NCBI GenBank assembly: GCA_016839705.1 | Contig: JAEOTR010000016.1 | Location: forward strand, 73,556 to 137,555 | Source: Promethearchaeota archaeon | GTDB lineage: Archaea; Asgardarchaeota; Lokiarchaeia; Sigyniarchaeales; SOKP01 | Direction of reading: 5' to 3' | DNA: 64,000 nucleotides | Shown: piece after piece, positions 1 to 64,000 of the stretch | Layout of the letters: each line of letters begins with the position of its first letter | Numbering within the stretch: position 1 is the stretch's first letter | The notes under the pieces: generated by a model | Database searches by the model: none | Seen by the model: the letters and a program-made list of their open reading frames with translations, nothing else | Told to the model about the DNA's origin: nothing | Made by a program: the position numbers and the translations under genes

Positions 1-327
1 GGAACACTTTACCCAATACTAAGAAAACTAGAAGAAGATAACATCATTAGTTCAAGAAAAGAAGAAACTGGAAGAAAAAAGAAATTCTATTGCATGACTG
101 AATATGGAAAACAAGTCTTTAATCACCTCGCAGGATTTTATTCAAAACTAACTGAAGCGATCGCACCTTTATTTGATGTAAAGGTTGATTTACAACAAGA
201 AAAATACTTTTATTGTCCAATGTGTGCCAATAAAATTGATCTTTCGAATAAAGAACTAAAATTTTGTACAATTTGTGGTTATAATATTGAACAAGAATTA
301 ATTGAAAGAGGTTTAAGAAATGAGTGA
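1..327 (+). CDS. PadR-family winged-helix regulator with C-terminal zinc ribbon (5' truncated by window edge)
   Basis: Frame 1 is open from base 1: GTLYPILRKLEEDNII...GRKKKFYCMTEYGK is the PadR signature; the C-terminus has CPMC...CTICG. The ORF track start at 94 is internal. Confidence 0.85.
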   Translation, partial: GTLYPILRKLEEDNIISSRKEETGRKKKFYCMTEYGKQVFNHLAGFYSKLTEAIAPLFDVKVDLQQEKYFYCPMCANKIDLSNKELKFCTICGYNIEQELIERGLRNE

Positions 328-1336
328 AATTGAAATGAAAAATTTGATTAAGGAATATTTGAAGGAAGTTAAGGCAAAATTACCCGAATGGTTAAAGGAT
401 AAAAAAGAGCATAAGGAAATTTTAGCTGAACTTGAAGAACATATTTGGAGTAAGGCAGAAGAATTATCGAAAACAGGTCAACCCACTATAAATTCGGTTC
501 GCGAGGCAATTGATCATATGGGAACACCAGAGAGCATCGCCAAAGAATATAAACGTCGAGGAACTCCAAAAGTTTACATAACTGAGGAAATGTGGCCTTT
601 ATACAAAAAGGTTATAGGTTTTGTGTTCTCGTTAATAATCGTCATCGCCGTTATAGTACAAGTGATAAATTTAGTTTTTGGAAATTATCATAACTTTTGG
701 GAGGGATTCACGGGCATTCAAATTGGATTACTTATTGCGTTTGCCGTTATAACAATAATTTTTGTTCTTCTCTCTATGGAAGGATATTTTCCAGAAGATT
801 TCATGTCTGAAAAAGAGCTAAAAAAGAGGAAAGAAGAACCTGGTATAGAAGATGAAAGGGAAAAACCGTTAAAACCCTTTATAAAACCGGTAGGAGAAAT
901 AATTGGGGGCTCATTAGGATTAATATTTGGAGTGTTTTTGATTGTACAACCACTCCCATTCATTTTTAGTCTTATTGACAGTGAGTTTCTTTTATTCCTT
1001 CAATTTGCGGGTATTTTCATGATTGCTGAGGGTACTTTAGATATGATTAGAGGTTTAATCGGGAATCGACAACCATTAGCCCATCAAGTCGTTCATGCCA
1101 TTACTGTAGGTGTAAAGCTAGCTTCTATTTCAGTAGTAGTTTTGATGATGAATAGACCAGAAATATTCCCTATATTAATTGTTCAGGACCCGTCAGGTCC
1201 CCTGATAAATATCGGTATTGCCCCAGAGTTTTATAATCTTTTTAGAATAATTGCAGGAATCATTATTGCTGTGGTTGCTTTAAGTACTTTAGAAAACTTC
1301 TATAAGATTTACAAACTCGAAAGTTATAAAAAATAG
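320..1336 (+). CDS. HAAS-domain (DUF1700-like) multi-pass membrane protein
   Basis: N-terminal IKEYLKEVKAKL...EILAELEEHI...MGTPESIAKEY HAAS pattern followed by about 6 TM segments; overlaps the PadR stop, a known pairing. Confidence 0.75.
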   Translation: MSEIEMKNLIKEYLKEVKAKLPEWLKDKKEHKEILAELEEHIWSKAEELSKTGQPTINSVREAIDHMGTPESIAKEYKRRGTPKVYITEEMWPLYKKVIGFVFSLIIVIAVIVQVINLVFGNYHNFWEGFTGIQIGLLIAFAVITIIFVLLSMEGYFPEDFMSEKELKKRKEEPGIEDEREKPLKPFIKPVGEIIGGSLGLIFGVFLIVQPLPFIFSLIDSEFLLFLQFAGIFMIAEGTLDMIRGLIGNRQPLAHQVVHAITVGVKLASISVVVLMMNRPEIFPILIVQDPSGPLINIGIAPEFYNLFRIIAGIIIAVVALSTLENFYKIYKLESYKK

Positions 1337-1347
1337 GAATAAAAAAA

Positions 1348-1392
1348 TTTTTTTTTTTTTGCTTTTTTTTTTATTAAGTCTTTTTTCTTTTT
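1348..1392. terminator. T-rich terminator region between convergent genes
   Basis: Long oligo-T runs immediately after the 1336 stop, typical of archaeal terminators. Confidence 0.45.
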
Positions 1393-1416
1393 GATTTTAG
1401 TACATATAGAAAAAAA

Positions 1417-3669
1417 TTAGTATGAAGTGTGAGTACTACTCATGTTAACTAATCTTGGTAAAACTATGCAAGAAGGATAATCTGGACCTACAAGTAGTGT
1501 ATTATTAGCGATATTGTAGTTTAAATAGCTATAAGCTAATGGTGCCCCTGTATTTGGATTTGCTGCGAAACGAGGATAATTAGAACTCGAGATTGCAATT
1601 CTTATCTTATGACCTTGTGCAAAAACATAGGCTGTGGACCATAAATCAACAAATAATTCATAGACATCGGTTTGATTCCCTGACATAAATCCTTCAGAGG
1701 TATAATTATTTCTTGAACGAACTGTTAAAGAACCATCTGTTATTAACATCGAACGTCCATCTGGATAAACATCAGTAAGTTTTACTGTAAAATCTGTATC
1801 CGTACAATTGGAAGTAACAAATAAATTCCCAAAAATTCTTCCTACGGTCTCCACTGATTCTGGTAATGCTGTGCTTTCAAAGATTAGAACATCAGGTCTA
1901 CTCTCGGTAGACCTCTGATCCATTGGGCCTGCTAAGTCGAAAGGTTGGTTTTGTCCCCCTAAATTTGGAACAGGATCTCTTGGATCGTATAAGTAAGAGA
2001 AATTCTTATTTATAGAAGGAAGAGTACTATTAATTAAACCGCTAGTTGACGTGAAATACCACTTATCATCCACATGATCAAGAGGCCAATCATAAGCATA
2101 TCTCCAGTAATTCCAATCATCAGAAGGAGTATCTACATCGCCCATTAGATAATAGGCGACCCTTTCTCTGTTCCAATTTGTAGACTTCCCTAAAAGAGCA
2201 TAATCAAAAACAGCCATTTCCCAATTCAAAGCAAGATTAAAGCCAATTGAGTTCTTTGGATAACTTAATTCTCCTTGTTTTACTGAATCAAACAAGTTGA
2301 CATGAGTCCATGGTCCCATTATTAATCTTTGTTTACCTTGAGCGCTAAGGGCACCATAATCATCATATCCAATGTATCCATCGATAGTACCTTGTAAAAA
2401 ATGGTCATACCAGCCACCCACATGTATTCCCGCAACAGAAACGTTCGAATAGACTGGTCCAATTGGTATTGATAACGATGTTGAATTGTATAGTGTTTCA
2501 TCTTTAGGATTTGAAAACGATAAAAGAGTTTCGATTTGATATTTCCAATTGTTTGGAGCATTATCTTGAATCCATGTCTCAACGGAGGATTTATGGTAAG
2601 AGCCTTGATAGATTGCATGATCGTATAATTCTGGAGTTCCAAACCATAGTTGTTGGGCGACTAATCCCTCAGGAGCCATTCCTGCATAGAAATATTGATT
2701 GATACAGAGTGCGGAAGGTCCAGCGCTCGCAATTTTGCCATTACACCAACTTTGGTCTAATATCCAATTGATAGTGTCAACGCCATCTAAATAGGAATCT
2801 TTAAAGAGTAAGAATTGACTTCCTCCTTCAGAATCATGAGTTCCCCTTAAATCTTGTACTACTGCATGGTATTCTTGAGTTGTATAATACTGTAAAGCCA
2901 AATCAGCAGCCCAACCTGATTTACCATAAGGAGTTCTTACCATAACAACTGGTTTTGGGGTTCCAAAAGAACCCGGAGAAAAATATAAATCAGTAGCTAA
3001 TTTGACACCATCCCTCATCTCAACCATATATGTCTTTTTTGTGGTAGGAGCGTATACTAGAGTAATTGTAAGAATAGTGGAAGGGATTGCTATTAAAAGT
3101 ATTAAACTTGCAGCTTTAACTGGTCTTGGAAATTTATTCAACCATCTTTTATCATATTTAGTGATCAACTTTGAAAGCGAGAGATTAGAAATTTTTAACC
3201 CATAATGGAAGTAGGCTAGTAGACTTATCCCGACTGCGGCTATCGAGTAATAATTCACTTCAATAAACAGAAACCAAATTATTCCTCCCAAAGGTATAAG
3301 TATATTGAATAGTTTTGCTATTTTATCTATATACTTAAATCTTATATTTTTGCTGATGTGTTTAAGATAATTGGTTGTCATCAATAATGAATAAAAAGAG
3401 ATGAATACCGCAATAGGGGATAATACAATTCCAATTAAAATTATTGAAACCTGTTTTAAGGTAAAGTTAATAATTTCATTTTTAGTAAATAACTTCTTCC
3501 CTTCTTCCAACTCTTTATTAAAATCTTTGTAATAATTGAAGTAATACGCACCTATGTATAATCCGCGGCAGATTAGTAGCATTAGTAAATTAGTGGTAAA
3601 GATTTGTTCGAAGTTTAAGTACCCTAAACTATATAGCTGAAAAAATATCATTATAATCCAATTAATCAT
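1417..3669 (-). CDS. CocE/NonD-family serine hydrolase with N-terminal membrane domain
   Basis: MRDGVKLATDLY, RTPYGK, QDLRG, nucleophile GPSAL, GGWYD, GPWTH, C-terminal SSSNYPRF; about 200 aa hydrophobic N-terminus. Confidence 0.9.
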   Translation of the reverse strand: MINWIIMIFFQLYSLGYLNFEQIFTTNLLMLLICRGLYIGAYYFNYYKDFNKELEEGKKLFTKNEIINFTLKQVSIILIGIVLSPIAVFISFYSLLMTTNYLKHISKNIRFKYIDKIAKLFNILIPLGGIIWFLFIEVNYYSIAAVGISLLAYFHYGLKISNLSLSKLITKYDKRWLNKFPRPVKAASLILLIAIPSTILTITLVYAPTTKKTYMVEMRDGVKLATDLYFSPGSFGTPKPVVMVRTPYGKSGWAADLALQYYTTQEYHAVVQDLRGTHDSEGGSQFLLFKDSYLDGVDTINWILDQSWCNGKIASAGPSALCINQYFYAGMAPEGLVAQQLWFGTPELYDHAIYQGSYHKSSVETWIQDNAPNNWKYQIETLLSFSNPKDETLYNSTSLSIPIGPVYSNVSVAGIHVGGWYDHFLQGTIDGYIGYDDYGALSAQGKQRLIMGPWTHVNLFDSVKQGELSYPKNSIGFNLALNWEMAVFDYALLGKSTNWNRERVAYYLMGDVDTPSDDWNYWRYAYDWPLDHVDDKWYFTSTSGLINSTLPSINKNFSYLYDPRDPVPNLGGQNQPFDLAGPMDQRSTESRPDVLIFESTALPESVETVGRIFGNLFVTSNCTDTDFTVKLTDVYPDGRSMLITDGSLTVRSRNNYTSEGFMSGNQTDVYELFVDLWSTAYVFAQGHKIRIAISSSNYPRFAANPNTGAPLAYSYLNYNIANNTLLVGPDYPSCIVLPRLVNMSSTHTSY

Positions 3670-3736
3670 AAACTATATTGAGATTAGCTTACTAATAAAA
3701 GTATTTGATTGTTTAATCAACCAAATTTCTTTATAA

Positions 3737-5164
3737 TTGATGAGAAATACAATAGAATCTTCAGAGGAAAATCTTCATCGAAGGTCTTATGGTGTTCATC
3801 TAACCTCAAGCGATATTTTCTTGAAGTTTATTTTCCCTGAAATAAAGGAAAAAATATGGGGATATAAATGGGTTGATTTATATGCTGGAGAAGGTAATCT
3901 AATATTGCCTATATTGAAATCAATCCCCCCCGCGGATAGGATAAATTTTTTTAAAAATCATATTTATTTATCCGATATACAGGAAGAAATGTTAGAAAAA
4001 TGCATTAAGAGAGCTTCGGATTATGGTATTCCTCCTGAAGTGGCTTCACGCAATGTAGAACTTAGGGATAATCTAGAACAATCACCTGATTTTTTAAAGG
4101 ATAATCGAAAATCGATATTCCATATTACTAATCCACCATACCTTTATTTAGGATATATTAGAAAAAATGAAGAAACTCAGAAATATCTAAAGTTATTTGA
4201 AGGGAAAAATGATGGTTATCAGGATTTATACCAAATTGCGATGCTAAATGATTTAAGGAATCAATTGGACAATCTTATCTACATTATCCCTTCTAATTTT
4301 TTATTTGGAGCCTCTGTCTCTAATAAATTTCGAAATGATTTCTTACAATTTTATAAAATTAAGAAAATGATAATATTTGAGACGAGGATATTCGAGTTTA
4401 CGGGAACCAACATCTGTATTGGTTTTTTTGAGAGAAAAAAAGTCCCTAAATCAGAGAATGTTGAATTTATGGGCGTTAAATTTAAACAACACAATAAAGA
4501 AATTAAAAAAAAATATTTGCTTAAACCAGAATACAAATACCGAGCCGGTTATGAATTTGATGATTTTTTAGATAAAAATCGAATAAAAATTCCTCTGACT
4601 ACTAATTATTATTTATTAAAAAAGGAAGTAAAAAACAATATAGGAATTAACAAGTTAAGTGTTATAGACGCTAATAATTATAAAAATAATCATTATATTA
4701 AACTCGATCTTAAGGTAAATGATAATTTAAAAAACAAAGTCGAATCCAATATATTATATGTTCGAACTGTTGATACTGGATCAATAGATGGCAGAGTTGG
4801 ATTAGGAATAATTGCAGAAGATTTTAATGTTGATGGAATATATGTATCTGGGAATACTTACAGAACTCATCCAATCCAACTATTTTTTGAACCAAATTTA
4901 TCGCAACATGAGCAATTTTTATTAAAAGATTATTTTAATTTTATTTTGGAATATTTTAGAGAGAAATTAGATAGTGAATTTCTCACTACCTATAAATATT
5001 CTAACGCTGATTATACAAGAAAATATTTAGGCTTAACTCAAGTCAGAAAATTAATTCAAACTTTCCCTTACATGATGATGAACGAAAAATTCAACCAGAA
5101 GTTGGCATCTTTAATTGAAAAAAAAGATTTGGATGATATTTTAGATTTATTTGATGCTTGCTAA
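3737..5164 (+). CDS. N6-adenine DNA methyltransferase (gamma-type order, Eco57I/TaqI-like)
   Basis: Motif I DLYAGEG, motif IV TNPPY, DLYQ, YIIPSNFL. Confidence 0.8.
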   Translation: MMRNTIESSEENLHRRSYGVHLTSSDIFLKFIFPEIKEKIWGYKWVDLYAGEGNLILPILKSIPPADRINFFKNHIYLSDIQEEMLEKCIKRASDYGIPPEVASRNVELRDNLEQSPDFLKDNRKSIFHITNPPYLYLGYIRKNEETQKYLKLFEGKNDGYQDLYQIAMLNDLRNQLDNLIYIIPSNFLFGASVSNKFRNDFLQFYKIKKMIIFETRIFEFTGTNICIGFFERKKVPKSENVEFMGVKFKQHNKEIKKKYLLKPEYKYRAGYEFDDFLDKNRIKIPLTTNYYLLKKEVKNNIGINKLSVIDANNYKNNHYIKLDLKVNDNLKNKVESNILYVRTVDTGSIDGRVGLGIIAEDFNVDGIYVSGNTYRTHPIQLFFEPNLSQHEQFLLKDYFNFILEYFREKLDSEFLTTYKYSNADYTRKYLGLTQVRKLIQTFPYMMMNEKFNQKLASLIEKKDLDDILDLFDAC

Positions 5165-6022
5165 AAGAAAAGCTATTAAACCTAGATATGCCCCTATCTT
5201 CAAAACTAAGCTAATTTTTTTAAAATTCTCTCTCATTAAATTACCTTTAGCCATTAAAATAACAGCAAACAAAACTACAATAAAACCAAAAGCCATAGAA
5301 ATTAAGAAGAGTAATGGATTTAGAATATTAGTAAAATAAGGTAATATGTAAAAGACCATTGCGAAAATTGCAAATACCATAGCAATATAGGTTGATTTTT
5401 TTGTTCCAATCCTAATAGCTAAAGTTTTCACGCCTTCTATTTTATCTCCTTCAATATCTTCACACCCTTTAATAATTTCTCGAGAGAGCAGAGCGAAGAA
5501 TGCCGCTGAAAAGAAGAAATATATATAAAAAGGCACATTCGAATTATTTAAAATTGCCCCATAGATAAGTCCGATAGAAAATGATGCACTGACAATAATA
5601 TTACCGATAAATCCACTCTTCTTACCCCAAGCAGCGTATAACCATCCAATAAAAACCATTAAAACCACTATAATAATATTTATAAAAAATATTTGAAATA
5701 GAAAACTATGAATTATTGCTATAACTATACCAATAAGGGCGGTGGTTATCCATAAAGTCTTTGCTTGCTTTAAAGATATTGCTCCTCTAGGAATGGGCCT
5801 ATCTGGACGATTTATTTTATCTATTTCTATATCATAATAGTCGTTTATGATGTTTCCTGCACCTGCCAAAAAAAAGTATGTAAGAACACCTAATATTATA
5901 TTAAAAATCAAAGTTACTGCATTGACCCCAATCCTAGTATTTAAAATTCCTATGATTACACTTAAACTACCCATTATATCGTTAAGTGGTCTGAGTATTT
6001 CAATAATATCTTTAAACTTCAT
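5147..6022 (-). CDS. Digeranylgeranylglyceryl phosphate synthase (UbiA family)
   Basis: NDYYDIEIDKINRPDRPIPRG and REIIKGCEDIEGD motifs; multi-TM; next to GGGPS. Confidence 0.9.
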   Translation of the reverse strand: MKFKDIIEILRPLNDIMGSLSVIIGILNTRIGVNAVTLIFNIILGVLTYFFLAGAGNIINDYYDIEIDKINRPDRPIPRGAISLKQAKTLWITTALIGIVIAIIHSFLFQIFFINIIIVVLMVFIGWLYAAWGKKSGFIGNIIVSASFSIGLIYGAILNNSNVPFYIYFFFSAAFFALLSREIIKGCEDIEGDKIEGVKTLAIRIGTKKSTYIAMVFAIFAMVFYILPYFTNILNPLLFLISMAFGFIVVLFAVILMAKGNLMRENFKKISLVLKIGAYLGLIAFLLASIK

Positions 6023-6046
6023 GATTTAATTCTTAATAATATTCTA

Positions 6047-6871
6047 TTAAGTAGAAAAATTCTTCTTCTGAGCTTTTCCTGCTTCTTTAATTTCTTTAAT
6101 AATTAATTTTAGAGAATTTCCATTATCTTTAAGTACATGATTTTCGAGATACGTTCCCATAACGATGATATCTGCTCCTGCTTCAACAAATGCTCTTGCG
6201 TCTTCTTTATTTTGAACGCCACCTCCAGCTATTATTGGAATATTTAGGATTTGTGAACATGTAGTTATATGGTCTATAGGAATCTTTTCACTACCTGATC
6301 CTGCTTCCAAATAGACCATTTTAAATCCATACATTTCAGCAGCTAATGCATAAGCAGTCGTTAATTTAGGTTTGTGTCTAGGCAATAGTTTTGCATTTCC
6401 TATCCACCCTGCACTACCACCGGGTTCTATTATTAAATATGCCATTGATATATATTCTAAATTTGCACTTTTAATTGTAAAAGATGCAAGAGCTTGTTGC
6501 CCAACAATAAAATAAGGATCTGAGGAATTTAATAATGACATAAACAAAATAGCATCAGCATGGTGAGAGATATTGCTAATCCCTCCCGGAAAAATAATTA
6601 CTGGCACATTAGCTTCACTTTTCACAGCAAGTACAGTTTTATCTACAAATCCTTGATTAAAAATAGTACTTCCGCCAATTAATATAGCATCTGTTCCCGC
6701 CTCTTGAGCAATTTTAGCCATCTTTGCGGCTTTGTTTGGATTTTGCCTCATTGGATCCGGATCGATTAGAGAAAAATGCAAGGCACCCTCACTATTTAGT
6801 TTTTTTATGATATATTCATAAGTACTTTTTTCAATATACTCATCTATTACAATATCAACCATATTATTCAC
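6047..6871 (-). CDS. Geranylgeranylglyceryl phosphate synthase
   Basis: LIDPD, GTDAILIGGS, FMSLLNS, YLEAGSG, GGG motifs. Confidence 0.93.
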   Translation of the reverse strand: MNNMVDIVIDEYIEKSTYEYIIKKLNSEGALHFSLIDPDPMRQNPNKAAKMAKIAQEAGTDAILIGGSTIFNQGFVDKTVLAVKSEANVPVIIFPGGISNISHHADAILFMSLLNSSDPYFIVGQQALASFTIKSANLEYISMAYLIIEPGGSAGWIGNAKLLPRHKPKLTTAYALAAEMYGFKMVYLEAGSGSEKIPIDHITTCSQILNIPIIAGGGVQNKEDARAFVEAGADIIVMGTYLENHVLKDNGNSLKLIIKEIKEAGKAQKKNFST

Positions 6872-6884
6872 TCCTTAATCCTTA

Positions 6885-8276
6885 TTACTTTTTTTTAGTT
6901 TTCACTATCATTTTCTTAATTTTATCATAAACACTAATTACCCTCTCTTTCCATTCAGGAAACTTATCTAATCCCTTTGGAAAGCTTTTATAGAGTTTGT
7001 TTATTTCATTCATTTTAATTCTGAGAAAATTCAGATCTAACAATAGTTTTGGTCGAGAAATTCCTTTAATGGTTTTTGCAGCCAAACTAATTATTGATAA
7101 ATTTAATCCTCCTTTCGAAGAAATTTGTAGGATTTCCTCTCCAGTTAATATATCACGTTCTAATCCAAAATTTAAATCATCATTCGAAAGAGTTTGAAGC
7201 ACAATCCGTAATAAGTCTAATGCAGCGAATTCTGCTCCAAAACTAGTCATAATTCGATGATTATATTCCCATAATGCATTGATTGAATAATCATTTTTTT
7301 CGATAGCATGTGTTGCTGAATTAGCAGCATAATATCCAGCTCTCATGGAAGGGTCAATCCCTCCACCATGGAGAGGATTAACTTGGCAAGCCGAATCCCC
7401 AATGAGTATGATCCCATTATCAGCACAAGACCATAATGGCCTACGTACAGGAACTACGCCCCCACCTGTGGAAATTATATTGTATTTCGAAGTTTTAATA
7501 TATTCTTGAAAGACATTTTTATGGTAAAGGTCCTTTACTTTTCCTTTATAGTCCATAAAAGCTCCTAACCCAATATTTACAGAAGATTCATTTTTTGGGA
7601 AATACCAGATATACCCCCCTGGGGCTTTTTCTTGATCAAGGATAATTGAGATATACTCAGGATCTTGTACTTCTAAATCTTTAGGGGAAAATTCTACAAT
7701 CTCCCGATAACATAAGATGCTATCCTCTCTTGGGAGATTTTTTTCGATTAATGAACTTTTTACAAGTTTCCGTAAAGGAGAATAGAATCCACTAGCATCA
7801 ATTACAATCTTAGACTTAAAATTAGTTTTTTCTCCATTATTTAATTTTACTTTCAGTCCTGACACAGTGTTATTTTCGTAAATTAAATCTAGAGCCATAG
7901 TTTTATCTAAAAACTGATTTACTCCCGCATCGACAGCTTCATTCAATAAACGTTGTCCAAATTCTAATCTGTTTACGATATAACCAGCTTGCTTTGGATC
8001 GACTAAAGTAAGGCATTTCTTTAGACTTGGGGAGTATAGTTTTGCTCCTTTAATATGACAGGATAATTCCTCACCTTTAGGGTGATTGATATTCAATAAC
8101 CCGAAGATTTCGTTTCCTACAGCATCTCCACAAATTTTGTTCCCAATTTGATCTCTTGGTTTACTGTCAATTAAACACACGTTTAAACCATTTTTTGCTG
8201 CAAATCTCGCAGCAATGGCACCGCCAGTACCTGCTCCAACCACTATAACATCAAAAGAGTGTTGTATGTTTTCCAT
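6885..8276 (-). CDS. Geranylgeranyl reductase family FAD oxidoreductase
   Basis: VVGAGTGG, KICGDA, PGGYIWYFPK, GDSACQVNPLHGGGI. Confidence 0.9.
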   Translation of the reverse strand: MENIQHSFDVIVVGAGTGGAIAARFAAKNGLNVCLIDSKPRDQIGNKICGDAVGNEIFGLLNINHPKGEELSCHIKGAKLYSPSLKKCLTLVDPKQAGYIVNRLEFGQRLLNEAVDAGVNQFLDKTMALDLIYENNTVSGLKVKLNNGEKTNFKSKIVIDASGFYSPLRKLVKSSLIEKNLPREDSILCYREIVEFSPKDLEVQDPEYISIILDQEKAPGGYIWYFPKNESSVNIGLGAFMDYKGKVKDLYHKNVFQEYIKTSKYNIISTGGGVVPVRRPLWSCADNGIILIGDSACQVNPLHGGGIDPSMRAGYYAANSATHAIEKNDYSINALWEYNHRIMTSFGAEFAALDLLRIVLQTLSNDDLNFGLERDILTGEEILQISSKGGLNLSIISLAAKTIKGISRPKLLLDLNFLRIKMNEINKLYKSFPKGLDKFPEWKERVISVYDKIKKMIVKTKKK

Positions 8277-8344
8277 GGCAACTGGGTATTATAATCTACT
8301 AAATTTGATATTTAATTTGATTCTGATTAAAAAATTGATATTGA

Positions 8345-9091
8345 TTATATTAAAGCTAATAGATATATTATAATCGTACTACCTAATGGAACTGTTAAAT
8401 CATCATACGTACTTGGAGATATTAACTCTATTATAGTTGCAATTCCACTAGTAATTAATGAATAGATTAAAATTGTGATTAGAGATAAGGGTTCTTGAAC
8501 AGGTATGAGTAATCCAAATAGGAAAAAAGAGAGAAAACACAATATCAAAGCAGTTATGAAAAAGGTAGAAGACCCCTCTAAGGTTCTTTTCGAATTTGTC
8601 CAAGGCAAACTGATATTGATCTTTCCCCAACGTTTGCCTATGACTGAAGCTAATGTGTCTGAAATAATCATAATTAAAATTCCCGCAATAGGAAAATAAA
8701 AATTCTCAGGAGCAACAAGCCCAAAAATAAAAACTAATGTTGTAATTGAAAGGCAATAGTAAAAAGGACCCTGAAGAAAGGCTCTTTTTAATCCTTCTTC
8801 CTGTTCTTCTGATATAGCATCATAGAGATCTTTAAATTGTTTTACCTTTGAATCTTTAGAACTAAAAAATACGAATAATGTAAGTGTTCCTGCAATAATA
8901 GTTGGCCAAAATGGCCAAAAGTAGAAAGGGGAGCTTAAAATGGCTAATCCCGCAGAAAAATGAACAGTCTTTCGTGCGGAAAATTTAGAAATCTTATTTT
9001 TTTTATATAATATCAAAGGGATAAAAATTGTCAGCAATACATAAAAGTAAGTAATTCCGACAATTCCAAGGTCAGAGATAAATCTATTCAT
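8345..9091 (-). CDS. CTP-dependent polyprenol/diacylglycerol kinase family (phytol/dolichol kinase-like) membrane protein
   Basis: ARKTVHF, DTLASVIGKRWG, KRTLEGS, DDLTVP motifs. Confidence 0.8.
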   Translation of the reverse strand: MNRFISDLGIVGITYFYVLLTIFIPLILYKKNKISKFSARKTVHFSAGLAILSSPFYFWPFWPTIIAGTLTLFVFFSSKDSKVKQFKDLYDAISEEQEEGLKRAFLQGPFYYCLSITTLVFIFGLVAPENFYFPIAGILIMIISDTLASVIGKRWGKINISLPWTNSKRTLEGSSTFFITALILCFLSFFLFGLLIPVQEPLSLITILIYSLITSGIATIIELISPSTYDDLTVPLGSTIIIYLLALI

Positions 9092-9206
9092 TTTGGTATG
9101 TAATCTATTATCTATTAAACCAAAGAAGTATTCTTGCTTTATAGATTTTTTTCATATTCCTTTGTATGATTATTACGAATAATATGATCAAGAGTATGAA
9201 TATTCC

Positions 9207-10391
9207 TTATGGAGGTAAAGGGGGAACTTCGTTATTTTTCCATTGATTCACAATCGGAAAAGTCCACCAATGTTCAGGAACATTAGAATAAACGCTATAT
9301 TTTTCTAAACCCTTAGTAAAAGCATTAACGTTTGATTCTGGGGCTTGAATATGATCTGTTTGAGGATAGAAATATGCTCCAAATCCTCCTTTTCGAGTTC
9401 CCAGATTACGAACCATGTGCCAAACTTCTCGTTCACATTCTTCGGGTGTCCCTTGTGTATAAATCGATTGAATATTGATACATCCCCACATCATTATCTT
9501 TCCACGAAATTGACTCAATTCCTTGTAACCAGTCATCCGAGGACTATCAAGTTCCAAGGCATCTAATCCCCAATCAATTAACAATGGCATGATTGGATCA
9601 ATTTTACCACAGCAGTGCAGATGAAAATCACACCCTAAATCATGTGCAGTATCAATTAGTTGTTTATAAACTGGTTCATAAAATTCCTCGAAGATCTTGG
9701 GGTTGAAAAATGGCCCTTTTTGTTCGCCTAAATCGTCATATAATACAAAACCGTGGGGATTCGCCCCATGTTTAACCCACATTTTTTCTTGTTCAATAAA
9801 AATATTAGTAATAATCTCTAAAAGTTGTTTAAGCTCTCTTTTATTTTTATAATGATCTACTAAAAAGGTATTAAATCCTCGCATAGAACTTGCAACATAA
9901 AACGGTCCAAGACCGAGACTATACATACGATATTTATTTTTTGCTCTTTCCTTACTTCTCTCAATAACATAAGAGTATCGATCCTCTTCATCCATGTTTG
10001 GTGTATATTTCTTGAAATATTCCTCTAATTTACTGTAATCGGTCAATGAAGGTCTTCCAGGGTGTCCCATAGTATTAATACCACCTATAATCCATATAGT
10101 CCCAAATTCGTCAATTTCTTCTCTTGGTAAATTCAACCAATCCTTATATTTCGGATCTTTAGCCCATTCAGGTTTATCCCATTCCCATAATTTATAGTTT
10201 ATTAAATAATCAGGTACATGAGGAAATAAGCCTTTTTCATTTTCATAATGTCCGGGTTGCCAAGATTTAGAAGGTAAAGAAGCAAGGGTATAAACATCGC
10301 TTCCTCGACTGAATTTCCAAATTGGAACTTTATCTGGTCCTTGAAAATTGAGAGCAGCTTTTACACGTTCGATTGAGTTTAAGTTTTCCAC
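9207..10391 (-). CDS. Uroporphyrinogen decarboxylase / MtaA-CmuA superfamily protein
   Basis: ERVKAALNFQGPDKVP start, DDLG, HCCG metal motif. Real start is probably near GTG 10391 rather than 10460. Confidence 0.75.
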   Translation of the reverse strand: MENLNSIERVKAALNFQGPDKVPIWKFSRGSDVYTLASLPSKSWQPGHYENEKGLFPHVPDYLINYKLWEWDKPEWAKDPKYKDWLNLPREEIDEFGTIWIIGGINTMGHPGRPSLTDYSKLEEYFKKYTPNMDEEDRYSYVIERSKERAKNKYRMYSLGLGPFYVASSMRGFNTFLVDHYKNKRELKQLLEIITNIFIEQEKMWVKHGANPHGFVLYDDLGEQKGPFFNPKIFEEFYEPVYKQLIDTAHDLGCDFHLHCCGKIDPIMPLLIDWGLDALELDSPRMTGYKELSQFRGKIMMWGCINIQSIYTQGTPEECEREVWHMVRNLGTRKGGFGAYFYPQTDHIQAPESNVNAFTKGLEKYSVYSNVPEHWWTFPIVNQWKNNEVPPLPP

Positions 10392-10533
10392 CTTGAAAAA
10401 AAAAGTTATAATTGAATGTATAAAATTAAAATTTTTATTAAAACTTTTATTGAATATCAAATTTCAATCCCAAAAGAAGTAGATCAATATTAAACATATA
10501 AGTAACTAAGAAAGTTAAGTATGTGAAAATAGA

Positions 10534-13215
10534 TTGACAAAAAAGGCTTTTGGTTCTGGGTATTTTGGTGAATGGATTGAAGATGAGTTTGGTTTGCCTG
10601 CCTATCGTTATAATTGTGATCAGCTAAAGGATCCCAAAGCAATAACACCGATGAATGAAGCTTGGCGTTCAAAAACAGACCATATTCACCTAGTTGGAAA
10701 TGACCGTTTAGCTGGAATTGCCTCTAATTATGGATATATACAAGTTCGTCAGGATGAAGGAAGTCCTAAATATCTTAATGAATATAATCCTGATCAAGGC
10801 CACTATGCTGGCGGGTTTGGTTACCTAACTGATGGTAAGGATTATCTGAGCACATTCTATCCAGGAACTGGTGAGAATTTCGATAGAATTTTCGGGGTCG
10901 GTTACTACCAAAAAATTGTGACTGGATTCGACCTGTGTGCCGATCAAGTTATTTTTGCTCCATATGGAGATGATCCCATCTTAATATCTCGGATAAAGTT
11001 AACAAATAATAGAGATATGTCTGTTGATCTTCGTTGGGTTGAATATTGGGGTTGTCAAATGTACCAATTTTCTCCGGATGCATATCTTATTGCGATGCGA
11101 GACAAGAATGTATCTCTTGCAAGAGATTATAGGCACCAATTTTGCAATAAATTTAATCATGAGTTTGAAATAATAAATGATGGTTCAGGTATAATTGAGA
11201 CAAAATATTTTGAAAATCAAAAAGACGGAAAAAAATCTGCAATACCTAAAATAACTATGAAAGATATGAATCCTCCTCGAACATTTCTCGTTTCGTTGGA
11301 TGCTAAAGCCGATGGGATAAGCATGAGTGAAACCGATTTTTTTGGGAAAGGTGGTGTGTTAGCTCCTGATGGGCTTAGAAATCCATTGAAGTCAACTAAT
11401 GATGAAAATAACGAGGAAAAAGCAATGCTCTTGGAGCGTAAAATCCATTTAGAACCTGGTGAGAGTCAAACAATTCATTTTCTATATGGTTACCTCCCTG
11501 AAGGCTTCGCATTTGAGGTTTTAGTTAGTAAATATATGACTGATTTACCAAAACTATGGGAAGTTTCGAGTAATAAATGGAAGGAAAATCGAATTAGTTT
11601 ATTGATTCCAGACGAACCTTGGGTAAATCGTGAACTATTATGGCATAATTATTATTTACGTGGAAGTATGACATATGATAATTACTTTAAGGAACATATT
11701 CTTTCCCAAGGTCAAGTATATCAGTATATTATTGGATTTCAAGGAGCTTTACGCGATCCAATGCAACACGTTATGCCTTTCATTTATAGTGAGCCAAATA
11801 TAGTGAAAGAAATTATCAGATACGTCTTAAAAACCACCAATCCAGAGGGGGATATACCTTATGGGATAACAGGTAATGGTATGATATTACCTGCGGGTTA
11901 TAAACCATCAGATCAACAAATGTGGTTGTTGTGGCTAATTAGTGAATATATTTTTACTACAAGAGATATTGATTTTCTTAATGAAGAGGTGCCGATTTAT
12001 CCGGTATATGGAAAAAATTTAACTACCAAACAGATAAAAGAAATATTGTTAACATGTTATGACTACTTTACCAACACTTTGGGGTCGGGACCACATGGTC
12101 TTCAACGTATATCTAATGCGGATTGGAATGATGGCGTAATTTTAGGAAATATTTCAAGAGAAAAACACGATGAGATTGTTAAAAAAGGAGAGAGTGTACT
12201 AAACGCAGCAATGGCATCTTATGTACTTATGGTTTATGGAGAAATGTTAAATTACACTGGAGATAAAGAGAAGTCTAGGGAAGTATTGAAATATGCAATG
12301 GATCAAAAGAAAGCCGTCCATGCTCAATGGAACGGAAAATGGTTCAAAAGAGCTTGGTTAACAGATGAAATTGGATGGATAGGAGAGGATCAGTTATGGT
12401 TAGAACCTCAACCTTGGGCAATTATTGGAGGCGCCTCTGATTTAAAGCAGACTAAAATTTTAGTAAAATCAATAAATAAATATCTAAGAAAATCAACAAA
12501 AATAGGAGCTAAACTAATGAGTAAGGGAGTAGCAACAATGCAACGTGAGTTAGGAATGAGAGTAAACGGCGGGGTCTGGCCTTCTATTAACGGAACATTA
12601 ATCTGGGCTTTTTCAATTATTAATGAGGATTTAGCCTGGGATGAATGGAAGAAAAATACCCTCGCATATCATAGTGATAATTATCCTGAAGTTTGGTATG
12701 GTATATGGAGTGGTCCAGATGTATATAATTCAGACTTATCTGAATATCCGGGTCAAACTCATTTTACAGAGGAATTGGTGAGTTGGAAAAGAGAGAAAGA
12801 AGCAAAAATTCATGACAATACCTTTGCTGTGAACTGGACGGATTTTCCGGTAATGGATCTACATCCTCATGCTTGGCCCTTATTTAATACCATTCATCTT
12901 ATTGGAGCACAATTTACATCTGAAGGTTTAGAGCTTGCACCTATATTACCACAAGATGTATATAGGTTCTCATCTCCAATTTTAGGTCTTGAAAAATCGA
13001 GTAATAATTATTCAGGTTGGTACAAGCCTCTGGCTAAAGGTACATGGGAAATAAGATTGAAATTAAAAGGTGAAGAAATAAATAATATTGTCTCTTTAGA
13101 AGTGAATGGTAAAGAAGAGAATTTCCTCATTGAAGATAATACAGTTAAATTTAGCGGAAGAAGTGAGATTCATAATGCTTTAATGTGGAAAATTACTCTA
13201 TCACAAAACATTTAA
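10534..13215 (+). CDS. GH94-like glycoside phosphorylase/hydrolase ((alpha/alpha)6 barrel)
   Basis: RDPMQ, ADWNDG, GESVLNA, WNGKWFKRA, NGGVWP motifs. Confidence 0.7.
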   Translation: MTKKAFGSGYFGEWIEDEFGLPAYRYNCDQLKDPKAITPMNEAWRSKTDHIHLVGNDRLAGIASNYGYIQVRQDEGSPKYLNEYNPDQGHYAGGFGYLTDGKDYLSTFYPGTGENFDRIFGVGYYQKIVTGFDLCADQVIFAPYGDDPILISRIKLTNNRDMSVDLRWVEYWGCQMYQFSPDAYLIAMRDKNVSLARDYRHQFCNKFNHEFEIINDGSGIIETKYFENQKDGKKSAIPKITMKDMNPPRTFLVSLDAKADGISMSETDFFGKGGVLAPDGLRNPLKSTNDENNEEKAMLLERKIHLEPGESQTIHFLYGYLPEGFAFEVLVSKYMTDLPKLWEVSSNKWKENRISLLIPDEPWVNRELLWHNYYLRGSMTYDNYFKEHILSQGQVYQYIIGFQGALRDPMQHVMPFIYSEPNIVKEIIRYVLKTTNPEGDIPYGITGNGMILPAGYKPSDQQMWLLWLISEYIFTTRDIDFLNEEVPIYPVYGKNLTTKQIKEILLTCYDYFTNTLGSGPHGLQRISNADWNDGVILGNISREKHDEIVKKGESVLNAAMASYVLMVYGEMLNYTGDKEKSREVLKYAMDQKKAVHAQWNGKWFKRAWLTDEIGWIGEDQLWLEPQPWAIIGGASDLKQTKILVKSINKYLRKSTKIGAKLMSKGVATMQRELGMRVNGGVWPSINGTLIWAFSIINEDLAWDEWKKNTLAYHSDNYPEVWYGIWSGPDVYNSDLSEYPGQTHFTEELVSWKREKEAKIHDNTFAVNWTDFPVMDLHPHAWPLFNTIHLIGAQFTSEGLELAPILPQDVYRFSSPILGLEKSSNNYSGWYKPLAKGTWEIRLKLKGEEINNIVSLEVNGKEENFLIEDNTVKFSGRSEIHNALMWKITLSQNI

Positions 13216-13233
13216 TTCGATGAGGAAATATTT

Positions 13234-14604
13234 ATGAAAAAAATAACTTTCCCTATTGATTTTTTATGGGGTACTGCTACTGCTAGTTATCAGATAGAAG
13301 GAGCTTGGAATGAAGATTTGAAAGGTGAAAGTATTTGGGATATGGTTTCTCACACCCCGGGTAAAATAAGAAATGGAGACACTGGGGATATTACGTGTGA
13401 TCATTATCATCGTTATAAAGAAGATATACAAATAATGAGACAACTTAATCTTAATGCTTATCGATTTTCAATATCCTGGCCTAGAATCTTTCCTTTGGGA
13501 AAAGGAAACATTAACAAAAAAGGTGTAGAATTTTATGATAATTTAATTAACGAGTTAATATCTAACGATATTGAACCGGTCGTAACACTTTACCACTGGG
13601 ACCTTCCTTTAGCACTTCAAGAGATTGGTAGTTGGGAAAATCGTGAGGTTGTTGACGCATATGTGGAATATGCAAAATTTATGTTTGACCATTATGGTGA
13701 CCGTGTAAAAAAATGGATTACTTTCAATGAACCTGCTGTTTTTACTGTGTCTTTTTATGGTGGTGGTGTGTTCACGGGTAATAGGGATCTTAGAGGAGGG
13801 TACATTGCTTCTACAAATGTTAATGTTGCTCATGCAAAGGCGGTGAAAGCTTATCGGAATTCTAAAAATCCAGATGGTGTTATTGGAATTACTCTAAACT
13901 TAACACATGTATATCCGAAAATTAAATCTTCCTTAAATTCAGAAGCTTCTTATTTTATAGATGGAATATCTAATAGATGGTACTTAGATCCCATTTTCAA
14001 AGGAGAATATCCTGAAGATATTCTAAATTTTCTAAAAACAAAGTTCAATTTTCCTGATATACCTCAAGGAGATTTAGAGTTATTGAAAGAAAATCCTATT
14101 GATTTTTTGGGTATAAATAATTATTCTTGCACATGGGTTGCGGCTGAAAAACCGGAGGACCTTACAAGAGTAAGCAAATTAATAAAAACTGAAAGGATTG
14201 AGGGACGGGAGTATTCAAAATATGGTTGGGAAGTATGTCCTGAAGGATTCTATGATCTCCTTGTGAGAATAGATAAAGATTACGATCATCCCGTAATTTA
14301 TATTACAGAAAATGGATATGCCGATAAAGATGATAATATTGAAAATGGGATTGTACAAGATGATGATCGTTTGAATTATCTTAGACGATATTTTAAGGCA
14401 GCCCATGATGGTATTAAGGAAGGTGTAAAGCTTAAGGGATATTTTATTTGGTCATTACTAGATAATTTTGAATGGCTTCAAGGATATTCTATACGTTTTG
14501 GACTAATACGAGTAAATTTTGAAACACAAGAAAGAATATGGAAAAAAAGTGCCCAGTGGTATAGGGATTTGATTGCTCAAAATGGATTTGATCTAGATTT
14601 ATAA
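13234..14604 (+). CDS. GH1 beta-glucosidase
   Basis: FLWGTATASYQIEG, TFNEP acid/base, ITENG nucleophile, DNFEW. Confidence 0.95.
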   Translation: MKKITFPIDFLWGTATASYQIEGAWNEDLKGESIWDMVSHTPGKIRNGDTGDITCDHYHRYKEDIQIMRQLNLNAYRFSISWPRIFPLGKGNINKKGVEFYDNLINELISNDIEPVVTLYHWDLPLALQEIGSWENREVVDAYVEYAKFMFDHYGDRVKKWITFNEPAVFTVSFYGGGVFTGNRDLRGGYIASTNVNVAHAKAVKAYRNSKNPDGVIGITLNLTHVYPKIKSSLNSEASYFIDGISNRWYLDPIFKGEYPEDILNFLKTKFNFPDIPQGDLELLKENPIDFLGINNYSCTWVAAEKPEDLTRVSKLIKTERIEGREYSKYGWEVCPEGFYDLLVRIDKDYDHPVIYITENGYADKDDNIENGIVQDDDRLNYLRRYFKAAHDGIKEGVKLKGYFIWSLLDNFEWLQGYSIRFGLIRVNFETQERIWKKSAQWYRDLIAQNGFDLDL

Positions 14605-14607
14605 CTA

Positions 14608-15351
14608 TTATTCTTCTTTCTTCTTAGGATAAGGAATTTTCGGTGGTAAACCTATATATTTTTCCATCAGATTTAGATAGTTTTTAACTTTATCCCATAA
14701 TGTATTATCGGAAAAGATTGGGTCAGGCAATGAGAATGAACGACTTGCTATTATCCCCATTAGTGCATTTCCTATTTGATTTACATGTAATCCATCTAAC
14801 ATCAGATTTCTATAGGTATTTGGATCTTTTTCATAAAATGGAGAAAAATACTTATATTGATCTATTAGAGGAATTTCCATCTCTCTTGACAAATTTCTAT
14901 TTACTTCAACAATCTCAGGAAACCGTTGGAAAATTCTATCCATTCTATTATAGAGAAGGCAATAATATGTCTGAAGAACAGGCAGTGCTTTTATTTCCTT
15001 AATTTTTTCAACTGCCTGAGTAAGATAATTCTGGTATTCTTGAATTGTCAACCCTTTCCATGCGTCGTTGCCTCCTATTGTTATAATAACGAGATCTGGA
15101 TTAAAAGAGAGCACATCTCTATCAATTCTCTTTAAAAGATCTTTTGAAGTTTCTCCACCAATACCGGAATTGATTGTTGTAATATGTCTTCCAATCCATT
15201 CTCTCATGGCACTTGATAACCACGAGAACCAGTTAAAATACCCTAATGAATGCCAATGAAGTTCAGTATTACTTGAACCAAAAGCGACAACACGAATAGG
15301 TTTCTGAGGATTAAGTTTCCATTTATTCCCTATACTTTCTAAATTCTGCAT
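14608..15351 (-). CDS. SGNH/GDSL hydrolase
   Basis: FGSSNT, NSGIGG, GGND, DGLH blocks. Confidence 0.88.
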   Translation of the reverse strand: MQNLESIGNKWKLNPQKPIRVVAFGSSNTELHWHSLGYFNWFSWLSSAMREWIGRHITTINSGIGGETSKDLLKRIDRDVLSFNPDLVIITIGGNDAWKGLTIQEYQNYLTQAVEKIKEIKALPVLQTYYCLLYNRMDRIFQRFPEIVEVNRNLSREMEIPLIDQYKYFSPFYEKDPNTYRNLMLDGLHVNQIGNALMGIIASRSFSLPDPIFSDNTLWDKVKNYLNLMEKYIGLPPKIPYPKKKEE

Positions 15352-15485
15352 AAAAATCTCAAGTATTTAAAATTTCCAAATCATAAAAGATTTTCTAAAG
15401 AACTTCCTTAACTTTAGGTTAATTAAAAATAGAACAAATTAAAAAAAAAGTAAATTATGGTATTTTTTTCGGTCGAGAAAATCAC

Positions 15486-15911
15486 TTATTCAAGAAGGTC
15501 TGCACCGAGTTCCATAGCGAGAGCAAGAATCTCTCCATATGCAATAGCATCCTGCAAATTCCCTTCAATAACAAGATCCCCAGACATATATGCACTTGTA
15601 GAATCAATTTCGCCTGAACTCATTCCTGTCCAAGTAGTTTGTGATGCTTTCATAGTAACACTTGCTTCATCACTTGCTCCTTCAGCATAATCAACAGATC
15701 CTTCTCCAAATTTTATCCAATATTTAAAGTCTTTATCAGTTACTTCTTGTTGGACAATTATTGTGTCAATATCCTCAAGTTCTTCTTTAAGTTCTTCATT
15801 TTCCTCTGCTAGCTGCTTAATGAATTCATACATTTTAAGAGCACCAGAAGGTTCGCCTGGACCCTTCTCTCTCATTTCTTTTAATTCTTTTATTAAGTTT
15901 GCGTCAACCAT
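15486..15911 (-). CDS. SCP2 sterol/lipid-binding domain protein
   Basis: ASVTMKAS...GEIDSTSAYMSGDLVIEGNL SCP2 pattern; ATG start at 15911 preferred. Confidence 0.85.
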   Translation of the reverse strand: MVDANLIKELKEMREKGPGEPSGALKMYEFIKQLAEENEELKEELEDIDTIIVQQEVTDKDFKYWIKFGEGSVDYAEGASDEASVTMKASQTTWTGMSSGEIDSTSAYMSGDLVIEGNLQDAIAYGEILALAMELGADLLE

Positions 15912-16054
15912 TTTGATTATCAACCTTTTTTTTTAAAAACTAAAAAAAAACTTAGTTATAAAATGCAATGTCATTTACTTTTAAAGTTTTATTTTAAAAC
16001 TGGCTTCTAGGTATAATAATCAATATTGATATTTGAGCAAATCTATAGATTTCC

Positions 16055-17263
16055 TCATCTTAAACAACAATCTTTGTACTTGCTTCCGCTTCCACATGGG
16101 CAGAGTGCATTACGACTAATTTTTTTTACTTTAATTTGAAATGATGAATTCAAATCGTTATTCTTTTTAATTTGATCTGCTAATATTTTAAATCGAGGTA
16201 GAGTATTAACATAAAATTTCTTCCATCCTTTACATAATGTACTTAAGGTTCTTGAAGAGTTTAAAATATTATATCGATGCTTTTGGCAGTCTCCATGACA
16301 AAAAGAAATAAATGGACAATTGTTACACCTACTATTGAATTCTGCTTTTTGATTACCAAAAGTGTGATAAGTTGCCGAATCTAAGAAATCATTCCAAGTA
16401 TGTGTTTTTACATTACCTAACAAAAGGTCTTTACGAACAAAAAAATCACATGGATAAACACCGCCATCATATTCTACCACGAAATATTGACAGCAATTAT
16501 TACTCATATAGCAAACGCTATACGTTCCTGATACTAAGTAATTTAAAATCGAGTCAAATAGTCGAATAGAGACCTTATTGATATCTTCTTTTATCCATTG
16601 CTCAAATAAATCGCATAGAAAATCCCCCCAATCTTCTCCCGTTATTGAAAATGGTTTGAGTTTACCTCGATCATCATATTCAACACAGGGGATATATTGG
16701 TGATAGAAAAAACCCTGATCTTTTAAATAGTGGTAAATCTCACTAGCTCTCCTTACCGTTTTATCATTAACTAAACTAAGGATATTAAATTCAACATTAT
16801 GTTTTCTTAAGTGATTTATTCCGCGTAATACTTGGGAATGAGTTGGTTTAAGACTGATTGTTTTTCTATAAAAGTCGTGGAGATATTCCGGTCCATCAAG
16901 GCTTACACCAAGAAGAAACTTGTATTCTGCAAAAAATTTTGCTATGTCATTGGTGATAAGAGTTCCATTTGTTTGCAATCCATTACTTATAACTGCATTA
17001 GGAGGTGCATATCTTGCCTGTAGTTCTACAACTTTTTTAAAGAACTTCAGTCCCATCATGGTTGGTTCGCCACCCTGCCACCCAAAAGCATAGTTATTGT
17101 TTTGATCAGTCTGCATATAACCAGCTATCATACTTTCTAATATATCTTCTGACATTCTTGGGTGATCTTTCCCAATTTCAAGGTGATCAATATAGAAACA
17201 ATAATGACATCTAAGATTACAATCAGCAGAAGCAGGTTTGATCAGTAATGAGAATGGTTTCAT
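16055..17263 (-). CDS. Anaerobic sulfatase maturase (radical SAM/SPASM) with C-terminal SEC-C motif
   Basis: CNLRCHYC, WQGGEP, GGVYPCDF, SPASM cysteines, RNALCPCGSGSKYKDCC; directly downstream of a sulfatase. Confidence 0.93.
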   Translation of the reverse strand: MKPFSLLIKPASADCNLRCHYCFYIDHLEIGKDHPRMSEDILESMIAGYMQTDQNNNYAFGWQGGEPTMMGLKFFKKVVELQARYAPPNAVISNGLQTNGTLITNDIAKFFAEYKFLLGVSLDGPEYLHDFYRKTISLKPTHSQVLRGINHLRKHNVEFNILSLVNDKTVRRASEIYHYLKDQGFFYHQYIPCVEYDDRGKLKPFSITGEDWGDFLCDLFEQWIKEDINKVSIRLFDSILNYLVSGTYSVCYMSNNCCQYFVVEYDGGVYPCDFFVRKDLLLGNVKTHTWNDFLDSATYHTFGNQKAEFNSRCNNCPFISFCHGDCQKHRYNILNSSRTLSTLCKGWKKFYVNTLPRFKILADQIKKNNDLNSSFQIKVKKISRNALCPCGSGSKYKDCCLR

Positions 17264-17294
17264 ATTTTTTATTTTATACGACTTCAGTTTTGAT

Positions 17295-19070
17295 TTATTT
17301 TCCCTTAGTTTTAACCAATTTAGTCATGTTTCTAATTAGTGGGATATAGTTTTTAGGAAGAATTTTTTCAAACATTTGTACTAGTAAATCTTCGTCGATT
17401 TCAAGGGTACCATTCTTTTTAATCTCTTGTTCTATTTGTAAACTAGTTTTTTTTTGGAACTGAGAGGGAACATATCCCACAATAAGAGAATACATGCTCT
17501 TTCCTTTTTTATTCCATACTATTTCAGTATCCCCAATCTTATCCTTCATTCCTGAGCGATTTTCAATTAAATCTAAATGATCTTTTGTAATTTCACCATC
17601 ATAAGGAATTCCAAGGCGCTCGAATTGCTCAACTGGAGAATCATTTTCCTTCATTTCTTGGGCCAATGCCTTGATCATCCTTTTCTCGATTTCAACATTA
17701 ATTAGTGGATTTTCTTGGTGTGGATCATCTTGAAGATCAAAAAGTAAACTGCCAAAAATGTAAGGATTTAGATATCTAAGTCTTGTTTCCGTTCTCATGG
17801 GTTTAATTCCCTTCGTAAAACTAAAGGGATCTGCTAATTCGATTGTTTTCAACTCATTTATTGAAAAAAATCCACGCATATGGGTGGGTAAAAGCGTATA
17901 ATCATAAAGTGGTTTATTTAAAAGATTTGTAGGCCCTCTCATGTAAACGTATCGTCCATCTGTAATGTTTACATGAGCTCCATGGGTCCCAAATAATGCA
18001 AATTCCCGTATTTTTGCATCTGAAGCAATAGTTTCTTTTAAAACTTTACCCTGCATACTTTTTGTGCGTTTTATCTCAAAAAACTCAAGAATTGTAGGTA
18101 CAATATCCGTAGTTTGTACAAGAGCTTCTCTTCTTTCATTTTTCTTACCTGATCTTGGATCCCATATAAATAAAGGTATTTGAGCGATTTCATTATATAT
18201 AGGTTGCACTCCTTTCGCCCACCAATCTTTTTCCCCCAAGAGAAAACCGTGATCCGTAGTAACAATTAGCATTGTATCTTTCCACATATCTCTTTCATCC
18301 ATAAGGTCAAGAATCTTGCCAAGATAAGTATCACACATACTGATAGAAGCAGCATATTCTTTTCTAACATGTTGTACTTGCTCTTCAGTTTCAGTTACTA
18401 TCCCATAATTTGGCCAATCGAAATGTGGACCGTTATATTCATGTTTATAGATATTTTTATATTTCTGTTGTGTAAAGAAAGGTTCATGGGGATCGAATGT
18501 TTCGATATGTAGAAACCAATTATTCTCCAGATAGTTTTTTTCAATGAACTCCATGGCAAGTTTAAAAGTTACTGCCTGAGGCTGATCTTCCTCTCTTTGC
18601 ATATATTTTCGATTTACCCAATCTTGACGCCAATGAGGCCAATTCTCTCGCATATTAGGGACGGTTTCAGGGATGTCAGGGTCTTTTACTTCTCCTTTCC
18701 AAGGATCACCTTCATGTCCTCGAATAATTTCCCATGAATTGTATCTATTATGGTACGTAGCACCTCCATCTTCCCAATAATGATAATGATCGCTTACAAG
18801 ATGGGAGTATACATTATTTTTCTTTAATATTTCTGGCATTGAATCATCAAACGGTTCTAATGGTCCCCAACTTCTATGTAAAAAGTTATGTCTTCCTGTA
18901 TGAAGTTCTCTTCTAGCAGGGATACACATTAAACTCCCAGAATAACAATTGTCAAAAATTACCGTTTTTTCTGCTAGTCTTTTAAAATTTGGTGTATGTA
19001 CCCAATTATTCCCATAGGGAAGTAAAAAATGTTTATTTAGAGTATCAAAAAGAATAAAGATTATTTTCAT
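17295..19070 (-). CDS. Cys-type sulfatase
   Basis: FDTL, CIPAR (CxPxR), DPHEPF, TTDHG. Confidence 0.92.
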   Translation of the reverse strand: MKIIFILFDTLNKHFLLPYGNNWVHTPNFKRLAEKTVIFDNCYSGSLMCIPARRELHTGRHNFLHRSWGPLEPFDDSMPEILKKNNVYSHLVSDHYHYWEDGGATYHNRYNSWEIIRGHEGDPWKGEVKDPDIPETVPNMRENWPHWRQDWVNRKYMQREEDQPQAVTFKLAMEFIEKNYLENNWFLHIETFDPHEPFFTQQKYKNIYKHEYNGPHFDWPNYGIVTETEEQVQHVRKEYAASISMCDTYLGKILDLMDERDMWKDTMLIVTTDHGFLLGEKDWWAKGVQPIYNEIAQIPLFIWDPRSGKKNERREALVQTTDIVPTILEFFEIKRTKSMQGKVLKETIASDAKIREFALFGTHGAHVNITDGRYVYMRGPTNLLNKPLYDYTLLPTHMRGFFSINELKTIELADPFSFTKGIKPMRTETRLRYLNPYIFGSLLFDLQDDPHQENPLINVEIEKRMIKALAQEMKENDSPVEQFERLGIPYDGEITKDHLDLIENRSGMKDKIGDTEIVWNKKGKSMYSLIVGYVPSQFQKKTSLQIEQEIKKNGTLEIDEDLLVQMFEKILPKNYIPLIRNMTKLVKTKGK

Positions 19071-19322
19071 ATTATTCTCCTAATAAAATTTGTAATCTAA
19101 ATTGTTTAATTTATTTTAGTCTAATTGTTTACCATATATATAATTTGAATTAATGAAAATTTTTTCAATTTCCCTTTTCATGGTATTTCATAAAAATTTG
19201 TAAAATATTATCAATTAAAGATTGAATATTTTTTGATTTTTGAAAATTTAGAAGTTTGACTCAAATTTTACTAATTATGTAGGATGACAAATTTCATTAA
19301 TTAAATTAATTTATAGTTCTCA

Positions 19323-20990
19323 ATGTCAGCAAACCAAGATGAATTTAATTCAAGAAAGATTTATGAAAGAGCCTTGTATTATGGATGTGGTTATTCTTCT
19401 GATGACCTAAAGAAGCCTAAAATCGCTATAGTTAATTCATGGAACGAAATTAACCCCGGGCATATCCACTTACGGAAGTTAGCTGAATTTGTTAAGCAAG
19501 GTGTTAAAGAGGCCGGTGGTACGCCTATGGAATTTAATACAATTGCTTCTTGCGATGGGATTGCGAATTCTGGGGATAATTCAAGATATATTCTACCTAC
19601 TCGTGAGATCATCGCTGCATCTGTTGAATGCACTATTAAAGCGTATAATTTTGATGGGATGGTAATGATTTGTACCTGTGATAAAATTATTCCTGGAATG
19701 CTATTAGCAGCAGCTAGATGCGATATTCCAACAATTTTTTTAACTGGGGGAATAATGCTTCCTAAAACTTTTCAAGAGGGACGACTTAAAGGAAAAACTT
19801 TTGTAACTTCTGACGTTAAAGAAGCAATGGGACAATTCAATGCAGGACTATTATCAGAAGAAGAACTTCTACTGATAGAGTCAGAAACCTGTTGTTCCCC
19901 TGGAGCATGTAATATGATGGGCACTGCAAATACCATGGCTTGTATTGTTGAAGCGATGGGTCTTTCTTTGCCTGATTGTGCAACCTTAAGTGCTGTGAGC
20001 AAAGAACGCGAGATATTATGCATGAATACTGGCAAGAGAATAATAAACCTAGTTAACCAATCAATTAGTGCTCTTGATTTAATCACTCATGATTCTATTG
20101 AAAATGGTATAAAGATGGCTTTATCATTTGGGGGTTCTACTAACATGATACTCCATATGTGCGCGTTATCGCATGAAATAGGTGGGAAATTGACCCATTT
20201 TGATTTTGATCGAATGAGTAAATCAGTACCGCTATTAGTAAAACTCAAACCTTCTTCGGAATATAATCTTACGGATTTTCATGAGGCTGGAAGTGTAAAA
20301 GTATTGCTGAAAAAATTATCAAAAATATTGAATTTATCAACTAGATCTATTATGGGAGTAAGTTTGAAAGAATATCTTGATAATATTGATTTTGAAGATT
20401 ACCAAATTATACGAAACTTTGAAGATCCAATTACTAGGCAGGGAGCAATTGCTGTATTAAAAGGATCTTTAGCACCAGAGGGTGCTATTGTGAAACAAAG
20501 CGCAATTAATCCCGCAATGAGATATCATAAGGGAAAAGCTAAAGTCTTTGAATGTGAAGAAGATTTAAAAGAAGCGATATTGTCAAATACTATAGATGAG
20601 GGTAATGTATTAGTTGTTCGTTATGAAGGTCCAAAAGGGTCTCCTGGAATGAGAGAGATGTCGATACCTGCTGCTATTTTAATGGGTATGGGATTAGGGG
20701 ACTCTGTTGCTATAATTACAGACGGTCGTTATTCTGGTGCTACAAGAGGCCCCTTTATAGGACATGTATGTCCTGAGGCAATAGAAGGGGGTCCAATAGC
20801 AATTGTTAATGATGGTGATGTTATAGAGATAGATATTGATAACCGACAACTGAATTTGCTTATTCCTGAACAGGAAATAAATTTAAGATTAGAAAATTGG
20901 ATAAAACCAGAACCTAAAATTACAACAGGTTATTTAAATATTTATAGGAAGGTTGTTAGTTCTGCTAAACTAGGAGCAATAGTTAAATAA
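19323..20990 (+). CDS. ilvD: Dihydroxy-acid dehydratase (IlvD/Edd family)
   Basis: [52 protein letters not shown]. Confidence 0.88.
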
Positions 20991-21132
20991 TTAGTATTAT
21001 CCAGATTAAAATGATTAACGAAAAACACATTTATAAGAGCTTAAAAAAATTTTCTTTTCCTAGGCAATCAGGAATGGAATTTGAAAAAAAAGGTTGTAAT
21101 TTAGATAACCAAAAAATACGTGTTGATTAAGA

Positions 21133-22680
21133 ATAGAGCTGAATAGAAAGGATTACGGGACAGTTCTCACACCCCCTAAAACCGCAGAATATATTGTATC
21201 GAGATTAGGACCATTCAATGAAGAACAAAAGATTTTGGATCCGTGTGTGGGTCCTGGAATCTTTGTATCTAAATTATTAGAAGCAGGAATTAATAAAAAT
21301 CAAATTCATACATTTGATGTGAATGTAAATTATAAACCTGAGATGGAAAAGTTAGGAGTTTCCTTTAAAAAGCAAGATACTCTTCTAACTTTATATCCTG
21401 ATTCTTATTATGAATATGATATTATTCTAGGAAATCCTCCCTACTTAAATAAATCAAGCGTATATGTTAAACAAAATAAAAATACATTAAGAAAAATTTA
21501 TGGAAAGGTAAATGCTCACGAAACTTATTCAATGTTCATATTAAATAGTATTTGGAGATTAAAGGAAGGAGGAAAATTGGGTTTTATTACAAGTGACTCA
21601 TTTTTAACCCTCAGTACTCATCAAAAGCTAAGAAGATTTATTCTAAATAACTGTGAAATTAATGAAATTCTTCTTGCCCCAAAGGATTTGTTTTCTAATC
21701 AAAATGTAAGTACTAGTCCAGTTATCATTATTTTAACGAAATGCACTGGTCGAAAGAATAAAAGGATCAGAGAAAAAAATAAAATGAAGATTATCCCTCG
21801 AGTTAATAGTGAGGATGATTATCTATCATTGGGAATTGTAAATGAAATAGAGCAAGAGAAATACAATACTTTCCCATTTAATATATTTTATAATGATGTT
21901 GAAGAAGAAGTAATAGAACTGTTTGAAAAATCCCCTAAATTAGAAGAATACTTAAAAGGATTTATTGGAATGCATACACATAATAATAGAAACTATATTG
22001 GGGCAGTTGAGGGAACAGAATTAGCTGAGATCTTTACAAAACGAAATAGAAGCATACTAGATCCTGATCAAGAATATAGAATCGTTTCAAGAAAGGATTT
22101 AGGGAGTGATCATTGGAAACCTTATTTGAAGAGGGGAGGTGCTGAACAATATTACCGGCCAATAATAGAAGCCTTAAACTGGAGAAAAGAATCAAAAGAA
22201 GTATATGATATTCCAAAAAACGTCCCTTTTGAAGAAGAAGGATTAGTGATTAGTGGTGTGAGTTCCAGATTAGCTGCTCGATACATGCCAAGAGGTTGTT
22301 ATTGGGATTCGAATAAAGCAATTGGTTTTATAATCAAGAATAAATCTATTTCTATTCATTATATGTTGGGGTTGCTGAACAGTTCACTATATAACTACTT
22401 CGCGAAAGGGATTATTAACAACACTAATAGTATCCAAATTTCAGGAATTCATGCTTTACCGTTCACTATCCCTAATGAAGAATTAAAAGAAGAAATTGAA
22501 ATATTAGTTAATAGAATTATACAAGCAAGGAAAAATAACCTAAAATTCGATATTATAAAGCAGCAAAAAGTAATCGATGAAAAAATTTTCGACTTCTATG
22601 CCAAGAGATTCAGACTTCCCATGAAACTTAAGAAAAAACTTGATGAGCAGTTTTCGATTTATAAACCTAATAGAGATTAA
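21133..22680 (+). CDS. N6-adenine DNA methyltransferase with TaqI-like C-terminal specificity region
   Basis: DPCVGPG, GNPPY, GLLNSSL. The frame is open upstream of the called TTG back to 21127 and includes YGTVLTPPKTAEYIV (motif X), so the start is likely non-canonical near 21133. Confidence 0.85.
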   Translation: MELNRKDYGTVLTPPKTAEYIVSRLGPFNEEQKILDPCVGPGIFVSKLLEAGINKNQIHTFDVNVNYKPEMEKLGVSFKKQDTLLTLYPDSYYEYDIILGNPPYLNKSSVYVKQNKNTLRKIYGKVNAHETYSMFILNSIWRLKEGGKLGFITSDSFLTLSTHQKLRRFILNNCEINEILLAPKDLFSNQNVSTSPVIIILTKCTGRKNKRIREKNKMKIIPRVNSEDDYLSLGIVNEIEQEKYNTFPFNIFYNDVEEEVIELFEKSPKLEEYLKGFIGMHTHNNRNYIGAVEGTELAEIFTKRNRSILDPDQEYRIVSRKDLGSDHWKPYLKRGGAEQYYRPIIEALNWRKESKEVYDIPKNVPFEEEGLVISGVSSRLAARYMPRGCYWDSNKAIGFIIKNKSISIHYMLGLLNSSLYNYFAKGIINNTNSIQISGIHALPFTIPNEELKEEIEILVNRIIQARKNNLKFDIIKQQKVIDEKIFDFYAKRFRLPMKLKKKLDEQFSIYKPNRD

Positions 22681-22681
22681 T

Positions 22682-24505
22682 CTATAGCTTTTCTCCTCTT
22701 ATTTCATTCTCATATTTCTTTCTACGTTCTTTAAGATATTCGGGAATAGGAACATCCCACCATCCCATAGCGGGGCTCCCTGTGAATGGAAATTCACGAT
22801 TCACTAATATTTCAATGACCGATGGTTTTGCTGATTTACTTGCCCTTTCTAATGCAGGAATAATCTCTTCCTTCTTAGAGATCCTTTCAGCATAACACCC
22901 AAATGCTTCCCCAATTTCTGCGAAATTAGGTGAATAGCTTTTTCCATTTTTAGTTGTAAATGCTGTACCATATGCTCTATCTTCTCCATATGCTGATTGT
23001 TGCAAATCTTTAATTGCAATCCATCCATGATTATTAAGCACTAAAAAGAAAATATTTGTCATATCTAATTGAACAGCTACTGACAGTTCTGAAATTGTCA
23101 TCATAAAGTCCCCGTCTCCTATAAGGGCCACAACCTGTCGATTTGGTTTACCAATATCAATTGAACCTAATTTAGCACCGATCGCTGCGGGAAGGCTGTA
23201 GCCCATTGTTGAAAATCCTCCAGCAGTAATACAAGTTTTTGGTTCATAAAATTCGAGTTCTTGGATCATTTGAGCTTGTACATTTCCAGAGCTAGTCACA
23301 ATTACAGCATCTCTTTCGAAAAATTTCCTTATTTCCCGAAGTACTGAAGAAATCATAACTGGGCTTTTTTCCTCATCTATATACTCATTTAAGAATTTAA
23401 TCCAATTTTTCTTTTCCACCTGTATCTCCTTGAAATAATCTGTATTTCTATAATCTTTTGAAAATCTCTCTTTGGCTAAAATATCAAGAATCTGCCTTAA
23501 ACAGGATTTTGCATCACTAACAATTCCTATGCTAACTGGATAATTTTTGCCAATTTCATGAGGATCTATATCAATTTGAATCAATTTCGTAGGAGGAATT
23601 GAAAAACTTACCCCCTCTTTGTATGAACTTGCAGTTTCATCAGCAAAACGACACCCCACTGAAATTATCACATCAGCTGTAGAAGTAACTTTTAAACCGA
23701 TAGATGTTCCTTTACTTCCAGTACTCCAGGCAAATAAGGGGTGATCATTTGGGAAAGCATCTTTTGCCATCATCGTAACTACTACTGCAGCCCCAATTTT
23801 TTCTGCTAATTCTTTAACTTCTTCAAAAGCCTCAGCGGAGACTATACCACCTCCTAACAATAAAACCGGTCTTTTTGAACCCTTTATTATTTTCACAGCT
23901 TTCTGAATGAGTGCAGGGTCGCCTAGAACTCGTCCATTGGATCTTCTCTCAAGCGGTTCAGGAATTTCGACATCACTTGCAACTGCTTGTACATCCATAG
24001 GGAGGTCAATTACAACTGGACCATTTCTACCTGTTATCATCTGGTTAAAAGCTCTTTGTAAAATTGTAGGTAACTGTGCGATTGAACTAACTTGCCATAC
24101 ACGCTTACTTATAGGTTCCAATATTCGATACATATCAGAATCTCGTCTTCGTTCAATTTCTTGAAGTACACCCTGTCCTCTCATATGGACATGAGTATCT
24201 CCTGTTAAGACTAAAACCGGCATACTATCAACATATGCATCCGCAACACCAATAGCTGTATTAATCGCACCAGGTCCAATAGATGTAAATACACATAAAG
24301 GCTGTTTAGTTATTCTATAGTAACCTATTGCCATGTGAACAGCACTCATTTCCTGTTTGGGTTGAATTAAGGTGATCTTATCTTGATTTTTGTAAAATGC
24401 ATCAGTTAAAGCTAAATTGCCGTGCCCTGGGATTCCTAAAACATATTTGACACCTTCTTTAATAAGATACTTAGCAATTATCTCGCCACCAGTATAATTC
24501 ATCAT
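22682..24505 (-). CDS. Thiamine-diphosphate-dependent enzyme (acetolactate synthase/IolD-like)
   Basis: GIPGHGN, TSIGPG, GDGDF...NN ThDP motif. Confidence 0.85.
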   Translation of the reverse strand: MMNYTGGEIIAKYLIKEGVKYVLGIPGHGNLALTDAFYKNQDKITLIQPKQEMSAVHMAIGYYRITKQPLCVFTSIGPGAINTAIGVADAYVDSMPVLVLTGDTHVHMRGQGVLQEIERRRDSDMYRILEPISKRVWQVSSIAQLPTILQRAFNQMITGRNGPVVIDLPMDVQAVASDVEIPEPLERRSNGRVLGDPALIQKAVKIIKGSKRPVLLLGGGIVSAEAFEEVKELAEKIGAAVVVTMMAKDAFPNDHPLFAWSTGSKGTSIGLKVTSTADVIISVGCRFADETASSYKEGVSFSIPPTKLIQIDIDPHEIGKNYPVSIGIVSDAKSCLRQILDILAKERFSKDYRNTDYFKEIQVEKKNWIKFLNEYIDEEKSPVMISSVLREIRKFFERDAVIVTSSGNVQAQMIQELEFYEPKTCITAGGFSTMGYSLPAAIGAKLGSIDIGKPNRQVVALIGDGDFMMTISELSVAVQLDMTNIFFLVLNNHGWIAIKDLQQSAYGEDRAYGTAFTTKNGKSYSPNFAEIGEAFGCYAERISKKEEIIPALERASKSAKPSVIEILVNREFPFTGSPAMGWWDVPIPEYLKERRKKYENEIRGEKL

Positions 24506-24687
24506 AATTGTACTCCTAATTTTTATTTAGTTTAACATATAAAATTTTTAATTGAAAGTTAAATAAGATTTTAATTATATTGAAACTCTAAAAGGAATTA
24601 GTCTTAAGTTTCCATATATTATTTTAATAATAATATGTAATACATTAATACTAAAAAATGTATAAAAACAAAATAAAATGATTTTCT

Positions 24688-25722
24688 ATGGTTATTGAAA
24701 CGGATATAACTAAAATGTTTGGAATCAAACATCCTATAATTGGAGCTCCCATGGGCCCTTTTTATACAACAGATTTAACAATTGCGGTCTCAGAAGCTGG
24801 CGGCTTAGGAGTACTAAGCCATACCAACTTATTTGGAGGAAGCCCAATTGAGGAAATGAAAAAAAACATGCTATATGTGGTAGAACATACTGACAAACCA
24901 TTTGGATTTAATGTTAGGACCGCACGTATGCAACCAGACGCTCCTTCACTTTGTAGAAAAATTCCACAATTCATAATGAATAATCCTAAAATTAAGGAAC
25001 AATGCAGGTATGTAATCACAAGTGCAGGTTCCCCTAAAATGATGAAAACAAAAAGTTTTCAAAAGCTAAAAGAAAGTGGGTCAGAGATAAAACATTTTCA
25101 TGTCGCCCCAGCATTATGGCTCGCAGATAAATGCATTGCAGCGGAAGTTGATGGTATGGTAGTAACGGGAGGCGAAGGTGGAGGACATCAATCATATGAA
25201 AAAGTAAGTACATTAGTTTTACTTCAACAGGTCGCAGAAAAATATCCAGATTTGCCTATAATTGCGTGTGGGGGTTTTGCGACAGGTATGGGACTAGCAG
25301 CAGCTTTAGCTATGGGTGCTGGTGCAGTAGCAATGGGTTCAAGATTCATTGCATCAAAAGAAAGCGAATTTCACGAAAATTATAAAAATGTTGTCCCCTC
25401 TGCTAAAGCTCAAGATACTATTCTAGTAACTGGATTTTTTGGACCTATTAGATTATGGAAAAATAAATACGCTTTATCCCATGATCTTGTTGCCACTAAA
25501 GAAGAAAAAATCGCAATAGAAACTGCACTGACTGCCGAAGAAATGATGGACCAATTAAAAAAAGGTGAACTTGCTTATCAAGGAAATATTGAAGATGGGA
25601 GTATTCTTTTAGGTCAAAGTATTGGAATTATAAATTCAATTGAAAGTGTAAAAGATATTATCAATTCAATTGTCTCTGATGCAGAGAAATCCTTAAAAAG
25701 TGCCTATACGCAAATTAAATAG
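24688..25722 (+). CDS. Nitronate monooxygenase / FabK-like FMN oxidoreductase
   Basis: HPIIGAPM, AVSEAGGLG, GGEGGGH, MGSRF, GQSIG. Confidence 0.85.
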   Translation: MVIETDITKMFGIKHPIIGAPMGPFYTTDLTIAVSEAGGLGVLSHTNLFGGSPIEEMKKNMLYVVEHTDKPFGFNVRTARMQPDAPSLCRKIPQFIMNNPKIKEQCRYVITSAGSPKMMKTKSFQKLKESGSEIKHFHVAPALWLADKCIAAEVDGMVVTGGEGGGHQSYEKVSTLVLLQQVAEKYPDLPIIACGGFATGMGLAAALAMGAGAVAMGSRFIASKESEFHENYKNVVPSAKAQDTILVTGFFGPIRLWKNKYALSHDLVATKEEKIAIETALTAEEMMDQLKKGELAYQGNIEDGSILLGQSIGIINSIESVKDIINSIVSDAEKSLKSAYTQIK

Positions 25723-25903
25723 TTAAATTTTTAATAATATATCACTAAGTAAGCAGTTTTTTTGAATTTTGTTTTTTTTTCTCTTTAATCATTGTTAGAA
25801 AAAAAGTTTGAAAATTTCTATGCCCTTTCGATTTATAAATCAAAATTCAAGAGATAGAATTAAAAACGATTAGAAAAATTAGTGCAAATCTACTTAGAGA
25901 TAA

Positions 25904-27229
25904 ATGCCATCTACTTTAGAAAAGATTCGAGTTTTGGGAGAAAATTCAAAATATGATATTTGTGCAAGTACCGCTTCAAGTCGTACCGCTAAATATCCAA
26001 AACTCTTTGGAGATACGAAAAAATGGATAGGAGCTACTGCAAGTGCAGGTATTTGCCATAGTTATACTCCTGATGGTAGATGCATGAGTCTTTTCAAAAC
26101 TCTCTATACTAACAAATGTATCTATGATTGTAAATACTGCTTTTCTCATTCCTGTAAGAAGAAGATGAGCTTCACACCAGAGGAATATGCACGTACTTTT
26201 ATGAAACTTTATTCAATGAATACAGTAGAAGGAGTATTCATATCATCTGGAGTTTGTGGAAGTGCTGATAAGACCACAGAGGATATGTTGGAAGCGATAA
26301 GACTTCTTAGATTCAAATACAATTTTCGAGGATATGTACATTTTAAATGCTTACCTGGCGTTAGTAAATATCTACTAAAAGAAGCTATAACATTATCTGA
26401 TCGTATCTCAGTCAATACAGAAGCTTCTACCAAAGATCATCTCTCTGAAATTGCGGATCAAAAAGATTTTAATAATGATATTCTAACTCGTCAACGCTGG
26501 TTAAAGCAGATTCGGATTAGACATAACGATGAAACTCTTAAAACAATGAAGGATTTGAAACAAGACAACAAATTAGAGTTCCAAGAAAAAATGATTAAAG
26601 ATAGAAGAGCAAACGGATACAAAAAGTTCAGATGGGATTCTGCACCTATTTTAAACAGCGGTCAGACTACTCAGTTTGTGGTAGGGGCTGCTGAGAGTGA
26701 AACTGATTATGATCTACTTAAAAGAATTGATTGGGGATATCGGGAAATTGATTTAAGGCGTGCTTATTTTTCATCTTTCATTCCAATTGAAGGTACCCCT
26801 TTAGCAGGTAAACAAGCAGCCTCACTTGCGAGAGAACATCGTTTATATCAAACAGATTGGCTACTTCGGATATATCATTATAATTTGAAAGATATAGAAG
26901 AAGTAATTACCGAAGAAGGTAATTTACCACAAGGAGATCCGAAAGTTCATTTGGCTAGGAAATATTTTAAAGATCATAGTCTGGTAGATCCAAATCTCGT
27001 ATCATATAATGAGTTATTACGCGTCCCAGGAATCGGTCCCATTTCAGCGAAAAGAATTATAAACTTACGAGCGAAAAAATTTTTTATTAAACGCCGTGAG
27101 GATTTAAAATCTGTTGGTGTAGTATTAAAAAGAGCCGATCCTTTTCTACAAATAAATGGCCAGAATCAAACAACACTTCAAAATTTTTTCAATCTTGAGA
27201 ATAGCACTATGCAAAGTGAAATTAAATGA
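25904..27229 (+). CDS. Putative DNA modification/repair radical SAM protein with HhH (TIGR03916-like)
   Basis: GICHSYTPDGRC, CIYDCKYC, GQTTQFVVG, REHRLYQTDWLLR, LLRVPGIGP. Confidence 0.88.
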   Translation: MPSTLEKIRVLGENSKYDICASTASSRTAKYPKLFGDTKKWIGATASAGICHSYTPDGRCMSLFKTLYTNKCIYDCKYCFSHSCKKKMSFTPEEYARTFMKLYSMNTVEGVFISSGVCGSADKTTEDMLEAIRLLRFKYNFRGYVHFKCLPGVSKYLLKEAITLSDRISVNTEASTKDHLSEIADQKDFNNDILTRQRWLKQIRIRHNDETLKTMKDLKQDNKLEFQEKMIKDRRANGYKKFRWDSAPILNSGQTTQFVVGAAESETDYDLLKRIDWGYREIDLRRAYFSSFIPIEGTPLAGKQAASLAREHRLYQTDWLLRIYHYNLKDIEEVITEEGNLPQGDPKVHLARKYFKDHSLVDPNLVSYNELLRVPGIGPISAKRIINLRAKKFFIKRREDLKSVGVVLKRADPFLQINGQNQTTLQNFFNLENSTMQSEIK

Positions 27230-27888
27230 CAAAAAAAAGTTGTGAACAAGATCCGTTAGAAGTTGTAGGTCGTACTAAAGGTTATTCACATGAAGAATTA
27301 ATTGAAAATCTTCCCCGTCATTGTAAATCATCTCCAATTCTAATCCAACAGGTACAGGAAATGCCTGAAGTAGTTTTACGCAATTCAGGCACGCTTATTG
27401 CTAAAAAAGTAAAAAAAATGATGGGAGAAGTTTATACAGAAGCTTATCGAGCAAGGCAATTTACAAGGACAGAAATAAATAATCGGGGTGTATTATTTGG
27501 GGTGGTCTTGCTTAAACACAGAGTAATTGATCTTGTCCTTAATTATTTTCACGAAAGATTTCCAGAATGTATAATATGTTTATACAACGAGCATAACCAT
27601 AAAACAACTACAATAGACGAAAAAGGAAATATTCGTGTGTATAAATCTCAATTAAATAAGGTTGTAAGAATAGTTAGTGATCCTCGCCCCATTGTTCCAT
27701 ATTTCGAAGACATCCAGTTTACTGGGAAACAAATCTTTGAAACTCTGTATACCTCACAATTTATTCCTGAACGAGAAAACAGAGAATTTTTTAAAAGAAT
27801 GATTCCAGACAAATGTTTTGAGTTACCTGGGATGAAAGAAGGAGTAGAAAAACGGTTTCGAAATAAGAAATTGAGTGATTTTTTTTGA
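27226..27888 (+). CDS. DUF4130-like partner of the radical SAM protein
   Basis: ATGA overlap with the rSAM gene; EAYRARQFTR, YFHERF, YTSQFIPEREN...MIP resemble DUF4130. Confidence 0.7.
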   Translation: MTKKSCEQDPLEVVGRTKGYSHEELIENLPRHCKSSPILIQQVQEMPEVVLRNSGTLIAKKVKKMMGEVYTEAYRARQFTRTEINNRGVLFGVVLLKHRVIDLVLNYFHERFPECIICLYNEHNHKTTTIDEKGNIRVYKSQLNKVVRIVSDPRPIVPYFEDIQFTGKQIFETLYTSQFIPERENREFFKRMIPDKCFELPGMKEGVEKRFRNKKLSDFF

Positions 27889-27890
27889 TT

Positions 27891-28667
27891 TTACATTATC
27901 TGAGCAAATATTTCTTTTGCTTCTTGATATGAAGAATTATCCTTTGGGAGATCTAACAAATTCCCTCCAGTCAGGTTTATCGCACTAATTTCATCATTAT
28001 TTGATATGAAACCCAAAAGTTTTACATTTTGTTGATTTATCTTTTCTATTTCATCTATTAAGATTTTTCTTAAATTAGCTGGGAATCGATTTCCTAAAAC
28101 CCAAATAATTTCAAATTTTAAATCTACTTCTGAAGTAATTTCTAATATACGCTTTAGCGTGTGGATACCCATTTTTGAAGGATCTGTAACAATAACTAAA
28201 TCTGTGACATTTCGTCCAGTTTTACGAGCAAAGTGTTCTAAACCTGCGGGAGAATCTAGTAATGTAATATCATAGTTTTTCGCAAGTGTATCGACCACAT
28301 TTTTTAGCACTGAATTAATGTAACAATAGCAACCTTCACCTTCTTGACGTCCCATTTCCAATAAGTCAAAATCATCCATTTCAATAAGACAATCATAGAC
28401 ATCACCTTCAATTATTTGGTTTTTTGGGACATCTAGAGGAAGTTGTCTCTTTTGGATTTTATCCTTTAGATCTTTCATTTTCCCACCAATAGTGTCGCAA
28501 AACTGAACCTCTTCGCCAATTACATCAGCAATATTAGCATCAGGGTCAGAATCTATTACTAAAATATCCAGTTTATTTTTAGTTTCTATAATATATTTTA
28601 AAAAAAGTGCTAGAGAAGTAGTTTTACCTACACCTCCCTTTCCAGAAAACGCTACGATCCTCTTCAT
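27891..28667 (-). CDS. cooC: CooC/AcsF-type nickel-insertion ATPase
   Basis: GKGGVGKT, DSDPD, GEGCYC, AGLEHF. Confidence 0.85.
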   Translation of the reverse strand: MKRIVAFSGKGGVGKTTSLALFLKYIIETKNKLDILVIDSDPDANIADVIGEEVQFCDTIGGKMKDLKDKIQKRQLPLDVPKNQIIEGDVYDCLIEMDDFDLLEMGRQEGEGCYCYINSVLKNVVDTLAKNYDITLLDSPAGLEHFARKTGRNVTDLVIVTDPSKMGIHTLKRILEITSEVDLKFEIIWVLGNRFPANLRKILIDEIEKINQQNVKLLGFISNNDEISAINLTGGNLLDLPKDNSSYQEAKEIFAQIM

Positions 28668-28820
28668 TTATAAAATTACACCTAAAATAATAATTTGCTA
28701 TGTAATGTTAATGGAATTAAAATTAAAAATTTATTATAAATAATTTAGAAGACTTAAGAGTGATTAGGAAAAATAAATTAATCGAATTAGACAAGAAACT
28801 AATATTAAATAGAAAATACT

Positions 28821-29285
28821 ATGGAAATCATGTCAATTCGTTATATTAAGAAATGTGAAATGAATGATTTATTAACCCTTTATACTCAGCTTCACCGAAA
28901 AGACACACCTTTACCAGAAAAATCTCGGTTATTATCTATTTGGGAGGAAATCACTACTAACTCCTTATTACATTATTTTGTGGTAGAATATGAAGATAAA
29001 ATAGTTTCTTCTTGTACTCTTTCTATCATACCAAATTTCACACGGAGTGGGAGGCCATATGGGTTGATTGAGAATGTAGTAACTCGTTCAGATTATCGAA
29101 GAAAGGGATTTGGGTTAAAAGTTCTCCGAGGTGCTCTTAAAGTTGCTTGGGAAAAAAATTGTTATAAGGAAATGTTATTAACAGGCTCAAAGGATCCCGC
29201 AATTCATCAATTTTATGAAAAATCAGGGTTTAAACAAGGGGTAAAAACAGGGTTTGTTGCGAATGCACCTGATTATCGGGGATAG
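28821..29285 (+). CDS. GNAT acetyltransferase
   Basis: IENVVT..YRRKGFG, FYEKSGF. Confidence 0.88.
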   Translation: MEIMSIRYIKKCEMNDLLTLYTQLHRKDTPLPEKSRLLSIWEEITTNSLLHYFVVEYEDKIVSSCTLSIIPNFTRSGRPYGLIENVVTRSDYRRKGFGLKVLRGALKVAWEKNCYKEMLLTGSKDPAIHQFYEKSGFKQGVKTGFVANAPDYRG

Positions 29286-29298
29286 GAGGAGATTAATC

Positions 29299-29973
29299 CT
29301 GAGAAATAAAACCTTAGATATTAAAGGAATTATTTTTGATTTTGATTTTACATTAGCAGACTCTTCAAAGGGAGTAATTGAATGCGTAAATTATGCCATA
29401 AAGAAGTTAGGATTCACAGAATTTTCCGGTGAGAAGATAAAAAAGACAATTGGTCTTACACTTGAACAATCTTTTTCAAGTTTAGTAGGAAAACAACATT
29501 TAGATAAAACTGAGAAATTTAAGTATTATTTCGTTGAAAGAGCAGATGAAATTATGTCAGATTTTACTGAGTTATATAGAGTAACATCTGATGTAATCAA
29601 ATTATTACATAATAGAGGGATTAAATTAGGGATCGTTTCTACGAAATTTCGCTATCGAATAATGAATATTCTAAAGAGAGAGGAGCTTTTAGATTTTTTT
29701 GATATTATTATAGGTGGTGAAGATGTTCAGAAGCATAAACCTGATCCGAGAGGTTTATTAAAAGCGATAAAGAAATTGAATTTATCTATTTCACAGGCTA
29801 TTTATGTAGGAGATAGCTTAACTGATGCTGAGACAGCCTTTAGAGCGGGAGTATCTTTCGTTGTAGTGCTTTCTGGTGTTACTCCTCAAAATGAATTTGA
29901 CAATTATCATGTTATTCAGTTCCTAAAAGACGTTTCTGAGATTCCTAGATTATTAAATTTAAATAAGGGTTAG
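29299..29973 (+). CDS. HAD-family phosphatase (phosphoglycolate phosphatase-like)
   Basis: FDFDFTL, KPDP, YVGDS. Start probably CTG 29299 after AGGAGG (29284-29289). Confidence 0.85.
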   Translation: MRNKTLDIKGIIFDFDFTLADSSKGVIECVNYAIKKLGFTEFSGEKIKKTIGLTLEQSFSSLVGKQHLDKTEKFKYYFVERADEIMSDFTELYRVTSDVIKLLHNRGIKLGIVSTKFRYRIMNILKREELLDFFDIIIGGEDVQKHKPDPRGLLKAIKKLNLSISQAIYVGDSLTDAETAFRAGVSFVVVLSGVTPQNEFDNYHVIQFLKDVSEIPRLLNLNKG

Positions 29974-30047
29974 AAACTAAATACATAGGGCTAATGGGTG
30001 TTAATTAAAATTATGTCTAGTAATTAACAATTTTCAATATAACCTAA

Positions 30048-30875
30048 TTATCTTCTTTGGTCTGGTCGTCTTTGCTCTTGTCGATAAACAGGTACGATTT
30101 TACTTGTGAATTCATCAACAGTATAGGGAAATTCTTCTAGACTATCTATCTTCCCTAATTCGAGCATAATTTTTCTTGCCAGAAGCCAAAAGGCTAAACC
30201 TAGTGCTTTTTTACCACGGTTATTCGCTGGAATTGCGAGGTCTATTCCATTTAATGTATCATCCGTATCAAATAGGGAAACTACAGGAGTTCGGGCTAAT
30301 TTAGCTTCACGTAGAATAACTTTATCTGCATGTGGATCAACAATTACTACAACTGAGGCGTCTTTTATATAGGTATCTATAAGCGGATTAGTTAAGCTAC
30401 CTGGTATAAATCTTGTTATAACTGATTTACACCCTAATACTTCACAAAATTTTTTAACAGGTTCTTTCCCGTATCTTCTCACTGAAGTTACTATAACTCG
30501 ATCGCTTCCCTCCTCGATGTATTTGCTCAAGAATTTTGCTGCGATCTGTAATCTTTCATCAGTTTTAGTCAAGTCAATGACGTAAAGTCCATAATTTGTT
30601 TGTCGATATATAAACCTTCGAGCATCTCCAGTCAGTAGTTTAGTTCCGATGTGTATCCCGCAACTCAAGTAAAGTTGTTTTCGTTCTTCGTCTTTATCAA
30701 TTAATTCTTCTTTAATATCTAATTCTGATTCAATATCTTCTGTATCTAATAATTCAAGTTCTTCTTCGAGATCTAAATCTTCCTCGAAATCCACTTCCAT
30801 ATTTTCTTCGAAGTCTTCAATGGTTGCCTCTTTATTCTCACTTTCTTTTTCTGATTTTTTTTTCTTTCTAGCCAA
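30048..30875 (-). CDS. rps2: 30S ribosomal protein uS2 with acidic N-terminal extension
   Basis: GIHIGT, RFIPGSLTN, DTD, IPANNRG. Confidence 0.95.
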   Translation of the reverse strand: MARKKKKSEKESENKEATIEDFEENMEVDFEEDLDLEEELELLDTEDIESELDIKEELIDKDEERKQLYLSCGIHIGTKLLTGDARRFIYRQTNYGLYVIDLTKTDERLQIAAKFLSKYIEEGSDRVIVTSVRRYGKEPVKKFCEVLGCKSVITRFIPGSLTNPLIDTYIKDASVVVIVDPHADKVILREAKLARTPVVSLFDTDDTLNGIDLAIPANNRGKKALGLAFWLLARKIMLELGKIDSLEEFPYTVDEFTSKIVPVYRQEQRRPDQRR

Positions 30876-31106
30876 GATAGTCGCCTTGCTTGTTTTTTCT
30901 TTTATTTCTTCTATTATTTATAACTTAATTTTAGAAAGCTATGAATAATTGAATAAATTTGACATAACTTTAATATTTTATTAAGAGTTTTGCTCTAAAA
31001 TAAACCAGATCTTAAGTATTAATATAGCAAAAATGATTTTAATTATTAATATAATTTATCATTCATAATCATAATAAATCAAAACTATTTTGCACTGGTT
31101 ATTACA

Positions 31107-31583
31107 ATGGCTTCCTACCGATTGATTTTTGGAATACTAATGGGAATTATTTTGAGCTTTTTAAGTGTGTTTTTTTTCAATATGGAAATTATTTTTAATC
31201 AAATCGAGAGTACTGCTGATTCTAATCCATTAAAGGCAATCGCATTGCTTATAGGAGCAAATTTTAAGTTTGATATTTTAGCTTTTTTTTCTGGATCTTC
31301 GGCTTTTTTAGTTGCTCAACTTCTTGCATGGCTTTTTATCGGATATATCGGTGGAACAATAGCTAAGGGATTCCGAAGAGGTATTATCGTAGGTTTATTA
31401 ATAGTTGTTATAGATATATTATTGTGGATTATTTTTAACATAGTATCCGGTGAAGATTTAATGGCATTATTCAGCGTGCAATTATCTGAAACTTTGGGTG
31501 GAATTATAAGCGCACTCTTAGGAGCATTTATAGGAGGCTTAATTGGTGGGATAATTAGTGGTCCTTATGAAGAGTTCTATTAG
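31107..31583 (+). CDS. Small multi-pass membrane protein (Gly-rich TM helices)
   Basis: About 4 hydrophobic helices with GxxxG repeats. Confidence 0.6.
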   Translation: MASYRLIFGILMGIILSFLSVFFFNMEIIFNQIESTADSNPLKAIALLIGANFKFDILAFFSGSSAFLVAQLLAWLFIGYIGGTIAKGFRRGIIVGLLIVVIDILLWIIFNIVSGEDLMALFSVQLSETLGGIISALLGAFIGGLIGGIISGPYEEFY

Positions 31584-31718
31584 GCTGTTATATTTGATAC
31601 TCAAGTTTTCTTATCACAAATTTTAATCAATTAACACCATATTTTTAATAATTAGGTTTAAGTCATTGAGTATTTTCTAATAATAACAATAACCTTTTCA
31701 AATTAAATATCAAGAATA

Positions 31719-32255
31719 ATGTCTAAGAAAGAAGAAATTTTACCAGATCGGGAATTTGCTTTAAACTTGCTTAGAATGTTAAATATACAGCATTCTATTA
31801 GACAACATTCTGAAAAAGTTGCTGGTAAAGCTTTGGAGATTGCAAATACAATAACTAAAGCTAAAGTCGATAAGAATTTAATTGAAATAGGATCAATTTT
31901 GCATGATATTGGGAGAACAAAAACACATGGATTTGATCATGCATTAAAAGGTGGAAAAATATTAAGACAAAGAGGATTTTCTGAAAAACTTGCTAGGATT
32001 TGTGAGACACATATTTTAGGTGGTTTAGATAAAGAAGATGCTAAAGAATTTGGTTTACCTGAAAAGGAATACTTGCCAATAACTGTAGAAGAAAAAATTA
32101 TATGTTTAGCAGATAAATTAATAGCCGGAACAAAAGAAGTTTCATTAGAGGAACGATTTGACCGGTGGTTTTCTAAATATGGAAGATCTCCTATTCTCCT
32201 CAAATCAAAAAGAAGAATTGAAAAAATCCAAAATGAGCTAGAAAATTTAATGTAA
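31719..32255 (+). CDS. HD-domain protein (HDIG, TIGR00295-like)
   Basis: HS...LHDIG...H...ETH...EEKIICLADK. Confidence 0.85.
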   Translation: MSKKEEILPDREFALNLLRMLNIQHSIRQHSEKVAGKALEIANTITKAKVDKNLIEIGSILHDIGRTKTHGFDHALKGGKILRQRGFSEKLARICETHILGGLDKEDAKEFGLPEKEYLPITVEEKIICLADKLIAGTKEVSLEERFDRWFSKYGRSPILLKSKRRIEKIQNELENLM

Positions 32256-32269
32256 TTAGGATAATTTTT

Positions 32270-32761
32270 TTATACCTTCTTTTTTAATTGATTTAAGATA
32301 CCCCCATATTCTAAAATTTTTGTTAAAAATTCTGGTAATTTATTGAACTCCATCTTGTAGTTTTTAGTTTTGTTAATAATTTCACCCTTTTCTAACACTA
32401 TTTCTATATAATCACCACGGGAAAAAGATTTTTCATCCCAAATTAATTGAATTGCGGGTATACCTAAATTGATTAAATTCCGAAAATAAATTCGAGCAAA
32501 AGACTTTGCAATAATTGCTTTAATACCAAGGATTTTAAATACATTTACGGCCTCCTCTCTAGAACTGCCTGTCCCAAAATTTTCACCTGCAATTATTATA
32601 TTATACTTCTTAACTTTTTCAACGAAATCTGCATCAATATATTTTAGGGTATATTTGGCCATTTCATTAGTGTCTCTAATTGTTAACGCGTTACTAGGCA
32701 CAATATCATCTGTATTAATATCATCTCCTAAAAGATACACATTTCCTTCAATTTTATTCAT
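32270..32761 (-). CDS. leuD: 3-isopropylmalate dehydratase-type small subunit
   Basis: DINTDDIVP, NFGTGSSRE, SFARIYFRNLINLG. Confidence 0.9.
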   Translation of the reverse strand: MNKIEGNVYLLGDDINTDDIVPSNALTIRDTNEMAKYTLKYIDADFVEKVKKYNIIIAGENFGTGSSREEAVNVFKILGIKAIIAKSFARIYFRNLINLGIPAIQLIWDEKSFSRGDYIEIVLEKGEIINKTKNYKMEFNKLPEFLTKILEYGGILNQLKKKV

Positions 32762-32764
32762 TGA

Positions 32765-34030
32765 TTATAAAACCTCCCGAGGATCTGTTATTTCTCCTTT
32801 TAACGCAGAAGCAACAACTGTTGCGGGTGACGCTAAGTAAACTTGAGATTTTGGGGAGCCCATTCTGCCAGTAAAATTTCGATTAGAACTACTAATACAT
32901 ATTTCTTCAGGTCCAAGAACACCCAAATGGCCACCGATACAAGGACCACAGGTAGAATGCCCAACAACCGCTCCCGAATTTATAAACACTTCAATTAATC
33001 CTTCTTTTAAGGCTTTTTTGTATATCTCTTTAGAAGCGGGAATAATAATCAATCGCACTTTTGGGGCTATAGTTTTTCCTTTTAGAATTTTGGCAGCTAC
33101 ACGGAAATCTTCCATTCTACCATTTGTACAACTGCCTAGAAATGCCTGATCTATTTTAATTCCTTCTACTTCTTCAATGCTTGCAAGATTGCCAGGATTG
33201 GATGGTTTTGCCACAACAGGAGTAATCTCTGATAGGTCATAATCGAAGTTTTTCTCATAGACAGCATCATTATCAGGATGTACAAACTCAAATGGCTCGT
33301 TAGTTCTTCTTTTTACCCAACTTTTCAACTTATTATCTGGCAAAAATACCCCAAATTTTGCACCTGCTTCTACCACCATATTTGCGATAGTCATACGCCC
33401 ATCTATAGATAACTCATTCGCACCGTTTCCATGGAACTCAAGAGATTTATAAATCGCCCCTTTAGTGGATATATCTCCTATAATTTTTAAAATTATATCT
33501 TTTGACATTACACCAGTAGATAGATTTCCTTCAAGGTTTATCTTAAAAGTTTCAGGTACTTTAAACCATAGTTTTCCAGTAACAAATACAACGGAAACAT
33601 CAGTAGCACCAATACCCGTAGATAAACAATTAAAAGCGCCATATGTAGTGGTATGGCTATCTGATCCTACTATTAACATACCAGGACGAGAAAATCCCAT
33701 CTCCGGTAAAACTTGATGACAAATTCCTTTATCAAGTTGATATCCATAATTATGAACAAATTTGTACTTTTCGGCAAAATTTCTCGCATCTTGATGCATT
33801 TCAGCAGCAGAAATAGTTGGTGCAGGTACCCAATGATCTAAGATGAAAAAAATCTTATTTGGATCCCACACATAGTCAATTGCCAGTTTTTCATACTCTT
33901 TATGTATTCTCCCTCCTAATTGCTCATGAACCATTATCATATCAATTTCACAATTAATAAATTGTCCGGGAGAAATTTCTTTAAGGTTTGAATGATTTAG
34001 AAGTATTTTTTCAGCAATTGTATAACTCAG
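32765..34030 (-). CDS. leuC: 3-isopropylmalate dehydratase-type large subunit
   Basis: GICHQ, DSHT, GSCTNGR, CGPCIG, NRNF. The conserved N-terminus TIAEKIL lies upstream of the called start; CTG at 34030 follows AGGTGA. Confidence 0.9.
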   Translation of the reverse strand: MSYTIAEKILLNHSNLKEISPGQFINCEIDMIMVHEQLGGRIHKEYEKLAIDYVWDPNKIFFILDHWVPAPTISAAEMHQDARNFAEKYKFVHNYGYQLDKGICHQVLPEMGFSRPGMLIVGSDSHTTTYGAFNCLSTGIGATDVSVVFVTGKLWFKVPETFKINLEGNLSTGVMSKDIILKIIGDISTKGAIYKSLEFHGNGANELSIDGRMTIANMVVEAGAKFGVFLPDNKLKSWVKRRTNEPFEFVHPDNDAVYEKNFDYDLSEITPVVAKPSNPGNLASIEEVEGIKIDQAFLGSCTNGRMEDFRVAAKILKGKTIAPKVRLIIIPASKEIYKKALKEGLIEVFINSGAVVGHSTCGPCIGGHLGVLGPEEICISSSNRNFTGRMGSPKSQVYLASPATVVASALKGEITDPREVL

Positions 34031-35316
34031 CTATCTTCACCTTCAATTTGTTCATTTTTACATAAAATTTTATAATCTTTATCTAATAATATTAATGCTT
34101 TTCGAACTATTAAATAAGCTTCTAATAAGACTTCTGGGTCAACTTTATCTGGTGTGTCAAATTTGCTATGGGTAAATTTTGCTCCTGCTCTCGTAATGAG
34201 ATCGATAGAATAAAAACCTCTTTGATGAAATGGGACAGAGTCAGTATGTGCTCCAACGGTTGAATGAAATCCTTTTACATTTACACCTTCTTCTAATGCT
34301 GCTTTATTCATATAGTTACTGAGCAAAGGAGCTATTATCTTTCTTGGGTAAATCCCATATGATTTAAAAAATTCGACTTGATTATTCAATCGATCTTTAC
34401 ATGAAATCATTTCTAAATTTATTTGAAATGTGTTCCCTTTAGTATACTTGTCTTCATGGTTATTCACAAAAATCCTTGATCCCATTGTTCCTAATTCTTC
34501 AGCTGAAAATTGACAGAACCAAAGGTTAAAATTCTTAGTAGGGTTTTTTCGGAAATGTCTACTTAATTCAAAAACAATTGCCATCCCTGTAGCATTATCC
34601 AATGCTCCTGGGGAATTGTTATTAGTGTTAAGAAATAATAAAAAGAGATTTGATAGTGATACCATAATTGTAAATACCCAAATTCCAGTACTGACAATAA
34701 TGAAATTTAATTTTAAGGGCGTATAAATATGGATGATCAAAACAAATAAGAACCCGCCAAGAAAAATCCCGCTGTATAACCAAACTCGATAAAGAAGGAC
34801 CCTCCAATAAGTTCGAAATGTTTGAGATTTGGAATCTAAGTGCCCTGAGATGATTATATTTCCAGCATCCTCTTGAGATAGATTATTGGCAGGAACTTTT
34901 ACAAATATATTTGTTGCATCTCTCGTTTTTCCGTAATATTCTCCCCAAAAACCAGGATTCTCTGGATGCTTTAATCCCTTAATAATTAATAAAACAACGA
35001 TGGTCATTACTCCGACTATTAACATAGCAATAGTGAAATTGACATAGATAAACATTAAGAGAAATAAGGAAAATGTTAAATTAATAACCATTATTAATTT
35101 AACCAATGTTGTTGAGTAGAAATCGGAAAACTCAAATGGTTCTTTTTGTATTTGGGTAGATTCAAATCCTATTTCTTGAAATGTCTTGATAGTGAGTTTA
35201 ACAGCCTCTTTCTCTCCCTCTGTTCCCGCTAAACGAGGAAAGCTAAATTTGTTTACTAAATTCGATAACCTTTCGAAATTTTCACTCTTATTCTGACTTG
35301 AACTCTCTTGCTTCAA
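34027..35316 (-). CDS. M28-family metallopeptidase with internal TM helices
   Basis: PRLAGTEGE, GHLDS, GALDNATG, AEELG, TDS, H...DTPD. Confidence 0.85.
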   Translation of the reverse strand: MKQESSSQNKSENFERLSNLVNKFSFPRLAGTEGEKEAVKLTIKTFQEIGFESTQIQKEPFEFSDFYSTTLVKLIMVINLTFSLFLLMFIYVNFTIAMLIVGVMTIVVLLIIKGLKHPENPGFWGEYYGKTRDATNIFVKVPANNLSQEDAGNIIISGHLDSKSQTFRTYWRVLLYRVWLYSGIFLGGFLFVLIIHIYTPLKLNFIIVSTGIWVFTIMVSLSNLFLLFLNTNNNSPGALDNATGMAIVFELSRHFRKNPTKNFNLWFCQFSAEELGTMGSRIFVNNHEDKYTKGNTFQINLEMISCKDRLNNQVEFFKSYGIYPRKIIAPLLSNYMNKAALEEGVNVKGFHSTVGAHTDSVPFHQRGFYSIDLITRAGAKFTHSKFDTPDKVDPEVLLEAYLIVRKALILLDKDYKILCKNEQIEGEDS

Positions 35317-35412
35317 TTTTAATCGAGGTTTTTGCGCTTATTTTAATAAAACTTTTCCAATACTTATAGTAATTAGATTTATTTATGGATTTTTATTTAA
35401 ATTTATAATCTT

Positions 35413-36015
35413 TCACAAGTTTCTTAGGTTATCCAAAACAATCTTTTGGATCTTCTCTTGGACTAATTCTATAATATCATCAGAACTAATAGTGTAATAA
35501 TCTTCTTGCTTAGCACGAGTTAGATAAAGGTTTCTCACTTTTTCAAGAAATTCAAAGTCTTCAAATTTTTCTAGCTGTTCTTCATTTTTACGAGCTAAAG
35601 CAATTTTAGGATCAACATCTAAAATTATTGTTAGATCAGGTTGTCCTACAAATTTATTTAGCTGTTTTATCCATTCAATAGAAATATTTTCTGATTGAAT
35701 AGATTGATATATTATAGATGATTCTAAATAACGATCTGAGATTACAATATATCCTTCATCTAGTTTTATCTTTATTTCATTATGATAATGAAGATCCCTA
35801 TCCGCAGCAAATAATAAGGCATCGGTGGAGGGAGGAATTTCTTTGTTTTTCAAGAATTTTCTTAAAATTTTTCCTATTTCACTTTTTGAGGGTTCGTGAG
35901 TTAAATATACCTTAAAGCCTTTATACTCTAAAAACCCTTTTAAAAGTTGACTATGTGTGCTAGTTCCAGATCCATCCCCACCATCTAAAACTATAAAATA
36001 AGCCTTATGTGTCAA
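35413..36015 (-). CDS. tmk: Thymidylate kinase
   Basis: DGGDGSGTST P-loop, LLFAADR, SDRY, PDLTIILD. Confidence 0.92.
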   Translation of the reverse strand: MTHKAYFIVLDGGDGSGTSTHSQLLKGFLEYKGFKVYLTHEPSKSEIGKILRKFLKNKEIPPSTDALLFAADRDLHYHNEIKIKLDEGYIVISDRYLESSIIYQSIQSENISIEWIKQLNKFVGQPDLTIILDVDPKIALARKNEEQLEKFEDFEFLEKVRNLYLTRAKQEDYYTISSDDIIELVQEKIQKIVLDNLRNL

Positions 36016-36219
36016 AGTGATTTGTATTCAATAAATAATTAATATTTCAAGAGAATATGAATCATAAGTAATTATTAATTTTAATGTTAATTAACTCAAC
36101 ATGGGAACAACTAACAATTAGAGTATTATAGAGCATTTAAATCCAAAAAAATATCAGTCTACCAAAAAGATTAAAATGATTGAATATTTTAAACAAAAAT
36201 AAATTAACCAAATCTGAAA

Positions 36220-36567
36220 ATGTCAACTAGTAATCCTACCGCCTTTTGTCCGCGTTGCAATCAACAAGTTTTATTAGCCCGTAAACAATTTGACACCTGT
36301 CTAGCGATAGTATTATTAGTTTTTACAGTAATTGGCTTTTTTATCTATCTGGCTGTCTATTATAGTAATACTGAAGACAGATGCGTGCATTGTGGCACAC
36401 AAATCACTTTCTCACAATCAGCCGTACAATATCAAACACCTCAAGCTCAATATCAAACATCTCAAGTACCACCTGCTTCAAGTACGCTTAATTACTGCCC
36501 ATTATGTGGGGAAAAATTAGACACTCAAGTAAAGTTCTGTCCAAATTGTGGTGGCAAAATAATATAG
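36220..36567 (+). CDS. LITAF-like membrane zinc-ribbon protein with a second C-terminal zinc ribbon
   Basis: CPRC, hydrophobic stretch, CVHC; Q/P-rich linker; CPLC...CPNC. Confidence 0.65.
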   Translation: MSTSNPTAFCPRCNQQVLLARKQFDTCLAIVLLVFTVIGFFIYLAVYYSNTEDRCVHCGTQITFSQSAVQYQTPQAQYQTSQVPPASSTLNYCPLCGEKLDTQVKFCPNCGGKII

Positions 36568-36712
36568 GATTTAATTTTAAGTGATATTTTGCTTTTTAGC
36601 CATTATCCCTCAAGTACCAAGAAAATATTCCTTTCAAAAATTGGACTCGAGATCTTTTTAGTATCCTTTTTCTTTTCATTGAATTAACTAATAAGAAAAA
36701 AAAGGTAAAAAA

Positions 36713-37087
36713 ATGTCATTAATGTATTGTCCGAAATGTAAAATGAATGTCGAGACAAAAAAAGAGGATTTTAGAGTCGGTTTAGCCATAATACTAATTA
36801 TATTTACGGGAGGTCTTGGATTACTGATATATGTTGCTATATATCTAGATAAAAACAATAATCGTTGTATTCATTGTAATAGTGTTTGCAATGCTCAGCT
36901 AGTTAACAATCAATCAAATTCAAATTACCGATTGATTAGTAGTTCTAATCAGATATCAAGTCAAAAGGCTGTAGTACAGACTCAATTAGTTGAGGGTCCC
37001 ATTAAATATTGTTTTAGTTGTGGTGTTGAGCTAGATCCGAGAGAAGAAGCTAAATTTTGCAGATTTTGTGGGACTAATATTAATTAA
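36713..37087 (+). CDS. LITAF-like membrane zinc-ribbon protein, paralog of 36220
   Basis: CPKC, hydrophobic stretch, CIHC; N/Q/S-rich linker; CFSC...CRFC. Confidence 0.65.
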   Translation: MSLMYCPKCKMNVETKKEDFRVGLAIILIIFTGGLGLLIYVAIYLDKNNNRCIHCNSVCNAQLVNNQSNSNYRLISSSNQISSQKAVVQTQLVEGPIKYCFSCGVELDPREEAKFCRFCGTNIN

Positions 37088-37150
37088 ATTTAAATCTCTT
37101 TTTATTCTTTTTTTAAACTTCTTGAACTTAACAATTAGGATTAATGTTTT

Positions 37151-38356
37151 TCACTTTTTTAAATTGTCTTTAATTGATTTTAAAATTGTAGATTCAACAG
37201 GTGTGCACCCTTTTATAAATGTTCCATTCTCTTCTAAATTAGAGGTACAATTTCCAATGAGAAAAGTATCTGAGTAAAGATCTGATTGTTTTATCCCCTT
37301 ACCTATTGCTAAATTCAGGGGATTTTCAGGAGTGAAATTTTCATCAATAAATTTTTTATTATTTTTTAGTAAATTAAATACTGTTGATAAACAAGCGGAA
37401 CATGAATCAATATCAATAAGATTAACATTTTTATATTTTATCGTAATTGAAGTTGGGGGGGGTTCTAATGGATTTAAAAATTGATCTATATTTTGAGGTA
37501 TGGTTTTAATATCATCTTGCGTTTTTGGCATGCCTTGTATTGATTCTGAGATTAATTTTAAATGGGGAACTTCCTTTAGAGTCCACTCTGGCTGCGTCAA
37601 TGCAAGAGCTATGATGTCTGCTGCAAGAAAGTTTGTTGATGCAATTATAGTGTCCATCCTTACACAATTCCCCGAAGATGGGCCCATTCCTTCTTGGACA
37701 TAAGATGCGTCTATAATAACTAAGTTAGGTTTTATTATATGTGCAAGATCTGCTATGGCTACATCTAATTCCTTGACGTTTTCCATTGTATTTTTAATTT
37801 GGTTTATTAAGTCAGAATTTTGGAGGTGATGCAAAGAAATTTTCTCCCTCCTATAAATTAATCCTTTTAAGTTTTTGAAGCTTAAGGAGGCACCAGTATG
37901 CATATGCATTTTAAGTACAGGGATTGATATGATATAATCAATATCGTTCCAGTAACCTGATAATTTTATTTCTTTTAACAGTTTACCTTTGGGGATCTTC
38001 TTTAGGGTTGGGGGGCGTTCATCTAAATCTAAGAAACTAAGTTCTCTCTCTCCTAATAACTTAGAGTAACCTGAATTTTTGAATGCGGTTTGGGAATTAG
38101 TATTAATGATTGGAGAATCACCTATAAAAAATTTAGCGTTATATCGTTCCTTTATGTAAGTATAAACTGCGGATACCACATCAGGGTTTGTATTAATACC
38201 TGATCGCGGTTCGGCATCTCTTCCGACATTAGGTTTTAACAGAACGTTCTTCCCCGTCATATCTGGGATGTTAAGGTTATCAAGACATGATATTACTGCT
38301 TCATGAATATTCTTATTTCGAGCTAGTGAAACAACCGGTATATCTTCTTTTAGCAT
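37151..38356 (-). CDS. DUF362 domain protein with C-terminal Cys cluster
   Basis: LLKPN, PVLKMH, KNLKG, GMGP, CSAC...GNC...GC. Confidence 0.82.
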   Translation of the reverse strand: MLKEDIPVVSLARNKNIHEAVISCLDNLNIPDMTGKNVLLKPNVGRDAEPRSGINTNPDVVSAVYTYIKERYNAKFFIGDSPIINTNSQTAFKNSGYSKLLGERELSFLDLDERPPTLKKIPKGKLLKEIKLSGYWNDIDYIISIPVLKMHMHTGASLSFKNLKGLIYRREKISLHHLQNSDLINQIKNTMENVKELDVAIADLAHIIKPNLVIIDASYVQEGMGPSSGNCVRMDTIIASTNFLAADIIALALTQPEWTLKEVPHLKLISESIQGMPKTQDDIKTIPQNIDQFLNPLEPPPTSITIKYKNVNLIDIDSCSACLSTVFNLLKNNKKFIDENFTPENPLNLAIGKGIKQSDLYSDTFLIGNCTSNLEENGTFIKGCTPVESTILKSIKDNLKK

Positions 38357-39225
38357 TATTTTATCCCCAAAAACTCAATAATCTTCTTCTTCATTAGACT
38401 TCTATTAGGTCTATGATTTGTCCACCATTCAAACGCTAATATTCCTTGATTAACAAGCATATCTAACCCCCCTAGTGTTTGACATCCAATTTCTGCTGCT
38501 TCCTTCATCAATCTTGTCTCTAGGGGATTATAAACAACATCAAATACAAAAAGATCTCCATGGAGCGAATTTTTTATTATGGGACTTTCTTCTACATTTG
38601 GATACATCCCAATCGGGGTTGCATTGATAAGAATATCTGCTTTCTTCAAGCCTTCGTTAATATTTTTATCATTACTTATTTTTCCTTCAACATCTGCATT
38701 CATATTTTCTTCTATTTCATTAGCGATTGAAATTGCTCTTTCTTTAATCAAATCGGTTAATGTTATATGATTGGCTTCTTCTGCCATAATATAAGCCAAA
38801 GACCTAGCAACACCACCTGATCCTAAAAAAAAAATATTCTTTCCAGATACATTACAACCCGCATCTATAAGAGCCTTTTTAGCACCGCTTGCATCAGTAT
38901 TTCTTGCTTTTAAAATTCCTTCTTCGTTTTTTATTGTATTTATCGCTCCTATTTTTAATGCAATTGGATCAATTTCGTCTAAGTGTTTAATGACAGTTTC
39001 CTTATGAGGTATTGTGACATTAATTCCTTTAATATCTAAAGCTCTTATACCTTTGATGGCTTTTTCAAGTTCATTTGGGTGAACATCAAAAGCTAAGTAC
39101 ACGTAATCAAGTCCTAATTCGTGAAGGGCAGGATTCCACATTATAGGAGACATACTATGTTCTATAGGATGCCCTATAACACAAAAAATCTTGGTTTTTG
39201 AAGTAATAAGTTTATCAGATGACAT
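38356..39225 (-). CDS. aroE: Shikimate dehydrogenase
   Basis: HSMSP, NVTIPHK, AINT, NTD, GSGG, NATPIGM, GLDMLVNQG. Confidence 0.95.
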   Translation of the reverse strand: MSSDKLITSKTKIFCVIGHPIEHSMSPIMWNPALHELGLDYVYLAFDVHPNELEKAIKGIRALDIKGINVTIPHKETVIKHLDEIDPIALKIGAINTIKNEEGILKARNTDASGAKKALIDAGCNVSGKNIFFLGSGGVARSLAYIMAEEANHITLTDLIKERAISIANEIEENMNADVEGKISNDKNINEGLKKADILINATPIGMYPNVEESPIIKNSLHGDLFVFDVVYNPLETRLMKEAAEIGCQTLGGLDMLVNQGILAFEWWTNHRPNRSLMKKKIIEFLGIK

Positions 39226-39330
39226 CCTTAAAGCAGAAGTTTTATATTTTATTTAATAATATGTTTAAGAAAAAATGTAATATATAATTATTTAGCTAAT
39301 ATCAAGGAACAATAGGAGGAAAATAAGAAG

Positions 39331-39897
39331 ATGAGTAAAATATCTTTAAGCCCGGGATACTCCACTTTCCCTATGCCAGCAGCAGTTATTTCTGTGGGTA
39401 CAGGAGATGAAGCCAATTTAATTACTCTTGCCTATGTTGGAAAAGTGTGCTCAAAACCACCAATTATTGCTATATCTATACAACCGATACGTCACTCTTA
39501 TCATATAATAGAAAAACTTGGAGAATTTGTAATCAATTACCCAACCATCAATCAGTTAAGAGAAATGGATTATTGTGGTACGAGATCTGGGAGAAATGTG
39601 AATAAATGGAAAGAGTTAAATTTAACAAAAGAAAAAGCATCAGTTGTAAGTGTGCCTTTAGTAAAGGAATTCCCTTGGAATATGGAATGCAAGGTTGTTA
39701 ATAGAATAGAACTTGGTACTCATGTATGTTATTTTGGGGAAGTGGTGGCGGTTCATTCTGATGAAGAGTATGTTAAAAATGGTTCACTGGATCCTGACAA
39801 ATTTAATTTTTTCGCTTATATTTCAGGTATCTATATTGCTTTGAATAAAGGAGCAATAGAAAGGCATGGATTTTCATTATCAAAACCTTTAGAATGA
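39331..39897 (+). CDS. Flavin reductase-like FMN-binding protein
   Basis: PMPAAVIS, PPIIAISI, GEFVIN, CGTRSG, MECKV, GTH. Confidence 0.88.
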   Translation: MSKISLSPGYSTFPMPAAVISVGTGDEANLITLAYVGKVCSKPPIIAISIQPIRHSYHIIEKLGEFVINYPTINQLREMDYCGTRSGRNVNKWKELNLTKEKASVVSVPLVKEFPWNMECKVVNRIELGTHVCYFGEVVAVHSDEEYVKNGSLDPDKFNFFAYISGIYIALNKGAIERHGFSLSKPLE

Positions 39898-39934
39898 TCT
39901 CTATAATTATTTGAATAATAAAGTTAGAAGAATT

Positions 39935-40465
39935 ATGTCTAAAAGTAATATCGCGCTAATTGGGTTTATGGCAACAGGGAAAACTACAGTAGGGAAGGCA
40001 CTGGTAGATTATCTAGGAAGCCCATACTCCTTCATTGAAACAGACCAAATAATAATAGAGAATGTTGGAAAGGATATCCCAAAGATTTTTGCAGAAGAAG
40101 GTGAAAATAAATTTCGGGAATATGAAATATCTGCATGTAAACAAGTTTCCTTATTAAAAAATGTTGTGATTTCATGCGGGGGTGGCGTTGTGTTAAACAA
40201 GGTAAATATTGATAATCTAAAGAAGAATTGCTATATTATGTTATTAAAAGCATCGACCCAAGAGATATACACTAGAGCTATGAAGGATGGAAAGGAAACT
40301 AGACCTATTATTAATAAAGAAGATCCCAAAAGTGAAATAGAGGATGTTCTAAAATTCCGGAATCCCTTATACAATAGTGCTGCAGATTTTGTTATTGAAA
40401 CAACTGGTAAGAAAATTAGTGATATTGTTATAGAGATTGTTAAAAAAACCCATCTAAAAACCTAA
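39935..40465 (+). CDS. aroK: Shikimate kinase (NMP-kinase fold, AroK type)
   Basis: GFMATGKTT, EGENKFREYE, CGGG, RP; ATG at 39935. Confidence 0.92.
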   Translation: MSKSNIALIGFMATGKTTVGKALVDYLGSPYSFIETDQIIIENVGKDIPKIFAEEGENKFREYEISACKQVSLLKNVVISCGGGVVLNKVNIDNLKKNCYIMLLKASTQEIYTRAMKDGKETRPIINKEDPKSEIEDVLKFRNPLYNSAADFVIETTGKKISDIVIEIVKKTHLKT

Positions 40466-40521
40466 ATTTAAATTTATAAAGCCTACTAATATTGTATAAA
40501 ACATGGTTAAGAGTAAAGATT

Positions 40522-40730
40522 ATGACGGAATATAAAAGGACTAAATGCCCAAAATGTAACAATGAGAATCCACGCATGCTCCATGATGAACCCGATAAGA
40601 GTAATATTCTTTACTACAGTATTGAAAACGTTATTTAAACTTTTCGCTGAAGCAGGGAACACCAGTTTATGCGCGAATCATAAAATGTGGCGATTGCGGA
40701 AACACATTTTCAAAATCTGCCCCAGCTTAA
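40522..40730 (+). CDS. 59-aa C4 zinc-ribbon protein encoded in two exons (40522-40622 and 40652-40730)
   Basis: Spliced product MTEYKRTKCPKCNNENPRMLHDEPDKSNILYYSMQGTPVYARIIKCGDCGNTFSKSAPA. The unspliced frame stops at 40636-40638. TATA-like TTTATAAA at 40473-40480; T-rich tract downstream. Confidence 0.8.
40623..40651 (+). other. 29-nt BHB-type intron in an mRNA
   Basis: Central helix CAGT/GCTG, bulges AT|T and AA|G, intron stem GAAAA-c-GTT/AAC-TTTTC; cuts at the standard BHB positions restore the frame. Confidence 0.78.
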
Positions 40731-40789
40731 CATTCTAAAAAAAGATTACTCTTTCTTTTTTTAATTCTTATTTATTTAAGTGAAAGAAG

Positions 40790-41542
40790 CTAAATGCTAA
40801 GATTTAACAGGTTCAGAATTTCTCTTAATTTAGTAATACTTATTTGACCTGATGCCGTTTTTTCTAAATAGGAACCATATGTTAAGAAAGACTTGCTAAA
40901 ATTGCACAAAATTCTTGACAATAGTCCCACTTCACCCATGCAAAAGGAGATTAATCTTAATTTTTTACTTGATTTTATTTTGCATAATTGTAAAGGAATT
41001 AAATTATCCTCAAAAGATTGAGCTGTAAATATAAGTTTGAAAATGCCTTTTTCTACAATCTTTTGATCAATTTGAACGTTTTGTTTCAACTTTTTCAAAG
41101 AATCTTCTAAAATTTCAACTGCTACATCGTAAGTAGGAGTTTTTTCAAAATCGTGAAGAGAAAATATTAGGTTTACCTTATTATGTGATGCTAAGCGAAT
41201 TATTTCACTTAAAATACTACTTTCAGTATTAATTTCAATATCAAGATATCTTGGCTCTGATTCAATTATAATTTTTATTATTTGAAGTCGCTTACTGACT
41301 TCAATTTCTATCTGTCCACCTTCAGAGTAATCTCTAAAAGTACAGATCACGGGAATTTTTGGTTGAATTCGATTTATTAGATCAATTATAAAATCTTTAG
41401 TAATTTTTTGGATATCGGAAATATAATCAAATCTTAGTTCGATAAAGTCGGGATTAAGAATTATAACTTTTTCAATAGTTGGGGCGATCTCGCTGACCAC
41501 TACAGATTTAATTGGGATTGGTACACAAATATTGTACTTCAT
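40790..41542 (-). CDS. aroD: Type I 3-dehydroquinate dehydratase
   Basis: IELRFD, ICTFR...EGG, SLHDFEKTP, FCMG...SR, ASGQ. Confidence 0.9.
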   Translation of the reverse strand: MKYNICVPIPIKSVVVSEIAPTIEKVIILNPDFIELRFDYISDIQKITKDFIIDLINRIQPKIPVICTFRDYSEGGQIEIEVSKRLQIIKIIIESEPRYLDIEINTESSILSEIIRLASHNKVNLIFSLHDFEKTPTYDVAVEILEDSLKKLKQNVQIDQKIVEKGIFKLIFTAQSFEDNLIPLQLCKIKSSKKLRLISFCMGEVGLLSRILCNFSKSFLTYGSYLEKTASGQISITKLREILNLLNLSI

Positions 41543-41569
41543 AGTAAGAAATTAATTTCCTAATAAAAA

Positions 41570-42214
41570 TTAAATATTCAATATTTCTTTTATATCTTTT
41601 TCGGTGAATTTCAAGGTGTTTTCAGCGTTTACTTTTTTGAGGATTCCCATTTTTTTATAATACTTAATAATCGGCTTTGCATTCTTTTCATAAGCATCTA
41701 ATCTGTTTTTCAGTGTTTCTTCATTATCATCACTTCGTTGTTCAAATTTTATTTCAGAACCACATGCATCACATATACCTTCTACCTTAGGTGGAAGAGT
41801 ATATTTATTGTAAAGCTTATTACAATTAGGACAGGCGTATCTACCTAATATTCTTTTCATTATTAAGTCTCTTGGAACTTCTAGTAGAAGTAATAGATCA
41901 ACTTCAGTTATATTTGTTAACGCTTTTGCCTGAGATATCGTACGAGGGAATCCATCAAGAATGAAACCTTCTGCCTTCACATCTTCTCTAGTCAGTCGAT
42001 CTCGTACCATCTCGATAGTCACATCATCAGGAACTAGCTCACCTTTATCCATATAGCCTTTAGCTTTCAATCCTAAGGGTGTTTCATTTTTCAAGTTTTC
42101 CCTAAATATATCTCCTGTACTGATATGAATAATATCTGGCAAAACTTTTCTAATCTGTGAACTAAAGGTACCTTTTCCCGCGCCAGGCGGACCAAACAGT
42201 ATTAATTTTTTCAT
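41570..42214 (-). CDS. adk: Adenylate kinase, bacterial/eukaryotic type with zinc LID
   Basis: GPPGAGKGT, HISTGDIFR, LDGFPR, CPNC...CDAC, RSDD. Confidence 0.95.
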   Translation of the reverse strand: MKKLILFGPPGAGKGTFSSQIRKVLPDIIHISTGDIFRENLKNETPLGLKAKGYMDKGELVPDDVTIEMVRDRLTREDVKAEGFILDGFPRTISQAKALTNITEVDLLLLLEVPRDLIMKRILGRYACPNCNKLYNKYTLPPKVEGICDACGSEIKFEQRSDDNEETLKNRLDAYEKNAKPIIKYYKKMGILKKVNAENTLKFTEKDIKEILNI

Positions 42215-42248
42215 AATTATCTAGTAAAATTAATAGAATAAAAAAAAC

Positions 42249-42836
42249 TTAACCCGTAAAATAGGATTTTTCCACTTCTTTTATCAAATTTTCCACTTGT
42301 CTCTTTTCTCTCCTACTAAAAAGAGTAGCAAAATCTTTTTTTATTGAAGAACCATAATAAGAATTTCCAAAAAAGGTACTGGATTTATCTATTGCTCGTA
42401 ATAATAATTTTAAACCTCCCATGTGAAGATATATTGAAATATCATTAATAATAATTATAGAAGTTGGTTCTTCATTAAAAGAATTAAGTACTTTAACGGT
42501 CTTCTTAAAATTTTCATATGCATTTTGGTACAATTCAGTTTTATTACTTGATTTAAAGCGGGGAGGGATAATTTCTCCTTTAAATGAGATATTCCTACAT
42601 TTGGTACTACCTGTGTAGAAATCTAGGATTTTTCCCCCAATTTTTAGATGGTTAAATGTTGTTAATTTGGGAGCAAAATCTAAAATACTAACATCCTTAG
42701 GTGATGCATTTTTTGATTCTAAAAGATATTGAACGAATTTAGATGTTAGGTAAGTCTTTTTTGTATTAGTATCTCCATATAATAAAGTATGGTGACCAAA
42801 AAATTCATTAAAATCTAAATCTTCACGGTGCGTCAT
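42249..42836 (-). CDS. Hypothetical protein with degenerate P-loop
   Basis: TLLYGDTNTKKT, ILDFAP, IIINDISIY. Confidence 0.55.
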   Translation of the reverse strand: MTHREDLDFNEFFGHHTLLYGDTNTKKTYLTSKFVQYLLESKNASPKDVSILDFAPKLTTFNHLKIGGKILDFYTGSTKCRNISFKGEIIPPRFKSSNKTELYQNAYENFKKTVKVLNSFNEEPTSIIIINDISIYLHMGGLKLLLRAIDKSSTFFGNSYYGSSIKKDFATLFSRREKRQVENLIKEVEKSYFTG

Positions 42837-42867
42837 AAATAAAATTGAAAAGCATTAAATTTAATAT

Positions 42868-43434
42868 TTAAAAGAAATCTTCCCATGTTATTTTTGCTCG
42901 TTTTAAAACTACTAAAACAAGAAAGCCCATTATCGCTCCAGGAATAGAGCTCAATGCAAATAAGCTCCAATATATATATAGGCTTTCTACTGTAAAAATA
43001 GTCCCAATTGGCGCAATTAAATGCCCTATAGTCCCACCTAAGAAAACCGTACCAATAGGTTCAGCTAATGCTGCAAATTCTAAGTATTTTGGATAATTTT
43101 TACGTAGAAAATAAGATATGGTACCAACAACAACTGCACCCGTTATTCCTCCATGAAAAGCATGGATTGTGCCAATCGAAAGTGAGAATCGAAGTGATGC
43201 AATCCCAAGAGCAGTAATGCACGATGAAGTAAGTCCGATTAGAACCCCTGTAATAGCATTAAAGAAGTGTGCAAAAGGATTAATTTTAGTTCCAAATATA
43301 GTAAAATAAGCAAAGGGATTAATAAAACTTAAAACTAATCCTACGGCAATAAAAATTGCTATTGCTGCTACTTTTTTAGTCAAAAAATCCGAAGGAAATA
43401 CAATTTCTTTAACATTAGACCTATTTTCGCTCAA
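42868..43434 (-). CDS. thiW: ECF transporter S component ThiW
   Basis: PFAHFFNAITGVLIG, LRFSLSIGT, AEPIGT, SSIPGA; adjacent to thiN. Confidence 0.82.
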   Translation of the reverse strand: MSENRSNVKEIVFPSDFLTKKVAAIAIFIAVGLVLSFINPFAYFTIFGTKINPFAHFFNAITGVLIGLTSSCITALGIASLRFSLSIGTIHAFHGGITGAVVVGTISYFLRKNYPKYLEFAALAEPIGTVFLGGTIGHLIAPIGTIFTVESLYIYWSLFALSSIPGAIMGFLVLVVLKRAKITWEDFF

Positions 43435-43521
43435 TTTAAAATCAACCGATATTACTCTTCTAAATTATTAAAAATTATGATTTTCTATATAAAGTTTGTT
43501 TTTGCTTTTAAAGGCGGTATC

Positions 43522-44121
43522 TTAGTCATTATTGATTAATTCAAAAATTTTCTGAAGCTTTTCAATAATATCAGCTGAACTCTTCCCAAATAACCGTATC
43601 ATTGGTTCTTTACCAATAGATCCTCTATCCCAGATGATATCCGAAATCTTACCATTCCTATCTATACTTTCTTTAATTAACCACTGCATCGTAGAAAATT
43701 CCTTTTGCTTAATTTCTTCTGGTTCTTTTTCTCGATTAATTTCTTTTAATTCCAAATCCGTTTTTTTCTGAATATCTTCTATTAATTCTGGGGTATATTT
43801 TAAATTCATGACAAAATTAACTGATGTATCAAACTCTTTTGCTGTAAGAAGTAATCGTGCTGTATGTTCAGCAACTCCAAATTTAATATCTCCTGCGGCT
43901 ATAGGAAGACCATCAACAATGGTTATTCTCCCATCAATTCCAGCCACATCTCCCTTTTTTTTGGCATCTGGTAAAGCTCCTGCGATGTTTGTTCTTACTT
44001 CTGGTATTAATTTTATGAATTTCTTTATTTTTATGAAACTGTATATTTCTTTGATCTGGTCAATAACTTCTAATTTTTCTTCAGAATTAGGTGGTTCTCT
44101 AAGCTCGTTGTTTTCCATCAA
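43522..44121 (-). CDS. thiN: ThiN-type thiamine-phosphate synthase domain protein
   Basis: LIPEVRTNI, VAGIDGRI, FGVAEHTAR, GKEPMIRLFG. Confidence 0.85.
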   Translation of the reverse strand: MMENNELREPPNSEEKLEVIDQIKEIYSFIKIKKFIKLIPEVRTNIAGALPDAKKKGDVAGIDGRITIVDGLPIAAGDIKFGVAEHTARLLLTAKEFDTSVNFVMNLKYTPELIEDIQKKTDLELKEINREKEPEEIKQKEFSTMQWLIKESIDRNGKISDIIWDRGSIGKEPMIRLFGKSSADIIEKLQKIFELINND

Positions 44122-44189
44122 ATCTATAAGGAATATAAGTTTATTTAATTTATCGTTTATTCAATCAATTGGATGGAGAGAACAGCCTT

Positions 44190-44879
44190 ATGATACAAAT
44201 AGGAGATACTTTGATAAATCCAACAAAGATTATATGTTTGGGTACTAACTACATGGATCATGTAGAAGAGACAGGATTAGAAGTTCCAGAAGAACCTCTA
44301 ATTTTTCCTAAGACATTAAATTGTTTAATTACTCATAACCAACCCATAATCTATCCAAAATACCTTTACAACAATAGAAAGTATAATAGGGTGGATTATG
44401 AAGTAGAATTAGCTTTTATTGTTAAGGATAAATGTAAAAACATTTCTGCTGAGAATGCTTATGATCATATTTTAGGTTATACTGTTTTTAATGATGTAAC
44501 CGCTCGTAAAATGCAGACAAAGGACATTATTTCGCAAAAACCGTGGTTTAGATCGAAGTCCTTCGATAGTTTCGGACCAATTGGTCCTGTGATAAAAAAG
44601 GTTGATGAGATTAAAGATCCTCATAACCTTGATATCGAATTGAAGGTGAATGGAAAAACAAAACAATCATCAAATACAACACATCTATTATTTAAGATAC
44701 CCGAGATTTTCGAATATATTACTAAATTTTTTACTATGGAACCTGGTGATATCGTTGCTACAGGTACTCCTGGTGGAATAGGTCCTGTTAATCCTGGAGA
44801 TTTGATTGAAGCAAAAATAGAAAAGATAGGCACTCTTACAAATAAAGTAATTTTGGAAGGAGAAGAAGCGAATTTATGA
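44190..44879 (+). CDS. Fumarylacetoacetate hydrolase family protein
   Basis: KIICLGTNY..H, DYEVEL, NDVTAR, KSFDSF, GDIVATGTP. Confidence 0.92.
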   Translation: MIQIGDTLINPTKIICLGTNYMDHVEETGLEVPEEPLIFPKTLNCLITHNQPIIYPKYLYNNRKYNRVDYEVELAFIVKDKCKNISAENAYDHILGYTVFNDVTARKMQTKDIISQKPWFRSKSFDSFGPIGPVIKKVDEIKDPHNLDIELKVNGKTKQSSNTTHLLFKIPEIFEYITKFFTMEPGDIVATGTPGGIGPVNPGDLIEAKIEKIGTLTNKVILEGEEANL

Positions 44880-45553
44880 GAATTGGAAATACAGAATTCA
44901 ACCCAACTAAAATCATTTGTATCGGGCGTAATTATTTAGAGCATGCTAAGGAACTAAATTCTCCAGTGCCCACCGAGCCGGTGTTTTTTGTAAAGACTCT
45001 AAACTCTATTATCACCAATGGAGCGCCAATAATATATCCTCGAATTCTATATGAAAATGAAGAATTCAACAGAGTGGACCATGAAGTAGAACTTGCTTTC
45101 ATCATGCAGAAGAACTGTAAAAAAATTTCGGCTACAAATGCTTATGATTATATTCAAGGTTATACTATTTTTCTAGATATAACAGCTAGGAAAATGCAAA
45201 TTAAGGATCGTAATTTGAACTTACCGTGGTACAGAAGTAAAAATTTCGATTCTTTCGGAGTTTTGGGACCACATATAGCTCCTTTAAATGAAATTAGTGA
45301 TCCTCATAACCTCAATATTGAATTAAAAATTGATGGTGTTGTAAAGCAATCATCAAATACAAAATACATGATTTTTAAAATTCCACAGTTATTAGAATAT
45401 CTTTCTAGTTTTGTAACTCTTGAGAAAGGGGATATAATTGCTACTGGTACCCCAAGTGGGGTAGGACCAATTCAACCAGGGGATAATATTGAAGCATCTA
45501 TTGAAAAGATTGGAAAGATTATACATCAAGTCGTTTTAGAAAAAGAAGATTAA
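44876..45553 (+). CDS. Fumarylacetoacetate hydrolase family protein (tandem paralog)
   Basis: KIICIGRNY..H, DHEVEL, DITAR, KNFDSF, GDIIATGTP. Confidence 0.92.
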   Translation: MRIGNTEFNPTKIICIGRNYLEHAKELNSPVPTEPVFFVKTLNSIITNGAPIIYPRILYENEEFNRVDHEVELAFIMQKNCKKISATNAYDYIQGYTIFLDITARKMQIKDRNLNLPWYRSKNFDSFGVLGPHIAPLNEISDPHNLNIELKIDGVVKQSSNTKYMIFKIPQLLEYLSSFVTLEKGDIIATGTPSGVGPIQPGDNIEASIEKIGKIIHQVVLEKED

Positions 45554-45717
45554 ATTTTATTCTTCAATTGAGTTTAAGACTAAATCTCATTTTCATTAAC
45601 GACATATATGATTATATTTTTGGTCTAAAAAACTTGTAGCTTTTATTGTTATTTATTAAAATTTTCTTAACCTCAATTTTTCAATAACTAATATAGTATT
45701 CTAAGAGTGTAAAATAT

Positions 45718-46908
45718 ATGAAATTAAAAAAAAAGTCAATAGTATTAATTTTCTTGACGGTTTCTATGTTTTCAGGGATAATTATGACAAACTCTTTAGC
45801 TAAGACTAATTTTATGAGATGGTGTGAAACTAATGACCAATCATATGTAGATGTTAGAGTTCCGGATTATTATTCATTGGGAGTTCTAAAAGCTCAATAT
45901 TGTGATCAACAGATTATTAAGTTAGATTATGCGATAAAAGGTTTGATTCAAACTCTTGGTATTCCTCTTGATTATTGTTACCACTTAGCTAGTCTTTATA
46001 ATGCGCAGATTCCACAAGATTACAAGAATGAACTTCAAGGGATTGCTGATTCGATACCAACTTTAACTTATTATGATGTGGTATTACAAGTCTGTTTATT
46101 TGATGGTTTCTATGGTCAAATTATACCTTCGAAGACAGGAGTAAATATACCCCCCATACATCTAGGGGGTTGTACGGTTGTGGCTTCCAAAAATACTGAT
46201 GAGACTATAACAATTGGTCAAAACATGGATCTTTCATATTATTTCAAAGATACTCTATATTTTATTAAGTATAAAATAAAAGGAAAACAACCAGTGTTTG
46301 CAATGTACATGGGGGCGTGTCATTTGGTTGGAATTACTAAGAAGGTGAGCTCTGTCTTAAATCTTATAGAAACCGTTGTTCATGGTGAAATTTGCATGCC
46401 AACCTCTATTAAAAGACGACTTTCTTTAGAATCGAGTAAGAATGCCTTCGAATATCAAGAAATCATGATAAATAATGGGTTTGCGTCCAGCTGGAATTGG
46501 TTAATTGGTGATAAATACAACAACCTTATTGCTTGTGAGAGTATACCAGCTGTATATAATGACCAAATTCTGAGTTGTGGTGAAGCAATCGTTAAATCTA
46601 ACACTTATAAAACACCTGAATATATTCCATATTTACTGAAACCTTCTTATTCCTTAGAACGCCAAGCGAAAGCGGAAGACCTAACCTCAAAGGCTATGAA
46701 TGATGGTATTCTTACATTAGATGAATTGTTTGGGGATGTTTTATCATTCCGAGATGGAACAGATGCGTCAATAACCAGATTGCCAGGAGATAATTCTAAT
46801 GATCCAATAATAACTTCCACAATTGCCTTTATGGGTTTAAAAGGAAAGGATGGAAGGTTTGGAGTCGGGAATCCTCTTGAGAGTAGTTGGGGTGTAATTC
46901 CCCTCTAA
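45718..46908 (+). CDS. Secreted C45-family Ntn-hydrolase (autoproteolytic acyltransferase/peptidase)
   Basis: Signal peptide, ELQGIAD, GG-CT cleavage/nucleophile site, GQNMD. Confidence 0.8.
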   Translation: MKLKKKSIVLIFLTVSMFSGIIMTNSLAKTNFMRWCETNDQSYVDVRVPDYYSLGVLKAQYCDQQIIKLDYAIKGLIQTLGIPLDYCYHLASLYNAQIPQDYKNELQGIADSIPTLTYYDVVLQVCLFDGFYGQIIPSKTGVNIPPIHLGGCTVVASKNTDETITIGQNMDLSYYFKDTLYFIKYKIKGKQPVFAMYMGACHLVGITKKVSSVLNLIETVVHGEICMPTSIKRRLSLESSKNAFEYQEIMINNGFASSWNWLIGDKYNNLIACESIPAVYNDQILSCGEAIVKSNTYKTPEYIPYLLKPSYSLERQAKAEDLTSKAMNDGILTLDELFGDVLSFRDGTDASITRLPGDNSNDPIITSTIAFMGLKGKDGRFGVGNPLESSWGVIPL

Positions 46909-46912
46909 TATT

Positions 46913-46948
46913 AAGGGTTATAAATACCCTTTCAAATCTTTTTTTTTC
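46913..46948 (+). terminator. Hairpin plus T-tract after the C45 gene
   Basis: AAGGGT-N7-ACCCTT followed closely by a T run. Confidence 0.45.
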
Positions 46949-47066
46949 GTGATTTCTTAACAAAATGGCTTTAGCATAGAAATTTCCATTTAATAAAAAG
47001 TATTAAATTTTGAGAATTATATTTTATGAATTAAACTTTTTTAAGAATAACTATTTTTTATAGATC

Positions 47067-47252
47067 ATGGAGATTGAAGTTAGCGAAGAAGCAAAGAGGG
47101 AAATACTTAAATTAATCTCCACTCCTGGAGTTGAAATTGAAGAGATTGTTAAAAAAGTTAAGCTAGATTATGATATTATAATGAATTTTTTATCTGATGA
47201 ATTTTTAAAACATAATTTAGATTATGGCAGAAGAATCTGTTGCCGGTATTAA
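47067..47252 (+). CDS. Small hypothetical protein (possible HTH, ends RRICCRY)
   Basis: ATG start, protein-like composition, isolated in an intergenic gap. Confidence 0.55.
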   Translation: MEIEVSEEAKREILKLISTPGVEIEEIVKKVKLDYDIIMNFLSDEFLKHNLDYGRRICCRY

Positions 47253-47322
47253 AGCTTGTTTATTTTAATAAAACTTATTAATTTTTGTACATTTCTAAAT
47301 TCACTAAGTTCAAAACATTATA

Positions 47323-47411
47323 AAGGACTTAGGACGCAAATTAATGCGGTTTCAATATATTATTGATATTGAAATGAGTTATAACAATCTTAATTTAGCG
47401 TTCTTAACCTT
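47323..47411 (+). promoter_or_regulatory. Structured 5' leader of the rpl11-rpl1-rpl10-rpl12 operon
   Basis: AAGG/CCTT, AGGACGC/GCGTTCT and AAATTAA/TTAATTT nested helices enclosing the hairpin TTTCAATAT/ATATTGAAA. Confidence 0.5.
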
Positions 47412-47456
47412 GAATAAGTTTTGATGAGAAGTAACTAGAAAAAACAGTGAGAATAA

Positions 47457-47954
47457 GTGAGTGAAAAAGGAAAAGTAATTGTAATGGCTCTTGTCACTGG
47501 TGGTAGCGCGTCAGGAGGACCACCTATTGGGCCTGCAGTTGGACCCACTGGTATAAATATCAAAGATGTCGTTGATGAGATAAATGATCAAACAATGGTC
47601 TTTAAAGGGTTAACTGTACCCGTAAGAATAGAATGTGATCCTGAAACAAAACAATTTGAAATTTTTGTAGAAACTCCTTCTACAGCTTCATTATTACTTA
47701 AAGAAGCAGGAGTAGAGAAAGGGAGTTCATCGTGTGCAGAAGAAAAAATTGGTGATCTAACGTTTGAACAGATTGTTAAAGTCGTTGAAGCAAAGAAAGA
47801 AAAATTTTTGGATAAAACGTTTAAATCTGCGGTTAAAACAGCTCTAGGTACCGCTTTGTCTGTTGGAATAACAGTTGAAGGAGAAGATCCAAGAGAAATT
47901 CAAAAAAAATTAGAAAATGGTGAATTTGATAACCAAATTAAAGGTGAGTTGTAA
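47457..47954 (+). CDS. rpl11: 50S ribosomal protein uL11
   Basis: GGSASGGPPIGPAVGPTG, GTALSVGITVEG. Confidence 0.96.
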   Translation: MSEKGKVIVMALVTGGSASGGPPIGPAVGPTGINIKDVVDEINDQTMVFKGLTVPVRIECDPETKQFEIFVETPSTASLLLKEAGVEKGSSSCAEEKIGDLTFEQIVKVVEAKKEKFLDKTFKSAVKTALGTALSVGITVEGEDPREIQKKLENGEFDNQIKGEL

Positions 47955-47956
47955 AA

Positions 47957-48688
47957 GTGAAGGTAGATGATAAATTATTAAGAAAATCCCTCAGTACCGC
48001 AATAGACTTTTCAACTATTAAGAAAGAAGGTTTCAAAGATAAAGTTCGAAAGTTTGATGAAACAATTGATCTTATCATTAACATAAAAGATGTGAATCTG
48101 AATGATCCAAAAAACAGAATTGATAAAGAAATAATCCTCTCGTATAAAGTGATTGCTGAAGAAAAACCAAATATATGTGTGATAGCTTCAGATGAAATAT
48201 TAAGTGAAGCTAAAAAGGCAGGTATTGATACTCTCGATGCAGATGGGCTGGTTAAATTAAATAATGAAGAAAAGAAGTACAAAAAGAAATTTGCCAAAAA
48301 ATATGAATTTTTTATAGTAGAATCAAAGATGATGCGAGATGTAGCTCGTTATCTAGCCCGATTTCTAGGTCCTTTAGGGAAAATGCCAAAACCTTTCCCT
48401 ACAGGCTATGGAATTATTTCTAATCCTGAAGATTTGATGGTTGCATTCGAAAGATATAAGAAAGTAGTTAGAATTCAAATGAAAAAACAGCCAATAATCT
48501 TTGCTAAAGTAGGGAGAAAATCAATGGACATAGAAAAATTGTTTGAGAATATAAAAACTGTAGTTAGCTTTATTGCTGATCAAATGCCTCATAAATATAA
48601 TAATTTTAAATCTATGTATTTAAAAAGTACAATGGGGCGCCCATGTAAAGTAGATGAAGCTTTTCTAAAAAGTCTAGAGGTGAGTTAG
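47957..48688 (+). CDS. rpl1: 50S ribosomal protein uL1
   Basis: RKFDETIDL, LGPLGKMP, KSTMG. Confidence 0.95.
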   Translation: MKVDDKLLRKSLSTAIDFSTIKKEGFKDKVRKFDETIDLIINIKDVNLNDPKNRIDKEIILSYKVIAEEKPNICVIASDEILSEAKKAGIDTLDADGLVKLNNEEKKYKKKFAKKYEFFIVESKMMRDVARYLARFLGPLGKMPKPFPTGYGIISNPEDLMVAFERYKKVVRIQMKKQPIIFAKVGRKSMDIEKLFENIKTVVSFIADQMPHKYNNFKSMYLKSTMGRPCKVDEAFLKSLEVS

Positions 48689-48692
48689 AAAG

Positions 48693-49580
48693 ATGATCAA
48701 AAAAGCGCGTATTCCACAATGGAAATTAGAGGAAATTAATACATTGAAGGATTTATTTAAAGAATATAAAAATATTGCCGTTATCGAAGTTGGTCGCATA
48801 CATGATATACAAATTCAATCAACCCGTAAGATCTTAAGAGGAAAAGCGGTTTTTCGAATGTCAAAAAAATCTTTGCAGCTTCGAGCGATTGATGCATTTA
48901 AAAAAGAATCAAAGAAATCAAATTTAGATGAATTAGCAAATAATATTCCTGGTCAATCAAGTTTGATATTTACAAATCTTGATTTTATGGAGTTAAAAAA
49001 GATCTTTCATGAAAATGAGTGGATGGTTCCAGCAAAACCAAATGAAATAACACCTGTAGATATCTGGGTTCCTGAAGGAGATACTGGGTTACCCACAGGA
49101 CAAGTCATAAGTGAACTGAATATGACTTTAAAACTCCCTACAAGAATAATGAATGATACCATTCATATACGTGAAGACACAAGAACACACAAAGTTGGTG
49201 ATTTAGTTACTGTTAAACAAGCAGCCGTTCTGAAGAAATTAGGGATAACTCCGATAGAATCACTAATTAAAATACATTATGCTTGGAGTGATGGAGAAAT
49301 TATACCCATAGATATCCTCTATATGGATGTAGAAGAATTTAAAAGAGAAGTCATTATAGCCTATAAAGAAGCACTTAGTATTGCCTTTGAAATGCCATTC
49401 TACATAGAAAATATGCATGAAGACTATATAAGGAAAGCTGCTTCTGAAGCTAATACTCTCGAAACAATGATTTTTGGTGAGGGAATCACTGTTCCGGCTG
49501 AACCCAAACCTAAAGTTGAAGAAAAAGAACCTGAGGAGGAACCTGAAGAAGAAGTGGGGATTGGCGGGTTATTTGGTTAA
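48693..49580 (+). CDS. rpl10: 50S ribosomal protein uL10 (P0)
   Basis: IPQWKLEEI, GDTG, acidic tail ending GIGGLFG. Confidence 0.95.
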   Translation: MIKKARIPQWKLEEINTLKDLFKEYKNIAVIEVGRIHDIQIQSTRKILRGKAVFRMSKKSLQLRAIDAFKKESKKSNLDELANNIPGQSSLIFTNLDFMELKKIFHENEWMVPAKPNEITPVDIWVPEGDTGLPTGQVISELNMTLKLPTRIMNDTIHIREDTRTHKVGDLVTVKQAAVLKKLGITPIESLIKIHYAWSDGEIIPIDILYMDVEEFKREVIIAYKEALSIAFEMPFYIENMHEDYIRKAASEANTLETMIFGEGITVPAEPKPKVEEKEPEEEPEEEVGIGGLFG

Positions 49581-49647
49581 AAAAAAATAGATAAGTAATA
49601 AAATTATGAATATAAAATTAAAAGTATTAAATTGGAGGTTTTAAGAT

Positions 49648-49938
49648 ATGGAAAGTGTCTATGCTGCATTATTGCTTCATAAGGTTGGAGGAAAAATTAC
49701 CGAAGCAAATGTAGAAAAAGTATTGACTGCTGCAGGTGCAAAAGCTGATAAAACAGAAATAGCAAAACTGATTGCTGGGTTAAAACAAACAGATATTGAT
49801 GATATTATAAAGTCTGCTGGTACTGCGTCTGTTATGACTGCTCCTGCTGGAGGCAAAGCTGAGAAAAAGAAGGAAGCTAAGAAGGAAAAAGAAGAAGAAG
49901 TTGAGGAAGAGCCCACAGGGATTGGATCACTCTTTTAG
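49648..49938 (+). CDS. rpl12: Ribosomal stalk protein P1/aL12
   Basis: MESVYAALLLH, EEE...GIGSLF. Confidence 0.96.
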   Translation: MESVYAALLLHKVGGKITEANVEKVLTAAGAKADKTEIAKLIAGLKQTDIDDIIKSAGTASVMTAPAGGKAEKKKEAKKEKEEEVEEEPTGIGSLF

Positions 49939-50223
49939 AACCCTTGAAAATCGATTTAATTCAGTTAATATACCAAAATCGATTACCTGATGTAATTCCT
50001 CGAAGACCAATTTTTTTTATTTTTATTATTTTTCAAAAATTAAAAAGAATATTCTCAAACAGTAGTTTTTTTAGATTGCCTTAATTAAACCAAGTTTTCA
50101 AATCATAAACTTTTTTTAAAATTCTATTTTTTTAAAATTACTGATTAGTTTTGAGATTTTAATAATATTTATTTAAATGGCCTACAATATTAAACCGAAA
50201 AAAACTCACGTTGTTGTATAAAT

Positions 50224-51714
50224 ATGGCAGGAAAATTCCTTAGGTTCTTTTCACCATTCATTAAAGCAATGCCTGAAATTAAAAATCCTCAACGTGAGGT
50301 TTCCTTTAAAGAAAAATTTATCTGGACAGCTATCGTGCTCATTATTTATTTAATAATGTCAAACATTCCTCTTTATGGTATTCAGATATCAGAATCAACT
50401 GATTATTTTTATTGGTTGCGTGTAATTCTTGCAAGCCAGAGGGGAACACTCACAGAACTCGGTATTGGGCCTATTGTAACTTCGGGACTTATCATGCAAT
50501 TACTCTTAGGTTCACGAATTATCAACGTAAATATGGCTGATCCATATGATAGAGCTTTGTTTAGTGGTGCTCAGAAGGTTCTTGCTATTTTCCTAACAAT
50601 ATTCAATGCTATTGCTTATTTATTTGGGGGCGCTTTTGGTAATTTGTCAGAAATAGGGATTCAAGGGGCAGTTTTTATTTTTGTTCAATTGCTTTTTGCA
50701 GGGATAATTATAATTCTCCTTGATGAATTACTCCAAAAAGGATGGGGTCTTGGAAGTGGCGTATCCTTGTTTATTGCGGCAGGTGTAGCAGGACAAATCT
50801 TCTGGAATTGTTTCAGCTTTATTTCTACTCCTGCTCCTCCTGATGGAGATGGATTACCAAGAGGTATCGTTATTGCCTTTTTTACTGCAATCTTTGATGG
50901 CGACTCTGGAACAAACGTAGGTAGTCTTTTTCTTAGGGGAAGACTCCCGTCATTACTAGGTATTATAACTACTGTGGGTATACTATTCTTGGTTATTTGG
51001 TTTGAATCAACGCGTGTAGAAATCCCACTTACATATCGAGGCTATCGAGGATATAAGGGTAAGTATCCAATGAAATTACTTTATGTTTCTAATATTCCGG
51101 TAATATTAGTTAATGCATTATATGCGAATTTCTTATTTTTTGGGCAGTTACTTGCTGGACCAGGATCTGCTTTACGTGTAACCAATGGAGGACTCATTCC
51201 TGATTTCTGGGTTGATTTAATTGGAAGGTTTGAAACACAAGAAGCAGGAGCAGGTATGGGAGGACAACTAGTGCCGACATTTGGACTAATATATTTGCTT
51301 ACGCCTCCATTGGGCATGGCTCAGCTGGTGGCGGATCCGTTTAGAGCTGTATTATATTTACTCATTTTCATTGCACTTTGTATCATACTTGGTCGAGTCT
51401 GGGTCGAAGTTTCAGGTCTCGCCCCGCGAGATATAGCAGGGCAGATATTAGATTCAAAAATGCAAGTACCCGGGTTTAGAAGCTCTGAAAAAGTTTTAGA
51501 GCGGATATTGAAACGATATATTCCAACTTTGGTGATTCTCAACGGAATTTTTATCGCTGTATTGAGTTTCTTCGCAGATAGTCTAGGTGCGTTGACCTCC
51601 GGTACGGGTTTACTAATTTCCATCGGAATAATTCATCAATATGGTGAAACCTTAGCTAAAGAGATGGCTGCGAGCCAATATCCTGGCATGAGAGGATTAC
51701 TTGGCTTAGATTAA
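50224..51714 (+). CDS. secY: Protein translocase SecY/Sec61alpha
   Basis: GTLTELGIGPIVTSGLIMQLL, KGWGLGSGVSLFIA, YVSNIPVIL, PGFR, SGTGLLI. Confidence 0.97.
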   Translation: MAGKFLRFFSPFIKAMPEIKNPQREVSFKEKFIWTAIVLIIYLIMSNIPLYGIQISESTDYFYWLRVILASQRGTLTELGIGPIVTSGLIMQLLLGSRIINVNMADPYDRALFSGAQKVLAIFLTIFNAIAYLFGGAFGNLSEIGIQGAVFIFVQLLFAGIIIILLDELLQKGWGLGSGVSLFIAAGVAGQIFWNCFSFISTPAPPDGDGLPRGIVIAFFTAIFDGDSGTNVGSLFLRGRLPSLLGIITTVGILFLVIWFESTRVEIPLTYRGYRGYKGKYPMKLLYVSNIPVILVNALYANFLFFGQLLAGPGSALRVTNGGLIPDFWVDLIGRFETQEAGAGMGGQLVPTFGLIYLLTPPLGMAQLVADPFRAVLYLLIFIALCIILGRVWVEVSGLAPRDIAGQILDSKMQVPGFRSSEKVLERILKRYIPTLVILNGIFIAVLSFFADSLGALTSGTGLLISIGIIHQYGETLAKEMAASQYPGMRGLLGLD

Positions 51715-51961
51715 CCACTTCCTCTTAGATCTAATTATTCTGGAGTTTTTTCTCTACGTAATTGATTATAAATAACTTAGCAAAATTTAAAGAATCTTCA
51801 AATGATACCTTTAATTTTTTGCTTATTCTAGGATTCGGTTAACAATCACTTGAGAAGATAAACAAATTTAGGTTTTTATTATTTGAACTTTTAATCATTT
51901 TATGAAACAGAATTCCTTCTGTAAAGTTTATAACGTTTTTTAGTTTTATTTAAATATAATA

Positions 51962-52558
51962 ATGATGTTATTTATGTTCGATTTTGCAGAATGGGTATCT
52001 ACACCACCTGTCTCAATGTTCTTTGTGCTAATCTTAGCTTCTCTTACCGCACTAATAAGTGCTTTTTTAACTAAATGGCTGGTTGATACTGAAGAACTGG
52101 AGCGTAAGCAAAAGCAAATTAAAGGTCATGAAGAAGAGAAATCAAAAATAATTGAACTAGCTGAAGTAGATCCGGAACGTTATCGGAAACAGCGAAAAAG
52201 ATGGGAGCGTAAAGAAGAAATGTTAAAGCAATCGCAGCAGAAAATGTCACTTCAGAGATTGAAACCGACCTGTATAACATTTCTTCCAATGATTGTAATT
52301 TTTGGGATTCTGAATACAATTTTTGCTGGTGCTAGAGTTGCACTTAGTCCTATGCACGCAAACGATATCCCTCTCATAGGAGGTTTTATAAGTGCTGATG
52401 CGGTCTGGATAAACTTTACAGCATGGTATTTTTTGTGTTCACTTGGTATTAATACACTAGTTCAAAGACTTCTTAAACTTCAAACTCAAGCATCCGGAGG
52501 AATGGGCCAGATGATGGGCGCTTCTAAAGCAAAAGCTATCGATTTTCCAGATGTTTAA
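51962..52558 (+). CDS. EMC3/TMCO1/Get1-family (DUF106) Oxa1-superfamily insertase
   Basis: TM, coiled coil, LKPTCITFLP, WYFLCS; downstream of secY as in other archaea. Confidence 0.85.
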   Translation: MMLFMFDFAEWVSTPPVSMFFVLILASLTALISAFLTKWLVDTEELERKQKQIKGHEEEKSKIIELAEVDPERYRKQRKRWERKEEMLKQSQQKMSLQRLKPTCITFLPMIVIFGILNTIFAGARVALSPMHANDIPLIGGFISADAVWINFTAWYFLCSLGINTLVQRLLKLQTQASGGMGQMMGASKAKAIDFPDV

Positions 52559-52599
52559 GATTTTTCCCTTATAACTCTCAATGTTAATATATTAAATAA

Positions 52600-52731
52600 C
52601 GCAACGGGAGGGATCTATTCCCATAAGAAGAAGTTTCTTATAGATCGAACCCCCGCGTGCATTCACACACTGGCTTTCTGGAAAAATTTTCTACTCCAAG
52701 CCAGCGCCGTACCGGGCTAGGCAACCGTTGC
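52600..52731 (-). tRNA. tRNA-Ser(GGA) with two introns (52676-52693 at 37/38; 52615-52644 at 58/59)
   Basis: Acceptor GCAACGG/CCGTTGC, G73, anticodon stem CTGGC/GCCAG, long variable arm; BHB helices TTGG/CCAG and GTTC/GAAT. Confidence 0.92.
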
Positions 52732-52780
52732 ATTTAAAAAAATAATAATAGATTAACATATTATTAGTTATTTATTTTTA

Positions 52781-53053
52781 CTATTTTATAGGGATAGAAA
52801 CAATTTCATTCAATTTCTTTTCTAGCTTTGCTTTTTTTATAGCAGCTTCAACTTCTTCATGTTTAGCGCCTTTTTTAATTTCAATTGTATCTGTCATTGG
52901 TTCAATATGATTATAATTAACTCTTCTCCTTCTAACCTTTAATCCATCAATTAGTAAGTAGTTTTTATCAATAATGTCAACGATAACACAATAATGACCG
53001 GCTTCTCTTCCCATTGTTTTGACGCAGAGACGTCCTATATCATATACACTCAT
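52781..53053 (-). CDS. rpl14e: 50S ribosomal protein eL14
   Basis: IGRLCVKTMGREAG..CVIVDIID...VRRRRVN..HIEP. Confidence 0.95.
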   Translation of the reverse strand: MSVYDIGRLCVKTMGREAGHYCVIVDIIDKNYLLIDGLKVRRRRVNYNHIEPMTDTIEIKKGAKHEEVEAAIKKAKLEKKLNEIVSIPIK

Positions 53054-53175
53054 ATTTAATTTGTCACCAAATTATCTGTTTAGTTACTGGTGTCTTAAAT
53101 CACCAGTAAATCACATCAATTTGTAGTAATTAAGTATATTAATGCAAGAATAAATTATTTTTGATTTTTATTAGA

Positions 53176-53718
53176 TTAAATCAATTCTTGTTTTTTTAAT
53201 GCGGCAAAAATTATTTCCACAACTTCCTCAATGGTCAGCTCCGTTGTATCAATAATTAAATTATAGAGGTTCTCTATTATCGATTGATTATTTAGATCAA
53301 GTTCATAAAGTTTATTAAACCGTGCTAATTCTGATTTTTCCCTTATAAGTGTTTCTTTTAATTTTTCTTCATAATTTGAATTATCTCTTTCAGTCATTCT
53401 ATTAACTCGTGTTTCCAAGGGACAAGTTAATAAAATTTTAAAATCAGCAATAGAATCAAGAATGTAAGCACTTAATTGGCTATCGATTAAAATATTATCT
53501 CTTGAAGCGATCTCAATTATCTTTTTATCTAATTTTTTATCAATATGAGGATTTTTTTCGACATAATCGGTGAATTCTTCTAAAGAGAACTTCATTTCTT
53601 TTGCTAATTCTCTAAAAGCTTGTCCAGTACTGTAATATTTTATTCCTAATTTTTGGGATATTATCTTCCCAATTGTGCTTTTACCAGTTCCATGAAGCCC
53701 TGAGATTGTTAAGATCAT
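53176..53718 (-). CDS. cmk: Cytidylate kinase (archaeal type)
   Basis: ISGLHGTGKST, STGQAFRELA; conserved L34e-cmk-L14e order. Confidence 0.9.
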   Translation of the reverse strand: MILTISGLHGTGKSTIGKIISQKLGIKYYSTGQAFRELAKEMKFSLEEFTDYVEKNPHIDKKLDKKIIEIASRDNILIDSQLSAYILDSIADFKILLTCPLETRVNRMTERDNSNYEEKLKETLIREKSELARFNKLYELDLNNQSIIENLYNLIIDTTELTIEEVVEIIFAALKKQELI

Positions 53719-53809
53719 TGCTTTTTTAATTTTAAGTTTAGATGATAATTTAAATGAAGTAATGAATCTTTCCTATTTAAATAGTAGAAATTGAGTGATT
53801 GAAAAAAGA

Positions 53810-54079
53810 TTATTGGTTCCAAACTGATTCTTTTATTAATGTATTAAGACATGTAGAACAATACCTTCCACTTTCTAATCTATTTGCTCTTCTCGCTGTT
53901 TTATTAGTTTTTCTCATTTTAGAGGGGCGTAATCTTGGAACAGATTGTATAGGTCTTTTACAAATCGCACAATGTGCTCTTTTTGGTTTTTTTCTCCAAT
54001 AGTGAGTAACGCTTGTATTTCCTGGTGTTCTTACTTTTTTTCTAGCTTGGCTTTTCGATCTCAATCCTGGACGTGGAAT
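53810..54079 (-). CDS. rpl34e: 50S ribosomal protein eL34
   Basis: VRTPG, CAIC...CSTC; N-terminus (M)PRPGLRS begins at ATT 54079 after GAGGT. Confidence 0.92.
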   Translation of the reverse strand: MPRPGLRSKSQARKKVRTPGNTSVTHYWRKKPKRAHCAICKRPIQSVPRLRPSKMRKTNKTARRANRLESGRYCSTCLNTLIKESVWNQ

Positions 54080-54172
54080 ATTAATAACCTCTTAACTTAT
54101 AATTTAAGAGCCATAGTAATGAAGCTAATATAATTTTAAAGCAAAGAAAGAATATTAATTTTATTGTTTTGT

Positions 54173-54820
54173 TTACGCTTTAAGATTTAATTTACTCTGA
54201 AATTTCTTAAAGATTTGGTAAATTTCATCAACAATTTCCTCACTAGATTTTTTACTTCTTTCTCCGTAATTAGATTCTGAAAAAACGACTTTATAGATCT
54301 TTTTAATTTCATCACGAAGATTTTCCAATCCAGGAAACCTTTTCATATTTTTTATTAATTCTGTAAACAAGTTATTTATTAGTTCATTCTCTTGTAATCC
54401 TTTTAATTTTAAGGCGTCCATTAATGTTATAAAGGATGATGTTATTTCTAAAGTTATCCCGGGGAGTTCCAATACAGTGGAGCTCATATTCTCAGAAACT
54501 ATTTGGCGATCTTGTATATCATTCTCATCAGCGTTAAGAGAGAATTCTAAAGAAGATAATTTGTTTATAATACCTATTGCGTTATAATAGTGTTCAGTAA
54601 AGTTCATTTTTTTAAGAAGTAGGGAAAGTTCAATCTTTTTCTCATTTAAATAGAAATTAAACTGTACTAATTCATTAATTGCATTTTTAACGGTTCTTCG
54701 GAAAAAATTATTATTAATAATCCCTTCTTCAAATTTTTCATAGGCATTAAGAATAGTATGAATTAATGCATATAATTCAGATTCAATATCTTTATTAGAA
54801 CTAGAATTATCAGCTACCAT
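54173..54820 (-). CDS. Vps28-like ESCRT-I subunit
   Basis: ELYALIHTI...EKFEEGII resembles the Vps28 N-terminal helix; EITSSFITLMDALKL matches the Vps28 C-terminal FITxMDxL(K/R)L motif. Confidence 0.78.
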   Translation of the reverse strand: MVADNSSSNKDIESELYALIHTILNAYEKFEEGIINNNFFRRTVKNAINELVQFNFYLNEKKIELSLLLKKMNFTEHYYNAIGIINKLSSLEFSLNADENDIQDRQIVSENMSSTVLELPGITLEITSSFITLMDALKLKGLQENELINNLFTELIKNMKRFPGLENLRDEIKKIYKVVFSESNYGERSKKSSEEIVDEIYQIFKKFQSKLNLKA

Positions 54821-54882
54821 GTTTGCAAGTAAGAATTAAAGAAAGATTGTATATATAAATTTTAGAATATGTGTTAATAAAT

Positions 54883-55797
54883 TTACCCAAATAACGTTGG
54901 ACGCAGAAAATAGAATAAAACTGCAATCACAGAGCCAATTATAATAGTTGGGATTAATACTCGGGTAGTTGAAGAATTACTAAGTTCTCGTATTGCTAAA
55001 GTCATCAATATAGGAACCCAAATAGCAATCGTGAGAGCATCAAGTATGTCTAATACTGCCCAAATTCTAGAGTTAAATAATTGATTTAAAGCACTAATAA
55101 TATTTGTTACAGTTATTGGAGGGAAACCAATTAAAGCAATAAGGGCTTTGATTGCATTAATTAGTAAGAACGGAGTGAACGCACATAACATCATTTTAAA
55201 TTTATAGGACCCTTCTAACTGGAGCATAGTACCACCTTTATAGATACTAAAAGGACTAATTTCAGCTTCTTTATATTGCTCCTGAGTTTCCTTTAATCCT
55301 CCAAAACGTGTTTCTAACCTCTGAGAAAACCCAACAGCATAATTTGCTCCCTTAGAAAACAACCAAATCAAAATAGCAAAAAATATAAATTGAAAACATA
55401 TTCCAAAAACAAAGAAAGAAGCGAAAAAACTTATATTATATATGAAATGAGTTAATGAAAATGCTTCAATCCCAGGAAAACTAAAGTGGGAGAAGAATGC
55501 TAATCCCATTACTCCATAAAGTAAGGAGCTAAAGAGCAATATTAAGAAACCTGGTGCCTTGCTTCTTTTATGGTTAATATCCCAAAAAGCTCGAGGAGGC
55601 TTAATAAAAAGATAAAGAATCTTTAAATACCATGGGTATGGATTTATCCATTCTGCTTCATATCTTCTAAAAAAACGGATTTTTTCTATTTTTTCTATTT
55701 TTAGTCGAAAACCACAGAAGTTACATGCAAAACTATCAGCAGTGTTCTCATTTCCGCATCTAGGACAACGTTGGAACGCTGCAATTGTTTGAGCCAT
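54883..55797 (-). CDS. Zinc-ribbon plus Yip1-like multi-pass membrane protein
   Basis: CPRCG...CNFCG, then LFIKPPRAFWDI (Yip1-like start) and about 5 TM helices. Confidence 0.6.
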   Translation of the reverse strand: MAQTIAAFQRCPRCGNENTADSFACNFCGFRLKIEKIEKIRFFRRYEAEWINPYPWYLKILYLFIKPPRAFWDINHKRSKAPGFLILLFSSLLYGVMGLAFFSHFSFPGIEAFSLTHFIYNISFFASFFVFGICFQFIFFAILIWLFSKGANYAVGFSQRLETRFGGLKETQEQYKEAEISPFSIYKGGTMLQLEGSYKFKMMLCAFTPFLLINAIKALIALIGFPPITVTNIISALNQLFNSRIWAVLDILDALTIAIWVPILMTLAIRELSNSSTTRVLIPTIIIGSVIAVLFYFLRPTLFG

Positions 55798-55963
55798 TAT
55801 CTTTTAAACCATTCCTAATTTTTTATAATAATCATATAATAAATTAATCTTTTAAAAATTTCTTTTAAAATTTCAATATCCCAGTAATTTAGATTCTTAT
55901 AGTATATGAAATATTGTCCATTTCTTATCCAGTTATAATCTTAATCCAAAAGCAATTAACTCT

Positions 55964-57037
55964 TCAAAAAATTTCTATAATAAAATGACCATTTTCTTTA
56001 ATAATACGGTAATCTTTATGAGCAAATAATTTAATTAATTCCAGGTTGGTTTTTGTGTGGTTTGTTATTTGGAGAACTTTTATACTTGAAAGTTCTTTAA
56101 TATAAGCCATTAAAGGAATTAACTGATCACTTAAATAGTTATCAACGGGAATATCATTTTCAATGTATTTAATTATCTCATCTGCAGCTATCTTTCCTAA
56201 ATCCTCAGATCTTATATTTCTTTCCCCTAGTATTGTTCCTGTCGAGATTATTGCTCCTATATCAGAACATGACCATAATGAAAGACCCACTCCTGGACTG
56301 GTAGATTCTACCCAATGAATTTTTATATCAGTCTCAAAATTTAATTTTCTTCGTATCTGTTGTTGAATAGATTTTCTAATTCTTGTTCCAATGTTCTCTC
56401 TACTTCGTTGTAATTGGTTTGTAATAATAATATCTCCTTGTATTAAATTTACGTTTCCTAATTCTGTCAAATTTATTGGAGTTAGAGATCTCTTTGAAGG
56501 AAATATAGTGCATTTTACTCTAGCTCCACCTTTAGGATAAAACCCGTGTTTCATTACATTTAAATCCATTTTCATTCCAGATTTACTGAAAATCTTATAT
56601 GTTACTTCTTGAAGATAATTAAGACTTGGAGCCCATTTGCCAAAAGATCCCCCACCTGAAAGAGAAATCTCAATTTTCTCTGTTTTTTTAAACCCAAAGC
56701 TTGCTATTTGAATGGGTTGTAATAACAATCCAATACTTGCTGCTGTACTGATATCCAGATGAATATAAGGGTTGATTTCTCTTTTAGAATTAGGAGTAAA
56801 GGTGATTTCTGTAGTTCCTACTTTACAATCACTTAATGTACTTTTTGTTAAATCTGAAATTGTTTTAAGACCTAGTAAATGTTGAGTCCTTAAACCGGGT
56901 TTAGGTCGATGAGCACGAATATTTTTTATCTTAATAGGAATGTTAAACAAATGAGAGAATCCTGCTGCTAACCGAAGTATAGAGCCTCCTCCTTCCCCAA
57001 AGGAACCATCAATTTCTATAATTTTTCCTTCTTTCAT
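55964..57037 (-). CDS. rtcA: RNA 3'-terminal phosphate cyclase
   Basis: IDGSFGEGGGSILR, RPKPGLRTQHL, HGFYPKGG, DQL, ITNHTKTN. Confidence 0.93.
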   Translation of the reverse strand: MKEGKIIEIDGSFGEGGGSILRLAAGFSHLFNIPIKIKNIRAHRPKPGLRTQHLLGLKTISDLTKSTLSDCKVGTTEITFTPNSKREINPYIHLDISTAASIGLLLQPIQIASFGFKKTEKIEISLSGGGSFGKWAPSLNYLQEVTYKIFSKSGMKMDLNVMKHGFYPKGGARVKCTIFPSKRSLTPINLTELGNVNLIQGDIIITNQLQRSRENIGTRIRKSIQQQIRRKLNFETDIKIHWVESTSPGVGLSLWSCSDIGAIISTGTILGERNIRSEDLGKIAADEIIKYIENDIPVDNYLSDQLIPLMAYIKELSSIKVLQITNHTKTNLELIKLFAHKDYRIIKENGHFIIEIF

Positions 57038-58176
57038 AAATTACCCGCGGCATTAAGAGATTTCAAACGATTAATCCCGTCAAATTTTTCCATTAATTCA
57101 ATAATCTCTTTTGGTACTAATTGTTTCCAAGATTTATTATTTTTGATGATTAAGCGTCTAATATTACTTGAATTAAACTTTTTTTTAAAAATTGCATTTT
57201 TTTTTTCAACTGTGAAACCTTTATTTTGAAATAATTCTCTAATCCAATTACTATTAGAAAAGATAGCGTCAAATTCCCCTACAATAGACACTACATGATC
57301 AACCCATCTTTTTGCATTAAAAATATCAGGGATATCGTATATATTGTATTTTTCAGTAGGGACTTGCCTTTTTTTAAGAGCTGCTGTGATAAATTCTCGT
57401 CTTTCAATATTTGAAAAAGGGTCATTAAAAGTATTTGATAATTGAGAGCTTCCGATTCCAATTTTTACGGTCTTATATAATTTTAATATATTCTTAAGAA
57501 CGTATATATGTCCATGATGTAGAGGTTGAAATCTTCCGATAAATAAGGCAGTATTATTATGGTGAGATGATTTTGGCACACTTTCATTTTCAAAAAGAGA
57601 ACTAAAATCTGTAACAATAATTTTTTTCCATATTTCCTTTGAATGATCGATTGATTTTTCGTTGTCTAAAATATTCTTAAGTTCAGCTTTTTCATAAAAT
57701 CTACTTCCTTTTATATCTAATTCATCTGGGTTTGGTCTTAAAGTTATATTGTAATCCACTAATCCAAAAAAGATATAGCTTATTTCTCTTTCTTTATTAT
57801 CTTTTTCATCCCTTAATTCATAAAATTTGATACTAAGTAAGGCTCTGGAGGGGATTCCAAATTCTTCTTCAAGTTCTCTCATGGCATCCTTTTTTATTTT
57901 CTCAAGATCCAAATTTCTTTTCCAGATTACATGTCCAGAAGAAGAATCTGTGAAATATTCAGGATACATCGTTTTATTTTTCCCTCGTTTTTGTACTAAA
58001 TATCTGATCTCTCCTTTAGGCGATTGCGAAACTATGAAGAATCGAGTGATTAAATGAATAATACTCTGCTCATGTGCTTCTTTTCGTTTCTTAGGAAATA
58101 CCACTTTAGAGATCTGACCTGATTCTAAATATTTTATATTTTTTTCTTTAACACATGCCAAGATCTCGTTTTCCAT
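57034..58176 (-). CDS. Nudix hydrolase fused to nicotinamide-nucleotide adenylyltransferase (NadM)
   Basis: N-terminal SSSGHV...AMRELEEEFGI Nudix box; C-terminal GRFQPLHHGH, NDPF, NSSNIR. Confidence 0.88.
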   Translation of the reverse strand: MENEILACVKEKNIKYLESGQISKVVFPKKRKEAHEQSIIHLITRFFIVSQSPKGEIRYLVQKRGKNKTMYPEYFTDSSSGHVIWKRNLDLEKIKKDAMRELEEEFGIPSRALLSIKFYELRDEKDNKEREISYIFFGLVDYNITLRPNPDELDIKGSRFYEKAELKNILDNEKSIDHSKEIWKKIIVTDFSSLFENESVPKSSHHNNTALFIGRFQPLHHGHIYVLKNILKLYKTVKIGIGSSQLSNTFNDPFSNIERREFITAALKKRQVPTEKYNIYDIPDIFNAKRWVDHVVSIVGEFDAIFSNSNWIRELFQNKGFTVEKKNAIFKKKFNSSNIRRLIIKNNKSWKQLVPKEIIELMEKFDGINRLKSLNAAGNL

Positions 58177-58190
58177 GTCTTTTTAACCTC

Positions 58191-59027
58191 TTATAATCTT
58201 ATTGTTATAATATCCCCTACTTTAAAACCTAATTTCTTTGCTGCATTTCCTTGATTTATCGAAACTTCAAGAAAACCAGTAGAGCCAACAAGAAATAATA
58301 TTGAATCTTTAGGAACACTGGAAAAGTGAGATGCAAATATTCCCTCATACTTATTATGGTTAATAAAGATTGAGATCTTTAACTCCTCTTTTAGTGTTAA
58401 ATCTGAGTCTCTAATTTTATTTCCATTCATTGGGATTGTTGTTGTTACATTTCCAAAAGAATCTATATATTGAATAGAACTTTCTATACTTCTATTTTCT
58501 TGATCTATTTTGAAACTTATCTGTAGTTTTATTAGGCTAGTAAAAGCAATTTTTGGTCCTAGATCACTTAAAGGAAAATTCTTAAATTTCGCGATAGAAG
58601 CTCCAATAGGCGCCATGATATCTCTCCCATGAAATGTAGGTGATATAGGAGTATTAAAATATTCCTCATTTTGAATATTTACACAATCTGATATTTCTGT
58701 AATATTAAATGTATTTGGGAAAATCCCATTATCAGGACCAATGAAAAAATAATTTGATTTTGTTTTTAATGCAATTATTTTTCTGCTACTGCCGACTCCT
58801 GGATCAACAACAACTATAAAAACAGTGGTTTTTGGAAAATGTTTATAGGTAGTTTTTAATATGTAAGATGCCTCAATTATTGAATATGGAGAAATATTAT
58901 GTGAAATATCAATTATCGTAACACTGGGACTGAGATTTAGTATAACTGCTTTCATCGCAGCTACATAATGTTGACCTCTGGTTCCAAAATCTGTTATTAA
59001 TGCAATGATGTTTTTCATTTTTTTCAA
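58191..59027 (-). CDS. SAM hydroxide adenosyltransferase (DUF62, chlorinase/fluorinase family)
   Basis: LITDFG, VVDPGVGS.R, GPDNG, TFHGRDIMAP, DSFGN, LEVSINQGNA. Confidence 0.92.
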   Translation of the reverse strand: MKKMKNIIALITDFGTRGQHYVAAMKAVILNLSPSVTIIDISHNISPYSIIEASYILKTTYKHFPKTTVFIVVVDPGVGSSRKIIALKTKSNYFFIGPDNGIFPNTFNITEISDCVNIQNEEYFNTPISPTFHGRDIMAPIGASIAKFKNFPLSDLGPKIAFTSLIKLQISFKIDQENRSIESSIQYIDSFGNVTTTIPMNGNKIRDSDLTLKEELKISIFINHNKYEGIFASHFSSVPKDSILFLVGSTGFLEVSINQGNAAKKLGFKVGDIITIRL

Positions 59028-59130
59028 AAAGAATGAATGAATTTCATTTTAGAAGAACTTTATTTTACTATTTTATGAACACAACAAGAAATATTCATAG
59101 AAAAAATTTATTAAAATTATACAAGAAAAA

Positions 59131-60033
59131 TTATTTATTCTTATATTTTTGATCTACCTTATGGAAATCCTCAAGTGCTTTAGACTTTAACCGATATTCT
59201 TCTTCCTTATCGAACTGTACTAATTTTTTAGAAATTTCACTTGCTTTTCTATATGAAATATAGGCATTATGAAAGTCTTCATTCCTTAAAAAATTCCGAG
59301 CTTCCTCGATTAGTTTTTCCCTCTCTTTTGAGAATTCAGGAGTACGCTTTGAAAATTGGCCTTTCTCTTTTAATGAATCTGCTATATCTATAATGTATAA
59401 TTCTTCAGCAATTTCCCCTGCTTTGAGATAAAATTTTGCCGCTTTTTCGAAATCCTGAGATTTTATGGCATTTTCAGCTGTTGTATAGAATTCAGAAATT
59501 TTAATATGATCTCCGGCTTCAATTTTCTCTAGTAAGTCCTGAGCTATTTTCCTTTCTTTCTTACCCCCACTCAGCATGAACTTGGTTATATTAATAATAT
59601 TCTTCTTCAATTGTTCAGGTTGAAGAATATCAACTAATGGTTCTAAATGCTCGAGGTAAATGTCTTTTAAGAGTGTTTCAAACTTCTCTTTTGGGATGTT
59701 TAGAATATTAAGACTTGGCATTTCTAAGGCTTCAGCAGCCGTTTTAAGAGAAGACCGGAATTTTTCTATCTCATCTTCTTCATTTAGTAGCATCCCGATT
59801 ATAATTCCTAAAGCTTTTCTTGCACCTTTTCCTTTAAAAATGTAATTATAAGAAAAAATATGATGTTCTTTTAACTTTAACAAATTATAATCGCTTTTGG
59901 AATGATCAAGATTTAATCTCAAAAAGATATCATTTGAAATTTCAAAATCTGATTTACCTTCTTTAAAATAGTACCCCAATATTCGATAGTCTGAATCTGA
60001 AGGGAGTAATATTACAAAACAGCCACTTGGCAT
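59131..60033 (-). CDS. Hypothetical protein: alpha/beta (longin/uDENN-like) N-terminus plus helical TPR/MIT-like repeats
   Basis: Beta-rich N-terminus ending GIIIGMLLNEEDEIEKFRSSL; two repeats A...DFxxA...YxKA.EI. Confidence 0.5.
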   Translation of the reverse strand: MPSGCFVILLPSDSDYRILGYYFKEGKSDFEISNDIFLRLNLDHSKSDYNLLKLKEHHIFSYNYIFKGKGARKALGIIIGMLLNEEDEIEKFRSSLKTAAEALEMPSLNILNIPKEKFETLLKDIYLEHLEPLVDILQPEQLKKNIINITKFMLSGGKKERKIAQDLLEKIEAGDHIKISEFYTTAENAIKSQDFEKAAKFYLKAGEIAEELYIIDIADSLKEKGQFSKRTPEFSKEREKLIEEARNFLRNEDFHNAYISYRKASEISKKLVQFDKEEEYRLKSKALEDFHKVDQKYKNK

Positions 60034-60097
60034 CTAAAATTAAACACCTTTTTAGTTTTAAGTGAAAAATATATTTATTTGGAATATTATTTTATAT

Positions 60098-60523
60098 TTA
60101 TTCTGATTCCTTTGTACTGATTATTCTATTAGTTTCTTCTCTTATAGATTGAATAATATTTAATAATTGTGCAAAGTATAGGTTATCTGCAACAGATTTT
60201 GAGGCTTGTTTTATTGTCTCAATCGCTTTCTTTTCTTCCTCCGTTATTGCTTCTATCGCCTTTTCATTCCAAAGGTCTTTTACTTTATTATTAAAATCTT
60301 CACTTAAATCTTGGAGGTTTTTACTAGATTGAATTCTAAATTGTTTCAAGACTTCTACAATTAACCGTATATTCTCTGTCATAGAAACCGTTTGCTCAGA
60401 AAATCTTTGGCTCATTTGGGCTATTGAACCACTCATTTGGTTAATCTGAGCAATTGTTCCATCTAAGGAGCTCATAATCTGATTAATCTTTTGAATCATC
60501 TCTTCTAATAATCGTTCTGCCAT
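60098..60523 (-). CDS. Coiled-coil hypothetical protein
   Basis: Heptad pattern throughout; AGGTGA upstream. Confidence 0.7.
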   Translation of the reverse strand: MAERLLEEMIQKINQIMSSLDGTIAQINQMSGSIAQMSQRFSEQTVSMTENIRLIVEVLKQFRIQSSKNLQDLSEDFNNKVKDLWNEKAIEAITEEEKKAIETIKQASKSVADNLYFAQLLNIIQSIREETNRIISTKESE

Positions 60524-60557
60524 TTTTTTCTCACCTAATTATAACAAATATCCTAAT

Positions 60558-60971
60558 TTATTCTATTACCTCTTGTTCTTTTAGAGATTCTTTTAGACTT
60601 TTTACAGTATCGATTGCCTCTGATAATAAAAGATTCACGGTATCCTGATTAAGAAGGCCTTCAGAAAGATTTGAAAAATCTTCAAGTTTTTTAATTAAAT
60701 TATTTAATGCATCCAATCCTAATCCTTCTTGTATCACTTTCAATTCTTTAGTTGTCCCCGTCCCGATTTCTTTTACAGCATCAATGTGTTTCGTTTGAGT
60801 TACATGGATCTCATTAGAAAATTCTTCTAATTTCCCGGTTAAATTTGAAATTTTTTCTTCAATGTTTATATTGAGAGCATTCAGAGAGGTATTTAGATCT
60901 TGTATTGATTTTCCCAATTGTGCTATCCTTTTATATATGTTCTGTAAAAGGTCAGTTAACATTTCAGCCAT
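60558..60971 (-). CDS. Coiled-coil hypothetical protein
   Basis: Heptad pattern; similar length and N-terminus (MAExL) to 60098. Confidence 0.7.
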   Translation of the reverse strand: MAEMLTDLLQNIYKRIAQLGKSIQDLNTSLNALNINIEEKISNLTGKLEEFSNEIHVTQTKHIDAVKEIGTGTTKELKVIQEGLGLDALNNLIKKLEDFSNLSEGLLNQDTVNLLLSEAIDTVKSLKESLKEQEVIE

Positions 60972-61208
60972 AGTAAATCCACTTTATCAATTTTTTTTTG
61001 AAGATGTAATTAACACTCATTTTTTCACTTTATAAATATAACAGATTACATCAATAAAAAAATATTCAATAAAAAAATATTTATCTTTTTTCTTATTTAA
61101 TTAGAATATAAACACAAACAAGATTAATAGCCATCGGATTAATTAATAAATATAAAAGAGTAATAATAATAGATACTTTAGAAAGAAAAATTGTGTTTCT
61201 AACAATTA

Positions 61209-61384
61209 GGGCCATTTGCTTAGCCTGGTTAACAAGGTTTTATATGCTTGGTCAACAAGCGCAGGTCTTATAAATGATCTTTGGACATACAATAAACCAA
61301 TTGTCCGAAAAAGTAAAAACCTGAGAGAAAAAGGGATTATCCCTTTTAGCGAGGAAATCCGGGGTTCAAATCCCCGATGGCCCA
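61209..61384 (+). tRNA. tRNA-Ile(UAU) with three introns (61232-61256, 61274-61318, 61326-61356)
   Basis: The 75-nt mature form GGGCCAT-TT-GCTT AGCCTGGTTA AAGC-G-CAGGT CTTATAA ACCTG-AGATC-CGGGG TTCAAAT CCCCG-ATGGCCC-A folds as a clean class I cloverleaf; each intron has a BHB-like motif. Confidence 0.85.
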
Positions 61385-61408
61385 TTTTTTATTAATTTTA
61401 AATAGATT

Positions 61409-61434
61409 CTTCGTGAAACATCAATTTCACGAAA
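61409..61434. repeat. 10-bp perfect inverted repeat between tRNA-Ile and the convergent gene
   Basis: TTTCGTGAAA-CATCAA-TTTCACGAAA. Confidence 0.6.
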
Positions 61435-61474
61435 ATTCATACATATTAGAGTGATAATAATTATTAAATAATCT

Positions 61475-62155
61475 CTATTTGTCTAAATGTTTACTAATTA
61501 AATCCAGAAGCCATTTTTTAATTTGTGTAAGATTTTTAATTATCCCTGGAATGAGATTCTCCGGAAAGTTTTGTTCATGATCTAATCTTTGTGCTGTTTC
61601 CATCCATTTATTTAATGCTAATTGAACAAGGCTAGATCCTTCAGCCTCCATAAATATCGGAACTACTGCAGCAGATTCTCTCGCATCACCAATTGCAAAA
61701 TAGATTTTACGATTGCTCTCTTTTAACATAACCAAATTCGCACATTCATCAAGTTTTCGCTCAACTAATATGCTTTTTAATATCTGAATTTTAATATCTT
61801 GTTCTTTTGAACTGTAAGTCTCTTTTCTTCTTATGAGATTTGGTTGTATTTCAGTAACTATTTTATCACCACTTGATCCTTCACTAAAATATTTAGTAAT
61901 TGTCAATCCATTATCTAATGTTTCGATAGAAGTGAATTTTTTAGTGTTTGAATAGAATACTGCCTTGGAACCTGCTTGATCTTCACTTGAAGCTAATTTT
62001 ATATAAATATTTCTCATCGTTACATTATTACATGTATGGTAAGCAATTTCAAATAGTTCTCTTGGTATTAAAGTATTATAAGGTTCTTCAATTTGTTTAG
62101 AAGGCCATTGAGAAGTAATAACACTATTATACTGAGATAAAAGTCGGTTTTCCAT
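61475..62155 (-). CDS. Hypothetical protein
   Basis: 226-aa ORF with ATG start and normal composition; no motif recognised. Confidence 0.7.
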   Translation of the reverse strand: MENRLLSQYNSVITSQWPSKQIEEPYNTLIPRELFEIAYHTCNNVTMRNIYIKLASSEDQAGSKAVFYSNTKKFTSIETLDNGLTITKYFSEGSSGDKIVTEIQPNLIRRKETYSSKEQDIKIQILKSILVERKLDECANLVMLKESNRKIYFAIGDARESAAVVPIFMEAEGSSLVQLALNKWMETAQRLDHEQNFPENLIPGIIKNLTQIKKWLLDLISKHLDK

Positions 62156-62276
62156 AGTGTTTCGATATATTTTTGGTAAATTAAAGTTAGAATAAATTTT
62201 ATTAAAATATAGTACTTCTAGTTTTTAATTATTTTTATTTCTGATTGAATAGAAATTTTGAGTATAGAAAGTATTT

Positions 62277-63644
62277 TTATTTTTGAGTAATTTGCTTATA
62301 AGCTTTTTCAAATCTCTCAACAGCAGAGATAATATCTTTTGTTTCTGAGCCTATGGCGGCATTCATAACTATATACGGGGTTGTATAATTTTCACAGCAA
62401 GTGCCAAATGATTTTTCCTTGGGATTGTAAACCCGAGGACCTGTTACACGTAAATTGTATAATGCTCCACCCAGAGCATATAGTTGTTCTGCTTTTAGGG
62501 TTTCTAAAGATAAAGCTACTGCTACAGGATTATATACTTCTAGCAATCTCTCATTAATTTTTTTAGCTACTTCTGATAATTTTTCCTCTAAAATTTTTCG
62601 ATTTTGTTGTTGTTCCTCAATCAATTTTTGATATCCACTAATTCCTAAGGAAAGCATAGAGATCAAGAAATTAACTACTGGTGTAGCGGAAGCTCGTCCA
62701 GCATATGCTTGGCTGATTTTATCTATGCTTTCATTATTAGGAGATGCAATCAAAGCACCCCCAATGGGAGTAAGAAAGTTTTTGTCAGTTGATTGAATAA
62801 TTGCATCAACTCTCCCGGCGTCTATTGCCGCTCGTATTAATTTCATCCATTCCGGGCTTTGAACTCCATAGGCATTAATAATAATATGAATAAGACCTTT
62901 ATCTTGAGCTAATCTGCTGATTTCTTTGAGATTATCATGTTCACGTGGGGGGAAAAAACTAGTTAATGATATAATAGCAAAACAATCATCGTCTAGGCTA
63001 GATTCTATGTCTTCAATTGGGATTCTAACAGCATCCCCCTGAATCCTACCTTTCACAATTTTAGTTTTTAATCCCATTAGATTTATTGCTTTTAAAAGTG
63101 CATTATGGTCGATTTGTGGAATTAAAACAGTTCTCTTATTTTCTTCTTTGGCATCATCGGTTCTTTGCCTTAATGCACCTAATGTTAAGGATAAAGACAT
63201 ACCTGTGCAAAGTGGTGTTATAATAGCTTTTTTTACATTCGGTAAACCAAAATTTCTTAAAATATCACGAGCCAAATAATTTGAGATTTCATACATAATT
63301 GATCCACCAGGCGCTTTGGGTTGTGGTGCTGTTAAAAATCCACTTCGTCCTACTCCATGGCAAAATCCTGCTGATGTTTTCAAATGCAGTTTTGAAGCGA
63401 TTCTTGCCTCTCGTTCTCCAACTCTTGCCGCATTGTTATCTTTATCAGTATCCATATTTGAAAGGGTTAGGAGTAGAAATTCAATTTGTTCATCACTCCA
63501 CGGTTCTTTTGGTACACTCTTTTGCTCAAATAAGGTCCTTATTGGTTTTACAAAATTATTAATAACAATCTGCCCTCTTTCAAGCATATTTTGAGGGATA
63601 GTAGAATTTTTAAAAAACTCGCTTATTTTATTAAAATCAACCAC
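62277..63644 (-). CDS. spcS: O-phosphoseryl-tRNA(Sec) selenium transferase (SepSecS)
   Basis: VGEREARI, HGVGRSG.L.APQPKAPG, TGMSL, NAYG, QSTDKNF (PLP lysine), YAGRAS; adjacent to tRNA-Sec. Confidence 0.95.
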   Translation of the reverse strand: MVDFNKISEFFKNSTIPQNMLERGQIVINNFVKPIRTLFEQKSVPKEPWSDEQIEFLLLTLSNMDTDKDNNAARVGEREARIASKLHLKTSAGFCHGVGRSGFLTAPQPKAPGGSIMYEISNYLARDILRNFGLPNVKKAIITPLCTGMSLSLTLGALRQRTDDAKEENKRTVLIPQIDHNALLKAINLMGLKTKIVKGRIQGDAVRIPIEDIESSLDDDCFAIISLTSFFPPREHDNLKEISRLAQDKGLIHIIINAYGVQSPEWMKLIRAAIDAGRVDAIIQSTDKNFLTPIGGALIASPNNESIDKISQAYAGRASATPVVNFLISMLSLGISGYQKLIEEQQQNRKILEEKLSEVAKKINERLLEVYNPVAVALSLETLKAEQLYALGGALYNLRVTGPRVYNPKEKSFGTCCENYTTPYIVMNAAIGSETKDIISAVERFEKAYKQITQK

Positions 63645-63873
63645 TCTACATCACTATAACTTCATATTAGAATTAATTTTTATACTAAGTAAGTAAAGTA
63701 AATAAAGTAATTTTTCAATTAACTTTTTTGGTATTTTATGAAAATCACACATGAGTTTATTTTAGAAATCTTAATTTAAAGACAACCAAGAATAGGGAGA
63801 AACTTGATTTCAATTGGATGAGATTATAAAAACTGAAAGAAATGGTTCAATTCTTTTGGGAAAAAAATAAAAA

Positions 63874-63999
63874 TGGCGGCCCTCGAGGGGAATCGAACCC
63901 CTATCCCTCCGCAGGATAACTGGGTTTGAAGCCCAGTGTCGGAGACCACTTATTGTTAGAGATCTAATCGATCTAATCAAATTCCAACCGTCAAGGGCC
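63874..63999 (-). tRNA. selC: tRNA-Sec(UCA), 9/4 fold, with a 33-nt intron (63950-63982) in the D-stem
   Basis: 9-bp acceptor GGCCCTTGA/TCGAGGGCC, 4-bp T-stem, 7-bp D-stem GTTGGAG/CTCCGAC after splicing, 6-bp anticodon stem with TCA, long variable arm, G73, encoded CCA. Confidence 0.93.
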
Positions 64000-64000
64000 A

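What the first reader, a model, noticed from the sequence alone, without database searches (positions are those of the whole stretch)
40522..40730. Protein-coding gene split by a tRNA-type (BHB) intron: splicing builds a zinc-ribbon protein
Seen in sequence: an unannotated gap holds exon 1 (MTEYKRTKCPKC...ILYYS) and, in another frame, exon 2 (QGTPVYARIIKCGDCGNTF...). The 29 nt between them (40623-40651) form a bulge-helix-bulge: central helix CAGT/GCTG, 3-nt bulges AT|T and AA|G, and an internal stem GAAAA-c-GTT/AAC-TTTTC. Cutting after the second nucleotide of each bulge joins AT+G into ATG and gives an in-frame 59-aa protein with CPKC...CGDC. The unspliced RNA stops inside the intron (38 aa, one CxxC only). 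Established: the archaeal endonuclease EndA cuts BHBs in exactly this register, and BHB introns in mRNA are rare (crenarchaeal cbf5 is the classic case). Inference: this Asgard archaeon splices an mRNA with its tRNA-splicing machinery, possibly as an on/off switch. That would be conceptually like the non-spliceosomal, tRNA-ligase-dependent HAC1/XBP1 splicing of eukaryotes. The product loosely resembles a TFIIS/RpoM-type zinc ribbon.
Basis: partly seen in the sequence, partly recalled or inferred. Interest (0 to 1): 0.95.

Follow-up and report, generated by a model that had tools for sequence, protein, structure and literature searches.

The report
tRNA-type mini-intron in Asgard zinc-ribbon gene
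A 59-codon zinc-binding protein gene of an Asgard (Promethearchaeota) archaeon is split by a 29-base insert shaped like a tRNA intron, and comparison with about 50 sister species indicates the insert is cut out of the messenger RNA, which papers I could search confirm for only one other archaeal protein gene (cbf5).

Summary
Exon 1 is 40522-40622, the insert is 40623-40651 (29 nt), and exon 2 is 40652-40730.

[quoted passage not shown] The comparative evidence decides the case:
- 13 intron-less orthologs in the same genus, at the same place after aroK, read ...AGTATGCA(A/G)GG (YYSMQG). That is exactly the predicted joint.
- 35 of 54 congeneric genomes carry a 29-nt insert at exactly this site. 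8 of its 12 base pairs show compensatory changes, and 93% of cells pair against 15-48% when the partner strand is slid.
- Exon 2 is under strong purifying selection in the spliced frame (dN/dS 0.06).
- The Ser codon that forms the exon half of the central helix is fixed (AGT/AGC) only in intron-bearing genes.

The genome encodes RtcB and an EndA catalytic subunit of the broad-specificity crenarchaeal type. Its RNase HII gene is split by a similar insert.

No RNA data were available, so excision is inferred, not shown. The "on/off switch" idea and the TFIIS assignment are unsupported.

This scan has already reported the same gene and the same kind of intron on other Asgard DNA and elsewhere in this genome. 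I found no publication on Asgard mRNA BHB introns.

The parts
40462..40513 (+). Upstream region with A/T-rich TATA/BRE-like block (AAATTTAAATTTAT...CTACTAA...) and a GGTTAAGAG block about 9 nt before the start codon
   Evidence: Read. The same blocks recur upstream of both intron-bearing and intron-less orthologs. Promoter function is inferred.
40522..40622 (+). Exon 1: 33 codons (MTEYKRTKCPKCNNENPRMLHDEPDKSNILYYS) plus AT, the first two bases of the Met35 codon
   Evidence: dN/dS is 0.070 among 28 intron-bearing orthologs.
40617..40620 (+). 5' strand of the central 4-bp helix H (CAGU), lying in exon 1 (Tyr32 third base plus the Ser33 codon)
   Evidence: The Ser33 codon is AGT in 32 and AGC in 1 intron-bearing genes. 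In intron-less genes it is TCA 6, AGT 5, TCG 2, TCC 1.
40621..40623 (+). 5' bulge AU|U, with the cut after 40622
   Evidence: The joint position is fixed by the intron-less orthologs.
40623..40651 (+). 29-nt intron. Inner helix h' is 40624-40632 with 40638-40645, the loop is 40633-40637, and the in-frame TAA lies at 40636-40638
   Evidence: covariation. The covariance model R1 finds it at 53 bits.
40646..40649 (+). 3' strand of the central helix H (GCUG), lying in the intron
   Evidence: The pair types CG, UG and UA at one pair and UG, UA and CG at another keep the pairing.
40650..40652 (+). 3' bulge AA|G, with the cut after 40651
40652..40730 (+). Exon 2: G (third base of Met35), then QGTPVYARIIKCGDCGNTFSKSAPA and stop TAA
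   Evidence: dN/dS is 0.057. Variable columns at codon positions 1, 2 and 3 number 7, 9 and 21.
40750..40762 (+). T-rich run after the stop codon (possible archaeal terminator)
   Evidence: Read. Function is inferred.
39911..40465 (+). Upstream neighbour, shikimate kinase (aroK)-like gene, used as synteny anchor
   Evidence: aroK lies directly upstream of the zinc-ribbon gene in nearly all orthologous loci.

Best explanation
Window 40522-40730 is one live gene for a 59-aa four-cysteine zinc-ribbon protein. A 29-nt archaeal bulge-helix-bulge intron of the relaxed HBh' type interrupts it.

Proposed mechanism:
1. The pre-mRNA folds so that exon bases CAGU pair with intron bases GCUG. An 8-9 bp intron hairpin stacks on this helix and two 3-nt bulges are exposed.
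2. The tRNA-splicing endonuclease EndA cuts after the second nucleotide of each bulge (after 40622 and after 40651).
3. RtcB joins the exons. This creates the Met35 codon AU+G and restores the frame.

Without splicing, only a 38-aa fragment with one CxxC knuckle can be made.

Shown: the anatomy, the exact joint (from intron-less orthologs), selection on the RNA structure, selection on exon 2 in the spliced frame, and the presence of both enzymes.

Inferred: that cutting and joining actually occur, and that EndA and RtcB perform them.

The intron is probably one of a population of mini-introns in this lineage rather than a purpose-built regulator.
For: (1) Exact joint. 13 intron-less orthologs in the same genus, plus more distant ones, read ...TA(C/T) (AGT/TCN) ATG CA(A/G) GG = YYSMQG. 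They sit directly after aroK, like the window's gene. In a wider set, 51 of 80 loci are intron-less and 28 carry the 29-nt insert.

(2) Recurrence at one site. 35 of 54 congeneric genomes carry a 29-nt insert exactly between AGTAT and GCAGG, with 32 distinct intron sequences.

(3) Selection on the RNA structure. On 35 sequences, 93.4% of cells pair against 15-48% when slid. 8 of 12 pairs have changes on both sides, and 0 of 500 shuffles reach the observed values.

(4) Selection on the protein.
- All 33 intron-bearing genes with a recognised start codon give an intact 56-59 aa protein with four Cys after excision.
- Exon 2 has dN/dS 0.057, and 21 of 22 third positions vary against 7 first and 9 second positions.

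(5) Constraint on the exon half of the motif. The Ser33 codon is AGT or AGC in 33 of 33 intron-bearing genes but mostly TCN in intron-less ones.

(6) Machinery.
- RtcB is present.
- An EndA catalytic subunit is present. Its nearest solved relatives are the crenarchaeal alpha subunits (3p1z_B, E 1.3e-34).
- The alignment runs without a gap through the crenarchaea-specific loop, and the K44/R46 equivalents are kept. That loop confers broad specificity (PMC3241643).
- Asgard EndA is reported as (alpha-beta)2 with this loop (PMC5829648).
- The cut register matches that stated for cbf5 (PMC2738675).

(7) Other such introns.
- The genome's RNase HII gene is split inside GIDEAGR|GPVIGP by a 30-nt BHB insert carrying TAA.
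- Orthologs of the zinc-ribbon gene carry further BHB inserts at a second site.

(8) The insert is real DNA.
Against: - No RNA evidence. No RNA run holds the stretch, and no exactly matching spliced protein is in the 5.8-billion-protein collection.
- The outer exon-exon helix h is weak: an A.C mismatch followed by 2 bp. Cleavage therefore needs a broad-specificity enzyme.
- The EndA beta subunit was not found by sequence in this 93%-complete genome.
- The motif alone is not statistically distinctive.
- The orthologs are related species, so counts of genomes overstate independent events. A rough tree needs only 3 or more changes of intron state.
Confidence: 0.88

Rival explanations
1. Recoding during translation. 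The ribosome shifts frame (-1/+2) or hops over the 29 nt, and the conserved hairpin acts as a stimulator rather than as a splicing motif.
For: A conserved hairpin next to a stop codon is also what frameshift and bypass signals look like. The covariation shows a selected structure, not what reads it.
Against: - Intron-less orthologs have exactly one residue (Met) where a frameshift would insert 9-10 residues.
- The Met codon exists only as AT|G split across the insert.
- The exon-2 frame is closed by TGA at 40623-40625 and the exon-1 frame by TAA at 40636-40638. Any shift would have to occur in AAACGTTATT, inside the hairpin, and that stretch has no X XXY YYZ heptamer.
- A hop needs matching take-off and landing codons. 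The codon before exon 2 varies (AAG, ACG, AGG) and has no in-frame match in the window's copy.
- Length is fixed at 29 nt, and conservation follows the BHB register: the bulges, the 4-bp helix, and the Ser codon in the exon.
Confidence: 0.04
2. Broken gene. The 29 nt are a small insertion that inactivated the gene, or only the 38-aa exon-1 peptide is functional and exon 2 is a decaying remnant.
For: Public annotations call only truncated 38-42 aa products at such loci (P0039-P0041). The unspliced frame stops inside the insert.
Against: - Exon 2 is intact in all 33 intron-bearing orthologs examined and evolves with dN/dS 0.057 in the spliced frame. A dead remnant would show no codon periodicity and would collect stops and indels.
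- The insert itself keeps its length and its pairing through compensatory changes.
Confidence: 0.02
3. Regulatory switch (a refinement of the best explanation, not exclusive with it). Splicing is conditional, so the cell toggles between a 38-aa half-finger and the full zinc ribbon, as HAC1/XBP1 splicing toggles a transcription factor.
For: - The intron has been kept at one site in 35 of 54 congeners.
- The unspliced product would keep one CxxC knuckle.
- Unlike many mobile elements, this intron family is confined to this gene.
Against: - 13 congeners and all other families searched lack the intron and encode the same protein.
- Similar inserts sit in a housekeeping gene of this genome and at a second site of this gene in other species. 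This fits neutral or selfish mini-introns.
- The residues read from the intron before the stop are not conserved.
- No expression data exist.
Confidence: 0.1
4. Assembly or sequencing artefact. The 29 nt are not in the organism's DNA.
For: The genome is a metagenome-assembled draft of 97 contigs with 6.8% contamination.
Against: Contigs from three other samples bridge the site with no gap. 34 other genomes from many studies carry a homologous insert at the same site.
Confidence: 0.005

Closest known systems
BHB intron in the cbf5 (aCbf5 pseudouridine synthase) pre-mRNA of Desulfurococcales and Sulfolobales (Watanabe 2002; Yoshinari 2006; Yokobori 2009, PMC2738675)
   Same: - A short tRNA-type intron inside an archaeal coding sequence.
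- Mostly a relaxed BHB motif.
- Cut between the second and third bulge nucleotides.
- The host has a hetero-oligomeric, broad-specificity EndA.
- Patchy presence and absence among related species.
- Gene callers mistake it for a frameshift or truncation.
   Different: - A different host gene: a 59-aa zinc ribbon of unknown function.
- A different phylum: Promethearchaeota (Asgard), not Crenarchaeota.
- Splicing of cbf5 was confirmed by cDNA, whereas here it is inferred from comparison only.
- At least two intron sites occur in one 170-nt gene, and one species holds an intragenic second copy.
Non-canonical BHB introns of Asgard and Thermoproteales tRNA genes (bioRxiv 10.64898/2026.10.13.758758; Marck and Grosjean 2003)
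   Same: Same motif, same size range and same presumed enzymes. The lineage is intron-rich: aragorn finds only 19 tRNAs here, 12 of them with introns.
   Different: The host RNA is an mRNA. The exon half of the motif must therefore be built from codons, which fixes the Ser33 codon, and excision must keep the reading frame.
HAC1/XBP1 unconventional mRNA splicing of eukaryotes
   Same: It is non-spliceosomal. A small intron is removed from an mRNA by an endonuclease that leaves ends suited to a tRNA ligase (RtcB in animals), and removal changes the reading frame of the C-terminal part.
   Different: - The endonuclease there is Ire1, which recognises twin stem-loops, not EndA recognising a BHB.
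- That splicing is stress-regulated and cytoplasmic.
- Nothing here shows regulation. This is an analogy, not homology of the system.
Zinc ribbons of TFIIS/TFS/Rpb9/RPA12 type and other small archaeal zinc-finger proteins
   Same: Two CxxC knuckles about 32 residues apart, and a predicted beta-hairpin fold (pLDDT 77). The weakly best fold matches include RPA12, TFIIS and MqsA ribbons.
   Different: No family passes its cut-off and fold-search E values are >= 0.3. The closest real relatives are a 64-aa paralog and the C-terminal domains of gelsolin-repeat and coiled-coil proteins in the same genome.

Membership tests
Archaeal bulge-helix-bulge (BHB) intron, substrate of EndA | [quoted passage not shown] | tested here: met
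   CAGU/GCUG with bulges AUU and AAG. The helix is kept in 99.3% of cells across 34 distinct orthologs, with pair types CG, UG and UA at one pair and UG, UA and CG at another.
Archaeal bulge-helix-bulge (BHB) intron, substrate of EndA | At least one flanking helix: h' made of intron or h made of exon (classes hBHBh', HBh', hBH) | tested here: met
   h' has 8-9 bp, and 7 of its 8 counted pairs show changes on both sides. The outer helix h is weak (an A.C mismatch, then 2 bp), so the class is HBh'.
Archaeal bulge-helix-bulge (BHB) intron, substrate of EndA | Cuts between the second and third bulge nucleotides give the functional joined RNA | tested here: met
   The predicted joint AGTAT|GCAGG equals the sequence of 13 intron-less congeneric orthologs. 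The cut register is as stated in PMC2738675.
Archaeal bulge-helix-bulge (BHB) intron, substrate of EndA | The host encodes the splicing endonuclease (broad-specificity type for relaxed motifs) and an RtcB ligase | tested here: met
   - EndA catalytic domain at 97.8 bits.
- Its nearest solved relatives are crenarchaeal alpha subunits, with the CSL lysine and arginine kept.
- RtcB at 564 bits.
- The beta subunit was not found by sequence.
Archaeal bulge-helix-bulge (BHB) intron, substrate of EndA | The intron is actually excised from the RNA (junction reads, circular or linear free intron) | not testable with these tools
No exactly matching spliced protein is in the protein collection.
cbf5 pre-mRNA intron family | Located in cbf5, at the codon of the catalytic aspartate | tested here: not met
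   The host gene is a 59-aa zinc ribbon with no TruB/Cbf5 similarity. It works like the cbf5 intron but is not a member of that family.
TFIIS / TFS (RpoM) C-terminal zinc ribbon (PF01096, TIGR01384) | Match to the family profile above its curated cut-off | tested here: not met
   PF01096 is not listed for the orthologs and scores 12.9 bits (cut-off 21) for the paralog. TIGR01384 scores 20.1 bits (cut-off 64.75) for the paralog. Fold matches to TFIIS and RPA12 have E 0.47-0.66.
Programmed -1 ribosomal frameshift site | Slippery heptamer X XXY YYZ in the zero frame, 5-9 nt upstream of a stimulatory structure | tested here: not met
   There is no such heptamer in the only stretch open in both frames (40626-40635). 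That stretch lies inside the hairpin.

The most novel reading that the evidence does not exclude
This gene may be one visible case of routine mRNA splicing by the tRNA-splicing enzymes in Promethearchaeota. In this reading, 29-32-nt BHB mini-introns populate many protein genes, including essential ones. They multiply by being copied into sites whose codons happen to supply the exon half of the motif.

- G015 has a second, related copy after another CAGTAT 23 nt downstream in the same gene.
- Site 2 of the gene is occupied in at least four further lineages.

That would mean intron gain, loss and an obligatory mRNA-splicing step already operate in the closest prokaryotic relatives of eukaryotes, by a non-spliceosomal route.
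Probability: 0.5. Interest if true: 0.9.

Novelty: new member of a known kind. Interest (0 to 1): 0.78.

Why it matters
Archaeal protein genes are treated as uninterrupted. The papers I could search confirm splicing inside a coding sequence only for crenarchaeal cbf5 (PMC2738675).

Here a different gene, in the phylum closest to eukaryotes, needs the tRNA-splicing enzymes before its protein can be made. The comparative record shows intron-less and intron-bearing alleles, compensatory changes, two intron sites and one intragenic duplication. That makes gain, loss and constraint of such introns directly studiable.

In practice, gene callers truncate these genes to 38-42 aa fragments, so Asgard proteomes are systematically mis-annotated at such loci.

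It also offers a clean in vitro substrate, about 70 nt long, for testing what Asgard EndA accepts outside a tRNA.

Tried and rejected
The protein search found no exact spliced product, only relatives and truncated calls.
- Motif-only statistics. The single-sequence fold z-score is -1.42. A strict BHB scan of the gene gives many chance motifs. A genome-wide BHB-plus-ORF-fusion scan was no better than shifted-cut controls (526 against 528-567). Its hits inside the window are adjacent genes: adk/aroD at 41547-41573 and tandem coiled-coil genes at 60098-60971.
- Spread of this intron family. Covariance model R1 finds one site per genome in 35 of 54 genomes plus the second G015 copy. There are no copies in other genes. 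The only other hit in the own genome (C82, 24.6 bits) lies antisense inside an intact 493-aa ORF and is taken as chance.
- Protein function. Pfam, NCBIfam and a fold search of an AlphaFold model gave only "generic zinc ribbon". The JGI name "ribosomal protein S27AE" for some orthologs is not supported (18.7 bits against a cut-off of 54).
- EndA beta subunit. It was not found with the alpha subunit as query.
- History of the intron. A rough tree of the aroK C-terminus plus the zinc-ribbon protein shows clustering of intron state and needs 3 or more changes. Its deep branches are unresolved, so one gain with losses cannot be told from several gains.
- Frameshift, hop, pseudogene and artefact readings were rejected for the reasons given under rivals.

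Full report
WHAT IS THERE

Between an aroK-like gene (39911-40465) and an aroD-like gene (40790-41542, minus strand) lies a stretch with no long ORF.
- From ATG 40522 one frame reads MTEYKRTKCPKCNNENPRMLHDEPDKSNILYYS, then IENVI, and stops at TAA 40636-38.
- From 40653 another frame reads QGTPVYARIIKCGDCGNTFSKSAPA*.
- Removing 40623-40651 (29 nt) joins AT and G into an ATG codon and gives a 59-aa protein with CPKC and CGDC.
- The RNA minimum-free-energy fold of 40600-40670 contains the proposed structure. It has a 4-bp helix CAGU/GCUG, a 3-nt bulge AUU, and an inner stem of 5+3 bp with one bulged C and a 5-nt loop. AAG follows the helix.
- The topology is that of a pre-tRNA BHB. The 5' bulge lies between the central helix and the intron helix. 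The 3' bulge lies between the central helix and the exon.

IS IT MORE THAN CHANCE?

Taken alone, it is not.
- The fold z-score is -1.42.
- BHB-like motifs are common in this AT-rich DNA.
- My genome-wide scan for BHB motifs whose excision fuses two open frames gave 526 hits, against 528-567 when the 3' cut was shifted by 1-2 nt.
- A recent preprint makes the same point for relaxed motifs.

The case therefore rests on comparison.

COMPARATIVE EVIDENCE

A six-frame search with the spliced protein found the gene in 60 of 61 related genomes. It found the gene in 48 of the 54 genomes of the genus at E <= 1e-11. In nearly all loci the gene lies directly downstream of aroK.

There are two forms.
- Thirteen congeners have an uninterrupted gene that reads ...CTT TAC TAC AGT ATG CAA GGC... 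= LYYSMQG. This is exactly the joint predicted from the BHB cuts. Genomes of other families in the order have the same uninterrupted form.
- Thirty-five congeners have a 29-nt insert exactly between AGTAT and GCAGG, with 32 distinct intron sequences.

The joint is unambiguous. Shifting it by one base would not reproduce the intron-less sequence.

Structure counts on the 35-sequence alignment:
- 93.4% of cells form standard pairs in the stated structure, against 15-48% when the 3' partners are slid by 1-3 columns.
- 8 of 12 pairs show changes on both sides. Examples are GAAAA/UUUUC, GGAAA/UUUCC, GGUA/UACC, AGUA/UACU, GGUUGA/UCAAUC and GAUA/UAUC.
- None of 500 shuffles reaches any observed measure.
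- The central helix varies while keeping pairs: CAGU/GCUG, UAGU/GCUA, CAGU/ACUG and CAGC/GCUG.
- These are related species, so the counts are not independent events. The slid controls, which keep relatedness, still fail.

THE GENE IS ALIVE AND IS READ IN THE SPLICED FRAME

- After excision, all 33 intron-bearing orthologs with a recognised start codon give an intact 56-59 aa protein with all four cysteines and an invariant LYYSMQGTPVY.
- Among 28 of them, dN/dS is 0.070 for exon 1 and 0.057 for exon 2. In exon 2, 21 of 22 third codon positions vary, against 7 first and 9 second positions.
- Exon 2 has no start codon of its own before the conserved QGTPVY.
- The exon half of the motif is also constrained. 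The Ser33 codon is AGT (32) or AGC (1) in intron-bearing genes. It is TCA, TCG, TCC or AGT in intron-less ones.
- Upstream A/T-rich blocks and a GAGTTAAGG-like block before the start codon are shared by both forms.

This excludes a pseudogene and a stand-alone 38-aa product.

NOT AN ARTEFACT

DNA contigs of three further samples of the same study bridge the site with no gap. Homologous inserts occur in MAGs from many studies.

RECODING RIVALS

- A -1/+2 frameshift would have to occur within AAACGTTATT (40626-40635). That stretch lies between a TGA closing the exon-2 frame and the TAA closing the exon-1 frame, inside the hairpin, and has no slippery heptamer.
- Such a shift would insert 9-10 residues where intron-less orthologs have one Met.
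- A hop needs matching take-off and landing codons. The codon before exon 2 varies (AAG, ACG, AGG) and has no in-frame match in this copy.
- The Met35 codon exists only as AT|G.

MACHINERY

- The genome encodes RtcB.
- It encodes a 197-aa EndA catalytic subunit.
- The best solved relatives of that subunit are the catalytic alpha subunits of heterotetrameric crenarchaeal enzymes (3p1z_B, 3ajv_B, 2cv8, 2zyz_B).
- The alignment to A. pernix EndA runs without a gap through the crenarchaea-specific loop and keeps the equivalents of K44 and R46 (GINKPRL against DVEKPRG).
- That loop and Lys44 confer broad substrate specificity (PMC3241643).
- Asgard archaea are reported to have (alpha-beta)2 EndA with this loop (PMC5829648).
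- This matters because the outer exon-exon helix here is weak (an A.C mismatch, then 2 bp), which makes the motif HBh'.
- I did not find the beta subunit by sequence.
- Aragorn finds only 19 tRNAs, 12 of them with introns. This fits the heavily interrupted tRNA genes described for Asgard archaea.

CONTEXT: OTHER SUCH INTRONS

Within this gene:
- G015 has a second intron of 31 nt after a second CAGTAT, 23 nt downstream in the spliced CDS. It is related in sequence to the first and is hit by the covariance model at 29.3 bits.
- G029 has a 32-nt hBHBh' intron (UUAU/AUAA, 8-bp inner stem) after CDS nt 122.
- G016 has a 30-nt insert at that same site.
- Two more distant MAGs also have 30-nt inserts at that site.

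Each excision restores ...PVY(K/A/S)...KCGxCG.

Elsewhere in this genome, the RNase HII gene is split inside GIDEAGR|GPVIGP by a 30-nt insert with an in-frame TAA. Its BHB has helix UGGU/ACCA and a 9-bp inner stem.

The covariance model of the site-1 intron finds no copies in other genes of 54 genomes. This particular family is therefore confined to this gene.

Earlier notes of this scan report the same gene in two other genomes and several other split genes in this genome. One of those notes claims an RNA contig that lacks the insert. I re-tested the RNase HII case and the EndA loop. The RNA claim I could not test.

THE PROTEIN

- It is a small four-cysteine zinc ribbon of unknown function.
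- No Pfam or NCBIfam family passes its cut-off.
- An AlphaFold model (pLDDT 77) is a pair of beta-hairpins. Its PDB matches are weak (E >= 0.3) and go to zinc ribbons of RPA12, TFIIS, MqsA and Rpp21 type.
- Real relatives in this genome are a 64-aa paralog and the C-terminal domains of a two-gelsolin-repeat protein and a coiled-coil protein.

TFIIS/RpoM membership is not met.

ORGANISM

Record titles of orthologous loci read Promethearchaeota or Promethearchaeia archaeon (formerly Lokiarchaeota), from marine sediment and similar habitats.

HISTORY

A rough tree (aroK C-terminus plus the protein) shows that intron state is clustered and needs at least three changes. Its deep branches are unresolved. 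An intron-less 59-aa relative of the window's own sub-clade exists (P0005, 85% identity). State therefore changes at a fine scale. The direction of change was not resolved.

VERDICT

This is a BHB intron in an Asgard protein-coding gene, removed in the register of EndA. It is the same kind of intron as in crenarchaeal cbf5, but in a new gene and a new phylum.
- Shown: the anatomy, the exact joint, selection on the structure and on both exons, and the presence of the enzymes.
- Inferred: that excision and ligation occur in the cell.
- Not supported: the switch idea and the TFIIS assignment.

I found no publication on BHB introns in Asgard mRNAs. This scan has reported the same thing before on other DNA.

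Noticed in passing
L059 (G015:C20), L130; gene nt 154-184 of the unspliced gene: The ortholog in G015 carries two introns. Besides the site-1 intron it has a 31-nt BHB insert (CAGT AT|A ... GCTG AG|A) after a second CAGTAT in the PVY codons. It is similar in sequence to the first intron, which suggests an intragenic duplication or transposition of the intron.
   Followed up: partly
L018/L132 (G029), L024/L142 (G016), L116, L131: A second intron site lies after CDS nt 122 (TTAT AA|A, codon 41). It holds a 32-nt frame-shifting hBHBh' insert in G029 and 30-nt inserts with in-frame stops in G016 and in two more distant Promethearchaeota MAGs. Excision restores ...PVYK..KCGxCG in each case.
   Followed up: partly
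L066 (G000:C25) 1524-1553: The RNase HII gene of the window's own genome is split inside its catalytic motif GIDEAGR|GPVIGP by a 30-nt insert with an in-frame TAA. The insert has a BHB with helix TGGT/ACCA, bulges AG|A and AA|A, and a 9-bp inner stem.
   Followed up: partly
whole genome G000: Aragorn finds only 19 tRNA genes in a 93%-complete genome, 12 of them with introns. Many tRNA genes are probably too interrupted to be detected.
   Followed up: no
L004 (G000:C64) 1489-2496 minus strand; L005 (G000:C52) 1165-1665; L003 (G000:C20) 1504-1698 minus strand: The same zinc-ribbon domain (CPxC...DKxNI..YPRVYGKK..CGxCG) occurs uninterrupted in three places: as a 64-aa protein, as the C-terminal domain of a protein with two gelsolin repeats, and in a coiled-coil protein. 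This hints at a cytoskeleton-linked role for the domain.
   Followed up: no
P0039-P0041; P0013, P0024, P0027, P0035: Public collections hold truncated 38-42 aa products of unspliced orthologs. Some intron-less orthologs are named "ribosomal protein S27AE" by JGI. Profile scores do not support that name (18.7 bits against a cut-off of 54).
   Followed up: partly
window 60098-60971, minus strand: Two tandem paralogous genes (137 and 141 aa, both starting MAE.L) for coiled-coil-like proteins are separated by 34 nt. My intron scan flagged the spacer, but each gene has its own start codon and a GGTGA motif, so this is not an intron.
   Followed up: yes
window 40462-40513 and the 60 nt upstream of orthologs: Conserved upstream blocks AAATTTAAATTTAT, CTACTAA(A/T)TAT and (A/G)GAGTTAAGG precede the start codon across the genus. 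They are probably a promoter and a translation-initiation signal.
   Followed up: no

Follow-up and report, generated by a model that had tools for sequence, protein, structure and literature searches.

A three-intron tRNA-Ile(UAU) gene from a Lokiarchaeia genome and the conserved element of its anticodon intron

BHB-type multi-intron tRNA genes and TiaS-less tRNA-Ile(UAU) are both known from archaea. Asgard tRNA genes interrupted by multiple introns, as many as five in one gene, have been published (PMC11291895; bioRxiv 10.64898/2026.10.13.758758) in papers that centre on Atabeyarchaeia, Freyarchaeia and Jordarchaeia, and in which a text search found Ile and UAU to be absent. Those genes and the multi-intron genes of Thermoproteales (PMC4090602) resemble the gene described here in their short non-canonical BHB introns, in gain and loss among relatives, and in their escape from standard annotation. 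TiaS-less tRNA-Ile(UAU) is known from Nanoarchaeum equitans, Ca. Korarchaeum cryptofilum and ARMAN-2, ARMAN-4 and ARMAN-5 (PMC3239211, PMC6000648), cases described as rare species-level gains. Shared with the gene described here are the UAU anticodon, the absence of TiaS (stated for ARMAN) and an anticodon intron (reported in the ARMAN-2 and Korarchaeum genes); for ARMAN, tRNA-Ile2(CAU) is stated to be missing as well. These papers describe no mechanism of AUG discrimination. A U34 tRNA-Ile engineered in archaeal form and carrying cnm5U misreads AUG, and unmodified UAU is functional in Mycoplasma mobile and in a B. subtilis mutant (PMC3895270).

Eukaryotes and other archaeal tRNAs offer further comparisons. 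In yeast pre-tRNA-Ile(UAU), which has the same decoding problem and an anticodon-adjacent intron, Pus1 makes pseudouridine 34 and 36, with the intron promoting the former and keeping ncm5U34 from forming (PMC11408192). Cyanidioschyzon merolae has a three-intron tRNA-Ile(UAU) in which an intron is likewise kept beside the anticodon (PMC9602550). The euryarchaeal tRNA-Trp intron also directs modification of its own anticodon arm, but the modification is 2'-O-methylation, and the intron carries C/D boxes and acts in trans (PMC11408192). Cbf5 modifies U55 unguided on an acceptor-plus-T half-tRNA, anchored through its PUA domain, and prefers ACA over CCA (PMC2018633), and the H/ACA RNP modifies both U residues of an unpaired UVUN when ACA is present (PMC7075261).

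The gene described here lies in a window of 64,000 nucleotides, the whole stretch of DNA that was analysed. Its informative part is the UAU anticodon together with a conserved element in the middle intron, rather than the triple intron. Unlike the known TiaS-less cases, it belongs to a set found throughout one Asgard class, in several further Asgard families and in the greater part of a DPANN sample. What sets it apart from published multi-intron tRNAs is an anticodon intron that bears the conserved element and, across most of one family, appears to have shifted to 38/39.

The gene, its introns and their borders

The gene occupies 61209-61384 on the + strand, does not encode CCA, and is followed by a run of T residues (61385-61390) that may serve as a terminator. 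Neither ARAGORN nor Rfam gave a match to the unspliced gene. Removal of introns of 25, 45 and 31 nt, together 101 of the 176 nt, yields a 75-nt product that ARAGORN called tRNA-Ile(tat), with 21/21 stem pairs forming a complete cloverleaf. Exon 1 (61209-61231, positions 1-21) was placed with orthologs and ARAGORN; exon 2 (61257-61273, positions 22-38), the 7-nt exon 3 (61319-61325, positions 39-45) and exon 4 (61357-61384, positions 46-73) follow from the ARAGORN call on the spliced form, all on the + strand. The anticodon TAT (U34 A35 U36) lies at 61269-61271, as placed by ARAGORN and folding. The preliminary description had the intron total, coordinates and sizes exactly right and was correct on three BHB introns and their positions; it missed the UAU anticodon, and as a whole is partly supported.

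Orthologs were collected through an adjoining 226-aa gene and by pattern search, giving 78 distinct sequences in the family. Intron 1 (61232-61256, at 21/22, 25 nt) has an HBh' motif in which the central helix TGGT/GTCA pairs 4/4 and h' (CAAG/CTTG) has 4 bp; an exact intron-free junction was present in 10 of the 78 orthologs. Intron 3 (61326-61356, at 45/46, 31 nt) is a relaxed BHB with 3/4 central pairs and the one mismatch previously noted, G43.G; its exact intron-free junction was seen in 54/78, and placement at 46/47 leads to an identical product. Because these junctions are exact, introns 1 and 3 are not chance. Intron 2 (61274-61318, 45 nt) has the helix TTAT/GTAA 4/4 in the 38/39 register only, with weak outer helices in this gene, and an anticodon-loop intron was present in every ortholog found. 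In 77 of the 78 orthologs the 38/39 helix pairs 4/4, as against 1/4 for the 37/38 helix, also in 77; the base after A37 is invariably A (A38), and the last intron base is A, C or T. Since the intron is at canonical 37/38 in other families and in one genus of the same family, intron 2 appears to have moved by one base, from 37/38 to 38/39, in most of this family. The per-junction BHB check, strict or relaxed, thus gave 4/4, 4/4 and 3/4 central pairs, and the gene belongs to the archaeal BHB multi-intron tRNA class. DNA contigs from four runs each covered part of the gene, and none spanned it whole.

Other readings of the locus were ruled out. The canonical 37/38 register for intron 2 gives only a 1/4 helix. 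Registers yielding a TAA (Leu) anticodon, and intron 3 taken as a long variable arm, have no helix and are contradicted by orthologs without the insert. A Ser(GGA) split from an automatic BHB-weighted parser, with a broken anticodon stem, was excluded by ARAGORN and orthologs, and because the parser mis-split this gene its genome-wide intron counts are approximate. One catalytic EndA subunit is encoded (C56:35964-36446), and Pfam models found no beta subunit in this genome. Asgard EndA is described as an (alpha-beta)2 enzyme; here the beta subunit may have diverged too far for recognition or be missing from the assembly.

Three introns alone are ordinary in this Lokiarchaeia (Promethearchaeota) group. 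The orthologs carry 1-5 introns each, and about 32 of the 43 tRNA genes found in this genome (31% GC, 93% complete) bear introns by the approximate parser counts. The earlier statement that triple introns are known mainly from Thermoproteales is outdated, given the published Asgard genes and the 52/78 orthologs with three or more. An obligatory splicing order, suggested from the shared 7-nt exon, is unsupported. Of the 7-nt exon, motif 2 includes A39 alone and motif 3 the remaining positions, 40-45, which keeps the central helices apart. Other tRNA genes of this genome have a 44/45 or 45/46 intron on its own, so such motifs are cut without help. Intron 3 itself has been gained and lost among orthologs. 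Folding gave the motif-3 helix a probability of 0.4-0.7 with intron 2 present and about 0 after its removal, which suggests a weak preference for splicing intron 3 before intron 2; the same model scores the remaining BHB helices near zero, and BHB motifs are poorly handled by folding models.

Several other tRNA genes were noted in the same genome. Outside the window, tRNA-Phe(GAA) (C73:49994-50192, +) has four predicted introns (19/20, 30/31, 51/52, 59/60). Within it, tRNA-Ser(GGA) (about 52600-52731, -), overlooked by default ARAGORN, has two strict BHB introns (37/38, 18 nt; 58/59, 30 nt), and tRNA-Sec(UCA) (about 63874-64000, -) has an apparent D-arm insertion and reaches the contig end, adjoining a 455-aa gene (62277-63644) that is putatively SepSecS-like by inspection. 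Contig C16 ends in the same tRNA-Sec sequence, which probably reflects an overlap between the two contigs. An ARAGORN 'tRNA-SeC' at C18:39386-39471 resembles protein-coding sequence and is a false positive. Genome-wide, tRNA introns are mostly 25-33 nt, many exactly 29-31 nt, with unrelated sequences. Duplicate isodecoders with different bodies were found for Ser-CGA (three; C48:1729, C81:106524, C93:1708), Arg-GCG (two; C67:494, C92:68245) and Glu-CTC (two; C48:2092, C49:6099), and the 6.8% contamination may be their source.

Decoding of AUA without TiaS

TiaS was found in 0 of 161 genomes of the class and in 0 of its 40 high-quality genomes, and tblastn with six full-length TiaS queries gave no match in this genome. 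It was present in 184 of 239 other Asgard genomes and missing from five further families (f9, f19, f26, f27 and f28), all of which have tRNA-Ile(UAU) genes; in the TiaS-less families the Rfam tRNA search overlooked multi-intron genes. No tRNA-Ile(UAU) gene was found in 50 TiaS-positive genomes, where the CAU genes are often intronless.

The codon ATA is used at 33.5 per 1000 codons in this genome. Aligned ATA columns contain 42% I and 2% M, which rules out reassignment of AUA to Met; ATG columns contain 32% M. The CAT tRNAs found are eMet and iMet only, in a MAG from which further tRNAs are missing too. The spliced tRNA carries C4-G69, U12-A23 and A73, which we take to be Ile identity elements. 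The gene in the window is predicted to be the cell's AUA reader and belongs to the TiaS-independent tRNA-Ile(UAU) class. In the literature on Asgard archaea and UAU, TiaS or agmatidine, no paper was found that reports this decoding strategy for the group.

A conserved element in the anticodon intron

With search patterns that permitted intronless genes, an anticodon-loop intron was present in every tRNA-Ile(UAU) gene recovered, both in Asgard archaea (about 105 genes) and in a sample of the Nanoarchaeota phylum (DPANN; about 130 genes). Introns 1 and 3 are mobile passengers, and the anticodon intron is always kept (>230 genes).

The start of this intron, G-R-Y-Y, can pair with C32, position 31, G30 and G29 in 78, 78, 78 and 74 of the 78 orthologs, the register being set by rule. 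This upper helix is retained where the BHB h' pairing has been lost (35/35 and 40/40). In the window gene, folding and orthologs point to an alternative hairpin (61263-61280, +) in which 61263-61267 (positions 28-32) would pair with intron bases 61276-61280, leaving U33-U34-A35-U36-A37-A38-A-U as the loop. Next comes a 7-bp stem within intron 2 (61281-61287 with 61302-61308, +; mean pair probability 0.95-0.99), which could stack under the hairpin. The precursor would thus have 5 + 7 = 12 bp, one base, and then a conserved ACA (61289-61291, +) immediately 3' of the stem's 5' strand. Folding of the full precursor gave a probability of 0.87 to the alternative helix versus 0.01 to the BHB helix, in models that treat BHB motifs poorly.

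In Lokiarchaeia, the intron's own stem supplies the lower helix; in Odinarchaeia, three other Asgard families and DPANN, this helix involves positions 20-26. For the latter form, 101 unselected hits averaged 4.82 of 7 pairs, compared with 3.10 ± 0.11 in shuffled sequences and 2.8-3.5 in slid registers. Two-sided base changes were seen at pair 21:+12; the alignment behind that analysis (A1) was hand-picked, so the 101 unselected hits are the fair test of the lower helix. A shuffle test on the 14 nt preceding ACA in single Lokiarchaeia genes was non-significant.

ACA is present in 76 of the 78 family orthologs, 15-17 nt past U36 and 13-15 nt from the top pair, and its first A is retained in 77; it is fixed while the flanking loop is randomised. 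The window gene is at the long end of this range, with ACA 17 nt from U36 and 19 nt from U34. Among canonical-intron Asgard tRNA-Ile(UAU) genes, 18 of 23 have ACA exactly at intron +15, as against 0 of 24 other canonical tRNA introns, and 5 of the 23 are without it. Six Asgard genes were first found with an ACA-requiring pattern, and four of these were recovered again without that requirement. The sequences are related, so the ACA and helix counts overstate independence. ACA-bearing genes gave >120 GTDB genome matches, mostly DPANN. A count by eye over the roughly 130 genes of the unbiased DPANN sample gave about 46 with ACA at +15 and about 25 with UCA, GCA or CCA, the rest (about 45%) having no NCA; the conserved letters there are CA, unlike the ANA of the H/ACA box. 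The motif thus extends across DPANN, patchily, and we found no paper describing the ACA element in this tRNA intron.

The ACA lies directly 3' of a stem, as in box H/ACA RNA. The bipartite pocket of such RNAs, with its upper stem and its K-turn or K-loop, is absent, and only a 3'-pocket-like strand is present; no K-turn or second pocket strand was seen in intron 2, and column conservation revealed no C and D boxes there. The element is thus no box H/ACA guide, though it may function in a similar way.

Two further observations concern similar sequences. The introns of iMet (37/38; C76:9715-9839) and eMet (32/33; C37:25127-25244) contain a stem and then ATACA at +21 and +18, respectively, a spacing that differs from that of Ile. 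Many records of DPANN-type tRNA-Ile(UAU) are titled 'uncultured Methanosarcinales archaeon' (L315-L387), and these titles are probably mislabels.

Putative modification of U34 before splicing

The Cbf5 and H/ACA literature, the hairpin geometry, the encoded enzymes, the misreading caused by cnm5U and the yeast precedent led us to infer that Cbf5 pseudouridylates U34 in cis before splicing, a proposal to which we give an even chance. Before splicing, the 5' end of the intron would pair with positions 28/29-32 and stack on the lower helix, so that U34 would come second in a loop that caps about 12 bp, with ACA following. The resulting geometry would resemble that of U55 over the T-arm, acceptor and CCA. 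Cbf5, with Nop10 and Gar1, would hold ACA through its PUA domain and make pseudouridine 34, and perhaps 36 too, which would block Elp3-type C5 modification and the misreading of AUG. The RNA would then refold to the BHB form and be cut by EndA.

Cbf5, Nop10, Gar1 and Elp3 are encoded in this genome. U34-A35-U36-A37 matches the UVUN pattern, and U34 is 17-19 nt ahead of ACA, compared with 17-18 nt from U55 to NCCA. Against a Cbf5 reading, the loop is without the T-loop C56. The folded precursor would be like archaeal H/ACA sRNP substrates and guide-independent Cbf5 action at U55 (PMC7075261, PMC2018633) in its 10-12 bp helix, its ACA and a putative target U about 15 nt away; unlike in the sRNP, guide and target would be one molecule, ACA is internal, and there is neither K-turn nor 5' pocket strand. 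Yeast Pus1 needs the anticodon paired with the intron, whereas the proposed archaeal route would use a looped anticodon, an ACA tag and Cbf5. Among small DPANN genomes, Cbf5 was found in at least 78 of 80; it is present with or without ACA (40 + 40 genomes), so its presence does not discriminate.

An intron-dependent anticodon modification made by another enzyme is unlikely, though the likeliest of the alternatives. A TruA/Pus1-like synthase would recognise the helix of anticodon and intron as in yeast, and a PUA/THUMP methyltransferase would take NCA for the 3' end of a tRNA; TruD is a further candidate. The universal part is an intron with an N-G-R-C start rather than ACA, the NCA variants resemble the CCA end, yeast Pus1 provides a precedent (PMC11408192), and a TruA-family gene is present in this genome and in Odinarchaeum. 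TruA was not found, though, in two ACA-positive DPANN genomes, which are incomplete MAGs, and Asgard genes keep the first A of ACA (77/78), the letter Cbf5 prefers. Pus10, absent from 80 of 80 DPANN genomes, was rejected as the reader of ACA. Many DPANN genes without ACA would also suit a hairpin that is a folding switch only, delaying splicing or shielding U34 from Elp3. U34 would then stay unmodified and features of the ribosome or IleRS would separate AUA from AUG, as in Mycoplasma mobile; the alternative helix does exclude the BHB helix in folding (0.87 vs 0.01), and unmodified UAU works in that species and in the B. subtilis mutant (PMC3895270). Yet shielding would be over once the intron is spliced, while Elp3 is encoded, and an unpaired ACA at fixed distance would be left unexplained, making this account improbable in our judgement.

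Guidance in trans, by the excised intron or a separate small RNA, has parallels in the tRNA-Trp intron C/D RNA (PMC11408192) and in H/ACA sRNAs that target pre-tRNA-Tyr (PMC2651775), and the intron is complementary to tRNA positions 20-32. We regard it as very unlikely: the intron has no C/D boxes, K-turn or second pocket strand, a search of this genome for separate C/D or H/ACA antisense guides gave chance-level matches only, and the complementarity in Lokiarchaeia, at 4-5 bp, is too short for trans pairing. Least probable of all is that the three introns are neutral passengers, the motif having been conserved through inheritance or transfer of a single tRNA gene and through the constraints of the BHB. 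The abundance of intron-bearing tRNA genes in this genome fits such a history, as do G+2 and R+3, which in some lineages can contribute to the h' helix as well, and the loss of ACA in several lineages. Introns 1 and 3 come and go, however, and the anticodon intron is never lost in >230 genes; ACA is fixed amid a randomised loop, and the spacing is the same in DPANN and Asgard despite two lower-helix architectures.

Cis pseudouridylation by Cbf5 may apply more widely. That TiaS-less archaea (Lokiarchaeia, Odinarchaeia, other Asgard families and many DPANN) share one answer to AUA decoding, a self-presenting pre-tRNA-Ile(UAU) whose intron refolds the anticodon into a mimic of the T-arm or an H/ACA substrate for Cbf5 to modify in cis before splicing, has, in our estimate, a chance slightly short of even. 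If true, these archaea would have their own counterpart, and possibly the forerunner, of the pseudouridine-A-pseudouridine anticodon that eukaryotes form in an intron-dependent way. Such a system would also explain why the anticodon intron cannot be lost, assign a role to a tRNA intron and show the H/ACA enzyme acting in cis. Direct ancestry of the eukaryotic system calls for caution, since TiaS is kept in most of the other Asgard families sampled. For the question of AUG avoidance, the conserved intron element names a candidate mechanism, one that could be tested in vitro with purified proteins as well as in a pair of cultured Asgard species bearing the element.

Two observations on cbf5 genes were made in the DPANN sample. 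In a single case (G407:C34:16605-17723, -), cbf5 precedes a same-strand tRNA-Ile(UAU) gene by about 120 nt. In three genomes (G440:C17, G504:C9, G505:C1), an in-frame insertion, probably an intein, adds about 500 aa within Cbf5 and splits it, giving open frames of 820-891 aa.

Follow-up and report, generated by a model that had tools for sequence, protein, structure and literature searches.

A tRNA-Sec gene lies at the end of the 64,000-nt stretch of DNA analysed here (the window), and its D-stem is interrupted by 33 nt. The locus raises two questions: is this insert an intron whose removal gives the organism a working tRNA-Sec, and by what route did it arrive? The host belongs to Lokiarchaeia (genus Loki_b32), with Promethearchaeota as its nearest named relatives.

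A Lokiarchaeota tRNA-Sec with a 31-nt T-loop intron has been published (Mariotti 2016, PMC4989117; Santesmasses 2017, PMC5330540), and a review calls the T-arm intron the only archaeal tRNA-Sec case (PMC9499178). Valentin-Alvarado 2024 (PMC11291895 Supp. Data 4) also tabulates introns in tRNA-Sec, three for Atabeyarchaeia and one for Freyarchaeia; these genes were found by Secmarker with low scores (35-47), and the table gives intron counts without positions. Non-canonical BHB tRNA introns are known in Thermoproteales (Yoshihisa 2014, PMC4090602). A preprint (10.64898/2026.10.13.758758) reports that D-arm introns are common in Asgard tRNAs and are missed by tRNAscan-SE, that no splicing has yet been shown in any Asgard cell, and that the route of intron arrival is open, which it calls the central open problem; it gives no tRNA-Sec positions and mentions neither homing nor LAGLIDADG. 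Our literature search found no paper on a D-stem intron in tRNA-Sec and none linking LAGLIDADG genes to Asgard tRNAs.

The tRNA-Sec gene of the window and its D-stem intron

Deletion of 63982-63950 leaves a 93-nt molecule that folds into a 9/4 cloverleaf and is called tRNA-SeC(tca) by ARAGORN (Table 1). The spliced form has a 9-bp acceptor stem, a 7-bp D-stem with a 4-nt D-loop, a 6-bp anticodon stem, a long variable arm, a 4-bp T-stem, G73 and an encoded CCA. Folding placed the D-stem and its loop solely in the molecule from which the insert had been removed (pair probabilities 0.99-1.0). Among 918 single deletions tried, only this one gave a perfect 7-bp D-stem with a 4-nt loop; four others gave 6-bp D-stems. 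At the junctions, a BHB can be drawn with a GTTG/CAAT central helix, in which all four pairs form, two 3-nt bulges (GA|A and AA|G), and outer and inner flanking helices of 2 bp each. The identity of the gene, the extent and register of the intron and the dependence of the D-stem on excision, all proposed in the initial annotation, were thus confirmed. The structure does not arise by chance: four intron-less genes of relatives stand 1 nt from the spliced product, and 28 more differ from it by 2-3 nt. We identify the gene as an archaeal tRNA-Sec(UCA) whose D-stem holds a BHB intron of 33 nt.

Table 1. Features of the tRNA-Sec locus in the window and LAGLIDADG genes at related loci. Sprinzl positions follow our own numbering.
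Feature	Location	Strand	Source
tRNA-Sec(UCA) gene; 126-nt precursor, 93-nt mature form, CCA encoded	63874..63999	(-)	window
5' exon, 17 nt; from the acceptor 5' strand through Sprinzl 15	63983..63999	(-)	window
BHB intron, 33 nt, Sprinzl 15/16, within D-stem	63950..63982	(-)	window
3' exon, 76 nt	63874..63949	(-)	window
Exon strand (GTTG) of BHB central helix; doubles as D-stem positions 10-13	63985..63988	(-)	window
BHB central helix, intron strand CAAT	63952..63955	(-)	window
Intron segment TCTAAC; could form a non-BHB hairpin with exon GTTGGA, competing with the BHB	63955..63960	(-)	window
Anticodon UCA	63927..63929	(-)	window
T-rich run right behind CCA; probable terminator	63861..63873	(-)	window
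SepSecS, 455 aa, GTG start 229 nt past the tRNA	62277..63644	(-)	window
Two-motif LAGLIDADG, intact, 305 aa, then tRNA-Sec with 15/16 intron	L308:878-1792	(+)	metagenome contig
Two-motif LAGLIDADG, intact, 301 aa, then tRNA-Sec with 15/16 intron	L309:166-1068	(+)	metagenome contig
Broken two-motif LAGLIDADG gene, between reductase gene and tRNA			Loki_b32 (G055), G063
LAGLIDADG 3' remnants upstream of tRNA			G059, G103

Generic finders miss the gene, as had been anticipated. ARAGORN made no call on the unspliced gene or on the window as a whole, and Rfam gave no tRNA-Sec match in the window at the gathering score (RF01852, 40.4 bits against a cut-off of 47). An ARAGORN "SeC" call on contig C18 was a false positive inside a protein-coding frame resembling MetRS.

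The gene stands directly upstream of SepSecS on the same strand, as annotated; the latter was identified by PF05889 (E 1e-113) and by TIGR03531 above its cut-off. The T-rich run separates the two genes, and a shared transcript is only putative. The gap between them (63645-63873) is 229 nt in length, against 18-50 nt in most relatives, and in the sister genome G093 and in G103 it holds a gene of about 293 aa on the opposite strand.

The assembly, 93% complete, breaks at the tRNA-Sec gene, which lies 1 nt from the contig end; several relatives' assemblies likewise break there. The end of contig C16 overlaps contig C87 by exactly 127 nt (window 63874-64000), that is, by the tRNA gene and one base. 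The tRNA-Sec on C16 was for this reason rejected as a second copy, and the assembly graph probably branches at this overlap, owing to a second strain or an element at the tRNA. C16 adds the upstream region, in which an aldo-keto reductase-like gene ends about 10 nt before the tRNA-Sec and EFSec lies about 4 kb upstream on the opposite strand. A second, intron-less tRNA-Sec would have weakened the case for this one, and none was found in the 93%-complete assembly; the gene is the only assembled copy, a statement limited by that completeness and by the break at the gene itself.

The published Lokiarchaeota gene resembles this one in class, in its archaeal 9/4 fold with a 7-bp D-stem, in the shortness of its intron and in an EFSec gene that lies on the opposite strand a few kb upstream; it differs in that the window's gene has its intron in the D-stem, at 15/16, and none in the T-loop. 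The Atabeyarchaeia and Freyarchaeia genes are likewise Asgard tRNA-Sec genes, with one to three introns. At the tabulated Freyarchaeia coordinates (L336, G277 C1:810415-810536) we found an insert in the D-loop, at 19/20 by our reading, as opposed to the D-stem in the window, together with a T-loop insert; the latter extends beyond the tabulated gene end, and the table has one intron only. The non-canonical introns of Thermoproteales and Asgard tRNAs are also alike in being D-arm BHB introns with many separate gains that standard annotators miss. The D-stem intron of tRNA-Sec is one more site of a known kind.

Precursor folding, probable splicing and proposed use of the tRNA

The family offers a record of which intron bases are kept. 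An intron follows the same base (15/16) in 47 family genes, with four central pairs in 45 of them and three in two. The variable central pair is C-G in 41, U-A in three, U-G in three and C-A in none, although these sequences are related and not independent. U-A occurs in the window, in its sister G093 and in G029, which belongs to another genus, while the intron interiors vary (29-34 nt). In six genes (L068, L080, L085, L086, L097 and L122) the intron lies one base earlier, at 14/15, and all four central pairs form in a correspondingly shifted BHB register.

The predicted fold of the window's own precursor is at odds with this picture. ViennaRNA, which leaves enzyme binding out of account, did not favour the BHB: the competing hairpin was better by 5.4 kcal/mol, a gap wider than in any other of the 53 D-intron genes (median 0.5), and the central pairs had an ensemble probability of about 0. 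The sister precursor showed neither a competing hairpin nor an energy gap. One could suppose that the insert is never spliced, and that either the tRNA works with a hairpin looped out of its D-stem or the gene has become a pseudogene. When the other arms were kept fixed, the looped-out fold reached -45.7 against -43.7 for the BHB fold, the window's BHB is the weakest of the 53, and an archaeal PSTK deprived of its D-stem-binding domain retains reduced activity (PMC3035459). We nevertheless regard this supposition as highly improbable: covariation between exon and intron preserves the BHB, including the U-A swap of the window's lineage, the bulge registers are constant at four different sites, all arms of the tRNA are intact, and the selenoprotein genes have been retained. 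It is mainly the covariation among the 47 genes that leads us to read the insert as spliced.

The host genome encodes candidates for the enzymes required. RtcB is present, and a 197-aa EndA, whose gene is on C56, has A. pernix EndA as its best PDB match (E 1e-34). The host EndA aligns K44-P-R46 of the Crenarchaea-specific loop, which enables cleavage of a D-loop BHB (PMC3241643), and would therefore be fit for D-arm introns. The intron of the window is very probably spliced by EndA and RtcB.

The Sec set is likewise encoded: SepSecS, an EFSec-like gene (selB profile, 235.6 bits, under the cut-off of 242.25), a PSTK-like gene (E 1e-42, under the profile cut-off) and UGA-containing SelD and MvhD. 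Two SelD and three MvhD genes carry UGA at Cys-equivalent motifs. PSTK, SelB/EFSec and SelD, which the initial annotation had suggested looking for, were in this way all located, the first two as PSTK-like and EFSec-like genes. In the host genome (G000), two SelD genes stand in tandem (C5:4909-7060; L245, L246), both with UGA in a GU.CK motif. Given a single tRNA-Sec copy, the full machinery and the UGA codons in SelD and MvhD, the earlier proposal that Sec insertion in this organism depends on splicing gains support.

The preferred reading, in which we have high confidence, is that the gene is the organism's working tRNA-Sec, interrupted at a non-canonical site by a protein-spliced intron of the ordinary archaeal type; the same confidence extends to the joint claim of a real, single-copy gene and its splicing. 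In the precursor, GUUG of the D-stem 5' strand would pair with CAAU of the intron to give the BHB, a pairing that the sequence and the covariation display and that is presumed to form in the cell. EndA would cut at GA|A and AA|G and RtcB would ligate the exons, by analogy with these enzymes in other archaea. The 7-bp D-stem could then form. Serylation, phosphorylation by PSTK, conversion by SepSecS and delivery by EFSec constitute an established route, along which the spliced tRNA would be charged and brought to the UGA codons observed in the SelD and MvhD genes.

Intron states and apparent allele movement in the family

We examined 161 genomes and recovered 124 full tRNA-Sec genes in the family. 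The expectation that introns in tRNA-Sec would be exceptional proved wrong here: 67 of the 124 genes have an intron, 51 of them in the D-stem, and a T-loop case and tabulated multi-intron genes had already been published. Four sites are used, namely 14/15, 15/16, 37/38 (anticodon loop) and 59/60 (T-loop). Intron-less genes number 57; the others have 15/16 and T-loop introns (33), a 15/16 intron alone (12, including G128, which is cut by the contig end inside a T-loop intron), 37/38 and T-loop introns (11), 37/38 alone (2), 14/15 alone (5), 14/15 with a T-loop intron (1) or a T-loop intron alone (3). D-stem and anticodon-loop introns never occur in one gene (0/124), while each does pair with a T-loop intron. 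The 15/16 intron is found in 10 of 13 genera, and in the Prometheoarchaeum-side families of the order every tRNA-Sec gene that we recovered is intron-less. The tRNA-Sec adjoins SepSecS at 109 of the 124 loci. Within the family, 56 genomes exceeded the Rfam tRNA-Sec cut-off, none of them through a D-intron gene.

Contig LJUH01000039.1 (L173), deposited as "Chlamydiae bacterium SM23_39", carries a Lokiarchaeia-type SepSecS with a double-intron tRNA-Sec and is probably misbinned. The bin G042 has two tRNA-Sec genes, an intron-less one beside SepSecS (L079/L248) and a double-intron one (L105/L249) that adjoins heterodisulfide-reductase-like genes at a contig end and may be contamination.

Splicing could in principle be a regulatory step that tunes selenoprotein synthesis, for instance through the competing hairpin; the single copy, that hairpin and the frequent adjacency of the tRNA to SepSecS would suit such a role. 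We consider it very unlikely, in view of the 57 relatives with a near-identical intron-less gene, the lack of the hairpin in the sister G093, and the 18 or more switches of the 15/16 state along the SepSecS tree, a pattern that a passenger would be expected to show. Since so many relatives manage with an intron-less gene, no special regulatory link between splicing and selenium is indicated, and most likely the intron is nearly neutral, a passenger that selection maintains in spliceable form.

A different question is whether the 15/16 intron was ancestral in the family and then lost many times, with no lateral movement. Its presence in most genera would agree with this, as would the window itself, whose intron is closest to that of the sister (85%), a match from which we take it to have been inherited vertically over at least that step, and whose locus bears no nuclease gene or scar. 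Other comparisons argue against this history, which we judge unlikely. Identical 34-nt introns stand beside SepSecS proteins merely 72-78% identical, whereas G062 and G102 have SepSecS proteins 97% identical and introns only 52% alike. Intron state differs between sister species whose flanks are 88-97% identical. The T-stem exon marker GGAG travels with the introns (25/48 T-intron genes against 1/73 others), and double-intron alleles of different genera have a common foreign leader. In G062 (L084), a stretch 399 nt upstream of the new allele still holds the native promoter and the opening ~24 nt of the former intron-less gene. To judge from these patterns, the intron-bearing alleles look laterally swapped.

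Truncated 5' tRNA-Sec remnants precede the present gene at L084, by 399 nt, and at L100 (G030), by 33 nt, and are scars of allele replacement. As sources of the alleles we rejected two candidates: the window's intron has only 13-14-nt chance matches elsewhere in its own genome, and no IMG/VR contig has the tRNA-Sec pattern or the LAGLIDADG nuclease.

LAGLIDADG genes beside the 15/16 alleles

At six related loci, a LAGLIDADG gene lies just upstream of a 15/16-intron allele, intact in two cases, broken in two and reduced to a remnant in two (Table 1; the broken and remnant genes are at L102, L114, L074 and L077). We call the intact protein LAGLIDADG on account of its Pfam LAGLIDADG_3 match (E 1e-8) and two intact motifs, and not of its weak PDB matches (E 0.04-0.05). 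No such gene was found at the 57 intron-less loci. The association of nuclease with intron state (4/45 against 0/57, Fisher p 0.035) is unreliable, as the loci are related. Neither the window's locus nor its host genome yielded a LAGLIDADG gene with this nuclease query.

Collaborative or intron-less homing by free-standing endonucleases is known in phages (review PMC3984707). The relatives, though not the window, resemble that system in that a conserved gene holds an ORF-less intron and has a free-standing nuclease gene next to it, in flanking markers that move together and in a decaying nuclease gene. The present case differs in its archaeal chromosome, protein-spliced BHB intron, LAGLIDADG enzyme and putative target site, and in the lack of the nuclease gene at the window's own locus. 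We tentatively propose collaborative homing as the means by which the 15/16 intron spreads in Lokiarchaeia. The endonuclease encoded upstream would cut an intron-less tRNA-Sec, the intron conferring immunity; through repair, the recipient would acquire the intron together with linked exon markers and a new promoter; and the nuclease gene would afterwards decay or be lost, as may have happened at the window's locus.

Just as tentatively, general recombination may move the alleles, or integrative elements that exploit tRNA ends may do so; the LAGLIDADG gene would then be a passenger occupying a safe spot, and the intron site would not be its target. Of 28 genome loci of the wider nuclease family, 10 lie beside tRNA genes, where the same detector gave 2.2% for random windows; the 10 come down to roughly five distinct tRNA loci, and intron-less tRNAs, for Ser and Ala, are among those flanked by the family. 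Short-read chimeras at tRNAs are a possible caveat for such pairings. A passenger would also fit the assembly breaks at tRNA-Sec and a different, patchy gene that lies upstream of the tRNA-Sec in G052 and G062 and whose homologues are near tRNAs elsewhere in 0 of 20 cases. Against it stand the restriction of all six close copies or remnants to 15/16-intron alleles and the two different intron sequences, of 34 and 30 nt, among these six loci; also against it are the lack of an integrase in eight longer regions read by ORF starts and of any viral contig carrying the tRNA pattern or the nuclease. The patchy gene encodes 459 aa with an RHH motif (G052, L107:469-1848 (+); a remnant in G062); homologues, most of them with a conserved small ORF next downstream, occur in 17 of 135 genomes. 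It was rejected as a homing endonuclease, having no Pfam match and only sub-0.9 Atlas leads.

The window's gene is an ordinary member of a set of intron-bearing tRNA-Sec genes. About 40% of the family's tRNA-Sec genes (51/124) have a D-stem intron and none of these reached the Rfam cut-off in the scanned genomes, so that surveys of the Sec trait in Asgard archaea probably undercount tRNA-Sec; the statement that a T-arm intron is the only archaeal case (PMC9499178) is out of date. The D-stem site is in itself a modest extension of known biology, and the lead towards homing comes from the relatives. With intact nuclease genes, alleles with and without the intron that are 1-3 nt apart, and replacement scars, the loci of this family make the homing route testable, and, if true, it would be a concrete route of archaeal tRNA intron gain.
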